Positions 1 through 64,000 of a DNA stretch of 64,000 nt are shown here, piece by piece. The stretch spans positions 1 to 64,000 of the forward strand of contig QPMI01000194.1 of assembly GCA_004431415.1 (NCBI GenBank), written 5' to 3'. The translations under genes were made by a program, and so were the position numbers. The DNA comes from Cyanophora paradoxa CCMP329. Its lineage: Eukaryota > Plantae > Glaucophyta. Numbering within the stretch: the first letter of the stretch is position 1; each line of letters opens with the position of its first letter. The notes beneath the pieces are model-generated. The model saw only the letters and a program-made list of their open reading frames with translations, had not been told where the DNA came from and made no database searches.

Positions 1-420
1 CCCCCCCCCCCCCCCCCCCCCCGGCCTATGTCGCGGGCGGCCGAATGGATTTGTCATTCAGCACCACATTACAGTTTACAGAAACTGTCTCACCACAACG
101 CCTACCATGAATCCTAGGATTGGCACTGAGGCACTTACATCTTTGGAAAATAGGAACCGAAGCTTTGAGTGCTGGAGGAAGCAGTGAAGCTAGAACTACA
201 GTAGAGAACAACAGATGACAGGGATAAAGAGGGAGAGGAAGTGGGTGGGCAGAACACCGTGCTACTGTTGCGGGCGGCCGACTTGGTGCGCTGGCTCGCC
301 AACTCTCGGAAAGGCACACTTTGACGACGCAGGGGCGGGTTGCAGGGCGAAGGGAGGGGACGCTGGGCGCCTAGTGACGAGGGCAATTGGCGCCGAGCCG
401 CGGGGGAAAGGAGGCGGGGC

Positions 421-1471
421 TCAGAGGTAGTCGCTGCCGCCGCGCTCGTAGGTGTTGCGGCGGTAAAGGGAGACCTGCGGGGCGGTGAGGCGGCGGGGCG
501 GCGGAGGGGCCCCTGGCAGCGGCGGACGGCGAAGATGAAGCCGAGGAGGATGGCGATGGCGCCGAACATGACGACGCCAGCCGCCGGCCGCACCGACTTC
601 GAGAGCGCCCCCGAGACCTTGGCCCTGCCCCGCGCAGGCCCCGCCCGTCAGGTACCCCGCTGCAGGGGGCGCCGCGCCGGCGAGCGCACCCGCAGGCCTC
701 CGTGTAGTTGTCGACTTCCTTGCAGAGGTCGGGGCAGATCTTGTCGACGTACTTGACGCCGCACGACTGCTCCACGCCGCTGCACGCTAGGTTCTTGTAC
801 GTGGAACAGACCTCCTCCGGCGTCGCCGACGTGCCCCAGCTGCGCACGCGTCGCGCGGCGCCGGCCGGGGGCGGGACGGGGGCCAAACCGGTTGAGGGAG
901 TCGTTAATGATGCTCGAGTTCTCCACGTTGTTCGCGACCACGAACATGGCCCTCCGGCACCGTCAGAGCCATCCAAAGCGCAGGCCCAGGGTGGCGAAGC
1001 GCACAGGGCCATAGAGAAAAGCAGGATGAAGAAAATGAAGTTGAGAATCGAGTAGGCGAGAAGCATCCGACGCTCCTGTGCGCGCTTGAATGTGACGATG
1101 CTGGGAACGCTTTTGCTTTCGCACAGCGGACCTCCTTCTTTGCGCTAATGATCCCAAAGACGCTCACGAAGAGGAGAAAGATACCCACGACGATGAAGCC
1201 GACCTTCGGCCAAGCGCGCGTCAAGGACACGCGTCCGTACAGAGCGGCCGTCGCACCGGCGCGCCCTGCGGAAAGGCCCCAGCTGGATCATACATGCGCA
1301 GCGCCGCCAACGCCGCACCGCCGACGGCGATAATAGGAATCGCCCATAGTACCTGCGACATAGTTCGAATTCTGGGCTTGTCTGGGCGAGTGGTTTTCAA
1401 CGGGTCTGGCTTACGTAGAACGCGTTGAGCGCGATGAGGCTACCGCGTACGCAGTTCGCCTGCGTGTGCAT
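421..1471 (-). CDS. Tetraspanin-like 4-TM protein (multi-exon)
   Basis: Spliced reading MHTQANCVRGSLIALNAFY|VLWAIPIIAVG..WPKVGFIVVGIFLLFVSVFGIISAKKE|..LLAYSILNFIFFILLFSMALCA, Cys-rich loop, TM4 AAGVVMFGAIAILLGFIFA|VSLYRRN..DYL*; GT-AG introns. Confidence 0.7.
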
Positions 1472-2024
1472 GTCAAAACCGGTCGGACCAGTCCAGAAGC
1501 GGCCAGACAGCGCGTTAGAAACGCTAGATGGTCACGGCAAAGACTGAGGGGAGGCTGCAGAAGACCGGCGCACCATGTGAATTTGTTCGAAGGGAGGGAT
1601 ACAACGTTCAGCGCCTGCGTTCGGGCCGTGCAGCTCGGTGAGCGATGCAGTGATCATGAGCGCCGCGCGCGCGCGCTAATGCTGGCACGCACGCCGAGCA
1701 CTAGCGCTTGCACTCTGCAGGATTCGATCGCTGAGCAGGATGTCGTGCTCCGGCCCAGAGTCGGAGTCCCTCTTGTGCGCGGTCGTGCTGCCTTACATCG
1801 CGCCCGCACTAGGGAACTTGACCGCGTGAGTTCTCCGGATCCCTCATGGTTATGCCGTCAATAAAGTATCCACGCAGGACGCTGATTTTTCTTTCCGTAC
1901 GTGCGGATCTCTTTGAGATAGCTCGTTCAGCTCGCCACTCACCACCCCCCCGCCACCCTCGCCGCCGCCGCCGACGCTGTCTACGCTGAACGCAGCCAAC
2001 GAAGGAGATGATCAGAATCAGGAA

Positions 2025-2679
2025 CGCGGGGCACTCGTAATCATGCCGGAGTTCCGCACCAGCCAGATGGTCAGCGGGCTCTGTCGGCGCGCCCCCACCG
2101 GGAGTTCCGCTCACTTTCCCCTGCAGGTCGCCCGCAAGGGGCGGGCGATGCTCCCGTGGGTGGCGCGTCAGGCCCTCGACTGCCGCCACTACGAGTACGC
2201 TGGTCTTGTGTTCGGCTCCCTCTGCCGCGCGGTCTTATGCTTATCTCGCGCAGGTTCCGGACGCTCATGCAGCACGCCGTCCGGCGGCACCCCAAGGACG
2301 AGGACCCGCCGTGCACGCTCCAGTTCGTCTGCGAGGCCTGGACCTCGAAGACGTGCGGGGTGTGCGGCAAGATCAACTACGGGCTCGGCTCGAAGAGGGT
2401 CTTCGAGTGCCGCCCCGGGTGCGGCTTCCGGGCGGACCGCGACGGCGGCGCCGCGCGGTGCGTGTTGTGTCTATACACGTCTATACACAATCGCTGCCCC
2501 CCCCCCCGCCTAGTCCCAACACGGCCTAGCCACGGCGTAATTTTCCGTCTAGGGCCGGCTCGCCCTCCCAGCGCCGCCCGATCGCAATCGTAATCGTACT
2601 GATCGCACAGACCTCTCGCAGGGGCATCCTGATCCGCTACGGCACGGGCGTGGACGCGAAGCGCCTGCTCAGCTCGTAG
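2025..2679 (+). pseudogene. Fanzor2-like (TnpB-derived) RuvC nuclease, C-terminal 124 aa, three spliceosomal introns
   Basis: Exons 2025-2069, 2127-2194, 2254-2457, 2622-2679 splice (all GT-AG) to RGALVIMPEFRTSQMVARKGRAMLPWVARQALDCRHYEFRTLMQHAVRRH..VCEAWTSKTCGVCG..FECRPGCGFRADRDGGAARGILIRY..LLSS*. Motifs: P-x-F-x-TS-x-M, E-A-[WY]-TSKTC, Zn ribbon, DRD..AR.I. No start codon or RuvC-I. Confidence 0.9.
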
Positions 2680-2822
2680 CTACAGCTAGCTAGGCTCGGC
2701 TCCGATTCCCCTTTTCTCCATCAGGGCACCAGTCCCTGCGGGTTACGCTCTCACCCAAACAGCACGGGTACAGTTAAAGCGCTGTGGTAGGAGGTCCGGC
2801 GCGCCCGTAGCGTAAAAAGAGA
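2025..2822 (+). mobile_element. 5'-truncated Fanzor-carrying insertion flanked by a 14-bp direct repeat (ATCAGAATCAGGAA at 2011-2024 and 2823-2836)
   Basis: Exact 14-bp duplication of SWEET exon sequence on both sides; the insert holds a Fanzor C-terminus plus 143 nt of non-coding 3' sequence. Confidence 0.85.
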
Positions 2823-2840
2823 ATCAGAATCAGGAAAGAC
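2680..2840 (+). ncRNA. Putative Fanzor omegaRNA scaffold with flank-derived guide
   Basis: Lies between the Fanzor stop and the element right end. Pairings CAGGG2722/CCCTG2734, GGGT2740/ACCC2753, TTACGCT2743/AGCGTAA2809, ACGGG2764/CCCGT2804, ACAG2770/CTGT2782. Confidence 0.5.
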
Positions 2841-3266
2841 AGGTGTATCCTTTCATCGTGAACAAGTAACTGAAAACGACTTTTTCTATCTGACTTCCCT
2901 GAAAACGGATTAGCTGCTTGTCGTGGGTCATCTACGGATTTCTCTTGAAGGACTACTTCGTGTTTGCGTGTAACTGGCTTGGGTACCTTCTTGGGGTGGC
3001 TTGGACATTCACGGTGTACCGTTATGCATCCGATCGGCAGCGGACAACTTCAGAGATCGTGTGCTGCTCCTTTTTCCTTGCCTTGATCCAAGCATCCAGC
3101 TGTGCTACAGATCCTCATCGGAGGCCATGCAATGCTCTTCATGGGCGCCTGCTTTGGCACGTTTGCAATGACACCTGCTCTGTTTGCACCCACCCTCACG
3201 TCCTTGCAGCATTCATCACTGAAATGGAAACGGGCTCTGCACGCGCCATCTGCGGCTCATTGTGTG

Positions 3267-3391
3267 CTAATCGCAATCAGAGACGTCCAACCTTAGCTTT
3301 CGCCCAACCCCTAATCATAATCGCAATCATCAGAGACGTCCAACCTTAGCTTCCGCCCAACCCCTAATCGTAATCGCAATCAAAGACGTCC
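3267..3391 (+). repeat. ~50-bp minisatellite (about 2.5 units) inside the SWEET gene span
   Basis: Unit ~CCCCTAATCGTAATCGCAATCAAAGACGTCCAACCTTAGCTTCCGCCCAA. Confidence 0.9.
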
Positions 3392-4002
3392 TCACAGGCG
3401 GCTTGCAGGGCAATTGTTGTGCTCGTGTCATTCTATGCATCGCCCCTCTCGACACTCTACACTGTCTGCATGGAGCGCAACTCCATATACTTCTTCTGGC
3501 CGCTGTCGTTGACATCATTTCTAAACGGAAGTTTCTGGTGCCGAGCTTTGCTCGCCCCCACGGAATTGTGCACTTAGTGTACGGGCTGTATCTTCGAGAT
3601 CCCTTCATCTGTAAGGCCACCCGCCTTGTGTCTCTATCGACGACTTATACCCACTAGGGGCGCCGAACTTTACAGGCGCCATCACAGGAATGCTGCAGCT
3701 CATCCTTCGCCTTGTTTTCAAAGCACGCCCAGCGGGCAGCCCCCGTCCTGGTTAATCCCGCTCTTGCGTGTTCTCGCTGCCGACGTTAATTTTTTTGCAG
3801 GAAAGGAGAATGTGGACGCAGTTGTCTAGATCTTTCTCACATATGGTGCAAAAGACACTGCAAAAGAGAATGGAGGCAGCCCTCCTTCTCCCTCTGCAAT
3901 GCTTTCTATGCATGTGCCTCAGGCGGCGCCTTCGTCAAGCAGCAAAACACCACAGGGGTCGACTCCAGGGGCAAGGCCAAAGGCATGCATTTGGATGCTT
4001 GA

Positions 4003-4125
4003 CCTCCGCCCCACCCCTAATCGAAATCGCAATCAAAGACGTCCAACCTTAGCTCCGCCCCACCCCTAGTCGTAATCGAAATCAAAGACGTCCAAGTTCC
4101 AACCCAAGGCCTAATCGTAATCGCA
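4003..4125 (+). repeat. Same ~50-bp minisatellite, second cluster
   Basis: CCCCTAATCGAAATCGCAATCAAAGACGTCCAACCTTAGCTCCGCCCCA repeated about 2.5 times. Confidence 0.9.
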
Positions 4126-4606
4126 GGCAAGGCCACTTGGCGGCGAGTTAGAATTCGATGATGTTCCCGACATTTAGCACCCAATTTGATGATGTGCCCG
4201 ACATCGAGCACGTCATGAGCATCATCAGTCTGCATGCATTTGATCGTTTGTGACACGTGGTGCTAGCTGTAGAACGAGCAGCACATCTGACAATGCGCTA
4301 TGCATTTGACAGTGAAGACTGAGCGCGGAGCATTTGCTACAAGTGTGGGATGTACATGTACACTGCGGTCGCCGCGTGCCGCAGTGCCACCAGCAAGTTG
4401 GCCAGCCGGGCCCTGCGTACGCGTGGCCCCCTAAAGAGAGTATGCTCAGTGAGAGATGCAGTGATCATGAGCACCACGTGCACATGCACGCTAATGTGAT
4501 CTGGCATGCACACCGCAGTAGAAAGAGCAACTGTCTTTTCGATATATTGCTGTTAAATACAATGTGTATAAATGGGCACAGTCACCAAAGCGTATAGAGC
4601 AGGCTG

Positions 4607-7600
4607 CTACTGGAACTTATTCTGAATCTGCCTGTGCACATGGCACAGGTACTCAACGTAGGAGAATGTGGCCTGGTGTCGGTCCTCCAACAGGTAGCAG
4701 AAAAACCGAGATTCCAGGGCATCACGCTGCTTGAGGATGCGTACTACTGGGTGCACTGAGCCACCACGGGGTAAGCTGAAGCGAACAGCCCTAACAATGT
4801 TGTTGATTCGTTGGCTGAGCTCGTTGTCGTACTGAACCAGCCGGAGCTAGGCAGGCATCAGTCAATGTGCAAGCTCAAGTGCTCAACGCATGTGCACACC
4901 TGTGAGCAATCCACATCCTCGATTGAAACATGGGATGGAATGCCGAAAACGTCAGTCAGCCAGGCAGGATTGACCTGTTTCCCTATCCAGAGGAACACAA
5001 GCAGGCCATCCTCCACAAGGAAGACACCATCAGCATCGAGTTTTTCGCTAGAGAGCGAAATGGTAGGAGGAAGAATGACATCGCCATGTTGTGCAAGGGC
5101 CCCAACCTACAAAATTTCAGTACGCTGATCGAGGCACTTATTCTCGTAGCAGTCTTACGTTTGAAGGCAGATTGTGGAGAGCAAACATCCGTGGGTAAAT
5201 GTAATGGGTTGAGAATGCTGCACTCATTGACATGATATTATGGATGAGGTAAGCACGATCATCCATGCGAACATCTGTACCAGCTCTGCGAAAACAGAAC
5301 GTAAATCAGCTGAACGCAAAACAATGACGAGATCCAGATAATTCAGTTCATACCGGAAAGCCATATTCTTCAAGATTGACAATGTGTACAGAGGAAGCAG
5401 TTTCAGAGCCTCTGGAAGGATGAGCTGACCCGAGGATGCAGAGTTCGTGCAGTACTTGCGGTATGTGTAGAGGATATCCACGCACTGGTCTGTAGCACGT
5501 TGTCTGACCTTCTCAAGAGGGTGCTGGAGCGCCATCTGAGCAGCTTTGGCGGGCGGGAAGTCAGCAGAGGCATCATAGGTCTCCAATCGGAAAACACAAC
5601 GTACAAAGTCGAAGTTGCAGATTCATAATGCTGTCCAGATCCGCATAGCGGAACAGATTGCCAAGGATCGCAGTGACGGGGACTGAGACTGTGCACACCC
5701 GAATTCGACGCTCTCCAGTTGCTGTGGTGTATCTGGGCTTGAAATGAGTGCACAATCCGAAAGCAAGCACACCAAAAACTGCGCACAACAGGGCCGACTG
5801 TAGGCATGCTTCAGAATTCTCAGGAAGCTTGTCGTCATGCTTCAATACAGCTGCAAAAGCTTTGTCGCTGTCTATGTTTGCAAGATCCATGTCGTCAGGA
5901 GTGCGGCCAAAGAAGTTGCCGAGGTACTCCTTCACGCAGAGTCCTAGATGTGAACAAATCAGAGCGAGTTCTGCAGCAATCACTAAATGCAGATAGCACA
6001 CACCTGCAGAGCACCGCAATCGCATGACTGCTTCGAAGCCACTTGGCCGAGTCACAAGGCGGGAGAGTTCATCCTGGAACTTCTCCGCATCTTTGGCTGC
6101 ATTGAATGCAGGGTAGTAGTAGAGATCGCCTCCAGTTGGACCAGTCAGGGCGCCTGCATTTTCCCAACCTCAGTAAGCTTGCCAGGACTTCAACACATAA
6201 CAAACGTACTCATTGTTGCAGTGTCGATGTAATTGTTCGAGAAGAGGAATATGTGTACACTGACCTGGGAAGACAGTAAACTCACTGATTCGGCTTCTTC
6301 TGCATTCTTCGTACCTGGTTTAGCGCACAATCCCGGGCAAGATCCTTGTACCAAGGGTCTTGTGGTGCAAGTAGCGACCGTTCCTTTTCTGTTCCATACA
6401 GTCGTGTATCATCCCGGGGCTTGAGCTTGCCAGGTCCGACTGTGGAAAGCATGCTCTGGAACACCACAACACGGCCCCCAATGGCTCGCTGAAAAATGCT
6501 CGTTGAGCGAAGCAGAAAAAGAGACAATTGAACTGGATATAAGCACCAGGGCACAGAAGCCGCCATGAATTGCTGCGGAGGCCGATGTCGTACCGACTTG
6601 CGTGCCAGAGAAGAGGGCAGGAATTTTGTCCAGGAGATTGTTCAGAGAATCGCGATTGGGCTCGAGAGGAACGAGCAAATCATCCGGAAGTGGAACGAAC
6701 ATGTCATCAATGTCAGCAACAACAAGCATCTGAGGGCCTGCCTGATGCTGTACACCAGGATTAAGGATAAACAGGAAATCGAAAAAGGAGGCCTGAACCT
6801 TGAGATTGTAGTAGTGAACAGCTTTGTCATACGTCACAATGCAAACACGAGTCCTCTCAGGAGCGGATATCCTGGTCAGGACATCACGCAAACTTGCGAT
6901 GGTTAAAGCAGTGACTCCGCTGGACATAGCCGCATACGAGACGTCGATAGCAAACACCCAGGATGGTGGCTGAAGCGGGCGACCAGGCATAACGTATTCC
7001 TGGGAAGGAATGTGATTGATGTTAAATTGGAATAGGAAATGTGGCGGGAGAGTTCATCCTGGAAATAAAATTTACCGGCGTGGCCACAAATTCTACAGCT
7101 CCGTGGGTAAGCTCCGGGCGCTCATACAAGTCACGGCGTTTCCCAGATGCATCCAGATTGCAGTAGTACTCGCGCGGAACTGCGGTGGAACTCAGTTCGA
7201 GAATTAAGGAGCACACATGTGCTGACCATCATTCGCCATTCCACAGAGATTGCAGACAAACCTCCGGCCTTGTTCCACAAATGTCATCATGGGGTTGATG
7301 TACGCACGACATCTCCTGCATCGCACAGGACCAGTTGGACCACAATCCACCACAGGAACAGGCTCCTACGTTCACAGTGAGCGATCCGTGCATTGCATTC
7401 AAAAGATGGGACGAAATCTATTCGCAAGAAGAAGTGCACCTCCTCAGGAGCTTGCCTTGCAAGAGGTTGCATCACAACAGCTAGGGGTAGCGAGGAAGTG
7501 TTCAAAAGCTCGGAGCTATGAGGTATTTGGTTTATCGTCAATCTCAAGAACCGCGGGCTTGCGTTGCCCTGCCGAAAGCATGAGTGAGGCGACGGGAGTG

Positions 7601-8667
7601 GATGTCCTTTACTTGAGCACCTCATCGACTACAATAAATTTCGAGGACGCTGGCGGAGGCAATGTTTGGCTCCTGGTGTGGTATCGAACGACATCAGATG
7701 TACTCTCCTCAGCGCTGATCGGGCGCGGAATCTGGCTTGGATCTATTTTATTGTTCCCAGGCCCGCCAGGCTGCTGAGCCGCCCCCCAGGTGGCGTAGCT
7801 TGAGCCCGAGGAAATTGACGATAAAGGTGCAAGAGGGACAGGCTGCTGCGGGGCGTATCCACCGGGACCTTGGTTGTAAGCCGGGCCTCCCGTCGGGGAT
7901 GACATGGACATCATGCTCATTTGCGCCGACGGCGGTGCGTAGTCGCTCGGCATTTGGCCGGCGTACGCAGGCTGGCTGCCAGCGCCTGCTTGATACATCG
8001 GCACGGGCGCGGGTGCGGCTGCTGGACCTGGCTGGGCTGTACCGGGAGGCGGCTGGTACATGGGCACCGGCGCTGGCGCGCTGGCGCCGGGCTGCGGCAG
8101 CATGCCGGCCTGCGCTTCTGGGTAGTACCGCTTGGGAGCCGCCGTCTTCGGTGCTGTTCGTTCGGGGAGCATTGGGGCAGGCGGCGGAGAAGCGCCGGTG
8201 TCGGCGGGATAACTGGGCATGGTGCTCGGTGGCGGTTGTGAAGGCGGGGCGCCATGCGCTTCAGGAGGAAACATAGGGGGCGGAGCGGAGGCCGGAGGAG
8301 GACCGGGGGCGGGATACATCGGATGCGGCGCAGCAGCCGCATGAGAGCCGGGCAGAGGTTGGGGAGGTTGAGGGTTGGACGGTCCAGGGGCTGAGAAAGG
8401 AGGCATCGGATGCGTACTGAAGCTGCTCTGTTGCGGCTGCATCGGCGGCATTCCATATGGCTGCGGCGGCGCGCCAGACATCGAAGCCGGAGGTGGCGGG
8501 CCTGCGAGCGGCGGGCCCGGAGGCGGCGGGCCCGGCATCGAACTCGCAGGCGGTACTGGGGGCGGCGGGCCCGGCGGACCCGGAGGCATTGAACCATATG
8601 GCAGCTGGCCGGGCTGCCCGGGCATTGGCGGCGGCGCGCCGTACGGTGGAGGGCCTGGAGGTCTCAT
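4607..8667 (-). CDS. SEC24: COPII coat subunit Sec24 (Sec24C/CEF-like)
   Basis: Pro-rich N-terminus, [11 protein letters not shown], Zn finger, [20 protein letters not shown] vWA domain, [26 protein letters not shown]; ends [10 protein letters not shown]. Confidence 0.95.
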
Positions 8668-9696
8668 TGCACTTAAAGTTCGCGGCCAAGTGCTGACGAC
8701 GATGGCCTCGCACGCTGTACCCGGCTTCGAAATTGATCGTTCGTCGACGCTTTTCTCTCGAGCTCGACGCTTCGCGCGACAACGGTGCATTACGTAGTTT
8801 CGCTTTTTGAATTTTCGGTTTGCAGCTAGGCGAGCTCGGTTCTACGCGCAGGTCTCCGGGCGGCGCACCTGGCGCCGCGCGCGCGCGTCGACGTCCGTCG
8901 ACGGTCGGCACTGATCATGAGCTAGCGCTGCGCTGCCGCAGTGCGGCAGGCCGCGCGCGCCGGCGCCGTGGACCGCCGGGCCGGGCGCGCGCCCACTCGA
9001 CCGTCGGACCGTCGGCCGCAGACCGGACATCCGATGATCATCGGATCCAGTACCGCCTGCCGCCGGGCCGGGAACTCCGTGGTGACCTGGCCTGAACCGA
9101 CTTGCAATTGCAACTGAGGACTGCCAGCTAGCGCTGCACTGCGGCATGCAGCTGCAGCAAGCATTAGGACCCGCGGCCGGGAGTCCGGGACTGCAGTCCC
9201 ACGCCCAACCTCGTAGTTTCGCTTTTTGATTTCTCGTTTTGCAGCTAGACCCGCGCTCAGTTCTATGCACCGCCGCTGCGGCAGGTCTCCGGTCGGTGCA
9301 TGCACACGTGCAGTGATCATGACCTAGTCCTGGCCCCAGCGCGTCGGCACTGAGCTGCAGGCCGGCGCTGCAGGCCGCCAGGCCGGGCACGCGCCTGCGG
9401 CTGAGTCTCCGAGTCTTTGACCGTGGAGCTGGCACCGGGCAGCATCTGGGGCTTAACATTTCTAGAACGCGCATGTTTAATTAATATAACCTCCCTGCGA
9501 CCCAAGGCTGCACTGCCCCTCGGGGGGCACAAGCTCTGTGAGTGGCACCACCGGCCGGGCTGTGTGCACTTACCGCATAAACATTACCATTTCAAATCTC
9601 GCCCAACCTTCAAACCCGCGGGAGGCCAGCAAGGGGAACAATTGCTGAAAACGAAGCTCTGGTAAAACAAAGAATACATAACATCTGCTACCTCAT

Positions 9697-11668
9697 CTAC
9701 TTGGAGATGTAATCGCAAGCAAGCTTGACAATGCGAGTCATGTTAGTGTCTGGCCCGTACACCTAGAATCTCAAAGTTAGGCACAAAATCTTCGTAATCG
9801 AAGTGCATCATGTCGCACCTCAATAGTGACACCGAGTTCACCCTCCAGTTCCTTCATCATGCGAAGACCAGCCTGGTAATTCGGGCCTCCACGGCGGACG
9901 TAGATTCGAATGTTCGCCTCCCGCAGCTGGGTTGCATATTCCTTCATTGCCTGAGAACCAAGCTTGTAAGCTTGTGTGCTCAGAAAGAATATTGAAAAAA
10001 AAACAGACCGAGATAATGCCAGTGAACGTTGCCGCAACGTCTGTGCGTCGTGCTTAGTATGCACAACGAGACCAAGCAGAGCTCTAACGAGTGATTGCAC
10101 CAGTAAAGTTGGCGACACCACCGCCTGTACCACGGAAAGGTTATTGATATGATGAGCCGAAGATGAAATGCAGCAAGCGAACCAACAAGGAGAGCTCGCT
10201 TCCGCCCGTCCGGATTCCTTGTGGCGAGCTCAAGAAGTGTCTTGGCGAACACATACGTCTCCTTCTCATTGGGGTTGCCCGAATACTCGGCATAGTTCCC
10301 GAGCTCATGCCCAAAGTTGAGATCGACGACAGTGTCTGTGTAGATAACACTTGCGCCGCCTCCGGCGACCTGTCAGTTGCATTAGAACAAGGATCAGCAG
10401 ATGAACAAAGGCGATTGCACCATCGTCCATATCCTTGCATTGGGGTTGAGAACTGTTAGCTTCAGAGAAGCGCCACTCTTCTCGTCCATGAGCTGAATAC
10501 GCTTTTCCTGGGTGTGAAAACAAATAAATACGTGCTGAACATGAGGCGTAAATAAAAGAGCACCTCAGGTAGGAACTTGCGGCCCCAAGGCTGCGGGAAT
10601 TGGACATCCATCCACTTCTTGACGTTTTTAAAGAGGGCAGTCGAGTCTATGACGAAAAAAATAGATTAGAAAAACAGCTAAAACACAGCTTGCGCACGAG
10701 ACACGGACCAAGCTCGGCACGCATATCCAGCGGCGTCGGAATCTCTTCTTTGTCGAACGTGAAAGGATTCATTTCAAGAAGCGTAAAGTCGAGATCTTCG
10801 AAAACCTTGTACACCGCCTGAATGAATGACAGGATCTTCTTTTGACGAGTGTCGCTGATTTCGGGACAGTCCACGAGAGCCTGCTGTCCAATTAACGGAC
10901 CGATCGGCCCGATGCGCACAAAAAGAAAAGATCTGTACCGCAAGCTTTGCCATCGTTGCGGCATCATCAATGCTTTCACCGACAGCGATGTTGAGAGTAC
11001 GCATTTTGTCCCAGTGCTCCTCGACTTCAATACCGCCAGCCGGGGAGAAACGGATGGTATTGTCCGTGCGAGTGGACATGATGGAAAAGTAATACTCGCC
11101 TGCGGGAGCTTGGGGCATGAGCGCGGCCAGAAAAGCGAAAGGACCCGGGTGCGCACCCTCATGGGGGACGAAGGGCTCTACAATAAAGTTTGTGAGCACC
11201 CCGCGCACGCCGTTGTGGTCGATCTCTTTGCCGAGGCGGTCGGCGAGGAAGGCCTGTGCCGCCGGCCAGTCCGCGTTCAAGAGTACAAGGTTGTTCTTCC
11301 CGCGCTGGTGCGGGGAACAGTAAGATCGCATGGTGCACGCAGACAGGCTCGAAGGCACACCTGCCCGAACAGCATGTCTGGCTTGACGACCAACTTCTCT
11401 GTCAGGAGCCACGGGTTGTCAACAACGAGCTTCTTCTGATCGCTCTCCTGGGTGATTTCGACGCATCGCAGCTTCAACAACGTACTGCCGCGGGAAAGGG
11501 TTCGCCTCGATCGGAAAGAAATCGGATACGCTACTTACAGGGTGGAAAAGCGCGACAGGTGAGTCTTCAGCAGCAGTTTGGCCGAGTACTCTGTTTACAA
11601 AGTGTGCATCAGCGCTAGGGCCTCGCCGAGCGTGCGAGCGCCGCACCCCGGATCTTCTTGCGCGCCAT
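9697..11668 (-). CDS. ACLA: ATP-citrate lyase subunit A (ATP-grasp)
   Basis: MARKKIR.., [51 protein letters not shown]. Confidence 0.95.
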
Positions 11669-12149
11669 GCGAACGGGTGCGAGGTGCTGTGCGCGCGGCC
11701 GGCATCAGCGCGCGGAGGGACGGGCACGCGCCTTGCCGGCAGCGTGGTCGGCGCGGGAGGCTCACGGGTTGACGCACTCAGCTAGGGGGTGCCCTTTCCA
11801 CGCGACGGGTACGTGCTAAATAGCACTTTTTTTGACGGGCGCAACCTCGCGCAAGGTCAATTTCTCCAACTGCGACGACGTCGACGCTGCGGCTTGATAT
11901 ATTAACATGGCAGTTCATTGACCGCGCCGCGATCAAATTCTATCCGATGATCGGATCGGATCGGGTCATCGGATGAATCTGCGTTACTTTTCGGCTCAAA
12001 CATATCGTCGCACGTGCAAGAGCCCCACTGCCGTTGCGGCCCTGGCGGCCGGGCCGCGGCCCCGCCGGCCCTGGCGGTCCACGGCCCAGGGGTAGAGAGG
12101 AGAAGTAGGTCATCGTCGGCATGCGCCTTTAGCTACGTGCGCGGTGGCG

Positions 12150-13763
12150 ATGGTTCTCCCGGTAGTGTTTAATGAGCATCACGGCGTGCATGCAGCCCCC
12201 GTGGAATTCCTTAGCGGCGAGCTCGTTCCGTCGTTCGAAAAGCCAGAGCGTGCCGATCTGGTGATGCAGGCGCTGCGATCGACGAACATGCTTCGTGTCG
12301 AGGTAGTCGGCCCGCGAGAGTTTGACGACTCGCATATCGAGGCGGTGCACGACCGCGACTACCTGGACTACCTGCGCAACGTGTTCGCCGCCGGTCCGAA
12401 CGCGCTGCGTACGCGTGCGACGCCTCGCGCCGAGACCGACGCGCAGTCAAGGCCAAGCGCAATGTCCCGCACGGAGGTGCTCTTTCAGTTTGAAGGGTTT
12501 CCGGAACTCTAGCCTCACGGAGCGTACGCAGTATTCCCCGACACGTACGCCGCGGCCTCGAGCTTGCCCTCGAGCTCCTCCCACCATTCCGAGACGCTTC
12601 GATCGTCAGGATGAATACGCGTGCATTCGAGCACACGAAGTACCGCCGGCCGAGCTCGACCGCCATGTGCTGTGGTTACTACTGCTACGACATGTTCGCT
12701 GCCCCACAATTACCACGCTGCGTGTACCTGAACGACGTGGTTGAACGTTTCTCTGCAGGTCGACACCAGTGCTTGAGCGGACATATGAGGCGTCCCGTCT
12801 GGCGGCAAACTGTGCACTCACCGGGGCCAAGATGCTGCTCGAGGGAGAGACACAGCTTGTCTATGCGCTGTGCCGCCCCCCAGGCCACCACGCTGGCCGG
12901 GCGTTCTATGGCGGCTACTGCTACATCAATAATGCTGCAGTGGCAGCTGCACTTTTGAGAGGCAGGGGCGGGCCTAATGGAACCATGGCCCGGATTGCCA
13001 TCCTCGATATTGACTTCCAGTGCGGGCCTCGTCCGGCAGGCCTCAGGCTCACTGCTGAGTTTGTGATTCTTGGGGCCTTGGGGCGCAGTCATGGTAATGG
13101 CACACAGGAAATCTTCTACGACGACTCCTCTGTGCTTTACACATCGCTCCACGCTGACCCCGATACTGACGTGAGTCTGCTGTGATTTCATTGTGCACAT
13201 GGTATGCTCCTTATCCGAGCTCATTATTTGTCCCCGGCCAGTACCCATACTACAGGTGCCTCGATGCCCCGTCCCGAATTCTCCCCCCCCCCTCCCCCCT
13301 CCCCTCCCCACCCCCCTCTCTCCTCCCCCACTTCCTCAAAGCTCACCCAGTGCTGCAGTGGATATGTTGAGGAAAAAGGCATGGGCAGTGTATGTCCCGC
13401 TCTTTTGCGACCTTCCTTTCTTGCTCAACAAAGTCTTAATGCAGAGCACAGGGGGCAGGGGCAAACATCAATGTGCCCCTCCCACCAGGGACTGGTATGG
13501 CGGAGTACGTGGCTGCTCTACGACCTGTGCTCTCTGCCATCTCCACCTTCAATCCTGCCTATCTCATCATCTCTGCGGGGTTTGACACCCTCATGGGAGA
13601 TCCCATCGGGAGCTTCACAATGCGTGCTGAAGAGTATGGCCAAATTGGCCTGGCGGTGCGGGAAGCCCTGAAGATTCCCACCCTCGTTGTTCACGAGGGT
13701 GGCTACAATCTTGCTGACATGCCCACTGCGGTTGTGCACCTGCTTGCTGCCCTCCATGGTTGA
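12150..13763 (+). CDS. Acetylpolyamine amidohydrolase / HDAC-family deacetylase (bacterial AphA-like)
   Basis: MVLPVVFNEHH..EFLSGELVPSFEKPERA, AVHDRDYLDYL, ALCRPPGHHA, GGYCYINNAAVAA, ILDIDFHHGNGTQEIFY (across an intron), SAGFD..GDPIG, HEGGY. Confidence 0.9.
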
Positions 13764-13952
13764 GCCATCTTTCCAAATAAATAAAACGCTTTTGAACTCC
13801 AAACCTCGTTAGGCTCAGCGGAAGTAGCGTAAAGTAGACATGTGCTACACCCTAGCGGCTAGCGCCAGCTAGCTGTAGCTAGCTAACTTTGTCCCCCAGG
13901 CTACGTTCACGTATACGTATGCATATGCATCATTCTGCGTGCATATGATCGT

Positions 13953-14055
13953 TTGTGCCTTGGGCCTGCACGCGGGTCCTTCGCCTTTCGTCAAAACCGT
14001 ACAACCGGCTTGGGCGTGTCTTATATATACTTTTCGAATTCTTCTTCCTCACACA
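13953..14055. repeat. Degenerate dispersed repeat, family C (related to 23657-23755 and about 40405-40450)
   Basis: CGGGTCCTT(C/T)GCCTTT..TCAAAACCGT..GGCTTGGGCGT(G/T)TCTTATA(T/C)ATACT shared. Confidence 0.75.
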
Positions 14056-14410
14056 TCCAATTCGGGGCCTCTCAGAGTCTGCGGCTTTGTCATACCCAGG
14101 CGACGTCTTGCTGGCTTGGATGTGTCTACTGCATTCTCTCTCTCTTTCGAAAAGTTCTTCCGAGTTCTTCTTCACTGTGCCATGGTGCCCAGTGGCCCAG
14201 TGGCACGGGCAAGTTTGAAGTTTTCAAGTTTCAAGCTGGTCGCCCGAGCCTCGGAGCTCTCTAGCTTTACCTAGGGTCCCGAGTTCGAGCCTCGAGGGGA
14301 GTAACTAGCCCAGTAGTAATGCGTTTCCTTGCATCGCCTGCTGCTGCAACTGCAGCCCTCAGGCCTCAGCCCAGCTGCAGGCATGAGAGGGGGCCGCAGA
14401 AGTTGATTAG

Positions 14411-16438
14411 CTAGAGCAGGTCAAAGAAGTAATCAAGAGCCGAGCCTAGCTCCCAGAGTGCTACACCACATCCGAGTTCTCCAGCCATCCTTAGCCGTGC
14501 CTGCAATGCTGCCAGACTCGGGTAGTAAACTGCCTGGATGTCATGGGCTGAGTTTGGCAGGTGAGGAGGGCTAAGCTGGCACCACGGCGACTCTGGTAGC
14601 CGGAACGCGTGTATGTGAAGGAGTGCTCCGCGGCATCAGGGCCCCAGGCAAGCGCTTTAGGTCGGTGCTTCTCCAGGAGCCTGACGAATTGTGCACCACT
14701 CACTGCCCATGCAGATGCCGCCGTTCCTGCTGGTGTTCTTTGGGGGACACAACACAGTTAGCTGGAAAACGAAAGTTACCGCGTGGAATGGGAAAGTCGA
14801 AGCCATGAAGGGCAAGCTGCAGCATGAGTGGGTGTTGTGTGGTCTGTGTGTGCACCCCAGGCTCCCCTGCCAAAGGCCCTTTTCAAATGGAGCGGCAATT
14901 CTTGGAGGGCGTATGGGCTGTGCAGACCGACGAGAGAAGAGAGAGCAGTGCGGGCCCATGAAAGAGGCGCAGTAGGGCCAGGAATTGCGGGGCTTGAGGC
15001 GTTGACAGCAGTAAGGACGAACGCTGGCATGCAGGGGCTGTGTCCTCACAGAGAAAACGAAATCACAAGATGGCGTCTTACCATCTGCGATGCCCCGGAG
15101 GATCTTCCAGTCTGCGGGGCCGAACACCTGCTGTGATTTCAGTTGCAGAGTTGAGCAAGTCACAAGGACAATGCAAGTGAGGGATGCAAAACGCCAGCTT
15201 ACGGAGGAGTCGGTGGGCACTTCGAGTACAAGTTCAGCCTTCTCCTTGTGGAGTGCGTCGGCCAGGCGAATCGCAAGCCGCTGCAGCGATGTGCGCAGTG
15301 CAGCAGTGGGCACGTGGCTGATGTTGCCGTACACTGAGGCAATAGTTGAATGCACAGTTGAGCAAGCCCAGAAAATGCGCTCAGAAAGCGGACAGACGAG
15401 CGAAGGTGAAGCCATCCAGGCCGTGCTGACGGATAGCAGATGTCAGGGTCTCCAGAAGGCGTTCCACTGCCAGGTAGTCGCTTGACAGCTGCTCAATTTT
15501 TACGGCCCGGCTTCTCGAATTGGGTTCACGTTCACGTTCGCACCCGCAGGACAAAGCTCTCATCACAGTCCGTAAATGCTAACCTTGGTACGACCTGTCA
15601 CATGGTTGAAAATCCATTCTTCGATGAGAGCCCAGCGATAAGTACCTTAGGGCCACCGCCAGACTTGCCTCGCAGATTCTTTAATAGTTTCTTGTCCACT
15701 ATATCACCTCCAATAAGCTCCACGCTCAGCATTGACAATGGCTCACGGGGCCGGAGCTGAGAGAGACAGCAGGGGGTTGGGTCCCCACATCAAGCGATCA
15801 GAGTCATGCGCACCTGAAACCACACAGGTGCTATGTGCGTAAACTTGGAGCGGAAGATCCGTGCACGCGTGTACGCTACTGAGCTCCACTGCGCGTCAAG
15901 TGTATTAAAACTTGCGACAAGGAGCCCTGCAGCAGAAACGCACCGGGGCCACATATGCAAGCACGAAACCGACAAGCTGACGACGTGAAACGTTTTCGTG
16001 GTACGATTTGTGATTCTTTAGGATATCCGACGCGGCCACCTGCTCGCTGACCAAGCCCCTTTGAAAAACCTATGAAAAAAATTAAGAAGAACATTATATT
16101 TATCGTGTCTCGAAAAATAACGTGATACGTTTGCGCAGAAACGCACGTTCTCCTTCAAGGACGAAAGTTCGGCAGCTGCCGGCTTGGCTGCAGTTGCAGC
16201 AGCCTGCGCAGGGTTCTTGGGAGGCGGCGCATCTGCATCCTTCTCGAATGCAGCTTCGCTACTTGAGACGACAGACTCCGCATCAATTTCGCCAGCACTC
16301 GCAGCACTGTCTGGTGTCGCGCAGGCGACGGCTGCGCACGTCACAAGGACCGCTGGGCAGAGGCTCAGGTCCAGCAAGCACCGGCGATGTGCGGGGGCCA
16401 GTACCGATCGCAAGAGCCCTGAAAACACCCCTACACAT
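14411..16438 (-). CDS. CHID1: Chitinase domain-containing protein 1 (GH18-like)
   Basis: Signal peptide, [33 protein letters not shown]-terminal [14 protein letters not shown]. Confidence 0.85.
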
Positions 16439-16609
16439 GCTCCAGCGCTAGCTGCGCCTGCTTGCGTAATGGTCCTCGCCTGCCTGTGCAGTGAGCGCAC
16501 GCGAACTCCCACCTCGAAGCGCACACGCACGCCCACCTCGACGTCGTTCGAGGGAATCGAGGCGACGACGTGGGTATCGTATTATTTCGGACTGCCGTAG
16601 AATGTGATT

Positions 16610-16657
16610 TTCGAATTCCATGTCGACTCGAGCGCTCGAGCCGACATGGAATGCGAA
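16610..16657. repeat. 48-bp near-perfect palindrome
   Basis: TTCGAATTCCATGTCGACTCGAGC|GCTCGAGCCGACATGGAATGCGAA: 24-bp arms, 2 mismatches, no loop. Confidence 0.9.
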
Positions 16658-16980
16658 CTCTCGAAATATATCGATACGTATACATAGCTGGCCGCCCGAG
16701 CCCTCTAGTTAGGGCCCTGAGCTCGACTGAATTCGAACAACCGTTGAACGGGGGACACATATGATGCATCGGGTTCTGCCCCATGGCCATGCATATGGCC
16801 AGCCCGGTAATAAGTATACGTACGCGTATATATACATACGTACTAGTTCGAATTCTAAGCACGTGGACGTCTAGGCTACGTATATATATATACAGATATA
16901 TAGATCAAAATCTCAGCATCTAGATCTAGCGTTCGGACCACAGATTGGCCAATTGCAATGCATATGGCCCAAAAGCGCGG

Positions 16981-17068
16981 TCGATTCGAAATGATACTCA
17001 AGCTTTCTTTCCATCATCTTGTTCCTGATGCACATACCCCCTTGTCCACACCCACCCCTCACAAGCCC
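16981..17068. repeat. Dispersed repeat family B, copy 1 (copy 2 at 49293-49383)
   Basis: TCGATTCGAAATGATACTCA..TTTCCATCA.CTTGTTCCTGATG..GTCCACACCCACCCCTCA in both. Confidence 0.9.
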
Positions 17069-17138
17069 AATAAACTCCTGAAGCAAATTCTAGCTAAATA
17101 TAGCTAGCGCTAGAGCTCGAGGGTTGGCCATGGGTGTC

Positions 17139-17221
17139 GAAGCTAAGGTTGGGCGTCTCTGATTGCGATTACGATTAGGGTTCGGACGACGAAGCTTAAG
17201 GTTGGACGTCTTTGACGCGAT
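17139..17221 (-). repeat. ~50-bp minisatellite, third cluster (inverted)
   Basis: Reverse complement reads CAAAGACGTCCAACCTTAAGCTTCG..CCCTAATCGTAATCGCAATCAGAGACGCCCAACCTTAGCTTCG. Confidence 0.85.
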
Positions 17222-17625
17222 CTCAATTGCAAGAGGCCAACAGGAGATGAGACAGGCTAGACAAAGATGGCCTCTGTGTGCTGCTGTCATGCACGTACCT
17301 GTCACCCCTCCTTCTTCTAGTGAGCTTTATTTACGACGAGCCCCTCCGGAGGCCGGTACAGATGCATATGCCGAGCCAGGCGGAGCTGATGGGAGCGCGC
17401 CCATGGCCAGCGACGAAGCTTCAAGGTCTTGGAATGCACGCCGGGGCGCAGAGCCTCCTAGCTATCAAGCTATATGCCTGGCTCAGTGCCGGCCCTCTGC
17501 CTCTCGAGTTCTGCACCCATCAATGCTTAGCGAGAGGCCCGGCCGTCATGCAAGGTTGCAGTCAAGAAAAAGAGAGTGTTATGTGGAATGATGATGTACA
17601 GAAAGCAAAGAATCTACAGGATAAA

Positions 17626-18030
17626 TCACTTGACTTTGTTGGCGGGGCCCGCGAACAGCCCGTTGGCGCGCTGCTCATCCCACTTCTGAATCTGCGGCCG
17701 CATCGCTCAGAACCCCGGCATTTGTTCGATTACATGACAAAAGCGCCTCACCCACTCCTCCGGGCACATGCTGGTGTACGTGCGGCGGAACTGCTCGCAC
17801 AACGGCGTCCCTTCGCCGCGAGCGGCGCGGCAGAGGTGGAATTCGTTGTACGAAGTCCAGCAGTGCTTCGTCTGGTTCTGATTCGGGAAGCGGGGGTCCG
17901 GCTCGTAGGTCTTTATGAAGTCCTTGGCATTAATCGTCACGCCATCGATCTGCGACTCGCCGGTCACCGCCGCCTGAGAACAGCTACACGGCGCCCGGAT
18001 TGCCGGCGGACGCACGTTTACGGTGGCCAT
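17626..18030 (-). CDS. COX6B: Cytochrome c oxidase subunit 6B
   Basis: DPRFPNQNQTKHCWTSYNEFHLC..CEQFRRTYTSMCPEEW|IQKWDEQRANGLF. Confidence 0.95.
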
Positions 18031-18183
18031 GCTTCTGAACGAGGGACGATGACGTCGCTGGGCGAGAAATGGAAGTGGGGGGGGGGGGGGGGGGGGGGGG
18101 GACGAGCATACCAGTATCCCCCCTGAGTTTGAAGTTTGCCCGCGAGCAGGCGAGGTGCAGCGGGGCGCACGAGCGAGCAAGAC

Positions 18184-19560
18184 ATGGCTACTGGGGCGGG
18201 TCTAAACGAGCGAGATGAGCGAAGCTCGGTTGTCTTGCAGCTGGCGGCTGAGAACGAGCGCGCTCAGAGCGAGCTGCAGGCGGCTAGGCGGCAGCTCGGC
18301 GTCTTGCAGAATCAAGTTAGGGAGATGAGTTGCGCCATCCGAGTTCTCTCGCAGGACGCAGGCAGCCAAAGCAGCGCAAAGCAGGTCGGCATGCCGGCGC
18401 ATCGGGCATGCTGCTCCCGGCAGCCTTGCGCAGCACGATCGATCCGATCCGGCTTTGTTCGCGCAGATCATTGCCCGGCAAGCGAGGGAGCGGTGCGAAC
18501 TCGAGAACACCGTCGAGGCCATGCGCTTGAGAGCTGAAGTTGCAGAGCGGGACGCGGCAAGGTCAGCTTTTGATTCAGTAAAATTGCTGAACTGTATGTG
18601 ACCGCCTGCAATAGTTTGCGCGCCGAGCTCGAAGAGATGAAGGTGCAGCTCATTCAGGAAATGCGTCTTTTTATTTGTCTGAAACAACTTAAAAAAGGGT
18701 CACATGCGATCCAATGGGGCATCGCGCATGCGTCTGGAGGAAAGCGTAGTACGTCAGGGAGTGGAGCTCAAGATGGCACATGACCGCGCAGAGAGTTCGC
18801 TGCCCTTGCTGCCCTGGAAGTTTTTTCGATCTTACCTACAGTCCTCCCAGAGCTGCAGCGTGAGTTGGACCAGTCCGCGTCGGCGTGGAAGGAGCTTTCC
18901 CAGAAGCTAGCGAGCTCCGAAGCAGAAGTTTCGGCACTTCGAGCTGAACTACATGACCGGACATCAGAGCTTTCAGTTCTTCGCGAGCAGCTTGCACAAA
19001 TTGAAGCAGCAGAGCAGACAAGGCTTACTTCAGGTTCTTCGAGCCTATCGCGTTCTTGTTGGTGTCACTGATCATATCGGCAGCAAAGCATGCTGATCGT
19101 GAAGCAATGGACCGAGCCATCCAGGCTGAGCGGGAAGGTTGGTTGCTTGATGCAGATCGTGATAAACTGACTGTGTCTAATGAGCTTCTACGGCGACCTA
19201 GTTTGTGATGCAGCTTTGGCGAGGCAGAGAGATGCATTTGACAGTGCACTGGGGCGTGAAAAAGAGACAAGCATGAGATTAGAGCAAGAAGTGAGGGCCC
19301 TGCAATGTATGGTATCAGACCTGGAGCCACTGAGGTGCCACTCTTCCTTTGGTGTGCCCTTCGTCTTATTCATCCGCTGTCTTTGCAGGAAGATGGTTGC
19401 GGAGTACAGGCAAAAGCTACTTCCTAGCAAAGAGTCTATCATCACTGCTCTCGACGAACAGTGCGCCCCCTGGCATGTGTTTCCGAGTAGTTTGATTGTT
19501 TGATTTCCGCGAAGGTGCAAGCAGTACGAGAGCACTATCCGCTCTCAGGAGAGAGCGATT
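18184..19560 (+). CDS. Uncharacterised coiled-coil protein (multi-exon, 3' end uncertain)
   Basis: Heptad-rich exons (LAAENERAQSELQAARRQL; ELSQKLASSEAEVSALRAEL; LEQEVRALQ) separated by short GT-AG introns. Confidence 0.65.
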
Positions 19561-19683
19561 GCGGAACTCTGCATGCAGCTGCAGGTACTTGGCATTATTT
19601 TCGGTTCGCTTTCGATGCCAACCGAATTATTGCGACAGAAGTCAAGGCAGAAGAAGGCGGGGGCGGCATGCAAGGCCTAGCCT

Positions 19684-19856
19684 GTCACCACACACTGCTC
19701 CGGTGTTGCCCAATGAGATTGAATTTGAGGAGACAGAACACTGTGGTTGCTGCCCTGCGCCAGGGCCTGGGTTATTCCGTTCCGGTGGTGTGAGACCACG
19801 CCTCGCCACCACCCTAGGGCCAGGGTCGAACTCTTGATGTCCGGTGGGGAGATGCT
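19684..19856. repeat. Dispersed repeat family A, copy 1 (~170 bp; copy 2 at 52010-52177)
   Basis: Near-identical GGTGTTGCCCAA.GAGATTGAATTTGAGGAGACAGAACACTGTGG...CTCTTGATGTCCGGTGGGG.GATGCT. Confidence 0.95.
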
Positions 19857-20423
19857 GGACTGGGCCCAATCTCAGTCGGCCTGGGTCGGAATTTAGTCGG
19901 GCTTAGCAATTGGAAACGAACTAAATCGTAAGTCCAGGCTTCAAGTGTGGGATATAAACTGCGGCTGCCGTTGCCACAGGCGCATGGCCAGTCCACCAGC
20001 AATTGCGATTGCAAGTTGGCAAGCAATTGCGCATGCGTTGCCCTCTACAAGGCTAAATCTGAGGGGAGTAATTATAATGCGCACCGAGGATCGAGGCTCC
20101 CCGCGGACACTAGTACTGGCTATAGCACTGTCATGATCACAGGCCCCATGCATATATATGGCCAGGCCAATATTATGGGTACTGTGGTACCGGTAGTACA
20201 TGTGTGACATCCGGATCCCGTCGTCTAGGCGGTGGCGGGAGCCCCTGTGAGCTCGAGAGCTCTGCAGCTGGGGCATAGAGCCAGCCTGCGCATGCGGTGA
20301 GGCGACCAGGGCTTAGGGGTGAGGTGGTGAGGAATAACTCAGGTGAGGCGGCCAGGGGTACGGGTGCGGACAAGCCGACCATCGGGCGCTCGCTTCATCG
20401 GCGCAGCACGCTCTCCGTCCAAG

Positions 20424-21870
20424 ATGGTCCTGGTGAGCGCGCGCGCTTTTCGAAGCGCTGCAGTGGCGCTGACAGGGTCGCAGGAAGCGACATGCATTCT
20501 TGTCGACAACAGGTACCAGGCTGCTGCCAGCGCTCGCTAATGTCGTGCAATGAATGTGCTTCGCAGCGAGTTCATGCGCAATGGGGACTACCCTCCGACG
20601 CGCTTCGAAGCCCAGCATGATGCTGTCAACCTCGTCTGCGGCGCAAAGACTCAGCAGAATCCAGAGAACACCGTCGGCATTCTCACGTACGCGGGCAAGA
20701 GGTGCGTCCTTGCCCACGCATCGGCGCTCCGCCGGGCTCTGACTACGAGCGAAGGCCCGAACTCCTTGTGACCCCAACTTCCGACCTTGGAAAGATCCTG
20801 CAAAGCTTGCACCACGTCAAGCTTGGAGGAAGTGCTGACCTGGCAAATGCCCTCCAAGTCGCACAGGTGCGCCGTGGTTCTTGTTTTCTGTAGCCCAACC
20901 CGGGCAACTGAGCTTGTTGACGCAGCTTGCCTTGAAGCATCGCCAGAACAAGAATCAGCGCCAGCGCATTGTTGCATTCGTCGGCAGCCCTGTTTCTGCA
21001 GAGACGTCGGTTCTGGTGCAAATCGGCAAGAAGCTGAAGAAGAACAATGTGGCCGTAGACATCGTCAATTTCGGCGAGGAGGCGGAGAACACCGAAAAGC
21101 TGGAGGCATTCCTGAACGCCGTGATCAGCAACGACAACAGGTTCTCCTGCTGCATTATCTTTGTGCCAAGAAATCTAAACCGTGTTCGGCAGCCACCTCA
21201 TCACCATCCCGCCTGGACCCCACATCCTCTCGGACATCCTGCTCACGTCTCCGCTCATCTGTGGCGATGGAGAGGGTAATGTGTCGGCGTTTGCAGCATC
21301 TGCCGCAGCGTCGGGTACCATTTGTTTGGCTGCTTGATGTACTGGCTGTTGTTGAATCTTTTTGTGCACGCAGCTGGTGCTGCGACCGCTGCTGGTGGGT
21401 TCGACTTTGGAGTTGATCCCTCTGTTGATCCTGAATTGGCAATGGTATTTTCTGTGAATAGTCGTGCTCATGCAACAAAGGGGCTTTCCCTTACATGCCT
21501 GTAGGCTTTGCGTATCAGCATGGAAGAGGAACGGCAACGTCAGGAGGCAGAGGCAAAGAAGCGGGCCGAGACAGAAGGGAGGCCCACAGACGTACGTACT
21601 CCTGTTTGCTTCAAGACACGAAGTCTCATTGCCCCATCACAGGCTGCAGTGCCGGCACCAGAAGCGGTTCAATCAACCGGCATGGACATTGCTGATGATG
21701 ATGACGCTCTCCTGGCACGTGCTATTGCGATGGTATGCTTGGTTTGAGCTGCCCTCGTCCCATTTGGATGACCCACGTTCTCGGAACAGTCCATGGTTGA
21801 ATCGAACAATACCTCGGCCGAGCCACAAAATGACAAGGACAAGGGTGACAACATGGATGCAAGTGGCTGA
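20424..21870 (+). CDS. RPN10: 26S proteasome ubiquitin receptor Rpn10/PSMD4
   Basis: MVL|EATCILVDN|[52 protein letters not shown]|ALRISMEEE (UIM). Confidence 0.97.
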
Positions 21871-23451
21871 TTGAACTGATCATGGGAAGGCTGCCCAAGA
21901 AGAACTGTCTCACCTTTCTCTCTTGCATTGCAACATGTCCTATATGTGTAAAGAGTGCTTCGAAGCATGGCACTGCGCACGTCAGGTGCATAGGGGGGAA
22001 TATAAGATCTGCATATCGTTTGCATGCGAATTACAATCGAGATTGAGTTATGTCCAACCCTGTCGACATCCAAAAAAATCGCAATCAAACTCAAAATCAA
22101 AGTCTTACTCCCGTCAAACCCCATCCAACCAAATGAAACTGGCCTTCTCCCGCCAACCCCTCAGGGCCTGTACATGTACAAGCTATACGATGATCTGCTT
22201 TGAATTCCTCCACTACCTGTGCCACTCTACCCCCAACCCGTCACGGCGTCCCCCGAGCTCGAGCTACCCCCTCCTTGCTCCCCCCCCCCTTTCAAGTTCA
22301 ACGGTTTCTCCCCGGAGTCTTTACCCCACTGGGCCATGGCCAGGCCGGCATTAGAAAGAGGCCCGAACTGGGATTTCGTCTATTGCTTTCCGTATATACG
22401 TAGCTAGATATATATATATAGGCCCAGGGCACAATTGCAATTGACTAGTACTTGAGACTTGAGATCTAGCTATATAGCTAGCTGCTAGGGACCTAGGTGC
22501 GCATACTACCCAGAAAGTTAATTGCATAACTCGGTTGGGGAGTGTGTGTTGTGGCATGGCGGGGCGAGGGGGGGAGCGCGCTACGCGCCAGCTGGCATAA
22601 TTAAAGAGGCCCTTACATAGAGCAGTTCGCAAGTGGTGGCGTCTAGCGCCGTTACCATCGATTTTCGACCACTGCGGGCGCGGGATTCGCGGCGCGGGAT
22701 CGGCAAGACAGCTACACGAGTGCTAGGGAATCGGCGCGCATAGGTCCTTTTTGCTAGCGGATCCCCGCTGCGCGCCCGCGCGCCAAGGTCCCGCGCGCCC
22801 GCTTGCGGAGGGGGGGGACAGCGATTCCGTCATGCAGTCCGCGCTGCTAGCGCTCTGGTCGCGTTATGCATGCGCGGTACAGCGCAACGATTGCGCTGTG
22901 TACCGCTTCGGGTCCTCCGCGCTGCCGCCGCCGCGCCAGCGCCGGTTTTGGGGCTGCCCAAAACCGGGGGGGACAGCGTTACGAGGCACCATGCAGCTCC
23001 AGCCACACATCGCCCGGTGTGCGAAACGCTCGAGCGCGTCGCACTCCCCAGGCGCCGCCGCTATATCTGGCGCCTCCATCTGGCCCCGCTCGCCGCCGCA
23101 GTACACGGCGACTACACGCCGCACATCGCGGCACATGTGTCGCGTGTAGTCGCCGTACTACGGTACGCGTGTACTGCACAACACACTCCCCAACCGAGTT
23201 ATGCAATTATCTTTCTAGCAGAATGCGCTCTTGTGTCCCTGATACTAGCGCTATAGCTATATAGGGGGGAGCCGAGATCTGATATCGATCGCGATGGATA
23301 CTAGTACGTACGTATATATACTGACCTGCTAGCGCTTCCCTAGCTAGCGCTATAGCTATATAGCTATAGCTATAGATCGATATCTCAATTACCGCAATGC
23401 AAGTCTTCTCTAACATGTACCGTAGTACACCGTGGCACCCTCAGCGGCCTG

Positions 23452-23454
<3 letters not shown>

Positions 23455-23536
<82 letters not shown>

Positions 23537-23537
23537 G
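23455..23537. repeat. (TA)n microsatellite
   Basis: About 80 bp of AT dinucleotide with one phase shift. Confidence 0.98.
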
Positions 23538-23656
23538 CTAGCTAGCCTGTTCTGCACGTATGAGCGCCGGACCGCCAGGGCATACATGTATACGGTAGAT
23601 CTAGACCGTTTAGGCATTTGTGCCGTCACTGCTCTTGTGGCTGGTTCTCTGTCAGT

Positions 23657-23755
23657 TGTGCCTTGCAAATTGGGCCTCCGGGTCCTTTGCCTTTACTCAA
23701 AACCGTTCGGCTGGCTTGGGCGTTTCTTATACATACTCTTCATCTTTTTACGTCC
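23657..23755. repeat. Dispersed repeat family C, copy 2
   Basis: Similar to 13953-14055. Confidence 0.75.
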
Positions 23756-23944
23756 AACCAGCGCCGTTTAACCCCCAATCAACGTGAGGGAATCGTGCTC
23801 TGCATTGAGAAGATAGGACGAAATGCGGATCTATAGACACCATGTACACCGATTTTGATTCAGCAACAACCTGTCCATATTACATCCCACTTCCCCGGAG
23901 AATTCAAACAAAAATGCCGGCAGGCGTTTAGGTTTCGATCACAT

Positions 23945-25162
23945 TTACTGATCGATAACTGCGCACATAAAACATTAGAGCGCAGAGGAGTGAACGGGAA
24001 AAAAAGGGCAAACCGAGCGCGAAGCCTGGACGTTGCAAAGAGGAGTGCAATCAGTTGCAGGCTAGAGCATGCTTTGTGAGGTAAGCAGGCTAGAGACGCA
24101 CCGAGCTTGTGCGAGTCCTTGTCGAGGGTGCGGGTGTTGACCTGGCCGGCAACAACGAATGTGACCTTGGGGCGGAGCTCCTGCGAGTACGCCACAGACG
24201 CGACACCCTCGGTATCGATCTTGGCCTGCGCATACAAGTTAATGCGCTGCACGAAGTCAGAAAACAAATGCAAGACGAACCCGGACGTAGGAGGTCTTGT
24301 CGAGCTTGTACAAACCGCCGAGAGTGAAGGTGTTGCTCCTGTCCGACTTTTTGTGGACGAACTCGCCAGCGACCGAGGTAGTGGCATTGAGGTGATGCAC
24401 ATAGGAGGCCGCATACTCGCCGAGCTTGTTGCGCCTGTACGCGCATTGAGAGGCTACCGCGCGAGAGTTGCGTTTGAAAACGCACGCCGCAGCAGTGACG
24501 ACGAAGTCGCCCGCCTTGCCGTACGACACCGCCGCATCGTACTTGGTGGGGACGCCCTTGTTGGTGTCGTACTCAACGTTGCCACCCGCGGAGATGCTGT
24601 CGGTTACGCCGACGACGACGGAGCTCCCGACCTTCAGGCCGGAGTCGATGAACGCGGTCGCCGTGAACTTGTCCTGGCGGTACTCGGCGGCAGCGGTCCC
24701 GACCATGGGCTCGGGGTAAAGGCCGCGGAAGACGAGCTTGAGGCCCTTAGTAAACGCGTCCGCAACCTCGAGGTCGGCCGACACTTTGCCCGCTGTGTCG
24801 ACCTTCGCGGAGATCCCCGCCGGCCCCTGCTTGCCCTTGATGGCGAGCTCTCCGCCAATGGGCCCGCTCGGAAGGCTGCTTCCGGCCGCGTTGAAGACCT
24901 GATCGGCGGTGGTGAGGCGATCCGAAGAAGCGGCGAAAAGGCGATCCTGGTCCGTCGCGCACCACACCGCTGCTCGTGGTCGATTTCAGCGACAGCTTCT
25001 TGTCATAGGAGTAGTCCTTCGACAGAATGTCTGCGGCGCGGAAGAGGGCTCAATCGCGGGTGACGCGCGTCATTCTGGAGCCGGCGCTCCCGTCATGAAG
25101 AGGGCGCCGTTGCACGCACCCTTCGCGGACTTGCCGAGCTCTGCGAACACAGGGAGAGGCAT
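23945..25162 (-). CDS. VDAC: Mitochondrial porin (VDAC)
   Basis: MPLPVFAELGKSAK|DILSKDYSYD.., amphipathic beta strands, AKIDTEGVASVAYSQELRPKVT..SHKLG|FAL|VIDQ*. Confidence 0.9.
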
Positions 25163-25263
25163 TTGGCGGGTTTTGGATGATGCGATGCGCTCTCTACCCC
25201 TCGTCTGCGATCCGAGGTGTACCCCCGCAAGGCCGAGCATCGGCGAGCAAGCCGACGACTGGG

Positions 25264-28200
25264 ATGGCGGCGCGGCGGCTGCAGATCGCCCTCGGGGTGC
25301 TGCTGGTGCTGGCGACCTCGAATGCCTTTTACCTCCCCGGTGTTGCGCCCAGGTCCGCGCCGTGCCCACTGCCCCACGCGCCGGCTTACACGCGCTCCCC
25401 ATTTCGGCAGGGAATACATGGTACGATTCGTTCTATCTGTCCGAACGCCGGCGCTGCCCACATCTTTTGCAGGACGGCGATGCGGTGGATGTGAAGGTCA
25501 ACACTCTGACCAGCGTGAAAACTCAGGTCCGCGAGTCGCATGCGCGTCAATCAATGCGCTTGGCCTAATCGCACACTCAGCTCCCGTACGAGTACTATGC
25601 CGTAAGCTTGCCGCCCGGGCCCCGTGCCTGCTCTCTCAGCCCTTTCGCATAGCTGCCGTTTTGCCGCCCTGGTCACATTGAGAACGCTGCCGAAAATCTT
25701 GGAGAGGTGCTTCGGGGCGACAAGATCCAGAACTCGCTCTACAAGGCGCGTCGCATCCACTTGCTCGTTCTCCCGGGAGAGATAGAACGGGCGCGCGCTC
25801 TCGCAGATGAACATGGCCCAGAATCATGAGTGTGTAGTTCTCTGCAAGAAGACTCTCAAGCCAGAGGACCTTGAGGATTTTCGGAGGAAGATTGATGAGG
25901 ACTACCGTGTGAACATGTGCGCGACTATCACGTACTGCATCCCGCCAAGTCCCCACATTTGATCGCCCGCAGGATCGTTGACAACCTGCCAGTCGCAATG
26001 CGACTTCCGGGCACGCATCGGTCTGAAGATGAGCAGCAGAAGCATGTCATCGAGGCCGGTTTTCCAGTGGGCATTGTACCCCGTGTTCCTTCGCCCTACA
26101 ATGTGGTCTGTTCCTTTTCTTTGTCCTTTTCGTCGTTCCTTTCTTTCCCGCACGGCTTTAATAGTTCCGAAGCACCCCCAGCCTGGCATGGTCGAGGGCA
26201 AGCACTACCTTTACAATCATCTGCGTTTTATCGTCTTCTATCACACCGACCCCGCATCGTACACGGGCAAGCGCATCGTCGGGTTCGAAGTGGAGCCTGT
26301 TAGGTACCCGCCCTGACTCAATGCTCTCCTCATGACTTCTATGGTGATGCTCTTGCGTAGTGTCCAGTACGATCCGAATTTCGGAGATGATAAGCCGAAG
26401 GAGTGTCCGTTCGGCCCCAACGACAAGCACATTCCCTTGGATATGGAGGGTGATAAGGAGAAGAAAGTTGTGTTCACCTACGATGTCGTGTGGAAGGTCC
26501 GCTTATCAAATATGTCTTCCGATTTTCTTTCAGCAGCTACTCATTTAATACCAGGACTCGCCCGTCAAGTGGGCTTCACGCTGGGACGTGTACCTTCACA
26601 TGACAGACAACCAGATTCACTGGTTTTCGATTATCAACTCGCTTATGATCGTTTTGTTCCTTACGGGCATGGTGGCCATGATTCTGATGAGAACTTTGAA
26701 CCAAGACTTCCGCCGCTATAACCAGTTGGAGACTTCGGAAGATGCACAGGAGGAAACTGGATGGAAGCTGGTCCACGGCGATGTCTTCCGCCCGCCCACT
26801 CACGCCGGCCTGCTTGCGGCCTATGTTGGCACCGGCGTACAAGTATTTGGCATGACACTGATAACCATGAGTGTGTTTTTTTCCTTTTCCAGAAATTGCA
26901 GACTGACGCATTATGCATGATTAGTCTTTGCCGTTCTCGGATTCCTGAGTCCTGCAAATCGAGGCGGCCTGATGACTGCTCTGCTGCTTCTCTTTGTCTT
27001 TATGGGGTGCGGCCCTCCCAATGTGAGCTGTGGAATTATCTCATCATTTTGCAGAGCTTTCGCCGGATACTGGTCCTCACGGCTGTACAAGATGTTTAAG
27101 GGAACTGCATGGAAGCGGAACACCCTGATGGTTCGTTTCTAATCGTGATTTTCGTGGCACGAGAATCTTTCGCGATCACTAATTGTGATTAGACTGCGTT
27201 CATGTTTCCGGGAATCATATTTGCGTTGTTTTTCTTCCTGAATCTCCTCGTGTGGGGCGAGCGGTCGGCTGGAGCAGTTCCTTTCTGTCCGTCACCTTAT
27301 TTGAGATGTCGATCACGACTTACTTCAAACCAGGGTCTATGTTTGCACTTATTTTCCTTTGGTTCGGTATCTCGGTGCCTCTTGTCTTCATCGGTTCTTA
27401 CTTTGGCCTGAAGAAGCCAGTGCGTCCTTGTCTCATCATACGTAGACATGCCCTGAAAATTTTCGCGTGTCCAGGCCATCGAGCACCCAGTGAGAACGAA
27501 TCAGATCCCTCGTCAAATTCCAGAGCAAGCTTGGTACATGAAGCCTGCATTCTCAATTCTGATCGGGGGCATTCTGCCTTTCGGGGCGGTGTTCATCGAG
27601 CTCTTCTTCATCTTGTCTTCTCTGTGGCTTCATCAGTTCTACTATATGTTCACGTTCCTGTTCATCGTCTTTGTCATCCTTATCCTCACTTGTGCGGAAA
27701 TCACCATCGTGCTCTGCTACTTCCAGCTTTGTAGCGAGGTTTGCATGCTCTCAGCAATGTTGCTGTTATAGCTCTGCTGATAATGTCGGCAGGACTATCA
27801 CTGGTGGTGGCGCTCCTACTTGACAGCTGGATCCTCTGCTGTCTACCTCTTTGCCTACTCGTTCGTACCCTCTCTCGTCTTGGATCATTAGTCTTCTAAC
27901 TGCTCCAATGCAGGATCTTCTATTACATCACGAAGCTAGATATGGACAGGCCAGTCTCCGCCATGATGTTCTTTGGCTGTTCGTGTTCTATTCCTTTGTG
28001 GCTGTCTACTTCATCAACTAATCAGCGCGAGTGCAGACATGTCCATGGCTTCATGTGCGGCACTGGACTTCTGTTTTCCCCTTGACGTTTTCCCTGACCT
28101 CTTTTCTCGTTCACAGTTGGCTTCTTTGTCCTCACTGGATCGATCGGCTTCTTTGCGTGCTTTATGTTCGTGCGGAAAATTTATGGAAGTGTCAAGGTGG

Positions 28201-28265
28201 GTGAAGAAGCCATTATACCAACGACAGATAAACATGACGACTGATCCATCGAGCAGGTCGACTAA
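25264..28265 (+). CDS. TM9SF: Transmembrane 9 superfamily protein (EMP70/TM9SF2/4-like)
   Basis: [57 protein letters not shown], ends KIYGSVK|VD*. Confidence 0.97.
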
Positions 28266-28769
28266 ACACCAGCGTTCTCATAACAGCAGTTTCACTTAGA
28301 TCAGGAAAACCAAGCATCAGAAATATATCCAGCATTTGTGAGCATCAACAACAATGTTGGTTCGAGCATCCAACATCAACAACTGCGCTCGATGTTGCTC
28401 TTACGTTTCAGCACAAATCTAAATTGCACAGTCCAGGATACAAACGTGATCCTACCGTCCAACCTGGAATCAACTCTTCCCAACCTTTTAATCAGGTCAC
28501 CGGGGTGGAGATTGTGTGCGGCTGTGCCGGAGATTAAGTTGTGGAACGCTCGCCTCAGTGAAAAAAATAGTACGAAAACTTGAACAGTCGCTTCAGAGCT
28601 CGAGCCTCGAGTAGGTAAGACAGCAGCGCCTGAAGCTGCTGCTGCAGCAGCTAAGTGAGGTAGCAGCGCCTACAGCTATTATCTCTAGCTAGATCTAGAG
28701 GCGCGAGCGCATCACTAGCTTTCGCGCAGCATAGCTGTCGCGCAGCACTAGCTATCGCGCCCGATATCG

Positions 28770-31185
28770 ATGAGGGAAGCCATCACGCTCCAGGTGGGCC
28801 CGTACAGCAACTACGTCGGCGCACACTTCTGGAATCTGCAGGTGGCGCAGTTTCGGAACGCACGATCGACGCTTCCGCCCGCGCTGAACGAGTCGCAGGA
28901 CGAAGTCAACGCGTATTCAGCGGCCGGAGTCGTGCCCGAGATCGATCTGGACGTTCTCTTCCGTGAAACGAAGAACGCTCGCGTGCGTTGCTTGCCCTTC
29001 GGAGCGCGCTCACCGTTCACAACCTCCGCACAGGGCGCCTCAGCCTACGTGCCCCGAGCCATTTGCTGCGACTACCAAGGCGTGCGAATGCATCTGTCAC
29101 TCGACTCTGTATTCGATTCGACAGACCGGGCAGAGAATTTTGGCTGGCTGGGACTTGGCGGTGGCAACGCCGCGGAGCATGGCCCTGCGGTCGAATCGCT
29201 CTGGTGCCGAGGCAATGCCAATGCAGGCTGTATCTGTCTGCGACCGATCGTGCGAGAATCGCGCAGGTCTGGCAAAGTCGAGCGGGTGGACGCTGAGGCC
29301 GTCCAGCCGAGCCCCTATGTGCAGGGCCTCATGCAGGAAGTAGTGCGTTTCCGGGCCCCTTCTGTTTGCGAGATCTCATGCAGCGCCCCTAGGACAGCGC
29401 CAGCGTTGAGACGCCGTCGAATTTGGAGATAGAAGCATCTGCTCGCCACTGGCCTGACTTCGCGAAGGTTTTTTGCACCTTTTTCAAAAATCACGGAAAC
29501 ACTCATACGCTTATAGGTTGAATTTCATGAGCGCAGTCTGGCAGGGCTCCCCCCGGCCGTCTGCGCATCCTCTGATAGTGAAAGCATTGGCGGACTGAAC
29601 GGCTACATCGCTGGAGCCGAGCTGGCTAAAGGGTCCTGGGTACGATTTTCTCTTCCTCGAAGTATTAGTTTACGTCTGTGATCACGCTTATTCTCGATCG
29701 CGCTGGTAGGGCGACGATTTGCTTGAAAGAATGCGCTGGTTTGTTGAAGAGTGTGATAATCTGCAAGGTATGAAACGATAATCACAGCCAGGCATCGCTG
29801 TCTTGTTAGTATACTCTCACGCATCGTAGGTTTTCAAGTCTTCTGTGATACAAGTGGCTATTTTTCAGCAATTGCATCTGCGCTCATCGAATCAATTCGG
29901 GATGATTTTGGGTCATCAAGCTCAGTACTATCTTTTCATTTGCACCCACCACTCTCACAATCAACTGTCCTTTCTGAGGTATTCGCTACAATTGGCTCAC
30001 ATACATTTCTCGTTTATGGCACGCTTCAGAATCGGCGGCTGCAACAGTCTTTGTCAGAGAATCTCGGTGTTGCTTCACTCACGGATGCTTCATCGGTCAT
30101 TGTGCCTATCGCTGCACTTCCTCCTTTTCCATACGCGCCCGCTTGCCAGGTCAGCACTTTCTGACCAGGTCGGATGTTGCATTTCTGAGGGCTTCACCAG
30201 CCTCAGAAATGGTATCATGCTGCTGCATTTCATGCTGCCTCCCTGGACTCACTCACTGTTGGAAGCCGGTGTGTTTCTCGTGGTCTCTTTGTTCGTCATG
30301 GTAGTCATTTATTTCTGCACAGGATAAGGGCAGGAGCCGGGGCTGTGGCATTCTCACTTGATTCTCTTGTTGGAAGTTTGCGATGCCAAGAGAGATTACG
30401 AGTTGCATCAGCATGGAGTGCAGTTCCCCTTCCAGTTTTCGCAGATGCTCCTCTCGACCAAGTTCTTGAGCCAGTTCATCCAGTCATGCAACCGGCCATG
30501 GTAGCTTTGTCGCCTGTGAAGGGGCCACACGTGTTTTTTTCGGAGCACTGTGTCGTGAGAGGCTGGCCTGGCAGCGCTAGCCACACACATCAATCATTGC
30601 TGCATCTGTGTGCACGCCAACCTTGCATTGCTTCCACGTGGTGCTTTGCTGCTCTATTGTTGCATCTTTGCTGTGTCATAAGCCACCCTGGTCACAGCAT
30701 AGTCGGTGAACAGCAAGTTCTCATCCCTGGTCCGTTTCCACAAGTCTTTGCACCAGTCATTGGGCGACTGGTACTTGGGACCTTGGCTTCTTCTGGCATT
30801 CGATTCTGTTCTCTGACCGACACAACATCAGGGGCGTCCTCAGCATAAATCCAAAGATGTACAAGACATTTCCGGTGCTTATCTGCGTTCCTTGAGTATG
30901 CACAGCCCTGTTTATATGCATAGCACAGAATGTGCTGTTGAAGCGATGGCGACAATGGGACACCTTGGAACTCATTCTGGATTCAAGGGATGGGCAAGCA
31001 CAATCTCGCAGCAGCTGTGTTTTCCTCGAAGTATTGCTACTTTCCGGGTAACTTCGCTTCCTTTTTGTCGATCTTGCAAATGCTCATGCACTTGGTTTGT
31101 GCAGTCCAACACGGACATATCCGAGGTTGCCTCCGGGGCAGCGTCATTTCTGGCGGACATTGCAGAGGCCTTCGATAGTGATTGA
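28770..31185 (+). CDS. MSTO1: Misato/DML1 tubulin-like protein (3' end approximate)
   Basis: MREAITLQVGPYSNYVGAHFWNLQ|DE, DLDVLFRE, YVPRAICCD, GFQVFCD. Confidence 0.85.
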
Positions 31186-31496
31186 TTTGCAGTACTGTGG
31201 AAAGCGCAATCGCTAAAGCAACAGTGTTGCAACGGGCCCAGCCCACCTTGCGCTTGACCAGCCGGTCCCTGTGTGGCCCACTGAGGGTAATGTGCCTCCC
31301 TGTGGACATGCTAGGTGCCCCGTGTGTTGAGAGCATCATCATTTCTTGGATGGTGGTGAGAGCTCCTGTCACGAGTCCAGTTGGCTTCAAGGCTTGGGGC
31401 TCCAACAGGGCCGAAATCGAAAGCCCTGAAATCGAAGGTCAAACAACCGCGTGCACTCGATCTAAGTAAAGGCATCACTGTAGCACACCATCTTGG

Positions 31497-31584
31497 CAAG
31501 GTGAGCCCGTGATGGCACGCGGAATAGACCTCATGATCATGATCGACTCCAACAAGGTGAGCCCGTGATGGCACGCGGAATAGA
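31497..31584. repeat. 32-bp perfect direct repeat with a 24-bp spacer
   Basis: CAAGGTGAGCCCGTGATGGCACGCGGAATAGA at 31497-31528 and 31553-31584. Confidence 0.95.
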
Positions 31585-32061
31585 GGCTCGGCGATTCATA
31601 TCCTATATATATATATATGTTCGGCGATTTATATCCTATGATCGGCACTATGATCCGGAACTTGACACTTCCGGGCGAGAGTTTGGCGAACTCGCCAGAT
31701 ATCGATTGCCCGACCAATGGCGTGACTTCAAATCTGCAGGGGCTACAGGAAAATTCCGGCTGTGTTCAGGCGGGCGCCAGAAGGAACTCTGACTTGTTAC
31801 GAATCATCGATGATTGGCCCACAAGGCCTAGGCTGCAGCTGCCTGAGTTCAAGTGAGTTGGCATAGGTCGAACTTAAAAATTCTGAAACCTTGAATGCCC
31901 ATCGCGGCATTAAGCTGTCGCGCATCACTAGCTCTCGCGCCCCATGAAGGAAGCTCAATGAACAGTCACTGTTCAAATACCGGTAGCTCGATTTTTTATA
32001 TCAAGCAACGGAGGTCAACGTCTGAAATCTGCTTTCGCAATTTCTGGCTACACTACACTGT

Positions 32062-33849
32062 TCACGCTTCTGCTTTTGCTACACGACCCCGACCCCGCAC
32101 TGCATTCGCTGCACCTCGTTCACCTCCAGGCGAACTGCGAGCTGCCCCGCCACGGCCAGCCCCACGACCACCCCTCGACGACATTGGCCGGTCCATGCCA
32201 CCACGGCTGCCCCTGAGATGCGGGCCGCCACGTCCACGGCCCCGGAAGTCACCCCCGCGAGCCTCACCACCGCGAGTCTTTGACTGCCGGGTCTCAACCT
32301 TCAATTCCTTTCCATCCAGCGCAGGCTGCTCCAAGTTTAGTTCGATGCAGAGTTTAGGGTTAGGGCAGGAGTTTAGGGTTAGGGAAAGGCAACATGAAAC
32401 GCGAAGAGACAAACCCTGGTCGCGTCCGCAAGAAGCTTGACAACCGCTTCAGGAGTTTCGAAGTCGACAAATCCGTAGTTCTAAATGTGAAAGGGATTGT
32501 GGGATTAAAGAAAAGCTCACAGGAACAAATATATGATGCCCGACCTTGTCCGTCCTGATAGTGACACCAGTAATGGTCCCGTATTTCGCGAAAAGCGCGC
32601 GAAGCTTGGACTCGACCGTGGGCATGTCATAGACATCCGTAGGGAGATTCCCCACGAACACAGAACGCTTCTCATCTGGACACCCTCGCTCAGCGAGGGG
32701 CAGGCAGGTTGAGCGAAATTAAGGACAGCAAACCCTCTGCTGCATCATCAATCCCAGAGCGATCTTCGGTAATTGGTGCGTGCTGTCCGGGCGCAGGCTG
32801 TGGAGTGGAAGTGGATGGCCGCGGCGCGGTTGCTTGCGGACGAGATTCCTTTGGCTTCTCCAGAGCATTTGCAGCCGCGGCCGTCGAAAGAATCGATGCG
32901 TATGTCTTCTTACCCCCTGCAACCGAGGCGGCCGCGCTGTCCTCGGCTACTTGCACTGGCGTCGAACTGCCGGTCGCCGCGCGACTCTCCGAATCGACCG
33001 GCGCGCTTGCTGGCGCCGCGATCGCAGTAGCCGCAGCGTGGCGCGTAGCGGCTGCAGGTGCTGGTTGAGCTGGAGCTTGGGCAGGAGCTTGGGCGGGAGT
33101 TGGGGCTGCTGGCGTGGCTACTGCCAGGGGCTGCTGAGCCGGCGTCTTCGGGGGAGCGCTATGAGAAACGACGGTCTGGACGGGCTCCGGAACGGGGTGG
33201 GCTGGAGGTGCGAAGTGAATAAGAAGCAGGACTGTGTCGAAGAAAAGGGCGCACCAGTCAAATCCGCGGAAGCGGCCGAGGTCGCTTCCGGCTGAAGGAA
33301 ACGGAAGATGTCATTCAACACGTAGAACCCGTTCTGCTGCGGCGCGAGGAAGAAGGTTTGCGCGAAACGCCGTGGCGCCGAGTTCTTGTTTGCAAGGTAG
33401 CCAGTAACCATCACGATGACGCCGCCGCTGAGTGATGTCTGGCTATCTACAAAAGAGATCTGTGGCTTGCAGTCCTTGAAGTCGAGGGACAGAATCTTTT
33501 CATGGATGTTCTGTGGGGCGCCGCAGCACGAGCGGCGCTCAGGTGCGCAAGATTCCGAACATGCGCGAGGTACATGGCCTGGTTCGCACCTTCTGGCCGA
33601 CGGCGGTGTCGGTCGACTTCTCGGCGTCCTCCTCGCTGAATGTGAAAACACTCTCCTCTTTGTAGAAGCGGTGGAGAGAGTTTGGGTTCGACGCAAGCAG
33701 CATGTAGTACTGGCGCACAAACGCATTCCCTGCGATGGGATGGCTGCGTGCTTAGCATGCGTCGCGCAGACTGGGCGATGATTCGGTCTTACAGCTAACG
33801 CGAACGCCGCGGACGCTGGCGCACCGACTACATTCGGGTTCGTCGCCAT
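32062..33849 (-). CDS. G3BP: G3BP/NTF2-RRM-RGG RNA-binding protein
   Basis: NTF2 (VDSQTSLSGGVIVMVTG, FAQTFFLAPQQNGFYVLNDIFRF), RRM (SVFVGNLP), C-terminal RGG repeats. Confidence 0.92.
32353..32384 (+). repeat. Interstitial telomere-like repeats in a G3BP intron
   Basis: TTTAGGGTTAGGG-CAGGAG-TTTAGGGTTAGGG. Confidence 0.75.
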
Positions 33850-34058
33850 CGCTTTTCGCGCCTCAGCCTTGAGTTCTGGTGTACCCCAAAGACCACCGAA
33901 CAGGTCCGAACTTGTGACCGAAGTGACCGACCAAGGCGTGCGTTGTGAAGCCGACAATTTGTTATAGCGCGTAGCACAGCCAGACGGCACCCAGCGGACG
34001 TGTACAGCCAAGCCCGGAACCGGAGAGTTGGAGCAAGTTAGGACGGCCAGATGCACGG

Positions 34059-34620
34059 TATGCGTAGGGAGCTGGAGGAGGCCAGGAAGTCAAGCGTTCA
34101 GAGGTGGAACGCCAGGCTCGATCGCTCCGCGTACAAGCGCGCCCATGTCCGGTTAATTCTGGCTTGTGCTGACACTTCATCAGGGTGGACCTCCTAGCAG
34201 AGACAGAACGCATTGAGGAGGAGAACAGGGTGCGGCTGCAGTCCCAGGCTAGGAGAGCCCGGGCGCTGGAGAGCCGCAAAGAGCAGGTTCGGCACACCTG
34301 CCAACTTACGTCGATAGCGCTCTTCATGACTGGATGCCAGGTGAAGAATGAGATAATTTTAAAAGCGCTCGCCGAGGAATCGGATGTCGAGGCGCTTCGC
34401 AGAGAGAAGCGACTGCTTGCGGAAGGTGAGGCCTTCCTGCTTGCAGATTTGTTGTATGCTGACCGCGAGTATCGCTTCTCAAGAGGAAAAAAGGCTGCGA
34501 GCGATTCTAGGTAAATCAATCTTTCGATTTGACGTTTCGGAATGCAGCTGAGGCGTTCCCTGTTATAGATCTCGAGAAGTCTCTGGCCAAGATCAGTTCT
34601 GCGGGAACAGCCCCTAAGAC
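34059..34620 (+). CDS. Uncharacterised coiled-coil protein (ends uncertain)
   Basis: Exons MRRELEEARK.., VDLLAETERIEEENRVRL..RKEQ|VKNEIILKALAEESDVEALRREKRLLAE with GT-AG introns. Confidence 0.6.
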
Positions 34621-35036
34621 AAGATAGCAACGTCGGGCTGGTTTTATCTTGCTTTCAGCGTAGACACGCCATGTGGTGACGGGCTACACTTGGGCTGGTG
34701 TAGCCCTAGCGGTTGCCGGCCTGGCCTTTCCCCCTGTGGTGTTGAAGGGAAGTACCGCTCCATCCCCGTGCGCAGGCAGTGAGCATGACGGGTGCAGCAG
34801 GCAGTGAGCATGACAGGTGCTGTGAAAGGCAGCTCCATGCATTTGATCGTGCTGGCTGTTGGAACAGCTATTGCTATAGCATGCGCAGCACATGCACAGT
34901 CTTCTAACGCGAGCAAATGCACAGTCTTTCTAACGTGAGTTTTTCACTCCCTGTCCAACCCCATCCAAAGGGGCCCCTGGGCAATGTAGCAGTACGAGTA
35001 AAGATTGTCTAGCTAATCCCGAAATCGATCGACAGC

Positions 35037-36808
35037 CTAGATTTGCATCTGATTTGCACCCTGGAAGAGCTCCCTCCTAATCTCAGGCGTGATCTTTGCA
35101 TGTTCCTGCTGCCTCAATAACAGCTTGAAAGATTCCTTCGCCTCCGCAGTGATGTCACCCTTGTACCTGTAAGGACGTGCTTGAGTGAAAAGTATCACAA
35201 TGATCACACGAAGGCCCAGACCTCTGAACGAAGGCAAGGAGGGAAAGATGCCAAATCACTGGCATCTGCCTCATCTCTGACAGGAACGACAGAAAATGCG
35301 AAACGATGGCATCAATCACTCTGTAAGGAAGCGAGTACTTCTTCTCAATAAGTGTTCTCAAAAAGATGGAGACTGCGGGACTGTATGCCATCTCGCAGAG
35401 CTAATTTCAGTCAGAAAGAGAGTACAAGAGCTGAAATACAGGAGTGTACCTTTATGATTGCTGCTGCAGAGTGCAACACAGGAACAGAGACTCTGGAAAG
35501 GATAGATGACAAGATCACGGCCTCCCTAATGGAGCAGGTCATCCCCTGTGTCGTATTGTGCAATGAGACAAAATACAACGCATAGGTTGAACATTAAACG
35601 AACCTCGCAAAGTGGCAGAAGAAGACCTTTGTAGAACGCAGCTGGCTTGTACAGAGCCTTTTTGAGCGCCATGTAAAGATGAAAATTTAACTTCTTGTGC
35701 TCCTGGATGTCATGCTGAACACGAGGTAGAAGGATGGTACTGTAAAATCTTTGTAACCAGACATGTTAGAATGGCAATCTGCAGAAATACAAGGAATGGA
35801 GCACCTCTGTGCCATTTTGGCATTTAGGTTCGATGCGAAAAGTCGTGTTGCTTGATACACCGCTGCACATGACCATTCATCCGGTCGTGTAATGAGGAGC
35901 ACTTCTTCCCAGTTGCGAAGAGAAGGCACGATTTTGAATGCTTTCGGAATTTTCCCAGAAGAGTAGGACTTCAAGAGATCACCAACCCTGCACTCCGGTC
36001 TCAGCAGGTTTAGCGGGATGAAACGAAACGATTGTTTACCCCGTGTATACTTCCAGTACCTTAGGGTTCATCTTATCCTCATCTGCACAAGAGTTGGTGG
36101 TGACCAGTAACCATGGATCGATCACACGATCAAGCGCACGCGGCTCGACAACATCGGCAGCGCCCGATTCCTTTTCTTTGATCTTTTCCATTATAATGTC
36201 CGCCAAGGTTCGCCGACTTCCCGCGTCGCTGGGCATAAACATGTTCAGGGTGCGCTCTTCCTCCTCGGTCATCTGACGAAGGGTAAGGATCGCAGCGAAT
36301 CACTGAGCCCTCGAAGCACTGAAGCCACCTCCTCAAACCCTTCCTCTTCAATCTCTCCACGGTCATCATACGCGCCGTCGGAATCAGAGTCCGCATCGCT
36401 GTCAGGCGCAATCTCGGCGCCTGCGGGTCTGCGAACTCAATGAGAACGACTCCTCTCTATGGAAAACAACTAAATACAGAGAGCGCACAGTCCTTCGCGA
36501 GACCCCGCGCGCCCCTCCCCGTCAGAATCAGCTTCGATCTCGTCGAGCTGCTTCCGGGCCTGATCGAGGATCTTCCTCGTAACTTTTGGAGCAAGTACCT
36601 CCTGCAAAACGTGAGAGGGCGTTGCGTACGCGACGCGCGCGGCGCCGCCGACCTCGCCATGATCGTCGGGCCTCTGCCGCTTCGGCTGCCGTGTCTTTGT
36701 CCTCACAGCCTTTTCCGCATCGTACTCATCGAGCAGAGCCCTCTTCTGCTGCACTGGCTGCTCTGCTTTCGGGATCCTGCTGGGCTTGCTGGACCCCGGC
36801 CTCGGCAT
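35037..36808 (-). CDS. BYSL: Bystin / Enp1 (40S biogenesis)
   Basis: [66 protein letters not shown]. Confidence 0.97.
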
Positions 36809-37338
36809 ACTAGCGGTTGCTGCAGCGCTGGCCAGCAAGCACGATACCGTCAGAGCGCGCGACTCGGGCGCGCGGTGCAACGCGACTAGAAGGGTCTCAA
36901 CGCCGCACCGTTCCTGTACCCGTTCCCTGTTCAAATTTGCAGAGTGCATAATCGATATCACGTACCGCGCCCAGCTAGGGAGGGCGCCGGGCCGGGGCGG
37001 GCCGGAAATTAAAGGATTGTTTAATTCGGCTGGGGGGCCGGCCGCGGGCTGCCAGGCTGGGACTAGCTCGGAGTCAGAACGTGAACGACATGTGCACATG
37101 CAGCTAGCACTAATATTTAATATTAATTTCAAGCTGGATGCCGATGATGCATACAACTGATATAACGATATGTGCATGCACATGTTATCATCATGATTGC
37201 CTCCAGCAGCTACCTACTAGAGGCGTCAACTTGCTATATATCAGCTAGGCTGGCTATGAAGGTGGGTCTATAGCTAAGTCTTCCCCAGTCCACCTGCAGC
37301 TCGAGCTTTTGATGTGCTTCAGGTAAACTGGATTCAAG

Positions 37339-38261
37339 TCAAGTCCAAATGACAAGCATGAATAATACAAAGATGATGAGCAGTAGCCAGCCAATTGTGC
37401 AAAGCTTTCCCCGAGATGTGTCCTTGAGCAATTTGTCGAGGCTCTTGTTTAGAAACTTCAGCCTCGAGTGAGCCTCTGTTGCACCTCGCTGTGCGTCATC
37501 GATGAGCTCTCCATGCTCCTCTGCCTTATCCCGAATGTCAACGGCAATCTGATGCATACGGCCTCCAGCGCGCAGAATCTCATCCAGCTGTTCATCCTCG
37601 CGCTTCTCCAGCATCTGCATTCGCATCTTGCGAGCTTCATCCTCTGGAGATGGCGACTCCTGCGCAGCTCGCTGCTGCATCGGTCTACCCGCTCCTCCTG
37701 AGAGAAAGTAAACGGCAATGCGCTTCATAGCTTGGATGGACATACCGGCAGGCCCTGGTAACAAGTCTGAGCGCTTGGATTTCGAAACCGCCAGGGACGC
37801 CTTCAGCTCGTCGATGGCCGCCAGTGTATTGCTCACGAACTGCTTCCTGTTCACGATTTCGTTCTGATCGATGCCGTAGGCATGCCTGCCGCCAACGCTA
37901 AGGCGCAGGGAAGAGCCGGCGCCGCATCCATAACCCGCGACCGCACCTGTCGGACTCTACCCTATCAATGCACATCTCTTCAAGATCCCGCGTGTCGCCG
38001 ATGAGGTTTTGCAACTCCGCAAGGAGATCTGCCTTGGCCTGCGGCCCACTCAAGGCGGCGCGCAGCCGCGGAGGGGCAGACACCAACCTTACTGCTTTCC
38101 GCATTATCTGGAAGCGCTCTCCACCGCTCAAAAGCGGCGCGTGCATTCTTCAGGGATTCGCGGATCTGGTCCCGGCCTGCGAAAACGTTCGCACAAACGA
38201 CTACGAGCTGCGAAAGACACATACCCTCGAAGTAGGGGTCACGGGCCGCGAAGAATGACAT
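37339..38261 (-). CDS. STX6: Syntaxin-6/SYP61/Tlg1-like Qc-SNARE
   Basis: N-terminal DPYFE..., SNARE motif EDEQLDEI..IAVDIRDKAEEHGELIDD, C-terminal TM. Confidence 0.8.
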
Positions 38262-38718
38262 CTCCTGCTCTCTTGGAGCCTGCTGCGCTCTCCTGTGGCA
38301 AGACGCGCTAGCCGGTTCCCAACTTCTTCTGAACGGCCACGCTGAACTATTGCTTTGACCCGGGTCTTCTCGCGCTGAATTCGACGTTCGATTGCCGTAA
38401 GACGTCGGAGCCGGCACTGATTGCGGGCTGCAGCCTGCAGGTCTCGGTCTGAATCGGGGGGGAGGGGGCGAGGGGGGTAAAGGGCACACATCTTTTGCGG
38501 GCAGCAGCGCTCTTCCGCCTCGACTTCTTCAGCGTCTCAGAGCTCGCCAAAAGTTGGGGCTTGACGGCACGAACCGATTCGAACCGTCAAGCACCGCGAC
38601 AGGTAGAAACACAGTCCGCGGTAGAAAACACAGTCATCGCTGCGCACCCCGCGCGCGAGCGAGGTGCGCTTCCGATTGGAGCTCTGCATCCAACGCGCTT
38701 TGAGCGTGTGCGCAGGAC

Positions 38719-39635
38719 ATGAACATCTTCCGGCTTCTCGGCGACCTAGTGCACCTTTCTTCAATATTGGTCCTTCTGTGGAAGGTTCTCCACGTGAAGA
38801 ATGCCGCAGGTAAGGTTCTGGTGAATGCGCCCGCGAAAGTGTGAGGCGCGCCGACGCGTCGCAGGGATTTCGCTGAAGTCGGTGGAACTCTATGCTGTGG
38901 TGTTCTCCTGCAGGTATCTCGACATTTTCTGGAACTTCGCGTCGATGTGTACGTGCTTGGCGCTGCGGACCACCGCACACCGACGCAGTCTGCAGATAAC
39001 TACATCATGAAACTCATTTTCCTCGCTTCCACCTTCGGGATTATTTACGTGTTACGGGTCAAGCATTCGACGTACTACGATCGAACCCAGGATCAAATAG
39101 ATATCCGCTACATTCTGGGCCCATGTGCAGTCCTTGGCTTGATTTTCACAGATCAATTCACGTTCAGTGAGGTGTGAGAGTGCATGCATTGTAATTTCAC
39201 CCGTGAATGCGCTCATTAAGCGCAGATTCTCTGGGCGTTCTCCATATTCCTCGAGGCAGTAGCCATTATACCGCAGCTCTACTTGCTGCAGAGGACTGGC
39301 GAGGTGTGTTCCTGCTCACATCCGAATGTAGTATGCTTCTGACATTCATGATAAGGTTGAGAACCTCACTGCGGACTACATAGCAACGCTCGGTGGGTAC
39401 AGGGCTCTGTACATTCTGGTGTGTCTCGTGCACTTCAATTGTTTTTGGGGGTGCTGAAATCAGAAATTTTCTTCAGAATTGGATATACCGCTATGCCACA
39501 GAGGAGCATTACCGGCAAGGAAAGAACTACGTTGTCTGGATATGCGGGCTCGTGCAAACAGTAATCTACTGCGATTTCTTCTACTACTACTGGAAAAGCA
39601 GGATGCAGGGCAAAAAGATGGAGCTTCCTGCATAG
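38719..39635 (+). CDS. ERD2: KDEL/HDEL receptor
   Basis: [67 protein letters not shown]. Confidence 0.97.
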
Positions 39636-40880
39636 CTCGATTTGCACATCTTTAGCTGTCCCCATAGCAGGTTAGCCTCTGTCTCCCAGTAGGGTAGCAT
39701 TTTGAGACGTGAATTGAAGGGAATATCCGTTTCCAGTGCCCAAACAAGTGTCCGCAGCCATGGCCTAGGTGTTTTCAGCTGGCCGAAATAGTACTGTCTG
39801 GCAATGGCAGTTCATATACATGCTCTTTTTCGATGGTGCTGTTCATGATCGCGATCGCATGCATATGCACGTGTACCGGACAGGCCGGACATGTACAGGG
39901 CCCGGGGTTCAACGTTGGGCTGCCGGTGGCAGACATGGCCAGCTGCATGGCGCACGGAGGGCGCAACGTTAATTATAACTTGCAATTGGCAATGTTTGTG
40001 CATGCACGTGCAACTGGCCATGGCCAGCACTGGCCGAGCGTGGCGCATGGCCGGTGTACATGTACATGCGCACGTGCATGTCCACGGGGAGCACACTGCG
40101 GTATTAAGTATTACGGTATATGTATACGTATATTACTAGTATTAATATTATATATATAACTCCGTAATATATATGATATAGAATGCACTGCAGACATCAA
40201 TCGCGCGCGCGATGCGTGCTCGCCATCTGATCATGATCATGAGGCGTGTGGGCACAGTAGCTAGTATACGTACTAGCGACGACCTCTGGCATCAACTACA
40301 TCCTCGTCTCACCGTGGCACATGTACATGTCGACGTCTGAAGTCGCCCGGAAGTTTCCACATTCCTTGCGCGACCGGCAGGCGCTGCCAACACTTCGATT
40401 CGTGCACGTGTCTTATACATACTCTTCTTCTTCTTCTTCGCACGTGATCAGATTCAAGATTCTGTTAGGACGAGCTACGAGAGCCTCGGAGGGGAGTCGG
40501 AGCAGGTTTTGAAGTTTCTCGAACGTTAACGTTAACTTTGAATTCGCCCCTTAAATTTTCGACACCCTCTTTTTCAAATCTGAGAGAAAAACTTCCCGAG
40601 ATATGGGTCTCTACATGATCAACGCGTTTACGGTTCGTCCGGTTCGTCCTTTGAAGCGTGAGCGTTGTCCACAGGAGCTTGTATGGAAGCTCCGAACTTG
40701 AAATGATTGAAACGGCTGCGCCGAATACCCGTACCCCTTTCATGTCGTGTGGCGACGTGTGCGCATGCTCACTGCTCCGCGAAATTCTGCATGCTCTTTG
40801 TCAGCCGCAGCTATAGAAACGTGCAGTTGTCGCCGCGCGTAGCTTGGTAGCGCGCCGCTGGCGCTAGCTGCAGCTGCCGC

Positions 40881-42105
40881 ATGTCGACCTCCTTCCGCGA
40901 CCTGGAGGCCAACCGAGGCGGCGTACACGACGCTACCCAATCCGCCGCGTCGCGTGGATCCACAAGAGCCGCTGCCGGCAGCAATGGTGCTGCTGCCGAT
41001 TGGGCAAGAAGTGAAGATGTGGTTCAGAGCCACATCTACTTGCTCAACGCGAATGTGAGCGGAATCGAGCGCATGTTGGCATCGCTCGGCGGTCGCGGGG
41101 ACACGCCTGCGATACGCGAAAGGATGTGCGCGCTTGAGCGCGATGAGCGCGCTTGAAAGCTGACAGGTCCCCAGACACCGGTCGGTCGAGGAGTCGCGCA
41201 CCGTCGTGCGGGACACAGAACAGGCCATGAAGGCCCTGAACAGCGTATCGGATGGACAGGACGGCCCGCGCGGCATCCAGAGGCGAAAGTTGATCAAGGA
41301 CCTCCAGCAGTCACTGCGCAGGTTTCAAGACATGTCCCGCGCGTACGGCGAGAAATTGCGTGCGCGCCATTATCTTTTGACAGCAGTTCCCTGGCATTAT
41401 TTTGATTTCTTGCAGGCAAATATCCACAACCGCCAAGCGTGTTCGTTCTCCCCTGCCTGGTACCTTGCCGAGAGCTTACGCGGTCCTCACGTGCTCAGAG
41501 CGGCGGAGCAGCTTGAACAGGGGGTTGCAGAGGATACTGAAAGCACATCCCTAATGGCATCACACAGACGGTTCGTTCCGTTCCTGAATGATGTCCGTAT
41601 CTCACAGCTGTTCCAGTGAGGAGCGGGTTGCTGTTCAGGCGGAGATATTAAGCAACGCGGATCTCATCCAGGAGCGTGCCAAGGCAATCCGTGACGTGGA
41701 AACCAGTGTGCAAGAGGTATTTCTAACTTTTTTGACCCCCTTTTGTTTTATACTTACGGGATCTTTTAGGTCAATGAAATCATGAGGGATCTAGCTGTCA
41801 TCGTTTCAGATCAGGGGGTGATGCTTGGTGTGGCTTTTGCTTGTGCTCGGTCGCCAGTCCGCCTACCAACGGCTCCGCAGACAGCATTGAGAGCAACATA
41901 GTGAGTGCACAGGAGAGGACAGGAGCAGCTGTAAAAGAGCTCGGAAAGGTACGGCTGTCCGAAATTTTTGAATGCTCAGAATGGCTCATTTAGCGATCAG
42001 GCAAGCGAGTATCAGAGGCGGTCGAGAAGGGCAGGTTGCATACTCCTTGTTGTAGCCCTCATTGTGTCCCTCGTCATTGTCTTGTGGCTCACGAACGCAC
42101 TCTAA
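40881..42105 (+). CDS. Syntaxin-7/12/SYP2-like Qa-SNARE
   Basis: MSTSFRDLEA, LGGRGDTPAIRE, QRRKLIKD, IQERAKAIRDVETSVQE|VNEIMRDLAVIVSDQG, C-terminal TM. Confidence 0.88.
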
Positions 42106-42366
42106 GAGTTGTATAGAATCGCAGGCGGAAGCTTTCATTTGTAATTATAACTCCATCTCGAGCCCATGGCCATCAGGTCGGGCTCCCGTCGTCATCGTCA
42201 CACAGATCAAGAAGATCGACCACGCGGCCGGCCTGTATGGCGCTATAGACTGAGATGAGTTTTGGTCAAGGATTTGAGCACGGGGGAAAGCTGTGAGTGC
42301 AAGCAGTGCCAAGCACTTCGAGGGGGGTACAGAGAGCTGCGAAAGGGCGATCTGCTCGGCGGGACG

Positions 42367-45080
42367 ATGGCGTCTCCGCAGATGGCGCAGCTGTTCTCGC
42401 GCTCAACGCAGGCGAGTGTTCGCCCCTGCCGCGCCGCGCCGCCCCTGATCTGCGCAATCACAGGCGTTGATCTTCAACTACAAGCCGAATCCAGTGCAGC
42501 GCATGCTGGATTTTGACTTTCTGGCGAGGCGTGAGACTCCCTCTGTCGCTGGTACCGCCCCTCGCGGCTTTTTGACTCCTGGCGCGCGGGCTGACTTCTC
42601 GCGCGCGGGGCAGGCCTCATCAACGTCGGCTCCAAGGGCGGCTTCGAGAAGGTTTTCTTTGGCACAAAGGAGATTGCGGTTCCAGTTTACGCTAGCACGC
42701 AAGACGCCGTGCGTGCGCATCCGAATGCCGACGTGTTCATCAACTTCGCATCTTTCCGGAGCGCGTACCAGTCTTCCCTCGAGGCGCTGGAGATTCCTTC
42801 CATTCGTGTTGTCGTTATCATCGCCGAGGGCGTCCCGGAGGCGGATGTGAAGAAGTTAATCGCAGTCTCCAAGAAGAAGGGGAAGATTATCATCGGTGCG
42901 GACTGCGCCTGCGTTTTACGAAGTGAAGAGCTTATTCTCTTTTCAAAGGACCGGCCACCGTCGGAGGTGTTCAGGCTGGCGCTTTCAAGATCGGTGACAC
43001 TGCTGGCACTGTCGACAACATCATTTCCTGCAAGTTGCACCGGCCTGGGAGCGTCGGATTTGTATCGAAGAGTGGAGGTCTTTCGAATGAGGTCCATCGC
43101 TTCCCTTCGTCTGTGTCTGTCCCTCCGTGCATGTTTAAGCGGTGGGGAACAGTGCTACAACATTTTGTCGCGAACCACCGATGGGCTGTTCGAGGGCATT
43201 GCTGTCGGAGGTGACGCTTTTCCTGGCACTACTCTTGCCGATCACGTCATCCGCTTCCAGCACATCCCTCAGGTCTGTCGAGAAAATCACCTGCAACAGC
43301 CTTTCCCTCACAGCCATACAGGTCAAGATGATAGTCGTTCTTGGCGAGCTTGGCGGTACCGATGAGTACGAGATCGTCGAAGCTATGAAGAAGGGTGTCA
43401 TTACTAAACCCATCTGTGCTTGTACGTTACTCGTGTCATCATCGGGAGGGATCTCAGAGCTGAGTTACATGTCCAGGGGTTTCTGGCACTTGTGCGAAGG
43501 TGTTCCCATCGGAAGTGCAGTTCGGACATGCTGGCGCCAAGAGCGGTGGCATGGCAGAGTCTGCCGAGGCCAAGAACCAGGCCCTGCGCGATGCTGGAGC
43601 ACACGTGCCCACCTCGTTCGAAGAGCTGGTACGGCCAGTGAGGGAGATTTCCCCTTCGAGCCGCTTCTGATTGCACGCCTTGCATCTTGCAGCCGGATAC
43701 CATCGGAAAGGTGTACAAGGACCTTGTCAACTCCGGCAAGCACGTCCCTGTACAGGATATTCCAGCCCCTGAAATGCCGATGGATATCAAGAAGGCTATG
43801 AAAGCTGGCAAGGTCAGGCGTAGCACACAGCAGGAAGCATTCGAACCCTTGAAAATGTTGTCTGACATGGAGACAGATTCGGGCATCGACCAATATTATC
43901 TGCACGATCAGTGACGACCGAGGCGAGGAGCCAACGTATGCAGGCATCCCCATGTCAGAAATGATTGAACAGGTTTGTTTCAGACCGCCCTCGCTTCGCT
44001 TTGCTTCCAGATGAATGCCCCGAGCAGGAGTACTCTGTTGGAGATGTGTTGGCCCTGCTGTGGTTCAAGCGACAGCTTCCCAAGTATGCAACGCGTTTCC
44101 TGGAAATGTGCCTCATCATCTGCGCGGATCACGGACCATGTGTTTCTGGCGCACACAATGCTATTATTGCTGCACGTGCAGGAAAGGTACAACATCATGC
44201 CGATATTCAGTGTCTCTGGGGAGTCTCATGCAATCGTTTAGGACCTCGTCTCTTGTGTCGCTTCTGGTCTTCTTACGATTGGGCCGCGTTTTGGTGGAGC
44301 AATAGACGATGCAGCGCGTGACTTCAAGGCAGCATGCGATGCAGGGATGGCAGCGGATGAGTTTGTGGAATCGATGAAGAAGCTCGGCAAGCGCATTGCA
44401 GGTATCGGTCACAGGTCTGTTTTCCTGTCCTTTCATCACTGCTTTGCATGACTGAATGAGCTCCAGGATCAAGACGGCAGAAAATCCGGACAAGCGTGTC
44501 CAGCTCCTGTCTGAGTATGCCGATCGGCACTTCCCGACAACCAAATATCTCAACTTCGCGAAGTCCGTTGAGGTCCGTTTTTGTGGAGTCGGGGCTGACA
44601 CCCCAGAGATGCGCACATGCTAAGAGAATTCGTTCAGGCATACACACTGACGAAGTCAAACAACCTGATTCTGAATGTTGATGGCTGCATCGGCGCCCTG
44701 TTTTGCGATTTTCTTGTCAGCTCACAGTGTTTCACGTACGTCATGCAAGAGATTTTATTTTGCAATGGTTTGAGTTTTTGCAGCGATGAGGAAATCCAGG
44801 AGGTGCTTGACATCGGGACAATGAATGGACTCTTTGTGCAGGCAAGAACTATTGGCCTGATTGGGCATGCATTGGTGTGCATTCACGTTGTATCTGGCTT
44901 CTTCCAGAGATCCTGACCTCAGCGCAGGATCAGAAGCGCCTGAAGCAGCCCCTCTACCGGCATCCTTGGGACGATATTCTTTACGCTGAGGAGTATTTGA
45001 CTCGGGAGCAGAAGGAGGAGGCGAGGATGTCTGGCAACAAGAGCCAGAAGGACTTCGTAGAGATGCAGCTCCGGAGCTAG
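42367..45080 (+). CDS. ACLB: ATP-citrate lyase subunit B (CoA-binding / citryl-CoA lyase)
   Basis: QLFSRSTQ|[62 protein letters not shown]. Confidence 0.97.
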
Positions 45081-45650
45081 GTTTAGGGCATATGCTTTGA
45101 TCGTGACACGTGATGTTCTAGCTGTTTTTTTGGGGGAGGGGGGCATTCTCACTCCGATTGTTATGCATATGCAATGATAAGTGCAGAACTCGAAGGGCAG
45201 CCTGGCAGAGGGTCGGCATTGAGCCAAGCCTATAGCCTATAGCTAGGTAGCTGAGGGGCTTGGCACCGCGACGTGGATTTGAAGAGCTTGACAGTGAACT
45301 TCGGAAGCTTAAATTTGAAGCTAATTATAAAGCCTTGCTGGCACGCTCCCATGACCGTGAAATCCACCTGTCTTAAGCTTGGCACGTGCACGCGCACACG
45401 CGTACGTAGATCTCATATGTGCATACGCATGCATATATTTAGTCCAAATTGATCTGCCAGAGCCAGGGTGCTTCGCCTCTACCCCCCACCACCCATTCCC
45501 CCCTCCAAGACTCAGCCTGGCCGCGCGCGTTTCGCCGTCGAGCCTGCAGCGCATTCAACATCATTGTAGCCTCAAACGCGCAGTCAGCGTACCTTTCGAA
45601 CCCGGCGCGGCGTCGAGCACTTTCGTCTGCACCGCAGCAGCGCGTACAGG

Positions 45651-46628
45651 ATGTCACAGACAGCCGGCGATTGGTACAACTCGCTGCCGAAGGTTCATGC
45701 TCGGCGCGCACGTGCTCGTGCGAGCCTTCGTTCCAAGCCCGGCGCAGGTTTCGCGGTGCTACCTGACCGCCGCGTTTCTGGCGACGTGCGCAACAACTTT
45801 CAAGATCGTCTCGCCTTACAAGCTCGTGCTGGACTATTCGCTCGTCTTTTACAAGTTTCAGGTGTGAAGTTGTACGCGCCGCTCATTCTCGGAGCTGAAA
45901 AACTCCCACGCATATGAACTAGATCTGGCGGCTTGTATCATGCTTCGTCTGGCTCGGCCCCTTCAGTCTCCCATTTGTTATGAAGCTCTTCTTCCTCGCA
46001 AAGTATGGCCCTGAGCTCGAGAAGAATTCCTTCAATGGCAATTCAGCAGATTTCTTTTATATGATGCTGCTGGGTGGCTTCACGCTGCTCGGTTCGGCAT
46101 GCTTCATCTTACTTCGGACATATCTAATGTAATACTCAGGGATCAATTGGTTCATTGGACAAGTGTTACTGGGGGATGCCATGATCTTCATGCTTATCTA
46201 CGTCTGGTCTCGGCGCAACATACATGTGAATATGTCATTCTACGGATTGTTCCAGTTCAAGGTGCGAGCATGCCTTGGTGAGACATCATGCACGCTTGTA
46301 TAATGATCTGCAGGCACCTTACTTCCCTTGGGTTCTTGTCCTCTTCTCACTTCTCATGGGAGGGGATCCGATTCTAGACCTGATGGGCATTGCCGTCGGG
46401 CACCTGTACTACTTCTTTGCGGACGTGGTTCCAACTCAGCCAAATGGGCTGCGCCTCATCAAGACCCCATCCTTCATCCGCGAGAGGATAGGGACTTCAT
46501 TCACAGGATCCAACTCCGCCACGCAAGGGGGCGCTTACGCAGGTGCACAGCAGCGGGCACCTGCCCAGCAGCAGCCAGGCATGGGCGGCTACCACTGGGG
46601 TGCTGGTAGGCGCCTGGGTCGGGATTAA
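45651..46628 (+). CDS. DERL: Derlin (ERAD)
   Basis: WYNSLPK|VSRCYLTA, KFQ|IWRLVSCF, YVWSRRN, K|APYFPWVL, DLMGIAVGHLYYF, C-terminal WGAGRRLG (SHP box). Confidence 0.95.
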
Positions 46629-48441
46629 GTGTAGCATTTCAAGAGCTTGATGGCTTTATCGAAAAGCTATTCGGTGCTACTATTCAACAATGATATAGTG
46701 TTGTGCCTTTTTTTGATTTTAAGTGTCCAGCCTCGCCCGAACTGAAATCAAAGTCATAATCAAACCTTGCCCCACCGGTACCCCCTGCCTTGCGCCTGAA
46801 ATCAGAATTCATTCATTGAGTCAAAATCCAGCATAAATACTCGTAGCAGCCCCGTGGCAGCAGCCGTGACGGATCCGGATGTGCCATAGTGAATGAATTC
46901 GCACACACCGAGACATGTACAAATGGCTTTGGATAGAACTGTCGTGTCCATCTGTGTCGAGTCGACGTCGATCGCGAGAGATGAGCCGACAGGAACAAGC
47001 CTTTTGGACATCGGACCGGGTGGAGCTCGGAAATGGAAATAGCTTTAGCTACCCCGGGCCCGAGGATCCGGACTATGTTTAGCGCTGCAGTACAGGGGAG
47101 ATCCTACTGGAGCTCGAGGGAAGGGAGTGACTACCCGAGGGCGAAAGGGGAAGCAGAAGCCAAAAGATAAGTGGGCGGCTAAAAGAACTGCAGCTGGCCA
47201 TGGAGCGCTAGCTATATATACGTACGCGTATACGTATATACCTAGCAAGCTATAGCGAAGGCCTCTGGGAAGGCCTAGGCACCCTGTAGCCTAGTAGTCT
47301 AAACCACTATGGACATGCTGAGGTACGGCCTGTCGCATGTACCGGATATCGATGTGCCGCATGCGCAGCGTACCGGTACCAGCTAGCGCCAGCTATAGCG
47401 CTAGCGCTGGCAATATTAAAACATGCCATGCATGGCACCAGCTGCAGCCGCCCCAGTGTGATCTGTAGTGTATTCTATATATAGCTATATATTATATACC
47501 TAGTCCTGAATTTGCAGCCAACCGTTGAACGGCTCAATTTGTATATACCCCTTCATATGCCGCCCGGCGGCCTCGTCAAATCCGTTTCCCTGCGGCCACG
47601 ACCGGGATTGCCCGCCGGAACGAGTTGGAGACAACCGGGAACGGCCTCCTCTACGCGCTCGAGCTAGCGGCGAGCCCGTAGCTAGCCCGGTTCAACGGTT
47701 GCCGAGAACGGGGACATACATCGTGCATATGCAAGTCCGACGGTCCATGCACGTCGCCGGAGCGCGCCGCCGGACACCCGAAAATGAGCGCGGATGCGGT
47801 TTTCAACTCCCGGTCTTCAATTCGGGCCGCGTTCGAACCGCGGATCTAAAAAAACCCGCGGGGGGTATACGCAACGGGAGCCCACAGCTGCTCGTAAAGC
47901 GCAGTCTGCAGGTGCAGCGCACATCAGACGCAGTCGCGAGGCAGCAGCACAGTTCTGTTGCCTTTCGGGACCGGGCGCCGGTCGGGAGAGAGCGCCTTCA
48001 GGTGAATTCCTCGAGCTCTGCGCCCGCGGCTGACATCGCGCCCGCACCGCGGCTCGCAACATCGCTCACCGTTCATCCCTCCCGATCCGCTTATTCACGC
48101 GCCGCGGGCTTGCGCCGCGTTCACGGACCGCGCAGAGCTTGAACACTCCCATCGCGCGCCTCTGGCTCGCTGGCCGGCCTGGATAGACGATTGGCTCCTT
48201 GAAGCCTCAGAGGATGTACGCTATTGCTTTGATGGCTCTGCGCTGGCCGCCCTGACCGCGCTGGCCGCAGTGGGACGTCCGATTCAGGCGAACTGAAAAA
48301 GCTCGCCCTGCCTGGGGCTATCAATGCCCCCCGGACGGCAAGTGCTCACTTGAAGACTGTCTTCTTCACATCGTGCATGGTGCGCTCGCCCCGCCCGGCA
48401 GGTTCACTTGAAGTCTCACGGGTTCCTTCACAGACGGCGGA

Positions 48442-49135
48442 CCTCGCTCTTTGGGCCAGGTGAGCCGGCGGCGCGGCCGGACGGCTCTCGCAACGGTCTC
48501 TGAGATATTCACCCGCAGATGCCCTCCGTAGCGCGCGCTCGCAGCCCGCGGGGCGCCCAAGCGCATCGAGAGCTCGGGGCTCGTCCGGCGGGCCTCGCTC
48601 TTTGGGCCCGGTGAGCCGGCGGCGTGGCCGGGCGGCTCTCGCAACGGTCTCTGAGATATCCGCACGCAGATGCCCTCCGTAGCGCGCGCTCGCAGCCCGC
48701 GGGGCGCCCAAGCGCATCGAGAGCTCGGGGCTCGTCCGGCGGGCCTCGCTCTTTGGGCCAGGTGAGCCGGCGGCGCGGCCGGACGGCTCTCGCAACGGTC
48801 TCTGAGATATCCGCATGCAGATGCCCTCCGTAGCGCGCGCCCGCAGCCCGCGGGGCGCCCAAGTGCATCGAGAGCTAGGGGCTCGTCCGGCGGGCCTCGC
48901 TCTTTGGGCCAGGTGAGCCGGCGGCGCGGCCGGGCGGCTCTCGCAACGGTCTCTGAGATATCCGCTCGCAAATGCCCTCCGTAGCGCGCGCCCGCAGACC
49001 GCGGGGCGCCGAAGCGGATCGAGAGCTAGGGGCTCGTCCGGCGGGCCTCGCTCTTTGGGCCATGCATGGCCAGGTGAGCCGGCGGCGCGGCCGGGCGGCT
49101 CTCGCAACTATCTCTGATCTATCAGCGCGCAGATG
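48442..49135. repeat. 151-bp tandem satellite, about 4.5 units, followed by a ~25-bp sub-repeat to about 49220
   Basis: CCTCGCTCTTTGGGCC starts at 48442, 48593, 48744, 48895 and 49046. Confidence 0.97.
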
Positions 49136-49292
49136 CCCGCGGGGTGCAGTCCGCGAGAGCTCGGGGCTTGTGCAGTTCGCGAGAGCTCGGGGCTTGTGCA
49201 GTCCGCGAGAACTAGTGCAGGATCTGATTCCATTCCCATCGACAGCGTGAATTTGGATTCCCCCCCCCCCCCCCTTCGTAATTTCTTGCTTA

Positions 49293-49383
49293 TCGATTCG
49301 AAATGATACTCATGCTTTTTTTTCCATCAACTTGTTCCTGATGCCACATCCCCCCGGGTCCACACCCACCCCTCAAGAGCCCC
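49293..49383. repeat. Dispersed repeat family B, copy 2
   Basis: Matches 16981-17068. Confidence 0.9.
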
Positions 49384-49753
49384 ACCCCCTACGCCTCGGG
49401 AAAATCTGTGTCGAAGGCCCCACATGCTATGACAGGGCGTAGGGACTTTGAGAACCTGGATATATATATACACCGGCGCCCTGCGCATGCATGCACGTGC
49501 ACGCGTACGCGCGCTAATTATAATATACTCGCAGATACGAGCCGCGCTTTCGAGGCCGAGCGCCGGCCGCTTGCATCATGTTGCATGCGCATATGCAATT
49601 GCGCGCGCCGCACACGTACGCGTACAAGATCTCGATCGTATATATCCTCTGGGCCATGGATGAGCGGTCACTTTCCTGGCATCGTACCCCTGAGCCCTTC
49701 AGTTCGCCCCCCCCATCCGCCACCACCTCGTTCGCCCCACCAATCCCACAGCT

Positions 49754-51863
49754 ATGCGCCTCTACACTTATCCCGGTAACAACCGCGCGGCAAAGGCGCT
49801 CATCGCGGCCAAGTATGCTGGCGTCGCGATTGGTGACTTGCGCCCCACTGCCGCGCGCCGCTTGCGCCTCACATTACGTCGCAGAGGTCCCTGCGTTCAA
49901 CTTCGGTGCCGACAACCAGTCCGCGGACTTCAAGGCGAAGAACCCGCTCGGCAAGGTGTGGCATTCGGGCGCTTAAGATGTTTAGCGGAGACCTTCGAAC
50001 GCGAATGATCTTTTGGCCAGGTTCCCGTCCTCGAGACTCCCGCGGGCTGCATCTTCGAGAGCAACGCGATCGCGCGCTACGGTCCGTCCCGCCCTCCGGC
50101 TTCCATTTGGTCATTGATCAAGCGTACATTACAGTCGCGCGCCTGCGCCCGGATGCGGAGCTCTACGGCACTAGCTTCTTCGAGTCCGTGCGCTCGATCC
50201 TTCCTGCCGTGTGGCAGCGGCCCCTCACTTCGATCGCAGGGCCAGGTCGACCAGTGGCTCGACTACGCCATGAACGAGCTCGAGCTCCCCGTGGGCCAGC
50301 TGACCTACCCCCTCATGGGCTACATGGTTGCCAACAAGGCGGTCCGTGAGAGCCGTCAAAAGAGTACCGCCGGTTGAAGCGTACCGACGATTTGCAGGCT
50401 ACGGACAAGGCAAAGGCCGATCTTCTGAAGCAGCTTGATATCCTCGACCACTACCTCGTGTCCCGGACCTACTTCGTCGGCGAAAAGATCACACTGGCCG
50501 ACATCTCCCTGGCTTGCACCCTCGTCCACGCCTTCCGCCTGGTTCAACCCAAGCCCACTGCTTTTTTAACTCGTCGTTGAACCAATTTCTTCCAGGCTAT
50601 CGATGCTCAGCTCCAGGCCAAGTACGTGAACGTGACTAGGTGGTTCACGACTTGCATCAACCAGCCCGAGTTCAAGGCGGTGCTCGGCGAGGTTAAGCTG
50701 GGTGACAAGGCAGCTGACGGTCCGAACGAACCTCTTGCTATGCCGATGAGTCCTGAGTATTTCGTGCGCCCTGCGCTTGCTCAGGTGCGGCGCCCGCCGC
50801 GAAGAAGGAGGAGAAGAAGAAGGAAGAGAAGCCCAAGGAGGAGAAGAAGCCGAAAAAGAAGGAGGAGGAGGATGATGGCGAGGTGTGGCAGGAATTTGTC
50901 GAATAGTCCGTCTTTGTTGGCGCCAACAGCAGATACAGGAGGACTACGGCGACGAGGATGGCGAGAAGGGCAAGAGCAAGGCGCCGCACCCGTGCGACCT
51001 TCTGCCGAAGAGGTGCCTGCTCCCCGAGTGCGGAGTGGTCGATTTTTTTTGATTGCTTTGCAGCTCTCTGGTTTTCGATGACTGGAAGCGGATGTACTCC
51101 AACAATGACACTCGTGCGGTCGCACTGCCTTGGTGAGCGCATTTTCATGTTTCACCTTCCAAGAGTCTAGCACAGACATGATGCTTTATGCGTAATCCGT
51201 GTTTCTGCTGAAACGACCATGATAAAATTTTTGCTTTCTGAACAGCTTTCAGGATGCCTTATGATCCGCTGCTCCACTTCTTGTGGGAGCGCTGACAATT
51301 TGGGTTCCAGGCTCTGGCAGCACCTGGACAAGGAGGGATACTCGTTCTACAAGGCGGATTACATGTACCCAGAGGAGAACAACAAGCTGTTCATGACCTG
51401 CAACCTCGTTTCTGGCTGGCTCCAGGTTCGCGGCTTGCAGTTCTCGTGGTGATTTCCATTCTGATTGCTTGCGTTTGTAGCGCATCGAGAAGCTCCGCAA
51501 GTACGGCTTCGGCAATGTGCTTATCCTCGGCGACGAGCCCAAGCTCAACATCTCGGCCATCTGGATGTTCCGTGGCCAGGTCTGCAAGAAGTCGTCTACA
51601 TCAATGCTGCGGGGTCCAATGCTCTTCTCTAGGTGCCGCCGCCCGAGATGGCGAACTGCGATGACTACACGAACTACACCTGGGAGAAGCTGAACGTGGA
51701 CAACGAGGCGCACAAGAAGATGATCGAGGATTACTTTGCGTGGGATGGTGAGAGCATCAAGGGCAAGAACTTCCGTGAGGGCAAGGTCTGTGGCTCGGTT
51801 TCATTCAAACACAGGGTTTGTATCAACACCATTAACTCTCCTTTTATGCAGGTCTTCAAGTAA
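49754..51863 (+). CDS. EEF1G: Translation elongation factor 1B gamma
   Basis: MRLYTYPGNNRAAKALIAAKYAG, KNPLGK|VPVL, NVTRWFTTCINQPEFK, DDWKRMYSN, FMTCNLVSGW, EDYFAWDG..GK|VFK*. Confidence 0.97.
51174..51245 (+). ncRNA. Candidate intronic box C/D snoRNA, U18-like
   Basis: Inside an unusually long 178-nt intron (51133-51310): C-like ATGATGC 51178, guide TCCGTGTTTC 51196-51205, D' CTGC/CTGA, C'-like ATGATA 51219, D CTGA 51238. Confidence 0.55.
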
Positions 51864-52009
51864 AAGCAGATTCAAGCACAGCCATTGAACTTCGCCCTCT
51901 GCAGACAAGTGTATCGAGGGAAACTCTTACGAGACTCCTTGCAATACATCAGAAAACTCCTTGCAAGTCTGGGCCTGCTACAATTTTGGGGCTGTACACT
52001 GCAGCTGCC

Positions 52010-52177
52010 GTCGCCACGCACTGCTGTGGTGTTGCCCAAGGAGATTGAATTTGAGGAGACAGAACACTGTGGTTGCTGCCCTGCGCCAGGGCCTGGGTTG
52101 TTCCGGTGGTGCGAGACCACGCCTCGCCACCACCCTAGGGCCAGGGTCGGACTCTTGATGTCCGGTGGGGGGATGCT
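52010..52177. repeat. Dispersed repeat family A, copy 2
   Basis: Matches 19684-19856. Confidence 0.95.
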
Positions 52178-52752
52178 TGTCTGAGATCGCAGGGGCCAGG
52201 CCTAGGCCAAGGCCAGCCTCGCCACCAACTGAAGGGGATAGAAGATCTTGGGATAGAAGCTTAAGGGCCCCCGCCCGAGGGCCCGGGCCGCGGGGTCCAG
52301 CTGCGCATGCAGGGCGTCTCAGAATCTGAGAGTCGCTGAGGCTCTTGCAATTGAGAGTATATAATGCATATATATATGTACACTGAGTGACATGTGGTGG
52401 CCGTTTTTTCGATTTACATGTATACGTATATATATATGTATGCATACGCATGCGTCCAGCAACAACACGCTTGCGCTAGCGCTGTGCACTGCCGCGCGCG
52501 GTGCCTCCGTGGCCACCCCGGTGCCCCCTCCAGCTGCATCCCGTGCACCTAGCCTCATGATCATGATCACCTCCATCCCAGGCCTCCGGTCCCGAGGGGT
52601 CCCAGAGTCCATAAAATCAAGTCTCCCGGGCCTGAATTATTTCAAATTATTTTCCTGTGTCGGTCGATAGGCACCCTTCTGGTGCACTTGTGAACAGCAT
52701 GAGACAGATGAATGCTCTATTGAAAACTAGCTTAGCTACATAATTCTGCTTG

Positions 52753-55700
52753 TCAAAACTGTGACGCTATGGTTCCAAGAGGACGAGATTGGACAAGAAA
52801 GACAACGTCATTAGAGAAAAGCCCTTCAACATCCTGTGGTCCTCCCAGCTGCTGCTCCAGAAAGATGCCAATGGCTGCAAGCTGCGAGCTCATCCGTGTT
52901 CGGAGTTGTGCATCTGAAGAGAACTTCACGCTGGAGTAGTCGATTCTTTGTCTCACGAGACCCGAACTCAGACCACTCCTAGACAAGAGTCGCTGACCAG
53001 GACTGGCACCTGCTGAGCTGAAGGAGAAGGTATCTGGCGATGAATTCTGCACAGATGGCTGTTGAGCAGTGACTTCAGAAGCCTGCCCTAGATTCGGCTT
53101 GAAAGCAAAGCTGAAGGTGGCAAACGACAGAATTCGACAGTCCCGTGTAACCTTGTTGCAGACCAGGCGGTACGGGGTGCCACGGACTCCAGAACACAGA
53201 GTCTCCCCAAGGCCAACGGCCAATTCAAGATATATTTCCTCCGTGCTGCCACTAATTGGATTCCTTGTCATCATAATAAAAGAGTAGTCCGCAGGCACAA
53301 CCATATCCTGTGCATGAAGAACACAAGCATCTGAGCGAACTGGCAAGACAATCGGGGAACAGCGCATACCATGATGAGAACGGACATGTATGCTGCCCGA
53401 TGATCGAGGCCTGTCTGCCTCCTGCTGATCGTCGCCCGCTTTGTCCACAAGGAGGCCCACACAGCTTGAATGGCTCTTGCCAGGGCTCCCTCATCAAATG
53501 GATCTACGCCAGCTATCGAGTCATACAGGCCCGCCCCAGACACCTTGAACAAAAAGATGTCAATAAATGGTAAGGATGGTAAAATACAGAAACAATTCAC
53601 CTTTTCCAAATCCTCAACATTGGCACTAGAGCGAACCATCACCAGTGGGCGCCCGGTGCTGCTCGAGGCATGCTGCACAAAGAACTCTTTAATGGATGAC
53701 GTGATTGTGGTAGGTACTGGCAAGCCACGGAGAAGCTCCTGCAGTCTTTGCGAGGGTTCTGCACAACGAAAAACTGGGAGTGCATCTGACTCGGCAACAA
53801 GCTGCTCGTATTCTGCAGCTGGCCCATCCTGGAGTGCCTTGTAGTACTAAAACGATGAAGTCAGTGCGGAATGAGATGGTACAGGATTGCCAGAAATACG
53901 GACAATGGAGAAAGGAACAACTACAGCACAAGGAGCCTTGAACTGGTAGCCAAGTGGGTCTTGAAACTGTTCTGCAAGTTGAGCCAGTTTCCTGGCACTG
54001 TCTGCCTTTGCGCCACCTGTTTCAGCCCGAACCTGTACAGTGCTGGTGGGGACAGGACACTGTACTGTAAGGGAGAGAGAACTCAATACCTCATTGAGAT
54101 GAAGAATGCAATTTGGCCCAAGGAGGTCCACAGGCGCAGCTTGTACTTTTGGAAGGCGCTCTGCTACAGTAGTGACACCAACCCCTCGTCCTGCAAGAGG
54201 AACAGCACCAATCCCGATCTCATTCCTCTTGTTGCCGCCAAATGGAGAACTCGCAACAGGGCCCCCTTCTGCTGGGAAGTGACCGCTACCAGAGCTGCAT
54301 GCATGAACAACAGCACCCAATGTTGCTCGAGAACCTGCAAGTAATCTCGGCCATCCACGAAGAGAAATAACCAAGGGGATGTGCATGGTCACCAAGACAG
54401 GAATCTTCACAGAAATGTTTCAACTTCACAGAGTCATCGCCTGCATTGGGCTTAACATGCAGAATCATGCCAAGAAAGAAGACCAGCCAGCAAGTGCACC
54501 TTTGACCTCAAGAATGACCTTGCTGCCCAGCAGTGGTCTGTGATCATTGTCCCCCCTTGCTTCGGCAGAGTCTTTGAGAACCTGAAAGCACATAAGTGAC
54601 TAAATACCCACTTGCACATGAGATGTGCCTGAAAAGTGTCTGGATCGTCACAGATCGCAAAGACTACGCCCTCCTGGCGTGCTCTGACACCCAGATGCGA
54701 AAGATGGGGGAGCTCGTGTCCCTGCACACAGGTTGAATCTAGAGTACAGAAAAACCAGAATCGAAATTACCAGAATGATGCCTGCTACAAATCTTGGTAT
54801 CTCTTCCTCGCCCTCTGCACGATCTACGAACGCAATCACCTTCTCCTGAGCATTGCTGCTTATTTCCATCTGTGCTGAAGAAGATGATAGCCCAGGCAAG
54901 TCATCAATGCGATCGGCCTTCACAAGCACACCGACCTGCGATAGGGAGCACGAATGAGATGCAATGCGGTGTACCAAATGTGCTGATGCACCGTGGAGCC
55001 CGACACAATCGCCTCAAAGGGCGACAGCTGAAGCCGGATGCGGATTTCCTTCAGCACGAGAGCAAGTAATTTCGACAGTTGAAATATGAGGTGTGATCTT
55101 ATGTTGCTCTCACAGAACACCCGAACTGCAACAGGATCCACCTGCACCAAGTGTCCCAAGCGATGGGCCCTACACAGAATCAAACAAGTGCACAAAACAA
55201 TGGACGTTAAACGTGCAGACCTCTCAGTGAAAAGGTTCAGAACACGTTGGGAGAAATCATCAGCAAGACGATACGCTCTGTCAACGGTCGCCTTCAAGCC
55301 AAGAAGCTCAGAGCGAACAGATGGGTCCAACGACCCAAAAGACTTGAACTCGTTGTAGAGGGCTTTGCACTCTTCAGCATCTACACCGCCAAGTCCCTGC
55401 AATAAAACCCAATCATTTATGCTCGAATTGCAGGTAGAACATTGCATAACGTTTTGCGGGCATGACATCGCATGACTCACCACATTGCGGACAGTGAGGC
55501 CAAGTGCAGCAATTGCTCGGGCCCATGAGTCCTTGTCAAGCCGCCGGTGACCATCAGCTCCCAGGCTGTTGATCAGCTCACTGAGAACAACGAAAGCGTA
55601 CTCCTCCATCTTCAAGGCGCCTGGGTCAGACCAAAACGAATAGAAAGGTCACATCAAACCCATGCACCCTGATGTCGGCGATTCGTATTCGCTGGAATGT

Positions 55701-57689
55701 GTCCCCCGTGATGTGTAGCCCCTCCTCACCATTGATGATAGCCGCAAGGTGCTCCCGGACGGATGTGAGCCGCATGAGAGTGATAAGCTTGTCTCCCTGA
55801 AACTGCATCTGTTGCAACTGCGCCCCTTGGCCAGCAAAGCTAAAACCGTGCTGCTTCGCATGGAGAAATGCTCTTATGAGCTCACAGCCCTTCGAGTCGG
55901 GCTCTCCACGTTGAACCATGCCGTTCAAGTGGTCCTCCAGGCCAGTTGCGTTGAAAAATTCTAGGAGCTCCTAAAATGAAGTCAGCAAATATGAGTTGAA
56001 AGCGAATCGAAAATAAAGCATTACCTGATGAAAAAGGCGGAACTGCGAGATGAAAATATCTGGATAGTTTGTACCAGGGGTAGTTATCCTGCGGAGAATG
56101 TCTGCACTTGTAACAAGATCCTCTGGACCAGCACATCTGCAAGAGCGGCTGTTTTTTAGAACTTGCCAAACACGGAGAAACAGGCCAGTATGCGCAACCT
56201 ATGGAGCTTGTTCTGTAGTGTGTGCTTTATCTCAAGTTTGAACTCCCGAGGAGTATCCTTGTGATGTGCAATGTCACGAATACGTGTGAGAGGAACAGGC
56301 TGAGTGTAGGCACTGGCATATGAAGGGAGAAGTGGATAGATCTTCCGCAGAATGTAAGATTCACTGGTCAAAACAAGAAGCACAAATCGATGCCGGCCGA
56401 AAAAGCAGGAAACGCAGAAAGGATATGAAAAGATTATCTGGTCCACTAATTTTCGACAGACAATCTTCAATTGCCCTCGAAGTGTTGGCATGATTATTTC
56501 TGCCGTAAAGAAGTGAAACGACGAGAAAATAAAACAGGAGAGAAGCAACTTACGGTCGGTGATGGCCTCCGCCTTCGAAACACGGAACTTCGCCAGTGTT
56601 CACGAAATACAAGTAAATAGCCAGGTTAGCTAGATTGCCAGTGGATGGCACGAAAGAGGGGTCGGCAAAAAGCTGCAAAACGCATCAGGTGAGCGGTAGG
56701 GTTTTGCTATGCAAGTCAAGAAAGCCAGATTGGCTACCTCTCGAATGAAGTCGAGTTTCTGGCGCCAGCTCGGACGCTTATTATTTTCTTCTTTGATGCG
56801 CAAAACGAACTCGTCGGTCTCAATAAAGCCTGTGATTGCTTAGCTTAGTGTGACACACAGGCAAAAAGTGTGGACGAAAGTGCAACACAGGACGGACCAG
56901 GGTCATTTGCTGGGTTTGGTGGGGTCGCATGGGGCCCCTTCCGACTTGCGTAAGAATGCCCCGAGGGGGATCGAGACACAGCCGGAGCGCGTTCTGCACT
57001 GCCGCCCCTTACGGGAGTATCTGCAATGCTCGAAGACGGCACCCGCGGGGCAGCTGGCAGTGGACTGAATCGAGAGGGCGGTAGACGAGTCTGGTCCGAA
57101 AGCGCTCCGGCAGGGCTTTGAGCGCTACCGGTCACTCTGCTTGACACTCTAGGTGCAGATTCTGGCGCAGAGGAGTCTCTTCCAGGTGCGGGAACCTCGG
57201 GCAGCGCCGCGCTGCAGGGCTCAGCGGCTTCCGCCCCAAGAACAGTCACCGTCGGCGCTGCATACGCGAGCCAGGGACAATCACTGGCCGCATATTCATA
57301 ATAAGGGCATGAAAGGAGCTACTGCGCACGGCGATTGGCTCCAAACGATCCGTCGTCAACCTCAATCCTCGCGCCGGCTGGGGAGAAGCTGCGATTACCC
57401 TGGAAGCCCTCCCACCTGACCAGACGACGATCCCGGAGGATGACGTATTTGTACTCGATCGGAGAACCGCTTCGTAGCTGCAGGGCGACGCTCCAAACCG
57501 GGTAGCTAGCGGCGCGGTCAGGAGCGCCGACAGCCAATGATCCAGGTGCACGTACGTGGCACGGTTCGTACTAAGAATGACCGCCTGACTTGGGTCCCAA
57601 GAGAGAACGCCCGGGGCGTTCCCAACCAGGCCGACTGCCTCGCCGAAAACGGTGGTCGCCCTCAAGCAGAAGCGCACAAGCACTTCCAT
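52753..57689 (-). CDS. PWD: Phosphoglucan, water dikinase (CBM20 + phospho-His + PPDK nucleotide-binding domain)
   Basis: N-terminal CBM20 (FCLRATTVFGEAVGLVGN..W, IEYKYV..WEG), PLTRIRDIAH, ELPHLSHLGVRARQEGVVFA, VRSSANVEDL, SGAGLYDS, GLGETL, PQDVEG..VQSRP. Confidence 0.93.
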
Positions 57690-58600
57690 CTACCATCAAG
57701 TGGCGATCCCCATCTCCGCGCGCGCGAACGATCGAGAGAGAGAGAGAGAGAGAGAGAGTGGGAGCAAGTAAAAGGCACTTTTAGGAGTCGAACAGGAGTC
57801 CAGACGGCACCGGCGACGGGCATATAATTAATGCGAGAAATACCCCCACATGTATACGGTCCACCAGCTAGAGCCTAGCTGAAATATATTAATGTACAGC
57901 GCTAGCTCGCGAGTGATATGCATATGTGAGCTCAAATATACGTATACGTATACGCGTACACATGCATATAAATATATATATGCAATTCTAATAACAAGTT
58001 ACAGCTTAACTTGTACATGTTAGCGCTAGCACGCGTACGCGTGTTCGAATTTAGATCTGTATCATAATACTGCAGTGAATACGTATACGTAGAACTTCGG
58101 AAGCACGAAGTAGATCCCGGCGCCGGCCCATGCATACCCCTAGGCCTCAGCCATATGGTACCCAGTTACACATAGCTGCATAGTTCGCGTGCGATGAAGA
58201 CATGAAGCTCTCTCACCACTAGAGATGAAGTCTAGAACCGCCAGACGTGAAGTCTGCGTACGTATACAGCTGAAAATGGAACAGCCACCCTCTCACCTTG
58301 AATAGTCAGAGCCTCAAAACCCCAAGGCCACTCCTGTTTCCCAACATTACCACGGGCGAGATCCTTCATACCGCCATATGGGAGAAGCCCGCAGCATAAC
58401 AGCATGTCTGCACATCTTGGAGGGGTGCAAGAAGTACAGCCAGGAGAAAGGAAGCCAGCGAAAAAGGACTCTGTGTGACGAGCCTGTGCACTCCTTCAAA
58501 AATTGAAGACAAACAATCAATTGGAGAAAGTTTGTTTGCAGCAATCGATTCTCTTGAGGCACGACAGTGAGTACTAGCGGCCTGCTGAAGGAGTTGAAAG

Positions 58601-60609
58601 CTAGAACTTGTAGTCGCTGTCCTTGTCCTTCTTTTTGCTCTTCTTGCTCTTGTCCTCGCTCTCCTTCTTTCGTTTCTTCTTTGCTTGCTCGTCGAACACG
58701 TCACCCAGATCCTCCCGAGCTTTCGCCTCCCTTTCTTCGCGAAGCTTCTCTTCATACTTCGCAGACAGAGCTGCATCGTCCAGATTCTCCATATCCGAAG
58801 GATTCAGAGTGATCTCCACTTTGTCCGTCTTCTGACTCTTCATGAGATCCACCTGTGCGCGAAGAACCAATGTCATTCATTAAAAATACGGCGTGCTCCT
58901 CAAAGAGTCGCACCCTCTTTGACGGGTCCACCTTCTGCGCAGCACCAGAGACGGCATAGCCTGCCACACCAGTTAGCAACGGTCAGGCGCTAACGTAAAC
59001 CATGTGACATTCACGCCATACCGTGCTGTGTGCCGAGCAGACCGCCTTGGATGGCAGTCTTCTGCTCCTCCAGAACACGGAAAAGGGGCCGTGCCTCCTG
59101 CGAGGGGAGAACGCTAAGATCGAAGGGGAAAAAAAGCAGCAGAGCAGGATGCACCTCCTCTGGCTTTTGCTGCTTACGGAGATTGATGACTTCTGGAGTC
59201 TCCAGTCCTGATGGAACACTAGAGATTCCAGCAGCCACTTCCTCCTCTGTGACATGCTTCTCCTCTACTTGTTCAGGTGCCTCTGGTGCTTCCTGCCGTG
59301 AAAAGGGCGTGAAAAGGGAGTCGATTCCTCAGTATGGAATTCAGCTGCCAGTCTCATAATAGTTAGTAACCACGTTGCAGGCAGAACACACCTCGGCTGC
59401 CTGCTCAGGCTCCTCAGGCTCCTCTTCTTCTTCTTCGATGTCTCCCCAGTGCGTACGGTCGACTGGCTCGGAAACCGGTTCAAGTTGGGCCATCGTGCCG
59501 AACACGTCTCCATACAGGGGTCGCCCGTACTCGTCAACAGGCGGCTTGCCCCAGCCGCCGGGATGGAAGCCGAACTGACAGCCTGGAGGGATCGGCGCAT
59601 TGAGGCCCGCAATCTTGAGAGTAGGATACGATGGTGGAGGGCCGTATCGCTGCATGTTGATGAGCCAGGGAGGCGGGGCCGCTTCGTTGGTCATGCCCAA
59701 AGCTCGACGAAGGTCTTCGCTGAGCTGGCCAGGCCGCTTCTCTTTGAGCCGCACCTCAAACTCCTTGCCTTCGTAGTACAGATCGCCATGGATGGTCATC
59801 TTTGGCTTGGTCTGGAACTTGAAGAACGCGTCGTGAAGAACCTGGTAGTCGATATCCATCTTGCCCATCTTCGGCTGCATCTTCTCGCGCTGCTTCTGCT
59901 TGAGTTTCTTAGCGTCCTCGCGCTCCTGGTACGTAGCGCGGATTTTGGCGATGCCTGTTGCCTCGATGAAATCGGGGAGTTTGAACGCCGGCTTCTCGAT
60001 GCCGCGCTTGCCCTGCAGGTACTTCCGCTTCTGGTTCCAGTGCTTGGGCACGGGAACTGTGTTCCGGTAGGACTTGAGATAGACAAGTAGCCGAGGGTCC
60101 GCCGACGTCACATCCCAAGCCTCCACGACATCAGGACGCTTAACGAGCTGTTTGAGCTCTGCTATACTGAGTCGCTTGAGCTTCTTGCGCTGTTTCTTCG
60201 ACATACTCTTCTCGTTCGCGTTGCCATCCGCTCCACCGGAGTCGCCAGACGGACCCGCGCCGTCGCCGGCGCCAGCACTATCTGCACCCGCGTCCGTGCC
60301 CTCGCCTGCAAGCGCCTCTGCCTTCGTGAAGCGGTCGAAGATCTTGCGGAATTCTTCGTGTGCGGGGTCATCCTCCTGGAGGTCGTTCGCAGTCACGTAC
60401 TCTATCTCGATCTCGTCTGCTGCGTCCTCGGCTTCGGACGCAGTGCTGGCGGCACCGACACCGCCGCTTGGGCCACCACGCTGCTTCTTCCGGCGCTTGC
60501 GCTTCTTCTTCTTCGAAGGATCCGCCGCGTGCAGCTCCGGTGCCTCCTCGGTGTCCTCAGAGCTCGCTAGAATCGCGTCGAGCTCGTCCATCGGCCTGCC
60601 CCGGCCCAT
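58601..60609 (-). CDS. SF3B2: Splicing factor 3B subunit 2 (SAP145/Cus1)
   Basis: ELKQLVKRPDVVEAWDVT..DPRLLV.LKSYRNTVPVPKHW, PPPWLINMQRYGPPPSYP, WGKPPVDE, ends DYKF*. Confidence 0.98.
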
Positions 60610-61110
60610 TTTCTTACGCGCGGGACACAATGCAAGTGGGGCATTCGCACCCAATGGATTCGCGGAAGCTCGTGCGCGTGCGCCAGAACCAGAATTCCGG
60701 TGCAGATAAACAAGAGGTACGAGTGCAGAAGCCGAAGGCCGCCGTCAGAAGGCCGCCCTGAAGGCTGCTCCGGGGGGTACGCCTCCTTACTGGCTTGAGC
60801 GCTAGCTTGAGACTGAGATCTTAGTTAGAGCCTGCAGATAACGCTAGCTATAGCTAGCGCTGGTAGAATTCGAAGTGTCGAATCCACTAGTACTCGTATA
60901 CGTATATACGTAGTACTACGTATACGGTACGTAGTACGGAAATCAGCGCGCAGGGCCGTTTCTCGCTGTCCGACGGTACCGGTCGCCAAAATGTGCGCAT
61001 ATGGCGGCCTTGCGCGCACTGCGCGCTGCAAGGCCTTACGTAGCGCTTACGAATTAACTTACGTAGCACGAAGTTATGGAAAAGGTAATTTCGTAATGGA
61101 GCCTCGGAGT

Positions 61111-61174
61111 GTAAGCAATTTTGCTTACGCGCGGAACCCTAATTTGAAGATTAAGGTACCGGTTCCGCGCGTAA
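61111..61174. other. Overlapping inverted repeats (alternative hairpins)
   Basis: TTACGCGCGGAACC 61125-61138 / GGTTCCGCGCGTAA 61161-61174 (14/14); GTAAGCAA 61111-61118 / TTGCTTAC 61121-61128. Confidence 0.85.
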
Positions 61175-61842
61175 TATAAGCTACAGCCTTAAGCTCCGCG
61201 TTGCGATTGTGATACCGTCACGGCGTAGCCCCGGGCCGGGGGGCCTGCGTCCGACTCGTCCAACGCCATGATGGTCCGAGCAGGCTGCGGCGCTCAGGGA
61301 GCTCCGGGGCTACGTATACGTATATACGCGGTTTTCCTCAGCGCGATTTCCCTCGCGTAAGCTACACGAAAGCTACTAGGCTACACGCAATTGCAAGCTC
61401 CGAGCTCGAGGCTAGTCCGATCCAAGCTTCCGATTTTGCCTCTTTTTCAATATCTGCTACGTGTCCTTAATTTCTCGCTACTAGGCTACGTATACGTAGT
61501 GCCACGACAGCAAGAAACGGCCCAGCTGCAGTGACCTCAAGCTTCGACGTTGGACATCGACTTCAGCTATACTTCAGCCGCTAGCGCCGAGATTAAGAAA
61601 TATGACTCAGTGATAAACTTGAACAGCTTGGGAGTTTTGAGCAGCGCTTGCGCTGCTGTTTACAAAGTTAAAATTTACCGTTGAATATACTAGTGAGTTC
61701 GAGTGCTGTTGTTGACGGCGAGCTCACTCGAGTTGCATGCATTTGCACAACGTTAGCGATGGCGTTAGTTATGCCACTAGGTCCTGCAGCTGGCCAGCTC
61801 ACGGGTCATCTTTCCCTGCATCCGGCTTAAGTTGCAGCGAGG

Positions 61843-62877
61843 TTAGTCTATCGCCTTCCAATTTCGACGCTGCCAGCTCGAAGACCTTTGTTCGGAATTC
61901 TGAGTATTGTGCACTTCTGAGACGAGGAAAAGGAGGTGATATGAAATGGTTTGGTGAAACAGGATGTACACAAGAAATTTTGTCCTTGAAATGAAACGCC
62001 TAGAGGTTTCCGGAGCTGGAATGGGTATGGCTTTTAGATATTGGACCTCCACTTCTCATATTCGCCATCGCGCAACGCCTTCCGGTACAGGACAGCAGTC
62101 ACAATGTTGATGATCTGCCCGGTGTTCGAACGCAGAAGAGGCGCAGCTCAGTAGGGGACGAGAAGAGGAATACCTGCAAGAGCACGAGGAAGAGGCCGAA
62201 GCCACCGAGCAGCTTGAGGTTCTCCGATGCGAGGGCCTTCGCATAGCCCGGCGTGAGGCCAGGCCACACTTTGGCGAAGTCCTCGGGGCTCTTGTCGTAG
62301 AGCCACTGAATGTCCTCCTCAATCTTCGACCGCAGCGCGAAGCACGCAATCGCTGTGGCGAATTCGAAGATGGTGATGATTCCGACGGAGATGGCGAACT
62401 TCTCGTTAGTCAAGGCGGCACAGGCGGCACCAGGGCAATGGCGCGCGCGGACTGCAAGGTTCAAAAGGATACACAGCAGAGAACACCGCGATTCTTTGCG
62501 ACAGCGGCCCAGAAACCTGCCGCGCGCGACGTCTGAAATCGTACGAGGAGCGCGGAAAGTTCCGCAGCGGCGCACCGAGGCACGAGAAGAGAAGAATGAA
62601 AACGCCGATAGCCACGAGCGCGTGCGGAGTCCACGCGCCGCCGTAGCCCTTTGCCAGCGCCGCGCCAGCGAGGCCAAGAATGAGCAGACCGCCGACCTGT
62701 GGAGCGAGCATTGGCGCTGCCCCAAGCAAGGAGATGGCCCGCGAGGAAATGCGCGGCATTTGGCAGCGGAAGCGGCACGCCCACCATGGTCAAGAAGGTC
62801 AGAATTTTCAAAATGCTGCCCGAGGGAGAGCATAGCGCTCTCGCTTCCACGAGCTGGCCCCGAACGAGGTTGCGCAT
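61843..62877 (-). CDS. Second tetraspanin-like 4-TM protein (ends approximate)
   Basis: ILKILTFLTM|VGGLLILGLAGAAL..ALVAIGVFILLFSCLG, ISVGIITIFEFATAIACFAL, LKLLGGFGLFLVLLQ|IINIVTAVLYRK. Confidence 0.65.
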
Positions 62878-64000
62878 TTTTCGCAGGAGGAAACCCGGGC
62901 CTGGCGCTTCGTCTGCTGCTGCCCTCGAGAATTTTGTATACCCCTCAGAGGGGGAGGTGACCCGGAGGTCCCCGGAGGTGACTGGGGAGTTCCGGGAGGA
63001 ACCCGCGGCGGGGGAGGATCCACACTGCGCCTCAGCTCGGCGTTAATCGGCTCGCTCGAATCGACGCGCCTGTGCAGCTCCCGCGCAAGTGTCTAAGGCT
63101 CGGTCGGCGCGGCAGCTCGATCTCGGCGGTAGCTGTTTCGACTCCAGTGGGCACTCTGATCGTGCTTTGTTGGCGGCTCTGATGCGCGATCGCAAGACAC
63201 TCCATGCACGGACCACTTGCGCTAGCGCTTCGCATCGGTACCTGCGCGCTGAGAGCCTCAGAGCTGCTTGGCGCGTACTGGCACTGGCGCGGCGGAAGTT
63301 TCGAAATCCCTTCAAGACTCGAAGGTCGCCCGCCACGAGTAGACCAGTTGACGCTGATCTGACCTATCTGAGCGAGCGTCACTGAGTTCGTGGCTGCCAA
63401 GATGTTCTCTATCGTGCAAGGGCTGAAATCATCGCGCAGTGTCAGCTCAGAGGGAGTGCACCGTAGCACGTGAGCACTCGAATTGCCAATTGCATCTGCC
63501 GGCTAGCGCTCATCGTCTGTGTCGCGATCGCTCTTTCTCCCGCCCAGGTTCCCCAGCCCAGGATGTACTAATTTAAAGCCTGTCGTGCGCTCGAAGGTGC
63601 GCTCTTCGAGCGCTCAGCCTTGACGGGCACCCGCAAACGTATCCGAGACTCGGTTCCGAGTGCGGCAGATGCTCAGCGGCTCCTCAGCGGCTCGAACGCA
63701 CGCGTCGGATCTGGTCCAGCCGGCGCAAGATCACCGACGCGTGCGAGCGGGACTGTTGCATCTCCCAGCGGGACTGTTGCATCTCCCGGGTATCTAAACG
63801 GCGCCCACGCCCGCCCCGCACAGGTGCTAGACCTAGGGAATGCCCACGCAACCTGTGAATCCTGTCAGAGCCATGAGTAGCCTGCAACAGCCCCATGCAT
63901 AGCCCATAACGACCCCTTCTCGCAGGCCAGAACGCCGATTGCCCGCTGGAGTACAGTGGATGGAGAGCAGCACTACAAACTCAAGAGACCCACGACACCA

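Follow-up and report, generated by a model that had tools for sequence, protein, structure and literature searches.

The locus is the first intron of a SWEET-like gene, in which a fragment of a Fanzor element lies on the same strand as its host; this placement follows from the exons that flank it at 1740-1826 and 2918-3040. Of a Fanzor gene, the insert preserves the final ~120 codons, interrupted by three GT..AG introns and followed by a 143-nt tail; it is bracketed by a 14-bp target-site duplication (TSD). The window, to which all positions refer, is the whole 64-kb stretch of DNA that was analysed. The features of the locus are as follows, each with the evidence on which it is placed:

1740-1826 (+): exon 1 of the SWEET-like host gene, MSCSGPESESLLCAVVLPYIAPALGNLTA, with the GT of its intron at 1827 (RNA contig 1621-1825)
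2011-2024 (+): left copy of the TSD, ATCAGAATCAGGAA (exact repeat)
2025-2822 (+): inserted 5'-truncated copy of the Fanzor element, 798 bp (homology, contigs and gene model)
2025-2069 (+): exon piece, a remnant encoding ..(L)AGH..VI.PEFRTSQM (comparison with P0159 and direct reading)
2070-2126 (+): intron 1, GT..AG (removed in an RNA contig of a paralogous copy, joint 2068/2126, RNA run only)
2127-2194 (+): exon piece VARKGRAMLPWVARQALDCRHYE (gene model P0001 and tblastn with P0159)
2195-2253 (+): intron 2, GT..AG (spliced in RNA, joint 2194/2254; kept in at least four other DNA copies)
2254-2457 (+): exon that encodes the zinc ribbon, TS-x-x-C4, and the RuvC-III motif, DRD (PF07282; PDB 9b0l)
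2458-2621 (+): intron 3, GT..AG, inside the RuvC-III motif (spliced in RNA; DNA contigs retain it at a depth of about 17x)
2622-2679 (+): last exon, ..GILIRYGTGVDAKRLLSS, with the stop TAG at 2677-2679 (sequence, P0001 and tblastn)
2680-2821 (+): non-coding 3' tail in the position of an omega-RNA scaffold, the most multicopy part of the element (contig depth and contig ends)
2822 (+): single extra A between the family end and the TSD (sequence and contig departures at 2821)
2823-2836 (+): right copy of the TSD (exact repeat)
2918-3040 (+): next exon of the SWEET (MtN3_slv) host gene, with approximate boundaries (PF03083, E 1.6e-5)

The window contains two exact copies of the 14-mer ATCAGAATCAGGAA and no more, 2011-2024 and 2823-2836, both on the + strand, and the span between them defines the 798-bp insert (2025-2822, +), whose 3' terminus reads ..CGTAAAAAGAGA and includes a run of five adenines (A5) at 2814-2818. 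Block shuffles gave a chance level of 0.7 exact direct 14-mer pairs with 200-2000 bp spacing per window. More telling than this statistic is the fact that both copies of the TSD adjoin boundaries that were set independently of the repeat. On the left, tblastn homology to P0159, a gene model of the same family whose locus is tig00000342_g24202, begins at 2034, and direct reading of the DNA (CGCGGGGCAC, encoding ..AGH..) carries it to 2025-2026. On the right, contigs that stem from other copies of the element depart from the reference at 2821. Directly upstream of the left copy stands GATG, as part of GGAGATG.

A misassembled junction was one way in which the original prediction could have failed. 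Contigs of three DNA runs (2012, 2019 and 2024), possibly all from one strain, that of the assembly, cover the left junction from 1500 to 2134 or 2069 and the right junction from 2792 to 3386 or 3390 with 0 mismatches. Because contigs from all three runs span both junctions in this way, these are sound and not an assembly artefact. The 14-bp target duplication is real. The exact repeat, the homology to P0159 and the contigs together bear out what had been proposed from the letters of the window, namely that the insert is a Fanzor copy truncated at its 5' end and intact at its 3' end, in which the introns are retained and which a 14-bp TSD flanks. A longer imperfect duplication had been put forward as well; it has 17 matches in 19 positions (2006-2024 against 2818-2836), and its extra 'AGAG' is part of the conserved end of the element.

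Neither a search with the 14-mer nor tblastn with P0159 detected a second copy of the Fanzor element in the 64-kb window. Derivation of the target site from a nearby 53-bp 'AATCGTAATCGCAATC' repeat, as a relic of it, was considered and rejected, the alignment score being lower than the shuffle mean. As a separate observation, two other copies of the element adjoin this 53-bp 'AATCGTAATCGCAATC' repeat (joints 2821/3275 and 2821/3346); the AATCAGA in common comprises 7 nt only.

The exon set of the copy is identical to that of a public gene model of Cyanophora paradoxa, P0001 (tig00000829_g4644.t1). When the exons were searched singly, with gene models taken as the database's own, exon 3 matched the Cas12f1-like TNB zinc ribbon of Pfam (PF07282) with an E value of 1.5e-9, better than the curated cut-off. 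The residues of the zinc ribbon are present in P0001 as WTSKTCGVCG..C..C, in agreement with the [TS]-[TS]-x-x-C4 signature, and the RD motif of RuvC-III is present as FRADRDGGAAR, which aligns to ADRDENAAK of the Fanzor2 protein L79 (PDB 9b0l). This mimivirus protein was also the nearest solved structure (E 4e-6 with P0002 and 1e-5 with P0159), and no Fanzor1 structure was matched at E<=1 in the structure search with P0002 and P0159. Judged from the C-terminal ~130 aa that could be aligned, the protein looks Fanzor2-like. In Pfam, P0159 showed a TNB domain only and no recombinase domain, while the Atlas look-up of its N-terminus gave weak leads only (DUF8286 at 0.88). An HMMER search of 1.8 billion representatives yielded no other close long protein, and our literature search found nothing on Fanzor in Cyanophora.

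The copy begins at about aa 962-967 of the 1087 residues of P0159. The truncation point lies inside the exon 2025-2069, which also carries a small deletion relative to P0159 (about aa 962-978). As everything upstream of this point is missing, RuvC-I with its aspartate included, the copy is a dead remnant, and this is all that it represents for the host: a dead remnant in a SWEET intron. The tail downstream of the stop codon, together with the rest of the segment 1500-3500, gave no match in Rfam at E<=1, whether to a ribozyme or for the tail itself. DNA folds of 2770-2822 (both strands), 2740-2822 and 2680-2822 were not better than those of shuffled sequences (z -0.7 to +0.95).

To place the copy in its family, we used Logan contigs over 1500-3400 from the three DNA runs and from one further run that behaves as RNA (X15). 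Contigs that leave the reference at 2821 for unlike flanks numbered seven in run X2, three in X1 and five in X15, and beyond this position the consensus agreement of the departing contigs was about 0.5. The 3' end of the family is thus fixed at 2821, ..GTAAAAAGAG. Since other copies match up to 2821 and only then diverge, the A5 belongs to the family end and is not a variable tail; no length variation at 2814-2818 is listed among the contigs of other copies, and the earlier reading of these adenines as the tail of a retroelement is weakened. Other copies, like this one, have 3' flanks that look rich in A.

The 5' ends, on the other hand, are scattered, and at most two contigs share any one upstream departure position. 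Measured against the single-copy flanks, summed k-mer depth, used here as a trend only since contig depth is not copy number (the tool's own warning), starts at about 4x (2012-2267), reaches about 20x (2268-2395), then about 45x (2396-2587), about 100-150x (2588-2715) and 200-500x (2716-2779), and is back to 1x at 2844. This climb toward the 3' end was seen in all three DNA runs. Gene models point the same way: EukProt holds at least 17 with the same C-terminus, on many contigs and with differing cut points, and, P0001 included, five reach exon 1, seven exon 2, 13 the start of exon 3 and 17 the zinc ribbon. One of them (P0159, 1087 aa) looks full-length, and some are fused behind host genes (P0162 behind Fy-3, P0163 behind AATF/TRAUB). 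The unitig 2792-3386 is at single-copy depth, so that this junction between the element end and its flank exists at no other locus. Neither an empty site nor a full-length allele was seen in the four runs, an observation that is no evidence of fixation because contigs drop rare variants.

The introns behave differently in DNA and in RNA. Joints that skip intron 1 (2068/2126) and intron 2 (2194/2254), both with GT..AG borders, were found in run X15 only, and intron-skipping joints were absent from every DNA run, in which paralogous contigs cross the borders of exons and introns. For intron 3, exon 3 is represented in X15 by a contig that breaks off at 2457 and has a depth of 308, compared with 16.8 for the contig that enters the intron, and the joining of exons 3 and 4 is visible in a contig that starts at 2624 and is preceded by CGCGCGGA. 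Splicing thus removes all three introns, and the spliced form is, to judge by depth, the dominant one in RNA. Gene models that start with MLILRR-FRQ or close variants of it, and so inside intron 2, number at least four, from which it follows that at least four other DNA copies retain this intron. RNA contigs continue past 2821 into the flanks, so no transcript end is seen at this position. Taken together, introns that are spliced from RNA yet kept in DNA, a fixed end that lacks a variable tail, and transcripts that read through this end argue for a DNA template and against ordinary mRNA retroposition. Three results that concern the family as a whole are new: the fixed 3' end, the scatter of 5' ends with its climb in depth, and introns that DNA copies keep but RNA loses by splicing.

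None of the textbook carriers explains the copy. The original prediction had set aside IS607-type elements, DDE transposons and mRNA retrocopies, and it was right in this: a TSD is present, the introns are kept and P0159 has no recombinase domain. Target-primed reverse transcription (TPRT), which it had offered as one of its models, deserves closer attention. Here, a reverse transcriptase (RT) of LINE or Penelope type would act in trans at a staggered nick, into which it would copy a nuclear Fanzor transcript, still unspliced, beginning at a 3' end that it recognises. The classic signature of this process, 5' truncation with a strong overabundance of 3' parts and a duplication, here of 14 bp, is present, and the A-rich 3' flanks of this copy and of others agree with it; an unspliced nuclear transcript and an end recognised by a stringent RT would suffice. 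The proposal is weakened by introns that persist in the DNA copies although the spliced form dominates the RNA, with no DNA joint that skips one, by a terminus that is a fixed ..AAAAAGAG instead of a variable tail, and by RNA contigs that read beyond 2821 with no transcript end there. Moreover, the large ORFs of the window include no RT, and 1500-3500 holds no ribozyme match. We consider TPRT an unlikely, though not negligible, origin of the copy.

The explanation that we favour, and favour tentatively, is that the insert is a dead 5'-truncated copy from a multicopy, intron-bearing Fanzor family, made by 3'-anchored and DNA-templated copying that stopped early and entered a staggered break. 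Copying would start at the fixed 3' end of the element, with DNA and not spliced RNA as the template; it would stop early, giving the 5' truncation at the moment of insertion, and the product would be sealed into the staggered break, giving the 14-bp duplication. We infer the DNA template, the 3' to 5' direction of copying relative to the gene, and a truncation at insertion rather than later. The evidence from TSDs in this genome comes from one copy.

Such behaviour may be the same as that of the CRe-1/2/3 elements of Chlamydomonas reinhardtii, an analogy that we hold as tentatively as the explanation as a whole. CRe-1/2/3 are non-autonomous Helitron2 elements that carry Fanzor1 genes of 5-10 exons; they show an overabundance of 3' parts, frequent 5' truncation and TSDs of about 7-19 bp, mostly at truncated copies, while copies that end at the consensus 5' end have no TSD and begin directly behind TTTT, their insertion motif (Bao and Jurka, 2013; PMC3627910). 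The same authors read this pattern as 'one-ended' rolling-circle transposition (PMC3627910). Against our explanation count the absence of Helitron2 hallmarks at the present copy, its Fanzor2-like protein and the A-rich flanks, which would also fit a nick of LINE type.

A different course of events would involve the nuclease itself, in an abortive form of restorative homing. In such a scheme a full-length element would once have occupied the site and been excised from one chromatid, after which Fanzor would cleave the vacated site at a point some 14 nt inside the flank that matches its guide. The right end of the break would then copy the element of the sister chromatid, starting from the right end of that element, release after about 800 nt and be joined to the left end, which carries positions 1-14 of the protospacer. 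This geometry gives exactly the product observed: the TSD begins 1-2 nt beyond the element end, where a guide begins, and its 14 bp match the length of Fanzor guides, 14-15 nt according to a 2026 review. The single-copy unitig 2792-3386, with no second locus that has this junction, fits an event in situ, and the family is Fanzor2-like, a type borne by IS607-type carriers, which excise and generate no duplication of their own. The scheme also predicts the Chlamydomonas pattern, in which TSDs are found mostly at truncated copies and not at copies that keep the consensus 5' end and start after TTTT. Its weak points are of several kinds. No empty or full-length allele was present in any run examined, the GATG before the TSD does not correspond to the G-rich, 3-nt target-adjacent motif (TAM) reported for Fanzor2 in the same review, and no recombinase is known for the family, P0159 having the TNB domain only in Pfam. 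The several hundred-fold excess of very short tails would require in-place truncation of nearly every past insertion, and no experiment is known to have yielded a repair product of this kind. Abortive homing at this site seems improbable to us, more so than TPRT.

We would attach the same low probability to the general statement that Fanzor elements leave 3'-anchored truncated copies with a duplication of the guide-matching flank, by way of interrupted copying from the sister chromatid and end-joining. If it were true, the length of the TSD would record the cut position of the nuclease, and one mechanism would cover the present copy, the TSDs that follow directly on the insertion motif at truncated CRe-1/2/3 copies and possibly also the fuzzy 5' ends of the Fanzor element MCi-2. 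This would also be the first trace of Fanzor homing to be recognised in a eukaryotic genome. A tentative link between cutting by Fanzor and non-canonical duplications in Chlamydomonas has been drawn before (Craig, 2023).

Generic break repair, finally, is a further rival. A fragment of element DNA, extrachromosomal or produced by template switching, would be captured at a staggered break unrelated to Fanzor, the overhangs of which are then filled in. Random capture leaves the family-wide fixed 3' end at 2821 and the scattered 5' ends unexplained, and we rate this course slightly more improbable still than abortive homing.

The original prediction had called the insertion a little-described mode of Fanzor mobility. 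This was overstated: the signature was already published in 2013 for the Chlamydomonas elements CRe-1/2/3, it is found in part in MCi-2, and the link made by Craig (2023) precedes our analysis as well. Novel here are the glaucophyte lineage, the different type of Fanzor and the lack of Helitron hallmarks. It can now be asked, in a form open to testing, whether the lengths of the TSDs and the motifs that precede them match the TAM and cut sites of the nuclease or the target rules of rolling-circle or RT-based insertion.

Set beside known systems, the copy shares single traits with several of them. From Penelope-like elements it differs in that the largest ORFs of the window encode no RT and that no hammerhead was matched in Rfam (1500-3500, E<=1). 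With retrocopies mediated by LINEs it has in common the 5' truncation, the intact 3' end, a TSD in the range of 7-20 bp and the presence of many very short copies, but it departs from them in retaining introns that are spliced from RNA, in lacking a variable poly(A) or repeat tail and in having no linked RT. IS607-type elements, the usual carriers of Fanzor2, use a serine recombinase and leave no TSD, whereas here a 14-bp TSD is present and P0159 contains no recombinase domain. In the homing systems of TnpB (IS605-IS607), as in our element, the gene of an RNA-guided nuclease has a non-coding 3' tail that borders directly on the flank, at the place at which a guide would begin. Homing of this kind restores the whole element without duplication (PMC13565253), unlike the truncated product with a TSD seen here, and our literature search found no report of a truncated product of TnpB homing with a duplication.

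Closer parallels come from two eukaryotic elements with Fanzor1 genes. MCi-2 of Mucor circinelloides has constant 3' regions, fuzzy 5' ends and TSDs of 11-12 bp, and it lacks inverted repeats (PMC3627910). It resembles the present family in the constant 3' region with the Fanzor gene, the variable 5' ends and the long TSD; peculiar to MCi-2 are a pattern shared by its TSDs, ATAATTNNNN(N), multi-kb copies with different 5' modules that are not simple truncations, and a subfamily that contains part of a Crypton recombinase. The likeness to CRe-1/2/3 lies in a Fanzor gene that contains introns and is placed toward the 3' side of the element, and in a TSD whose 14 bp fall within the 7-19 bp of those elements. 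The two differ in host (a glaucophyte as opposed to a green alga) and in the protein, which here is nearest to Fanzor2/TnpB and in CRe-1/2/3 is Fanzor1. Neither of two Helitron2 traits was observed at our copy: there is no significant 3' hairpin, which in Helitron2 lies within about 20-30 bp of the end, in the last 50-140 nt, or on either strand at 2770-2822, and no T-rich tetranucleotide before the TSD, where GATG stands instead; the largest ORFs of the 64-kb window, which were tested, revealed no Helitron. The pattern of a 3' end that is fixed, 5' ends that are scattered, a long TSD and retained introns now extends to a third distant lineage: to the green alga and the Mucor fungus a glaucophyte is added. 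This third lineage and its different type of Fanzor suggest that the pattern goes with the Fanzor/omega-RNA end and not with one carrier transposon.

In X15, a sequencing run that behaves as RNA, contigs covered the SWEET exon 1 region (1621-1825) at a depth of about 11, and the stretch 2844-3227, including the next SWEET exon, had zero contig cover. The host SWEET transcript may be ended or disturbed by the Fanzor insertion, or the gap at 2844-3227 could be a filter effect or the result of low expression instead.

A dispersed repeat of about 53 bp (..CCAACCTTAGCT.CCGCCC.ACCCCTAATCGTAATCGCAATCA.AGACGT..) forms tandem pairs within the SWEET introns and is also present at other places; its AATCGYAATCG core occurs 16 times vs. 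2 expected. The following stretches of the window carry it or match it:

2573-2596, 24-nt match to the repeat, within Fanzor intron 3
3256-3400, repeat
4005-4125, repeat
17140-17215 (- strand), repeat

The same repeat adjoins two further Fanzor copies, whose ends, corresponding to the fixed 3′ end of the family at 2821, are joined to sequence like that at window positions 3275 and 3346 (joints 2821/3275 and 2821/3346). An inverted copy is read through by the gene model P0004.

Other repeats were also observed in the window. An exact 22-bp direct repeat, GGCGGGAGAGTTCATCCTGGAA, lies at 6058-6079 and 7043-7064 with about 960 bp between, and this pair could represent either one more long target duplication or a repeat within a gene. 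An imperfect direct repeat of about 45 bp (CGTAGTTTCGCTTTTTGA..TTGCAGCTAG; 8793-8838 and 9212-9257) encloses a very GC-rich segment of about 400 bp; 48435-49138 is a very GC-rich tandem array of a 151-bp unit (4.6 copies, 92% identity).

The ORF at 33118-34056 (- strand) has an NTF2 domain (E 3e-23); among the window ORFs tested, no RepHel was found beside it.

On other contigs of the same genome, two public gene models each join a host gene, in frame, to a truncated Fanzor C-terminus that follows it:

P0162, Fanzor C-terminus behind Fy-3/FERRY subunit 3
P0163, Fanzor C-terminus behind AATF/TRAUB

Some truncated Fanzor copies therefore sit in sense orientation on the 3′ side of host genes.

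Follow-up and report, generated by a model that had tools for sequence, protein, structure and literature searches.

Analysis of a 64-kb stretch of the Cyanophora paradoxa CCMP329 genome (contig QPMI01000194.1, positions 1 to 64,000; hereafter the window, meaning the whole 64,000 nt) revealed that positions 2025-2822 are very probably a 5′-truncated, non-functional copy of a multi-copy Fanzor2-like gene family of C. paradoxa, lodged in the first intron of a SWEET gene. The family itself is real, multi-copy, transcribed and spliced. Fanzors, eukaryotic RNA-guided nucleases described in 2023, are related to TnpB, the ancestral RNA-guided nuclease.

An intron-containing reading frame inside a SWEET intron

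Exon-by-exon translation of the forward strand showed that four exon pieces, at 2025-2069, 2127-2194, 2254-2457 and 2622-2679, form one open frame. They contribute 15, 22, 67 and 18 whole codons, which together with two split codons, GAG (Glu) across intron 2 and CGG (Arg) across intron 3, make 124 codons, and the frame closes with a TAG stop at 2677-2679. The three introns (2070-2126, 57 nt; 2195-2253, 59 nt; 2458-2621, 164 nt) all begin with GT and end with GCAG, and the third contains a short copy of an AATCG-type repeat at 2580-2602. The first surviving exon piece starts at about the point where homology to paralogs begins (~2025) and encodes the RuvC-II strand, with Pro 2046-2048 at the position of the canonical Glu. 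Exon 2 (22 codons plus two bases) is identical to residues 2-23 of a C. paradoxa gene model, P0164 (tig00000829_g4644.t1, 110 aa). Exon 3 carries the alternative catalytic Glu (2333-2335), the zinc-ribbon Cys codons (2354, 2363, 2408 and 2420) and the RuvC-III Asp (2441-2443).

P0164 corresponds exactly to M + exon 2 + E + exon 3 + R + exon 4, and it supports both intron 3 and exon 4 with its stop. The published annotation already models the locus (tig00000829_g4644) and gives it these same three introns. Each exon was searched separately, and the joined spliced form was examined only as the database proteins P0164, P0001, P0154 and P0157. Because exon 3 alone passes the cut-off of the Pfam model PF07282 and P0164 equals the exon series, the frame is not a product of chance. 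The first-pass annotation of this DNA had claimed a 124-aa frame with three GT-AG introns and a clean TAG; the exon translations, the split codons and P0164 all agree with it, and every motif that it quoted is present in the exon-by-exon translation.

The host gene encodes a SWEET/MtN3 sugar transporter, with Pfam MtN3_slv matches at 2918-3100 and 3419-3574. Its exon 1 lies at 1740-1825 on the forward strand, where RNA contigs stop at 1825 and a GT donor follows at 1826. Exon 2 spans 2843-3020, as delimited by an RNA contig covering 2840-3018 and, at its 3′ limit, by the GT at 3021-3022. Intron 1 (1826-2842, acceptor AG at 2841-2842) contains the Fanzor insert, which is 798 bp long, has the same orientation as the SWEET gene and sits 6 nt 5′ of the acceptor. 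The insertion enlarged this intron from ~205 to 1017 nt, and no other functional consequence of the inert locus is indicated.

Exact 14-mers flank the insert on both sides, the left one (2011-2024) matching the right one (2823-2836), as expected of a target-site duplication. Isolated 14-mers repeated within 2 kb are rare, numbering about five in the window once true repeat families are left out. The four other isolated exact direct repeats of this length, 0.4-2 kb apart (6058/7043, 8793/9212, 13177/15128 and 29653/31022), could be target duplications of other insertions or could have arisen by chance.

Assignment to the Fanzor2-like nucleases

Exon 3 alone scored 38.3 bits (E 1.5e-9) on PF07282 (Cas12f1-like TNB, formerly OrfB_Zn_ribbon), where the cut-off is 26.3, and NCBIfam TnpB models gave weak matches only, to the same stretch of exon 3. 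An exhaustive phmmer search of 1.8 billion representatives returned 639 proteins at E <= 0.001. Four short, near-identical proteins head the list, and the near-identical ones are C. paradoxa gene models (eukprot EP00741); the other matches are mostly 380-700 aa long, with 45-60% identity across the zinc-ribbon region.

Fanzors are recognised by a DPG motif at RuvC-I and by an alternative RuvC-II Glu that precedes the zinc finger by six residues (PMC10711439; PMC10530073), and the catalytic triad of the mimivirus nuclease ApmFz2 is D324/E467/D501 (PMC11832414). In the HMMER alignment to the ApmFz2 chain 9b0l, the Glu at 2333-2335 is the counterpart of E467, the Asp at 2441-2443 that of D501, and Pro 2046-2048 that of Gly416, which occupies the place of the canonical TnpB Glu. 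The codons 2333-2365 spell E-x6-CxxC, which places the alternative Glu six residues ahead of the first CxxC. The second zinc knuckle has the form CxxxC and is followed by a DRD motif with the RuvC-III Asp at 2441-2443.

Profile comparisons point in the same direction. The C-terminal profile found 9b0l as its best PDB chain (E 3.4e-27; next, 4e-18), and a profile of 64 full-length relatives matched 9b0l over nearly its whole length at E 4.5e-82, with TnpB chains at 1e-27 to 1e-36. No Fanzor1 chain was present at E <= 0.01 in the PDB match lists of either profile. All 64 full-length relatives contain the TNB domain, 43/64 contain OrfB_IS605 and 42/64 contain HTH_OrfB_IS605; this TnpB-like combination of HTH_OrfB_IS605, OrfB_IS605 and TNB is the architecture published for Fanzor2. 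A scan of IMG/VR yielded 225 relatives, many of them in giant-virus MAGs (GVMAG contigs), at 36-47% identity, which fits the known enrichment of Fanzor2 in giant viruses (PMC10530073).

The AF2 model of P0164 (110 aa) reached a mean pLDDT of 73, a moderate confidence. A Foldseek search with this model gave a best E of 0.013, with no match at <= 0.001, and ranks 1-19 are all Cas12f, TnpB, Fanzor2 or CasPhi chains; this outcome is consistent with a TnpB/Fanzor identity of the predicted fold but not decisive for it. Collectively, the sequence comparisons support a Fanzor2-like family, a placement relative to Fanzor1 that is read from profile scores and domain architecture. The first-pass annotation had proposed a TnpB/Fanzor protein of Fanzor2 type and a search of RuvC and zinc-ribbon profiles as the way to check it; the proposal is upheld by the PF07282 match of exon 3, the alternative Glu, the Pro at RuvC-II and the first rank of 9b0l with the family profiles.

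Extent and state of the window copy

The paralog model P0157 (tig00000342_g24202, 1087 aa) combines a RuvC-I DPG region with the same C-terminus as the window copy, and so provides the fuller copy that had been predicted to exist elsewhere in the genome. It aligns to the family profile in two blocks: residues 480-675, covering the WED strands and RuvC-I with the DPG motif, and residues 928-1077, running from RuvC-II to RuvC-III. Between the two blocks lies a low-complexity stretch of ~250 aa, which may be either an unremoved intron or a real insertion between RuvC-I and RuvC-II. Three Fanzor-family models occur on this one C. paradoxa contig, tig00000342 (P0003, P0157 and P0158; g24195, g24202 and g24215), and P0157 is the only long one among them.

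Within the 64-kb window, P0157 has a counterpart only for residues 967-1087 (~121 residues), and P0164 spans positions 394-487 of the 528 in the family profile. The copy keeps the RuvC-II strand, the alternative catalytic Glu, the zinc ribbon and RuvC-III, about the last quarter of the protein, and the RuvC-I DPG region present in the paralog is absent from it. Because WED, REC and RuvC-I, with its first catalytic Asp, are missing, the copy is predicted to be inert and incapable of cutting DNA; judged from its coding content, it is a non-functional fragment. No further Fanzor-family copies or segments were found in the 64-kb window by tblastn or blastn.

Splicing and transcription of the family

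One DNA run (X2) and three probable RNA runs (X15-X17) of C. paradoxa were mapped over 1500-4300; the RNA nature of the latter is the tool's guess, hence "probable". Contigs from all three probable RNA runs omit 2070-2126 and 2195-2253, with GT..AG ends, and the DNA run has neither joint. After 2457, one RNA contig runs into the start of a paralog exon 4 (Ser-Ile-Phe-Ile-Arg-Tyr, as in P0001), which shows use of the intron 3 donor together with a homologous acceptor. The host introns in the same data are 47-50 nt long. The introns of the Fanzor family are thus genuine spliceosomal introns of host-like type, as shown for the family. Two X16 contigs continue past 2458 with sequence unlike exon 4 of any model; they could represent an alternative downstream exon or a fusion transcript of another copy.

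The spliced contigs carry paralog variants, such as C for T at 2324 (Leu, where the window copy has Phe). They therefore derive mostly from paralogs, and splicing is shown for the family rather than for the window copy. With that scope, the short host-style introns anticipated by the first-pass annotation were recovered as joints in the probable RNA runs that are absent from the DNA run, and the junction reads that it had named as a check reveal that introns 1 and 2 are spliced out and that the donor of intron 3 is used, mostly in paralog contigs.

Compared with the host SWEET gene, the family yields spliced transcripts in abundance. Contigs spanning the 5′ junction of the insert (1996-2069) have a low depth, equal to that of the host gene, which fits passive transcription within a host intron. 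Transcription of the window copy itself probably occurs only within the host pre-mRNA.

Graded copy number and a constant 3′ end

Depth in the DNA run X2, given here as per-contig word depth and not as true copy number, is ~125 in the flank and then rises across the insert, from ~500 at 2044-2186 through ~1100 at 2300-2391, ~2200 at 2403-2479 and ~14000 at 2628-2721 to ~49000 at 2722-2815, before returning to ~120 beyond 2822. Word depth within the insert thus climbs from ~4x to ~390x of the flank toward a fixed 3′ end. Loose contig ends place the 5′ ends of other copies at 2362, 2644, 2707, 2716 and 2770; their 3′ ends all fall at 2821. Furthermore, the gene models P0002, P0003 and P0004 consist of unrelated sequence joined at differing points of exon 3, and the junction at 2362 agrees with P0003 and P0004.

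Repetition within the family peaks in the non-coding 3′ tail (2680-2822, forward strand, ~142 nt), at ~110-390x the single-copy word depth. This tail occupies the position where an omegaRNA scaffold would be expected and terminates in a short A-rich stretch, with no poly(A). It has no match in Rfam, and folding of 2680-2822 and of 2622-2842 was no better than that of shuffled sequences (z +1.5 and +0.4), a weak test that excludes nothing. No inverted repeats were found in 1800-4400.

Origin of the copy

The footprint of target-primed reverse transcription (TPRT) is evident in this family: a constant 3′ end, scattered 5′ ends, a 3′-biased depth and a 14-bp duplication, a length within the ~7-20 bp expected of TPRT. 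A copy of this kind would have been made by TPRT of an unspliced family transcript, with a LINE acting in trans through a 3′ tail common to both. The other trait of TPRT, a processed RNA with introns removed and an A-tail, is missing, as three introns are kept and the end is short and A-rich. RNA-derived retroposition is expected to remove introns, and this counts against TPRT here. Neither a reverse transcriptase nor a LINE with the same tail was seen. With all three introns still present and nothing more than a short A-rich run at the end of the tail, retroposition with introns kept is an origin that we infer at about even odds. A template read from the reverse strand was rejected: the constant end of the family is its 3′ end on the forward strand, and an opposite-strand RNA therefore cannot explain the pattern.

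A fuller version of the retroposition model seems distinctly improbable. It would make the family an intron-retaining Fanzor2-like retroposon without its own reverse transcriptase, copied by a LINE via the shared tail, and the tail might be an omegaRNA scaffold, linking guides to retroposition. If this were true, RNA-guided cleavage would be coupled to retroposition and not to DNA transposition; were the tail indeed the scaffold, several hundred tail-only copies would each set that scaffold beside a new flank and hence a new guide. Confirmation of the footprint genome-wide would establish an unusual mode of spread for a Fanzor gene.

The principal alternative to retroposition is that the copy is a fragment of a DNA transposon (IS607-like, Helitron, hAT or other) that carried the Fanzor and was left behind by abortive gap repair or internal deletion. 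The tail would then be a right end or an omegaRNA region common to non-autonomous "ghost" elements, as in Spizellomyces. Kept introns are what DNA-level copying is expected to produce, the tail sits where an omegaRNA would be encoded, Fanzors are typically carried on DNA transposons, and ghost elements that share ends are documented (PMC10432273; PMC10530073). Set against this is the exact 14-bp duplication around a truncated copy, from which it follows that truncation occurred at insertion. To our knowledge, moreover, 14 bp is unlike the fixed short duplications of DNA transposon superfamilies. The combination of many 5′ ends with one 3′ end and a graded copy number, the lack of an inverted repeat in 1800-4400, and a tail that is not unusually structured and has no Rfam match likewise argue against a DNA transposon, which we consider unlikely. 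An origin of the locus as a remnant of an integrated giant-virus genome, bearing a viral Fanzor2/TnpB, rather than in a resident nuclear transposon family, would agree with the enrichment of Fanzor2 in giant viruses (PMC10530073), with the 225 IMG/VR relatives, GVMAG contigs included, and with a mimivirus protein as the closest solved structure. However, the viral relatives are only 36-47% identical, the spliceosomal introns of the family are removed in RNA, near-identical copies are numerous in the nucleus, and the flanks are the intron of a host gene and not viral genes, all of which makes a viral remnant very improbable.

It is also highly unlikely that P0164 (110 aa) is a functional mini-protein, an expressed C-terminal piece (zinc ribbon and RuvC) that would bind the family's guide RNA or hinder the full-length nuclease. 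In favour of such a role, its frame is intact and preserves the zinc ligands along with two catalytic residues, there are 12 or more short gene models like it, the family's spliced transcripts are plentiful next to those of the host gene, and its AF2 model is of moderate confidence (pLDDT 73). An open frame is nevertheless expected in a young copy, here ~1-4% diverged, and the RuvC fold is incomplete. No promoter or transcript start of its own was seen, the RNA contigs carry paralog variants and not the Phe of the window copy at 2324, and the short models begin at arbitrary ATGs, some of them within intron 2.

Other repeats in the window

A repeat unit of ~50 nt with the core AATCGTAATCGCAATCA forms short arrays in the SWEET gene region, at 3248-3393 and 4004-4130. 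The core also occurs at 2580-2602 (in intron 3 of the Fanzor insert), at 17160-17176 on the reverse strand and at 22077-22093; its nine occurrences in the window compare with 0.06 expected. DNA depth at the arrays is 2-3x that of the flank. By eye, the N-terminus of P0002 looks like a translation of this repeat beside another truncated Fanzor copy. One DNA-run contig passes directly from 3390 to 4070, leaving out the 679 nt that lie between the two arrays, and reflects either a deletion allele from inter-array recombination or an assembly collapse.

Elsewhere, a GC-rich 151-nt unit is repeated in tandem 4.6 times at 48435-49138 (92% matches), and a 26-nt repeat comes next, at 49144-49210. Window positions 1-22 are a run of 22 C, perhaps an artefact of assembly or the end of a contig.

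Comparison with known systems

Fanzors, their rearranged active site, their introns, their nuclear adaptation and their occurrence in algae are already published. We found no paper that reports a Fanzor or TnpB from Cyanophora or the glaucophytes, and neither is named in the supplements of the Nature and NAR Fanzor surveys. The present locus adds a new lineage, the glaucophytes, to the known range of Fanzors, together with read-level support for the splicing of family introns.

With the prokaryotic TnpB of IS200/IS605 and IS607 elements (ISDra2 TnpB, 8h1j/8exa), the Cyanophora family shares its fold family and Pfam domain. Unlike TnpB, the window copy is eukaryotic and intron-containing and has no Glu at the canonical RuvC-II position; with the family profile, TnpB chains also score far below Fanzor2 (1e-27 to 1e-36 versus 4.5e-82).

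The copies resemble 5′-truncated LINE copies and non-autonomous TPRT retroposons in their variable 5′ truncation, constant 3′ end, 3′-rising copy number and 14-bp duplication. In contrast to LINE-type retroposons, they retain introns and have no long poly(A), and no reverse transcriptase was identified for them. Intron retention has been reported for Penelope-like elements.

The closest structural counterpart is ApmFz2 (L79) of Acanthamoeba polyphaga mimivirus (9b0l), the best PDB match both of the fragment's profile and of the relatives' full-length profile. Shared with ApmFz2 are the rearranged RuvC, whose alternative Glu, equivalent to E467, precedes the zinc finger by six residues; the lack of an acidic residue at the canonical RuvC-II position, which is Pro in Cyanophora and Gly416 in ApmFz2; a zinc ribbon of the TSKTC type; and the DRD motif of RuvC-III. 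After DRD, the window copy reads GGAARG where its relatives have xNAARN. The window copy differs from ApmFz2 in comprising the last quarter only and in a second zinc knuckle of CxxxC rather than CxxC. The Cyanophora gene has introns whereas ApmFz2 has none, the full-length paralog model extends to 1087 aa with its ~250-aa low-complexity insert, and around the window copy, itself truncated, no IS607-type TnpA or inverted repeats were seen.

Among algal systems, CrFNuc of Chlamydomonas reinhardtii is likewise a nuclear multi-copy TnpB homolog that has acquired host-like introns (PMC10530073). CrFNuc is a Fanzor1c on Helitron2 (PMC10530073), whereas the Cyanophora family is Fanzor2-like, belongs to a glaucophyte and bears a LINE-like footprint.
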